Assembly: GCF_006345805.1 (NCBI RefSeq)
Contig: NW_021825022.1
Location: forward strand, 1-16,946
DNA: 16,946 bases
Direction: 5' to 3'
DNA from: Octopus sinensis
Lineage: Eukaryota
Both the position numbers and the translations under genes were made by a program. The first letter of the stretch is position 1; every line of letters starts with the position of its first letter. This document shows positions 1 through 16,946 of the stretch, in pieces. The notes beneath the pieces were generated by a model. The model was not told the DNA's origin. It did no database searches and saw nothing but the letters and a program-made list of their open reading frames with translations.

Positions 1-655
1 TCCTACAAAATGACGACAAATGAGACCATCATAGCTGAATCAAATGCCCCCACAAGAATGTAGTCAACCACAGACTTGGCGTTTATTCCCCACACAGCGG
101 CAGGGGACACACCTTCGTCCACCACACTACCCGTCTCGACTGGTGAAATAGACTGCTCCAACTAATTGATTGGACACAATCACCAACTTCAATTGGAAAG
201 TCAATATCATCGACATCCCATCCCTCATCATCCAATAGTGTCTTCTCAACGTCACTCTCTTCTAGACATGGCCAAATGACCAGTTACTGTCAAAATCCAA
301 ATTCGCGTCATTCCCCCAAGCAGACACATCCCCCACGACCTCTTCTGGCTCATCACATTTAAGAAGGGCGTCTCCAATCACTGACGTCGATGCATATTGT
401 GGCCAATTGGAAGTAAGAGTTATCAAGGGAGGAGAGGGGAGAATTAGAGGGGGTGAATCATCCACGGGAGGCACTTTCTCTATCAACTGAGACACCTCTG
501 TCAATCCATTTCGTCCCATTGACGTTAAGCCCTCGATCTGATTTCCCGTGAACAAGAGATTTCGTCCCATTGACGCTGGACAGATTGAGACTTGGGCAGC
601 TTCGAGCCAAACTGAGGCTCTCACAGACCACAGGCGGCAGAGTAATCGTCAGACA
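1..655 (-). pseudogene. COPA: Internal fragment of coatomer subunit alpha gene; disrupted, non-processed
   Basis: Manual translation gives ...PPLILPSPPLITLTSNWP...VSAWGNDANLDFD...DDEGWDVDDIDFP...GVSPAAVWGINAKSVVDYILVGAFDSAMM. This parallels alpha-COP (LLQPPAPIMPLDTNWP...GWGEDAEL...GWDVEEDLELP...[29 protein letters not shown], from memory). Two -1 frameshifts, a 51-nt in-frame insertion, and a 24-nt GT-AG intron at 3-26. The 5' side abuts a LINE RT fragment; that boundary is approximate. Confidence 0.8.
508..575. repeat. 17-nt direct repeat (508-524, 559-575) flanking a 34-nt insert
   Basis: ATTTCGTCCCATTGACG occurs twice exactly. Spacer 525-558 is TTAAGCCCTCGATCTGATTTCCCGTGAACAAGAG. Confidence 0.95.
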
Positions 656-956
656 ATTTCCGTTCGGGGAGGTTTCCTTTTTCTTTACACCATCTTGCAA
701 TCTTATCAATATGACCAAGAGTTATTTTCCATGATATTGATTTGCTCATGGAAAGATCTATAAGTAAAATATCATCTTCATAAATGACCATCTCCATGTT
801 AGGATGATCCACTTTGGGAATGTCACACATCTTATAATTAAATAAAAGTGGATTGATGACAGATCCCTGTGGAACTCCTCTCATAAGAGAAATTTTCCTC
901 GACAATTGGTTTTCGACGCGTATGAATTTTTCTCTTCCCGAGAGGAAACTCTTCAT
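656..956 (-). mobile_element. Non-LTR retrotransposon (LINE) reverse transcriptase fragment, inactive
   Basis: ORF 621-956 contains SFLSGR...RGVPQGSVINPLLFN...IYEDDILL...IARWC, the GVPQGS and YADD-region motifs of LINE RT. The catalytic motif reads YEDD. Truncated on both sides. Confidence 0.9.
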
Positions 957-1924
957 CCAAAGTAAGGCTGTCTTTTCATAATTATTTTAACGTGGATCAT
1001 TTTTTATAGCGCGGTGTCAGTGTTATGACATTTTCGCTCGGTTTCATTCTTCGCTCGCGAATTGTTACTTTGACAAATAAAAAATATTTTTATTTAAAAC
1101 TATTATTTCCCACAATTTCCCACAAATCAGATTTTTTGTGGAGACACAACTGTTTTTTATCCAGAAGTAAATTTAAAGCTAGTCTCAAAAAATCATTTCT
1201 TTTATTTGTTCAAAAAAACACAAGGAAAATTAAATTATAACGATTTTAGACCAACAAAATAAATTATTTTCCTTTGTTGAGATTCGGGATACCTCTTAAG
1301 ATTAGTATTGACATATTTGAATTGCAAACATCGAATATGTTGAGGTTTTGGGTATTCATCGAGACTGACAGAGCTCGGAGATGTCCTACCATTCCACCAC
1401 AAGATATGCATCTCCGGGGATGATCATTATAGTAAAAGAACGATCCCTGTTTGAAAAGAGGTTTAGTGCTTTTTAGAATTTGAATCTCAAGGATATCAAA
1501 GGTAGATTATATAGTCGAGCATAACACTGATTTCTGTTAATTGTTGTAAAAGTCTTTCTAAAGAATATAATAAATAAAAACAAACTTATCATTGGATCTT
1601 TTTTACGCGATCCAGAAAGAGTTAGAGGTACTATCGCAAGGGATATCCCCATGCGTCACCTACATAGTTTGGCATTTAATGAAAAAGGAAAATAATTTAT
1701 TTTAAGAAGCGTTTTTCATTATTTTTTATCAGTATAGTCTCAATACTTAGACCATGTAAAAATGATAATGTCACAAGTTTATAAATTTGAAATGAATCAA
1801 TTATTGTCATAAAATTAAATTTTAATTCATCCATGTTAATTCTTTGATTGAGAGGACGAGCTAATAGACAGGCAGTTTCCGCGCAATATCGCGAGCGAAA
1901 TTCGCTGAAAAATAAATAAATTAG

Positions 1925-2095
1925 AGTGTAATTAAGCGCTTTAATCAAACATTGACACAGGGTATGGCAAAACTGGTGGATAAAGAAAGAACTAAAAATT
2001 GGAAACAATTTTCAGACAAAGTAAGCTTTTTCCTATAATACGACACTTCACTTGGCTATCAATGAGATCCCCTTCAAAAAGTTTGGGGGTATTTC
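1925..2095 (+). mobile_element. Degenerate LTR-retrotransposon integrase core fragment
   Basis: With one frameshift at a T-run it reads VIKRFNQTLTQGMAKLVDKERTKNWKQFSDKVSFSYNTTLHLAINEIPFKKFGG. This matches the rve pattern ERFNxTL...W...AYNT..H......PF. Confidence 0.55.
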
Positions 2096-2319
2096 TGGAA
2101 TTAACACGATGATAAGTTTTTTGATTTTTAGCAATTACCTTTCTCTTGATTGATGCACTTATTTAATCCCATTCCTCTGTGAAATTGGGAGGAATGTGGC
2201 ACAAAGAAAATCTTAGGGTCATACCATAAGAAAACCGACAGACCTCCACTATTTTCTTATAGCGGTAAGGTTTTTGCAATCAAGAACGACGTGCGTTACT
2301 GTATGTCGTCCGTCATGGC

Positions 2320-3045
2320 CAGGGGTCAGCAACTTTTTTGTGGCAAAGAGCCACTTTTTACTTAAACAGCAATTAAGCATGATTAAAGAGCCACCATATT
2401 AAAAATATTTTGTAAAGAAAACATGAAAGAAAATTTAAACATAGAAAGTATAAAATAATTAATGCGACGACTGTCCTTGTATCTCATTTGACAGTGGTAT
2501 TAACTCGGGATTTTTAATTTTACCCAAGAATTAAAACTTTCTTCAGTTAGCTGACTCCTCAATTTTGATTTTATTGAATTCATTTCTGATAATGACTTTA
2601 CGCAATTATATGTTGATTCGTTATAATTCCAAATGAGAATTTTTTTAATCGATAAAATGACTCAGGAAGGCTATTCCATGCATCAAATATTAACAAATCT
2701 TGTCTTTATATTTTGTGTTTCTTAACGATTATTTTTATTTAATTCTTACTTCAATTATTGAAGAATATTTGTTCTTTTCTAATTCTTATAATTCGGTGTA
2801 GTTGATTAACTTTTGAGCCCATAATTCCTTACTCTTTAATTCCAGTAATATTATCTTACAATCAGAAATTTTTATTTCAAATGGTGCAAAATTTAGATCT
2901 TCTGTTTTAGCAATAAGAGGAGAAATAACGAACAATAAGGTAGATTTTTCTTTTCAAAATCATGCAATCTGCTTCAATTTTTTTATTTAATTCTGACCTG
3001 TTCTGAAATGATTTGTTTATCAATAAAAGAGTTTCTTTAATATAG
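2320..3045 (-). mobile_element. Charlie/Buster-type hAT transposon remnant (3' terminus plus decayed transposase C-terminus)
   Basis: Terminus CAGGGGTCAGCAACTTTTTTGTGGCAAAGAGCCA begins at 2320. The minus strand gives frameshifted DLLIFDAWNSLPESFYRLKKFSFGIIT...SLSEMNSIKSKLRSQLTEESFNSWVKLK...SNEIQGQSSH* (stop 2459-2461), typical of GTF2IRD2/Charlie transposase ends. The other terminus was not found. Confidence 0.75.
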
Positions 3046-3060
3046 GAAAACTCGCGTAGA

Positions 3061-3180
3061 AAAGTGGAGGAACACCAGAAAGCTTGGATCTATACTTGGC
3101 GACTCAGGAGATATTACATGTCGGAAAATCTTACTTAGCCAAAATAGCACTCAAAAAATTACAATCGATTTTATTAAGAA
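3061..3180 (+). mobile_element. Short LINE (RTE-like) post-RT fragment
   Basis: KWRNTRKLGSILGDSGDITCRK / LAKIALKKLQSIL (one frameshift) resembles the LGS..G...DI.RR..LA..A..KL..I motif that follows RT in RTE-type elements. Confidence 0.5.
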
Positions 3181-3736
3181 CGTGCATTAACTAACTAACT
3201 TTCTCTTGATTTTGTTAATTTTACAATTAACTTTTACATTCTCAAATCTCAATTTATTTAATTTATACAAATTTAGATTGAGATGTTCAGCGTTACTTCA
3301 CTCTGATATTGATAATTGCGAAAAATGTAATTCAATGCGGCACATGGTCGAAAACAATTTCCGCTTCCAACCTCGGTATTTAATTGACGTCGAGCATAGA
3401 AAGAGACCCAAGCGATCGTAATCTTTACAATTGCTTTATTAAAACTAAACTTGAGTTACATCAAAACATTATTTTAACAAAGTAATATGGATTTATTTAA
3501 TGAACATCCGCAACAATCCATTTGACGACATAAACTAAGGAATATGTCTTTGTCAAGGAAATTAATGATCACTCTGATTAGTAATTAAGGATAATTTAAT
3601 AATTCTGGTGGCGTACACAGATCTCACAATCTCCCTAATTCTTAATTTACTATCCTCCACTGTGAGTATTACATTTTGACATCAGACAAGTCAAATTCGA
3701 ATATAAATTTTATTATTTGAATAAATTATTAAATAA

Positions 3737-4487
3737 TTGTACGACTCGGAAAGCAGCACAGATGGGTGGCCTTCACAAATTCTCTACGAAGACATGACCA
3801 ATGCATTCATCCTTCTCCCCCTGTCGAAGAGGACGACTGGAACATCCCCTCAATCCACCTCACCAACATCACCCTTCAATCACACCCAGTCGGACTCCTC
3901 CGTCTGTCCATCAACCCTATTTCCGCTACCGTGGAAGGGACGAGTGATACCCCTCCACTTGCAGAGGACACTGTCCTTCTCCCCCACAAAGACACTCCTC
4001 TACGTTAAAGAAATATTCGGCCTTGTTGAAAAGCCCTCCTATGTGGTCGGTCTGTGTGAGGAAGCTCTCGATCTGATTTCCCGTGGAATAGTTCTCAACA
4101 ACACACAAGTGTTCTGTGTCCCCCAAGACCCCACACTCACTCAATTTGTCTTCAATGTCGACTCCCTTAAACAGTCTCTTCTTGGAGGTCTATTTTAGAA
4201 CACGTGGTTTTGACGCTTCTTGGATTGGGAACACTTAACCACCTCCAGGTTGTTTTATTTAGTCTTATTTCTAGCACTTGGACTACTCTGACGACGAACA
4301 GGAGAAGTGTGCCCGACTCGAGTCTAAACTGGGAGTCAAAAATGAGGAGGCTATACGAATTCGCCAACAAAGGAAACAGAGATTGATCAATCGAAGAAAA
4401 CCCCCCACTATGGGAATGTGGCCTCCTCCTTGGCGATATCCGCCACGATCTGCCTACCCTTACTATCCTTTCTACCCACCATTTTGA
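3737..4487 (+). pseudogene. NAF1: H/ACA snoRNP assembly factor NAF1, disrupted copy
   Basis: Stitched frames: PPVEEDDWNIP...TPPLAEDTVLLPHKDTPL / YVKEIFGLVEKPSYVV...RGIVLNNTQVFCVPQDPTLTQFVFNVDSLKQ | TRGFDASWIGNT*PPP | LDYSDDEQEK...Pro/Tyr-rich tail. This is the Gar1/Naf1 domain plus the DASW...EPPP...DFSDDE motif. Micro-introns at 4174-4198 (25 nt) and 4249-4274 (26 nt). Lesions: TTG at the likely start, frameshifts near 3810, 4000 and 4275, and an in-frame TAA at 4236-4238. Confidence 0.8.
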
Positions 4488-4749
4488 TTTACATTATTTT
4501 ATAAAAGATTAAGACACAGTTGAAATGATCCTACTTTGTCTGATATTTGGAGTATTTCTCTCTCCGTAGGAATAAACTATTAAATCACCTCAGCCTGTAT
4601 AAAACTCATTTCTAAATAATTTTCCGAAAGACAAAAATACTCAAACACTCATTCCATTTAAGAAGTTGTACGTGGTCTTCCTATAGTCTTGTAAGAAACC
4701 AATTCTCTATCTATTATACAAGGTTTTTATTTTTCTTTATTTGTCATTG

Positions 4750-4824
4750 TAGTCTATGAATACGTTTATGTTATTATTAATTCTACTATTCCCACGAGTA
4801 GAAATAGTCTATGAATACGTTTAT
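4750..4824. repeat. 20-nt direct repeat (4750-4769, 4805-4824) flanking a 35-nt spacer
   Basis: TAGTCTATGAATACGTTTAT occurs twice exactly. Spacer 4770-4804 is GTTATTATTAATTCTACTATTCCCACGAGTAGAAA and contains a 7-bp hairpin (TTCTACT/AGTAGAA). Confidence 0.95.
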
Positions 4825-5010
4825 ATTCTATCGACATGTCCACAAAATCTTAGAGAGGATGTTGAAAAAATGGCATAAGCGGAATGCACAAGTTGCGGGG
4901 AAAGCGATATGTGTTAATAATAAATTAAGTAAATAAGTCCACAAAATAAATCAAAGGATAACAGTATTAGTAAAACTAACCCATTAAACCAAGAAGAGAG
5001 TCAATATGTT

Positions 5011-5817
5011 TTATTTCCATGCAGTATACCGCAAGTACTGTTTCTCGGATGGCAGAACTATTGTTCTAATAGCAGTAAAGCGGTTTATGGCTTCTTCATC
5101 ACTCAGAGAAGGAATAATAATACAATCGTCACCTTGCTACAAATATACTAAAGTAATTGTCAACCTTCCAATTAACTGGGGTGGCTAAGGCATGAACATC
5201 AGTCATAATGACAGAATCAATCACTCGTAAGAGCTCACTAAAATATTAAAACTACATAAACCTAACATTCCTTCCAGTAGTAGCCGGATAGAGAATACTA
5301 AGTCTCATGTTCATATTTTTATCAATCAAATAAACCTAAAGATTAGTAAAACCAAGTAAAAATAATTTAATATACCGCACGTGCCGGGAGAGTATTATTA
5401 TCTGGGCCAATTTCTCGAGGGTCCAGCATCCCCAACTGGGTGACAATTTTTCTTTTGGAATCGTCTATTATAGGAAATGGCAAACTCTCTGTTGTTATAT
5501 TTCCATGTAGAAGAATGTCCTAATTATTTGCAGTGGAATTTGAATGTACTTTAATCCATTCTCGGTGGCTCTCCACGGTATCACAGGACAGGCCAATTAG
5601 TTTGACATTTCTTTGTTCAAATTGAATTGACCTTTTTGCTAGTTCAGCCAATTCGGTCGTACAGACCGGAGTAAAATCTCGTGGATGTGAGAAAAATAAA
5701 CACCAACTATATTTATGTATAAAAGTATTACCTTGATCCAATAAAACTGTAAAGATCAAAATCACCCATTGTGGTCTGCAGTTGAAAATTTGGGAACTTG
5801 TCGGACAGACGTAGCAT
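5011..5817 (-). CDS. PRDX6: 1-Cys peroxiredoxin (peroxiredoxin-6), complete, 6 exons, 219 aa
   Basis: Exons 5817-5732, 5706-5550, 5519-5376, 5335-5262, 5237-5165 and 5136-5011. GT-AG introns of 25, 30, 40, 24 and 28 nt splice in frame: [11 protein letters not shown]...[16 protein letters not shown]...LPFPIIDD...LYPATTGRN...ATPVNWK...[20 protein letters not shown] is the diagnostic 1-Cys Prx active site. Confidence 0.97.
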
Positions 5818-6249
5818 TAATAAATTTAACTATTTGTTCTAAATAAAAATTGTCACATTTTAAATATAAAAAAATTATTTCGAATATTTAACAATTTAAA
5901 AAAATGCTTCAGTTTATAAAAGTATTGAGCCTTTGGACTAAACAATGGGCAGTATTCCACATTTTCCCTTTTTTCCCATATAAATTATAAAGCAATGATA
6001 TATCAAAAACTAAGGTTTACACGATTCCTTCTGAGAAGGAGAAGGAAATGTTAAAATTGAGGGTGTTATTCAAAAAATTATAATTATTATAAAATCAAAT
6101 AAATTAATATTTTATAACGTGGTTTTTTTTGGTTTTATAACATCTTTCATACCAATGATAGTTTACAGTAATGATGGCATACGTTTCAATTGAGTTTATT
6201 AAGTTACTGATTAATATCAGTTAGTTATCGATATAAAACTACATTTTTA

Positions 6250-6309
6250 ACCTATGATGACTAACGATGGTCTACTTATGATAATGATGACCTGTAATAT
6301 GACTGAGGC
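6250..6309 (+). ncRNA. Box C/D snoRNA, U35 (SNORD35)/snR73-like, predicted guide for LSU rRNA 2'-O-methylation
   Basis: C box ATGATGA 6254-6260, D' CTTA 6275-6278, C' ATGATGA 6284-6290, D box CTGA 6303-6306. Guide ACGATGGTCTA pairs with conserved LSU UAGACCGUCGU (one G-U pair). The D'+5 base falls on the first C of AGACCG, the U35/snR73 target as I recall it. Confidence 0.7.
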
Positions 6310-6688
6310 TATATTGAGTTAGAGCACTTTTTAAGTAATTTAATTAATCTGTTTATGTTTCCAATGGTATTATATTTACTTAAGCAACTTTGAGCGACTT
6401 TGAGCTGACCCCCAGGCTCTTTATAAATTCGTGAATAACTTACTTCCTGAATCATACCTAATAAATCTATTTATTAAAAAAAAATTCAATTGTATATATG
6501 CTCCTCTTATCTACAACTAAATTCATTTTGGATGACCTGATCGGATAACCATCTTCCCTGTTAAGTGTGGAAAGTCCTTTGTGTGTGACGCGACATCCCT
6601 AGACAACTACGCCCCTACTTTTCTAAATTTCTAATCAGTGAGTTCTGGGTAGGTTTCTACTGTCGTGTAAAATATGTATCTTTTAATA

Positions 6689-6804
6689 GTGGCATTGGCA
6701 AGTCTCCACTTGTAGTTTTGTCAGAAATTGGGGAATGGATCTTTATTAAGGCGAGACCAGCTGGTTATTCCGAGGAATTTTATTTGCCATCTACCAAAAC
6801 ACTT
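6689..6804 (+). ncRNA. Possible box H/ACA snoRNA (SNORA8-like first pocket)
   Basis: Hairpin with lower stem TGGCA/TGTCA, upper stem CAAGT/ACTTG, and pocket strands TTGG and TAGTTT. These fit SSU rRNA AAACUA-UG-CCRA. A second imperfect hairpin and ACA+3 nt (6799-6804) follow. The H box is non-canonical (AGAAAT) and too close to the pocket. Confidence 0.3.
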
Positions 6805-6955
6805 TTAAGCAATCTTTTATCTTCTAATTAATATAACCGATAATTTCTATTTTTAAGTTTATTGATATGTAAAACGTATCAAATAACTAATTTATTAATT
6901 AGCCTTATAAAGACAAGTGTATATCCTAATTTATTTGGCATAAATGAAACTACAA

Positions 6956-9080
6956 TCAGGAATAAATAAGCGGAATGTCATTAAAGAACATTACTGGAGC
7001 AGTTTTGAGTAAATCATGTGCATGTAGATAGCAACTCGAAGCCTTCTCATAATCACCGGTCGATTCGAGGACCTTTCCAAGTAATCCCCTATTAAGTACT
7101 GCTAAAATAATGAAAACCAGGATCTATGCTCAAAAGGATCCACCTTAATGGCCTCCCTAAGATAGTTTTCTGATTCTGAAAAAAGTTCAATTTCATAATA
7201 TGGCAAACCCTAAAATTAAAAAAATATATAACCAGTTCATAAAGAATGTCAAAATTCCTTGGATCAACTGCGCTCAACGTTAGAAACCACTCGAGAGCCA
7301 AATCGTTCATTTTTGTAGCACGCAAAAATTTAACTTTCTTTAAAATATTTTTATCGCTAATTTACCATAATTTGTAGATTTAAAGAGTTTGGAGATATAT
7401 TATGTGCTTCAATTAAACATAGCTTCACATCTTCGAGCTTATCCAGTCCAAGAAAAATTTCAGCTTCAATTTTAAAAAACAATTTACCAGTTCGTAACCA
7501 AATTTTGAATTCGTCAGGATCAGACTTACACCATTCTCTGTTATTGCAATAACAATTCGCCACATTTAAAAAATCGTCCAAATTTAAATCGAGGTTTGTT
7601 TCTTTGCATGTGTTTCCATTTTCTTGTTCTGTAACAAATTCCGACTTTCCCGGACTATTTTTCTCAAATTCAGAAAAGTTACATTTTGGTCAACATTTTA
7701 CCACACGTTTGCAAAGCCGAACTAAAATCACCCAACTCGGACTCGATGCAACTCTTGATCAGGAAAAAGCTTAAATAAACGTCAAATTGAGTTCTACTTT
7801 GATGAGGACGGATATTGCATTAAAGAACTCTCCACACATTGGATGGCTGCTCCATAGTCTTTAGAAGCAGTAAAGAGCAACACCAAAAGAGTCAAAGTAG
7901 TCTCTTTATGCCAATTAAGTCTGATAGCTAATTTGCAATAATGAAGAGCTCTATCAATCCTCCTTTCTAGGGCGTAGTAAAGTGACAGGTGAAATGCAGG
8001 AAGATAGTCACGTGGGTCAGCTTCATAAGACCTAGAGGAAATCAGAATACCGGATTTGTACCTGTTCAAAAAATCTAACGCAGCGGATAGGTGAGTAGAA
8101 GATTGAGAAAAAATTTCCTGTCTTCTGGAAATCAGAACGTGATAGAGACCACAATAAAGTAAGGCACGAGAATGAAAAGGAGAAGAACCGTCACACAGAT
8201 CTAATAGTTGTTTAGTATAATCCTCAAGTTTTTGGTCAATCGGCTATATTTATGTATTGAAATTATTTACCAATGGACAATGTGGGTCAAAATGTATACA
8301 AATAATGTGTGTAAGAGTATCGATGTCTCCGGGGACAAGAGAATTACAAACTTTGAGAAAATGATAACATTGTTTGTACTAATCAATAAAAAATAAATGT
8401 TTACTTTTTTTTCTTGGGCCAGTGTAAATGCAAATTGCCGTAAGGGATAAAAATCCACGAGACAGTATTTAAGAATGTCCCACAATGCCTGAAATAAACT
8501 GAGAACAAAAAACTGAATTGAGTCTACAGGGAGACGATAACTGCCCGAACAGTAGACAATAATAATTCGCCAATTTGACAGTTTTGGGGGATATTTCAAT
8601 CTGGGAATCGGCAAGCTGTAAATTTAGACAAAAATATGTTCACCAGTAATGGTTTCATTAATTTTTGATAGACGCTTATCAAATAGCAAAGTTCCTCTTC
8701 CCGATTTAAATCAAGGAGACTAAAAACCTGTAATAAAAGCATAAATACGTGGATTGGGATAGATTTGTGTCCCCCAACTCAGAAATAGACTCGGAAACAG
8801 ATTCGTAGTTATCAGATGTGGTCTCATGAAATAAAAAATCAAAGTATCGTTCAATTATACTCTGTTATGTTAATTCATCCAACTTTACCTTGTAAAAATT
8901 GGTCGATTTCTCAATGTTGTCTACAACTAGCAAATCTCTGAAAGCTCTTATGGCTTGTTTGGAACAGAGGGACTTGGAAGCGATTAACAAAACGCATCCA
9001 GGAGAGGGTGGGACAAGCGAGATAACTTTACTCACGTTATTTTGCGGTGTGCTTATTAATAATAATAAGGAAGCAAACAA
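6956..9080 (-). CDS. TTC7: Tetratricopeptide repeat protein 7 (TTC7/Ypp1 family, PI4KIIIalpha scaffold); 5' end not located
   Basis: Thirteen GT-AG introns of 23-30 nt (e.g. 8862-8888, 8032-8061, 7464-7487, 7089-7117) splice to one open frame: AIRAFRDLL...EEELCYLIS...SRALLYCGLY...RSYEADPRDYLPAFHLSLYYALERRI...IWLRTAEIFLGLDKLEDVKLCLIEA...SENYLREAIKVDPFEHRSWGLLGKVLESTGDYEKASSCY...APVMFFNDIPLIYS* (TGA 6956-6958). This is colinear with the TTC7A/B C-terminal two-thirds. No start codon or N-terminal exons were recognised. Confidence 0.9.
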
Positions 9081-9129
9081 AAATCAATTCTTAAAATTAG
9101 TGTAAACGCACTTTGCACGTTTTTGTTGT

Positions 9130-9555
9130 GGTGCACTTTTTCTGTTTATTTGCTATTCAATTATCTGTTGTTTCTATCTAATATTTCTGATCTATCTAAT
9201 CCTTTCCTATCCATCTAATCTTTCTTTGTCTATTTTTTTCTATCCATTATTCGTTCTGTTCTCATTCCTCCATATGGTGGTCTCTCATCCCACTCTTAAT
9301 CCCGTTTCTTCCTGCTCAATCTGCAACATGGTTAACAAAAGAAAGAACGGCCGTCCCTGCTCATCGTGTTATCTGTTCTTTCATCTTTCTTATGTCTCCC
9401 TTTCCCGCCGCACTTTGGAACGTATTCCATCTTGGGTCTGTCCCGCCTGTCTTTCCGGCACCCCATCATTTTCATCCCCCATCAGCCACTGCCACTCTCG
9501 GCTCATCAAACAAACGTCGGCCACTTTGATGTTCCGGATCTTCCTGAGCAAATGA
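9130..9555 (+). mobile_element. Probable 5' end of a LINE: CT-rich leader plus decayed PHD-finger ORF
   Basis: CSIC...RPCSSC...FHLSY...WVCPAC (9313-9450) has PHD C4HC3 spacing, with one Cys read as Tyr (TAT 9391-9393). It is intronless and follows a low-complexity TCTATCTAAT-rich stretch. The PHD is seen directly; the LINE origin is inferred from PHD-bearing ORF1s of CR1/L2-type elements. Confidence 0.5.
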
Positions 9556-9857
9556 TTAAAACAGAGAGATAACAAGGAAAGGACAGCAATTATTAATTTC
9601 CGTGACTTTCGTTGAACGGAAGTCTACAAAATAATCAGACAATATTGGAATGTATTAGACGTTGTTGACAATCAAACGAGTCTGCCAACCCAACACTCCC
9701 AACATTGCTCAGGAAAGAAAGGACATGTTCTACCACTCAGTGAATACATTTCGACAACCAGAAATGCCGATTTGTGTGGTTTCGATTGTTTTTTGGTGGC
9801 TGCGAAGAGAGCACTTCAAACTGCTGATTAAATTAAGCGAATCGGCGTGTTGGACAG

Positions 9858-10333
9858 TCAGACCCTCCAAACGAAAGTCGAGTTGTGCATTTTCACAGCT
9901 TGTAGGTCAAGTCGAGACCGTTCTTTGTGGTCCTCGACTGAACAGGAATGTCTACTGGATGTGTGGACGTGCTGGGCTAGTAGACTGCACATGTCCCGGG
10001 CTTTGTTGACTCTGGGAATTATCACTCGACCCGACCTATCCTCCATTCTTTCAAATTGCTCAGTGTTTATTGACATTTTTGTTTCTAAGGATTCATTTCT
10101 GGCCTAAGAAGATGCTTCAAGTGAGAATAACCTTGTAGTCTCTCTTTCAATTGCTCGTTTTGCTTGACGTAGCAGTTTATTTCCATGTCCTATGGCTGAT
10201 TAAAGTCGATTCGAACTTTGTTGTTCAATTCTAGCAAGGGCTGTTGTCTTTCCTTAGTCAACTTTTCTCCATCCTTTAACAACTTTTCACAAATCTGCTT
10301 TATTTTATTGCAGTTCAAATTTTCTTGGAGCAT
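9858..10333 (-). pseudogene. Decayed coiled-coil protein gene fragment, family not identified (weakly taxilin-like)
   Basis: MLQENLNCNKIKQICEKLLKDGEKLTKERQQ...QP*DMEINCYVKQNEQLKERLQ, then ARNESLETKMSINTEQFERMEDR. Candidate 28- and 24-nt GT-AG introns; internal stop and frameshift. Confidence 0.4.
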
Positions 10334-10493
10334 CAAAAGAAACACAACAAAATATTTTGACGGTTAAAAGGCGGCAAAAATCAAACACTTTCTGACATTT
10401 TATTGTTTAAAATAAACATATATTTAACAAAACTAAAAAACATATAAACTAAATTAATTAAAAAAGTTTAATTTCGAAAAATAAGGGAGTTGA

Positions 10494-10957
10494 TTACAAC
10501 TGTAGACTGGGAATGTTAGTAAGCAAATTAAACCAGAACTGGGGAATGGTGAACATATTTTCCCATTTCCGTGACAGTGGTGGAGTGCATAGGCAGTGCA
10601 CAGTCCGTCCACCTAAATGAGTAGTTTCCCCCTCAATTTGAATTTCCATCAATTTATCAATTGGACTGACATAAATTGTCCCCGTGGGCACTGAGGATAC
10701 TGTCCAGGAAAGAGATAAAAGTTGGTCAAGTCAGAGGGAAGGACATATTTGTTGAGTGAGTAAGGACAGTATCACATTCCACTCCTCGATTTGAGTAATG
10801 GACACTCCATACCCCCCAGATTTATCATCGACTGTCACGAAGGGGAGTCTGTCTGAGAAAAGTCACGGAAAATGTACTCAGGTAAGTTAGTGCGCTCTCC
10901 AGGAGTGATTCACTAGACTGCATGTCGTTCGGTTTTCCCCGACAGGATGTTTTCCAT
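10494..10957 (-). pseudogene. Unidentified disrupted reading frame
   Basis: About 150 codons are readable across two frameshifts and one TGA (ESLLESALTYLSTF...GGYGVSITQIEEWNVIL...PTGTIYVSPIDKLMEI...). GC content is above the flanks. No family recognised. Confidence 0.3.
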
Positions 10958-10971
10958 TTTTATTGATTTAG

Positions 10972-11960
10972 AACATTCTGGAAGGCGACCAACTTCCCTC
11001 CATTTCCCAACTCAAGACTGACCCAACATTCGTGGTGGAGGTAATCCACAACCAGCAGTTCCCCATCCTCCACTTGCTGGTCGAGTATGGCTTCACTACG
11101 TCTGGTCGGTCTCTGGGTACTCCTTCAGGCATATTCCAGTCTCGGGGGCCACTGCTCTTATTGCTGCGGGCCAGTTCTACGAGATCACTGTTGGCCAAGG
11201 ACTCGGATCCGAACGAATTCGACTTGCACTACTCCCCTCATGTACGCAGTCAGGGAGAACGACACAGCACTCGTCCGACTACTCCTCCGATATGGAGCCT
11301 CCACCACAGTGCCTCCCAAGCCGGAAAAGTCGTCGGAGAGTGGGTGGTCAGTTGTAGTCTCGCCGTGTGTTTGCAAGTGTGGGGCAGTGCAGAAGGGGAC
11401 ACCCATTCACGTATGCCCTCTCTCCATTGATAGGAGGACGCCTATGAGAATCCATCATTCTTAGTATTCGTGAAAAGAACGTCGAGTTGCTTAAATTATT
11501 GATGGAGTACAGGCAATACATTCTCCACAGTGTTGTTAATGACTATAGTGCTCTCATTGAGGCAGTCAAGTACCGGTCGGATCAGATCATCGACGTGCTG
11601 TTGGAGATGCCTGGTTGTCCACCCAGACTGACTGTGTTTAGATGTGGTCAGTGGAATTAATGATGTCTGTGGGTCTGGCCTAAAGACGGCTCTGTCCATA
11701 GCGTGCAAACACGGGCATTCAGACATTGCAGAACGACTTATAGGACTGGAGGCGAATGTGGAGTTGGGTGGACGGACTGCCCTGATGGAAGCATGCCGAG
11801 ACAGTCACTCTACTGTTGGACAATGGGGCTAATCCTTGTGCCCAGACACACCTATCTACGGTCATGTTTGCTGCGGAAACTGATTCCGTGTTGGTCATGT
11901 CCACTTCCATGCAGCGCTTGACTCTCGAGACCGGTATATCTCGTATATTTGTGGCTTAAA
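10972..11960 (+). pseudogene. Ankyrin-repeat gene copy, MASK/ANKHD1-like repeats, multiply frameshifted
   Basis: TPLMYAVRENDTALVRLLLRYGA; SALIEAVKY; KTALSIACKHGHSDIAERLIGLEANVELGGRTALMEACRDSH / LLLDNGANPCAQT, resembling MASK ADIELGxSTPLMEA. Micro-introns at 11411-11433 (23 nt) and 11614-11641 (28 nt). At least four frameshifts or deletions. Confidence 0.8.
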
Positions 11961-12379
11961 GTCTGGCAGGTCAGCACAGGACATACAGGTCGTGCTTTCC
12001 CCGATCACCAAGTCCAACTCAGTGCATGTCCTCAGTCTATACCTTCCCAACAAACCACAACTGAGAATAGACGTCAAAGTACAGTTTTGCGAGACAACTG
12101 GCATCGACGGCCTCCTGGAAGTATTGGTGAACTGATGTGCAGATGAGAGTGTTGATGTAGTCGTGTCCTCCGCACTGATTCCCGCAAATGAAGCAGCAAT
12201 CAGTCTCCAACACGATTGGGGACCCGACGTATCAGACATTCCTAAATTGGAGGTCGAATGGCTCCTCTTTCATCATTTGTTGTTTTGTTAAAATCCCTGC
12301 CTGTCGCACATGTCGCTATTACTTGGCCAACTTATTTCGATTACTCGCAAGTTAAGTGATTTTGATATTATTCTAATAA

Positions 12380-13380
12380 TTAAACTAAATTGATTTCTGT
12401 CTTGGTCGTCTATCTCCAGTCCAGATTCGGAGATATTCGGTTTCCATGTCAGGCATAGAAACAGATAGAAAATTTGTTTTTACCTACTTGCATGCTCTTC
12501 ATTGTCATCCCAATCACAACCGATTATGTCTTAATCATTTTCTATTTTGAGACAATTCCGTCCCATCAAGACAGGATCTCATTTTTGAACTATTCCCTGT
12601 TCAACTAATGTTGATAATTCTCGTCTTTTAGAGATATTCTGTTATTTTCAGTTTTAATTGTCGTGCCTGAGTGCGTTGTGCTTCTTGGTCTTCCTAATTG
12701 TGTCGTGTGAAATTATAACTTGTGAGCATTCTGCCACATTTTGTAGTAAGATGGTCAGCTGTTCTCTTTGTTGATTTACAATGATCGAATAACAATTTCA
12801 GTCTAGCGTAAATACAGCATTCCTCAGTTAAAAAAAAGCTATTTCCCTGTATTAGTGACCCTCCAGATTCAAATTTACGTCCGTATTTTCTAGACTCTTA
12901 ATTGTCGGTTTATTTTCATTTACTTCTAGCAGATCTCCTTCTGTTCTTTGGACGCCCATCTCTTTGCATTGCCAATGTTTCAATAGACAAATCGACAATA
13001 TAGAATTGCTTTGCTAATTGGGGAGTTGTCTTCTTACTTGATTCACGATGATGGTATTCACTGCAGGCACACTCAGGCACTTGAATAGCACAGAATGGGT
13101 TGACTTGTCGTTGATTCGTTCTAGTAAAAATTTCTTTGTATTTCTTTGGCAGTTTCGAGGTTTACCCAAAGGAATCCTTAATTCCGAACGACATGTTCTA
13201 CCATCGTGGATTCACGGCATAATCCAGAATTAGACTTTGGCCACATTCACATTCACATTGTATTGGATATGGCTGTATTCGAGAGGGCTCTGTTGGGGTG
13301 ATTGGAAATGTTTACACAAACTGTTTTTTGGATTGTCTTAGCATTTGCCTGTGATATTCTCCTCTAGTTGAGATCATATA
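12380..13380 (-). pseudogene. Decayed multi-exon gene fragment, unidentified
   Basis: Readable blocks (GRTCRSELRIPLGKPRNCQ...AVNTIIVNQ | QSNSILSICLLKHW...; QQREQLTILLQNVAECSQ | EDQEAQRTQARQLKLKITEYL*) are joined by 24- and 26-nt GT-AG introns. Several stops and frameshifts. Confidence 0.4.
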
Positions 13381-14150
13381 TAAAAACATTAATTTATTGT
13401 CGAGAAATTAACTGTGTAATAACAGAAATTAGAGAAATACAAGCATAAGTAAAAACAGGCCAATCTGACACTCTGGAAAGGGAATTGTGAATTGTATCAT
13501 ATAAAGTACGAGGGTTACTTTCCAGCACATTGCTATCCGTTCTTCGAAACAGTCGAAATGTACACCACTCGATTCCTTCATAACTTCCCGCTATAATTCA
13601 AATACTTTATTTACAAACACTTTGAACAAATTAATTATCACATATAAAATAAACTCGTCGACACTAATTTGTAATCCTCTGCACAGTGTCAAAAAAATCT
13701 TAATAATTATCTCAAAAAAACACGATAGGAAATTTTCAGAATTGTTCATTAATTTTCTTATTTTTGAACAAATTTAACCACTTTTAAATTCATGTTTAAA
13801 ATTAATATTAAATTTAGTTAATTTCAAATAAAAATATATTTCAGCGTGTTTGTTGTGTTTTGTATTCCTAATTCTCTAGGCCAATAATAACAGCACATGC
13901 CTAAATTTTCAGATTTTAATTTTGATCTCCGAATATTAAAAGTGTCAAAATTGGTTGTTGTATTGACAGGGAATAGAAGATCTCGGATGGGCCGAACCAT
14001 CCCCAATCCAAGAAAAGATAATTTCGGCGATATCGTGTTTTAGCGTCTTAAAATCATAAGGGACCAATTTTGATTAGAAATCGCAAATAAATTAATATTA
14101 TTATACTATTTTTTAAAAATTATTATAATTAAATTTATATGTACAATACT

Positions 14151-14162
14151 GTGGCAACCCTA
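14151..14162 (-). mobile_element. Orphan hAT-like terminus (TAGGGTTGCCAC)
   Basis: GTGGCAACCCTA lies in the same orientation as the 16206 end, so it is not that end's inverted partner. No matching partner was found in the window. Confidence 0.45.
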
Positions 14163-16206
14163 AATTAAAATTTTTTTAAAACTACATTTTTTTTTTAAAA
14201 CTACATTTTTTTGATTTAAATCAGATTTTTTTGAATTAAATGATCTTTATTTCAAAACGACCCTTTCCACCTGGCTTATCAGAGAACCTCTCTCTTTGTA
14301 CATAAACACTGAAAAACGGCCACGCAGAACGATCTATCGTAGTTCCTTATGTCCACCGGGATCACTTAACTAGTTTGCATTACGCTTTCTTTCTTTGTGG
14401 TCTTCGGGTTAATAAATAAAAAAATATTTCAAAGCGAACTAAAATAAAAAACAAAAACAATGGAAATCGTTTTTATTTATTTAAAAGCTTGTAAATGGAA
14501 ACAAGTTTGGCTGCTTTTTCGATCCCCAGCCTATTGCGTACATTTGAATGTAGAAATCCGAATGTTGAAAAGATTCTTTCTATTCCACCTGTCGAAGCAA
14601 CTGCTCCAAGAATTTTTTTGCATAGTGAAATTACTTGTGAAGGTAACTGGTATGAATTCGACTCCCACCAAGCTATAGGTGATACTTTACTCAATAAATT
14701 CGGAGCAAACATGTATTGTTTAAATGGATCAGCTTTTGCTCTGAAATTAATCAGAGTCGGAAGTGCATATTCATAATTTTGAGCACAATAACTCAATGCA
14801 ATGTCAATCTCAACATTTGAAAGAGATTTCCCACTACATGTCGGGTCGATCAATTTGCAAGTAAGTGGAAAGGTGTTAATGCTTGTTTTGCTCGAATTCT
14901 CACTTTTCCTAAAATATTCGTACATCCATTGTCAATATATGTCTGTTCAAGTTCTTTCCAAATTTCTACAGCATGACTAATCGTGGTAGAATCATTCTGA
15001 ATTTTATCTAAAGCGACAGCAATTGGTTTAATAAGCATCAGATATTCTTCAACGCGTCGTTTTAGGGAAATATTTTGGACCTTGGAAAAAATCTCTGTAT
15101 CAATATCCGTTCTGTGTTCCTCACAAGTTCTCAAAATAATAGACCAATTATCCAGATAAGATTGAAAACAGTCTGATAAAGTGTTCCACCGTACATCAAT
15201 CGGAAGAACGAGTTTTTTTCCTCCATTAGATTTGTACCATGCAGCTGGAAGATGGACGTTTCGGAAATATTTATTGATTGTTACAATAGTTCCTTTAACG
15301 TCCGCTACCTCGACATCCTTCACAAGAAGGTTGAGATAATGTGCCGAGCAACCATAAGTAATTATTTCATTGCCATCTTCCATCATTATCCGTCTCATTT
15401 TAGTCATGTTGGCAGCATTATCCGTTACAAGACTGCCGATTTTACATCCAAACCGTTGTTCAGCCAATTGTGCGGAGGCTAAAGCAACAGATTGAAGATA
15501 TTCCGCAGTGTGGCTATATCCAGAAGTGTCCACAGTGTCAATGAGATAATTTTCCCCATCTGATGTCACAACCGAGACACAAATAACGGGTTCATTATGA
15601 ATGTTGCTCCACCCGTCCAACATCATAGACACTGTTTTGTCCTGGAGTCTTTGTCGACAGTCTTCATGTATTTGGTCGTACACATGATCAAGTAATGTAC
15701 CACCAATTTGATGACGAGAGGGTAAACGATACCCAGGAAGAAGCATTTGGACGAATTTGACAAATTCGGGATGTTCTACAGCAGCAAACGGAGTGTTTGT
15801 AGAAAATATGTATCTAGCGAGTTGCAGATCCATCAAATCTTTCTTAGATGAAGTCGTCGTAGTTACGAAATTGATTAATGAATGGTCCTTCATCCTTGGA
15901 GGAAATTCGCTTTCAGGTCTCGGCATATTTTTAGGGATATCAATATTACTTCGACATAATAAATGATGCTGCCTCATCCGAGATACAAGACCTTGTATGT
16001 CCTTCCCACAATTACGACATCTGGCACGGCTTCCGGTCTTTCCAGGAATAATACGTTTATCAAAATAAGCCACAAAGAATCACGCTTTCTTCCAGACATT
16101 TAAAAAAATTTAAATGATTTTTTTGATTTTTTTGATTTTTTTTAATGATTTAAATCATTGATTTTATTGTTGATTAAAATCAAATGATTTAAATCTAACA
16201 ACCCTG
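14163..16206 (-). mobile_element. hAT DNA transposon (BED finger/DUF659 type)
   Basis: Right terminus CAGGGTTGTTAGATTTAAATC (minus strand, 16206-16186). Clustered palindromic TGATTTAAATCA and GATTTTTTT subterminal motifs at 16110-16200. One GATTTAAATC remains at 14213-14222. The left TIR was not found, so the left boundary is approximate. Confidence 0.85.
14473..16099 (-). CDS. hAT transposase, ~540 aa if two single-base deletions are corrected
   Basis: ATG 16099: MSGRKRDSLW / AYF...ARCRNCGKDIQGLVSRMRQHHLLC (BED finger), LDGWSN, VTDNAANM, CSAHYLNLL, DVRWNT, WWES, STGGIERIFS (DDE triad and dimerisation domain). Frameshifts near 16070 (GGG>GG) and 14852 (TTT>TT). Confidence 0.92.
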
Positions 16207-16946
16207 ATACAAATAATGTGTATAAGAGTATCGATGTCTCCGGGGACAAGAGAATTACAAACTTTAAGAAAATGATAACATTGTTTGTACTAATCAATAA
16301 AAAATAAATGTTTACTTTTTTTTCTTGGGCCAGTGTAAATGCAAATTGCCGTAAGGGATAAAAATCCCCGAGACAGTATTTAAGAATGTCCCACAATGCC
16401 TGAAATAAACTGAGAACAAATAACTTAATTGAGTCTACAGGAAGACGATAACTGCCCGAACAGTAGACAATAATAATTCACCAACTTGACAGTTTTGGGG
16501 GATATTTCAATCTGGGAATCGGCAAGCTGTAAATTTAGACAAAAATATGTTCACCAGTAATGGTTTCATTAATTTTTGATAGACGCTTATCAAATAGCAA
16601 AGTTCCTCTTCCCGATTTAAATAAAGGGGACTAAAAACCTGTAATAAAAGCATAAATACGTGGATTGGGATAGATTTGTGTCCCCCAACTCAGAAATAGA
16701 CTCGGAAACAGATTCGTAGTTATCAAATGTGGTCTCATGAAATAAAAAATCAATGTATCGTTCAATTATACTCTGTTATGTTAATTCATCCAACTTTACC
16801 TTGTAAAAATTGGTCAATTTCTCAATGTTGTCAACAACTAGCAAATCTCTGAAAGCTCTTACGGCTTGTTTAGAACAGAGGGCTGAAATCAGCAGACGAT
16901 CTTGAGAGAACTATCGAGGAACAGAGGGACTTGAAGCGATTAACAA
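16207..16946 (-). pseudogene. TTC7: Duplicated internal segment of TTC7 (copy of 8296-8990), runs off the window end
   Basis: Manual alignment shows about 16 substitutions over ~665 nt, all micro-introns retained, one 1-nt deletion and a 46-nt insertion at 16873-16928. It starts at the base immediately after the hAT terminus. Confidence 0.93.
16873..16928. repeat. 10-nt target duplication (16873-16882, 16919-16928) flanking a 36-nt insert
   Basis: GAACAGAGGG occurs twice around CTGAAATCAGCAGACGATCTTGAGAGAACTATCGAG. The paralogous empty site (GGAACAGAGGGACTTGG, ~8961-8977) has a single copy. Confidence 0.95.

Follow-up and report, generated by a model that had tools for sequence, protein, structure and literature searches.

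How does a short piece of one protein-coding gene come to lie, in the opposite orientation, inside another gene a few kilobases away? The question is raised by the left end of the window (the whole stretch of 16,946 nt analysed here), where a piece of the gene for coatomer subunit alpha, COPA, on the minus strand contains a tract almost identical to coding sequence of the NAF1 gene on the plus strand. A first-pass annotation, made without database searches, had read this tract as a templated insertion copied from a host gene rather than from a transposon, and we have re-examined its anatomy, its source and the nature of both genes.

A compound block inside the COPA piece

The region comprises five segments, of which the third has its counterpart in an exon of NAF1:

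508-524: left copy of a 17-nt direct repeat, ATTTCGTCCCATTGACG, a target duplication, reading (A)SMGRN on the COPA sense strand
525-526: junction filler TT, 2 nt, without an identifiable template
527-550, plus strand: NAF1-derived 24-nt tract AAGCCCTCGATCTGATTTCCCGTG, in the NAF1 sense and antisense to COPA, matching 4062-4085 at 23/24 positions
551-558: junction filler AACAAGAG, 8 nt
559-575: right copy of the 17-nt direct repeat, ATTTCGTCCCATTGACG, identical to 508-524
4062-4085, plus strand: donor tract in the NAF1 exon, encoding (E)ALDLISRG

The two copies of the 17-mer, between which the 34-nt filler (525-558) sits, form a perfect repeat. The 17-mer occurs exactly twice in the whole window with up to three mismatches tolerated, and none of 200 shuffles matched it twice; the only non-AT-rich local direct repeats of at least 12 nt in the window are this pair and an event at 4750-4827, which is described below. 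The inserted block amounts to 51 nt or 17 codons, is stop-free in the minus-strand frame of COPA, and adds the codons LLFTGNQIEGLTSMGRN directly ahead of GLTEVSQLIEK; upon deletion of 525-575 in silico the downstream COPA frame is unaltered. Both the 17-nt flanking duplication and the preservation of the COPA frame (+51 nt), which the first-pass annotation had described, are therefore borne out. A random insert of 51 nt would be in frame and stop-free with a chance of roughly 15% by our own estimate, so this property is unremarkable. The GC content of the block is 47%, compared to 49% for the COPA exons, and the predicted pre-insertion (empty) site is TCCATTTCGTCCCATTGACGCTGG. The filler AACAAGAG is possibly an error-ridden extension of the NAF1 copy (the donor goes on GAATAGTT), a resemblance that is not significant. 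An inverted match of 8/9 nt between 532-540 and 582-590, seen in the fold, was discarded as being at chance level, with about 0.7 expected by our own estimate.

The 24-mer is present in the window in two copies (527-550 and 4062-4085), both on the plus strand and 3,535 nt apart in cis, with one mismatch and an exact core of 19 nt. It found no match in any of 200 shuffles, and the longest exact repeat anywhere in 100 block-wise shuffles was 13-17 nt. Self-BLAST of the window at E<1e-3 returned three pairs only, namely a 676-nt repeat, its short continuation and the 24-mer itself (E=2.8e-4). Strict local alignment of both neighbourhoods recovers exactly 24 nt with a score of 43, as against 21 for the next-best match of the 34-nt filler in the window, and detects no homology between the COPA and NAF1 neighbourhoods on either side of the tract. 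Gene conversion, segmental duplication and a shared transposon are excluded by this lack of flanking homology. The patch is antisense to COPA, because NAF1 is read from the plus strand and COPA from the minus strand. Accordingly, four statements of the earlier annotation survive the analysis: a match at 23/24 nt was confirmed by search, alignment and self-BLAST, its source is NAF1 coding sequence (in the Gar1/Naf1 domain) about 3.5 kb away, its orientation is opposite to that of COPA, and its length is beyond what chance provides in a window of this size.

The product of the 24-mer, ALDLISRG, aligns to SDHIESKG of human NAF1 within the Gar1/Naf1 domain, where both proteins have equal length. 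Since it is in-frame domain sequence that aligns to human NAF1 without an insertion, the 24-mer is, as judged from the sequences, native to NAF1 and foreign in COPA, and the direction of transfer runs from NAF1 to COPA. The same observation bears on the notion that the 24-mer belongs to a dispersed repeat, such as a MITE, a SINE or a small-RNA-derived element, or represents a functional motif occurring in both genes, with the 17-nt repeat as its TSD. This explanation would account for an insert flanked by a direct repeat, but we find it very improbable: the 24-mer has two copies only within the 17-kb window, it is ordinary domain sequence in NAF1, the 34-nt filler carries no terminal inverted repeats, it has no Rfam match at gathering thresholds and no tRNA, and its fold is not significant (z = -1.3). 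Moreover, we know of no cut-and-paste transposon superfamily to which a 17-nt TSD would be suited. The 24-mer, with Y at the variable site, was absent from metagenome and viral contig collections, where an animal genome is not expected.

The sole difference between the two copies, C531 versus T4066, falls on the third position of a NAF1 Ala codon (GCC in the copy, GCT in the donor) and is synonymous; the substitution may postdate the event, in whichever copy, or the donor may have been allelic or paralogous, and it is the rest of the genome that would discriminate between NAF1 donors. The event is recent, because there is 1 difference in 41 duplicated bases, a divergence about equal to that of the 676-nt repeat in the window (97.6% identity).

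Donor and recipient in a genome with ultra-short introns

Besides the block itself, two genes and one neighbour have to be considered:

1-648 (to about 650), minus strand: recipient, the 3' part of a COPA gene that leaves the window at its left end (Pfam COPI_C, E=6.8e-11)
3823-4490, plus strand: donor gene NAF1, with the Gar1/Naf1 domain and a C-terminal tail (Pfam Gar1/Naf1; human NAF1 structure 2eqn)
5817-5011, minus strand: Prx6 (peroxiredoxin-6)

The key to reading these genes is provided by Prx6, which encodes an intact protein of 219 aa after removal of five GT..AG introns of 25, 30, 40, 24 and 28 nt, and whose product is at most 57% identical to any database protein (among 5.8 billion). 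Because Prx6 is intact only when these 24-40-nt GT..AG introns are spliced, COPA and NAF1 were re-read for short introns. The confirmed introns in the window measure 24-40 nt and most of them are visibly AT-rich. Among animals, introns of such sizes have been reported only for myxobolid myxozoans and Dicyema (PMC13644364). Taken together with the low identity of Prx6 to known proteins, they suggest that the window derives from a long-branch parasite of this type, probably a dicyemid or a myxobolid. Programmed +1 frameshifting and a ciliate-type code, which were entertained for the frame changes in NAF1 and COPA, were dropped in view of the canonical introns of Prx6. An insertion in the style of a ciliate IES with 17-nt pointers was dropped as well, given the metazoan-type genes, the spliceosomal introns and an identifiable donor next door.

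The COPA piece was aligned to residues 782-942 of mouse COPA. On the minus strand it contains introns at 287-262 (26 nt), 187-162 (26 nt) and 27-4 (24 nt), one COPA intron having a GC content of 46%; the two apparent frameshifts are the 26-nt introns, the terminal "stop" is the 24-nt intron, and after splicing 197 codons can be read without a stop between 648 and the window edge. All of the frame changes in COPA are thus explained by introns. The last intron follows ...SAM(M), and the COPA fragments P0001 and P0002 turn intron-like at the same place (AMKVS / AMQVS). Upstream, N-terminal exons of COPA were found nowhere in the window by tblastn with the N-terminal and C-terminal halves of human COPA, with which only 24-158 matched, and the space upstream of the piece is taken by other genes (NAF1, Prx6). 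Within the window, the COPA piece is truncated and not decayed. The earlier description of it as a fragment holds in so far as no N-terminal part is present in the window, but the frameshifts are three introns of 24-26 nt in an open reading frame. Since the introns are retained, a chimeric retrocopy that arose when reverse transcription switched between LINE and COPA RNA is excluded as well.

The insertion lies beside the conserved HGL-EEA motif, with GLTEVSQLIEK aligning to HGL-EEA-L of COPA homologues, and the upstream copy of the 17-mer starts directly after CCAG on the COPA strand. At this motif the 17 residues are missing in mouse COPA and in 3/3 distant homologues, a comparison that is a short motif alignment, COPA being strongly divergent just upstream of the repeat. 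An exhaustive HMMER search with the COPA piece among 1.84 billion representatives found 3 exon-sized COPA fragments only, at 32-35% identity. Protein homology searches for close relatives of COPA and NAF1 with stitched translations gave no matches, and look-ups of the exact products of 3 window ORFs found nothing. The internal evidence of the window suggests that the block was inserted into COPA.

In NAF1, where tblastn with a human NAF1 query also found the DASW and DFSDDE motifs, the introns are at 4174-4198 (25 nt) and 4249-4274 (26 nt), and one of three apparent frame problems is such an ultra-short intron. The other defects, two of 1 nt each, lie in homopolymers, C5 (3981-3985) and GGG (4227-4229); removal of one base at each restores an uninterrupted ORF with a stop at 4488-4490. 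NAF1 may be a very young pseudogene with real lesions, or the defects may be long-read indel errors. The latter possibility has a bearing on the block in COPA, as an error of long-read assembly or polishing, or a rare somatic allele, could be held responsible for it. The homopolymer defects in the adjacent gene are what long-read indel error predicts, and the animals with such short introns were assembled from PacBio reads polished with Racon (PMC13644364). Long-read errors, however, are indels of 1-2 nt, whereas the block measures 51 nt and combines a perfect 17-nt duplication with a patch that matches a site 3.5 kb away, and Prx6, at a distance of 5 kb, is free of frame errors across its five introns; an artefact is therefore hardly to be expected here.

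The short introns also prompt the question of whether the block might be a young spliceosomal intron, or a segment of an alternative exon, in a functional COPA gene. The block is of the right size for a genome with introns of 24-40 nt, and the COPA frame is open once it is spliced. There is also a precedent in Daphnia, in which introns were gained by insertion of sequence at staggered double-strand breaks in exons, leaving flanking direct repeats (PMC4202315). As here, the Daphnia inserts are surrounded by short direct repeats, and their size is comparable to that of the introns in the present genome; the Daphnia repeats are, however, 4-12 bp long as opposed to 17 nt (PMC4202315). A further difference concerns splice sites. 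Whichever register of the repeat is chosen, there is no GT..AG pair that would remove precisely the 51 nt, as the sole GT register ends with AC, and the only in-frame GT..AG options remove 54 or 60 nt (591->538, 591->532) and would delete neighbouring codons. Besides, the GC content of the block is exon-like, against the AT-richness of most confirmed introns (the 46% GC of one COPA intron notwithstanding), and upstream exons of COPA are missing from the window. We consider an intronic origin highly unlikely; because no splice-site pair removes it, the insert is coding, or inert, rather than intronic.

Probable templated repair and its alternatives

The combination of a target duplication, filler, a discrete patch from a donor in cis and again filler argues for break repair with templated synthesis. 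We consider it probable that the block is a patch templated from nearby NAF1 DNA by error-prone, synthesis-dependent end joining. The process would have begun with a double-strand break inside the truncated COPA copy, and repair would have been carried out by polymerase-theta-mediated end joining or by SDSA with template switching. One of the broken 3' ends would have been briefly templated on the NAF1 exon, either 3.5 kb away in cis or on the sister or homologue; about 24 nt would have been copied before dissociation and rejoining, leaving 2 + 8 nt of junctional filler. The 17-nt repeat could have been generated either by fill-in of both overhangs of a staggered break, which would yield a target-site-like duplication, or by copying of a second short tract from the other end of the break, in which case the whole would be a compound templated insertion. 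The net product would be a gain of 51 nt, in-frame and stop-free on the COPA strand by chance. Microhomology at the junction is weak (TGACG in the acceptor versus TGAGG in the donor, 4/5, offset by TT).

The most likely donor is the adjacent NAF1 copy or an allele of it, since for a genome of tens of Mb we estimate that a random donor would fall within 3.5 kb in only about 1/10,000 of cases. In a survey of human repair-mediated duplications by Pace et al. in 2009, the donor was within 5 kb in 824 of 1,136 events; all of the inspected proximal duplications showed hallmarks of double-strand break repair, i.e. microhomology of 2-9 nt, filler of 1-68 nt and a TSD of 4-21 nt, and none had poly(A) (PMC2671141). 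Our case resembles them in that unique sequence was taken from a donor less than 5 kb away in cis, with filler and a TSD-like duplication and with no poly(A), and exonic donors are possible among them too. On the other hand, the patch described here is only 24 nt long, as compared to inserts of at least 50 bp (a lower limit owing to the detection threshold) with a median of 147 bp (PMC2671141), and its microhomology is marginal. The acceptor is coding sequence here and a transposon there, and the host is a long-branch invertebrate with ultra-short introns rather than a vertebrate.

The second group of known products comprises the inserts made by polymerase theta (TMEJ delins, filler DNA, SD-MMEJ), which share with the present block tracts of a few to tens of nucleotides from nearby DNA, a compound make-up from several templates including the flank of the break itself, and junction bases that are non-templated or contain errors. 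Compound polymerase-theta insertions are reportedly described by Schimmel et al. (2019) and in the TMEJ literature. In classical TMEJ, however, the template is found no more than tens of bp from the break, whereas here one of the templates is 3.5 kb distant, and TMEJ is usually accompanied by deletion, whereas here the net result is a duplication. A direct duplication of the target is predicted by fill-in of staggered breaks at both ends, which generates small tandem duplications with the help of CST/Pol alpha-primase and NHEJ (PMC8355091). A 17-nt duplication as observed here is in agreement with this mechanism, but the known events are purely tandem, and in our case 34 nt of foreign filler separate the copies (PMC8355091).

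The copied piece is internal coding sequence of NAF1, about 400 nt upstream of its stop codon, and it is confined to a single exon, which makes a DNA and an RNA template indistinguishable from the tract itself. A piece of NAF1 transcript could have been reverse-transcribed into a break or nick, either by LINE TPRT (as in a class 1 TSIP) or as a reverse-transcriptase patch (class 2), the 17-nt repeat being a LINE-type TSD. A TSD of 17 nt is within the LINE range (about 7-20 nt), the donor is exonic, a LINE-type reverse-transcriptase fragment about 50-100 nt away indicates that LINEs were once active in this genome, and both classes of TSIPs are known in humans, where, as here, part of a transcribed host gene has been placed at another site and class 1 has a TSD (PMC5110952). 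Nevertheless, class 1 TSIPs carry poly(A) and an L1 nick-site motif, neither of which is present here, and class 2 TSIPs lack a TSD and are derived from distant RNA templates, whereas our donor is adjacent (PMC5110952). The insert has no poly(A), A-rich or LINE 3' tail, its ends being TT and AACAAGAG, and there is no T-rich nick-site motif (e.g. TTTT/A) at the TSD borders CC|ATTTCG and TTGACG|CTGG, although the specificity of the LINEs in this genome may differ. Furthermore, the copied piece does not include the 3' end of an mRNA, the tract is only 24 nt long, and its orientation, antisense to the adjacent COPA and reverse-transcriptase strand, does not allow for a simple template switch while that strand was being made. 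A cis donor 3.5 kb away is what DNA capture predicts and would be a coincidence of about 1 in 10,000 for an RNA donor, in line with the contrast between proximal and distant donors (PMC2671141). Altogether, we judge the RNA-templated route unlikely, and a DNA template, presumably provided by the NAF1 neighbour during break repair, accounts better for these features. With a discrete 24-nt NAF1 patch that has no transposon, tRNA or Rfam features, the proposal of the first-pass annotation that the template was a host gene and not a transposon is upheld.

Surroundings of the block and significance

Next to the COPA piece lies a further rearrangement:

621-956, minus strand: LINE-type reverse-transcriptase fragment (Pfam RVT_1; motifs GVPQGS...YEDD)

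The fragment shares its strand with the COPA piece, adjoins it on the 5' side and is cut off inside the reverse-transcriptase domain. Because its homology extends to at least 675, the junction between reverse-transcriptase and COPA-like sequence is within 576-675, about 1-100 nt from the insertion, and the interval 576-650 may be a COPA exon, a COPA intron or something else. The ending of the fragment beside the COPA piece places a second rearrangement breakpoint within about 100 nt of the templated insertion, and a single complex repair event could have produced both.

A second scar with the order repeat, filler, repeat is found 4.2 kb away, where a 23-nt repeat with one mismatch (4750-4772 and 4805-4827), reading TAGTCTATGAATACGTTTAT(G/A)TT, encloses a 32-nt filler (4773-4804). 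The filler contains a 7-bp inverted repeat, TTCTACT ATTCCCACG AGTAGAA, and the scar looks like a snap-back templated insertion; a snap-back-type hairpin of this kind resembles the products of polymerase theta. No convincing donor for this filler was found in the window, the best match being weak and gapped (3638-3668).

The remaining features of the window are the following:

1256-1275 and 1684-1703: inverted repeat with perfectly matching 20-nt arms, AAAATAAATTATTTTCCTTT / AAAGGAAAATAATTTATTTT, which are separated by 408 nt and embedded in AT-rich DNA; possibly the two ends of a small MITE
7092-8069, minus strand: three ORFs in a row that match TPR/ANAPC3 weakly and look like exons of a TPR-repeat gene
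8296-8990 and 16207-16946: direct repeat of at least 676 nt, 97.6% identity, 7,911 nt apart, extending to the right end of the window
9226-9555: ORF with a PHD finger
10500-12300: block with a GC content of about 50%, in which both strands carry overlapping ORFs, with an ankyrin-repeat match at 11087-11464
14473-16073, minus strand: hAT-family transposase (DUF659 and hAT C-terminal dimerisation domain) in two overlapping ORFs of 407 + 150 aa, possibly connected through a short intron or a frameshift

The 676-nt repeats, which could be LTRs or a segmental duplication, enclose the PHD-finger ORF, the GC-rich block and the hAT transposase; the PHD-finger ORF and the GC-rich block may be part of a CR1-like LINE or of another element.

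There is ample documentation, from vertebrates, flies, worms and plants, of both templated filler insertions and proximal repair-mediated duplications. The kind of event that we consider probable here is thus already known, and a single instance adds little; on the other hand, we know of nothing on break repair in divergent animals with introns as short as these. The value of the locus is that of a very clean natural example, in which 4 kb of sequence suffice to show the donor, the acceptor, the two junctions and the target duplication. A more far-reaching, and in our opinion improbable, reading is that the COPA piece, whose three introns and 197-codon frame are intact, is still alive and maybe transcribed, and that the antisense NAF1 patch is an in-frame addition to its coding sequence that became fixed recently, or raw material from which a micro-intron could develop; in a variant of this reading, NAF1 RNA may have been the template of the patch, and the enzyme the LINE reverse transcriptase of which a fragment is preserved nearby. 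If this were true, a break-repair patch would have been caught in the act of seeding coding or intronic sequence, in one of the few animal lineages with introns shorter than 30 bp.

For the annotation of such genomes, the locus carries a warning: the frameshifts of a "pseudogene" can be ultra-short introns, and short in-frame insertions can be scars of repair. A census of repeat-filler-repeat events could measure how often break repair contributes coding insertions or proto-introns to ultra-compact genomes.
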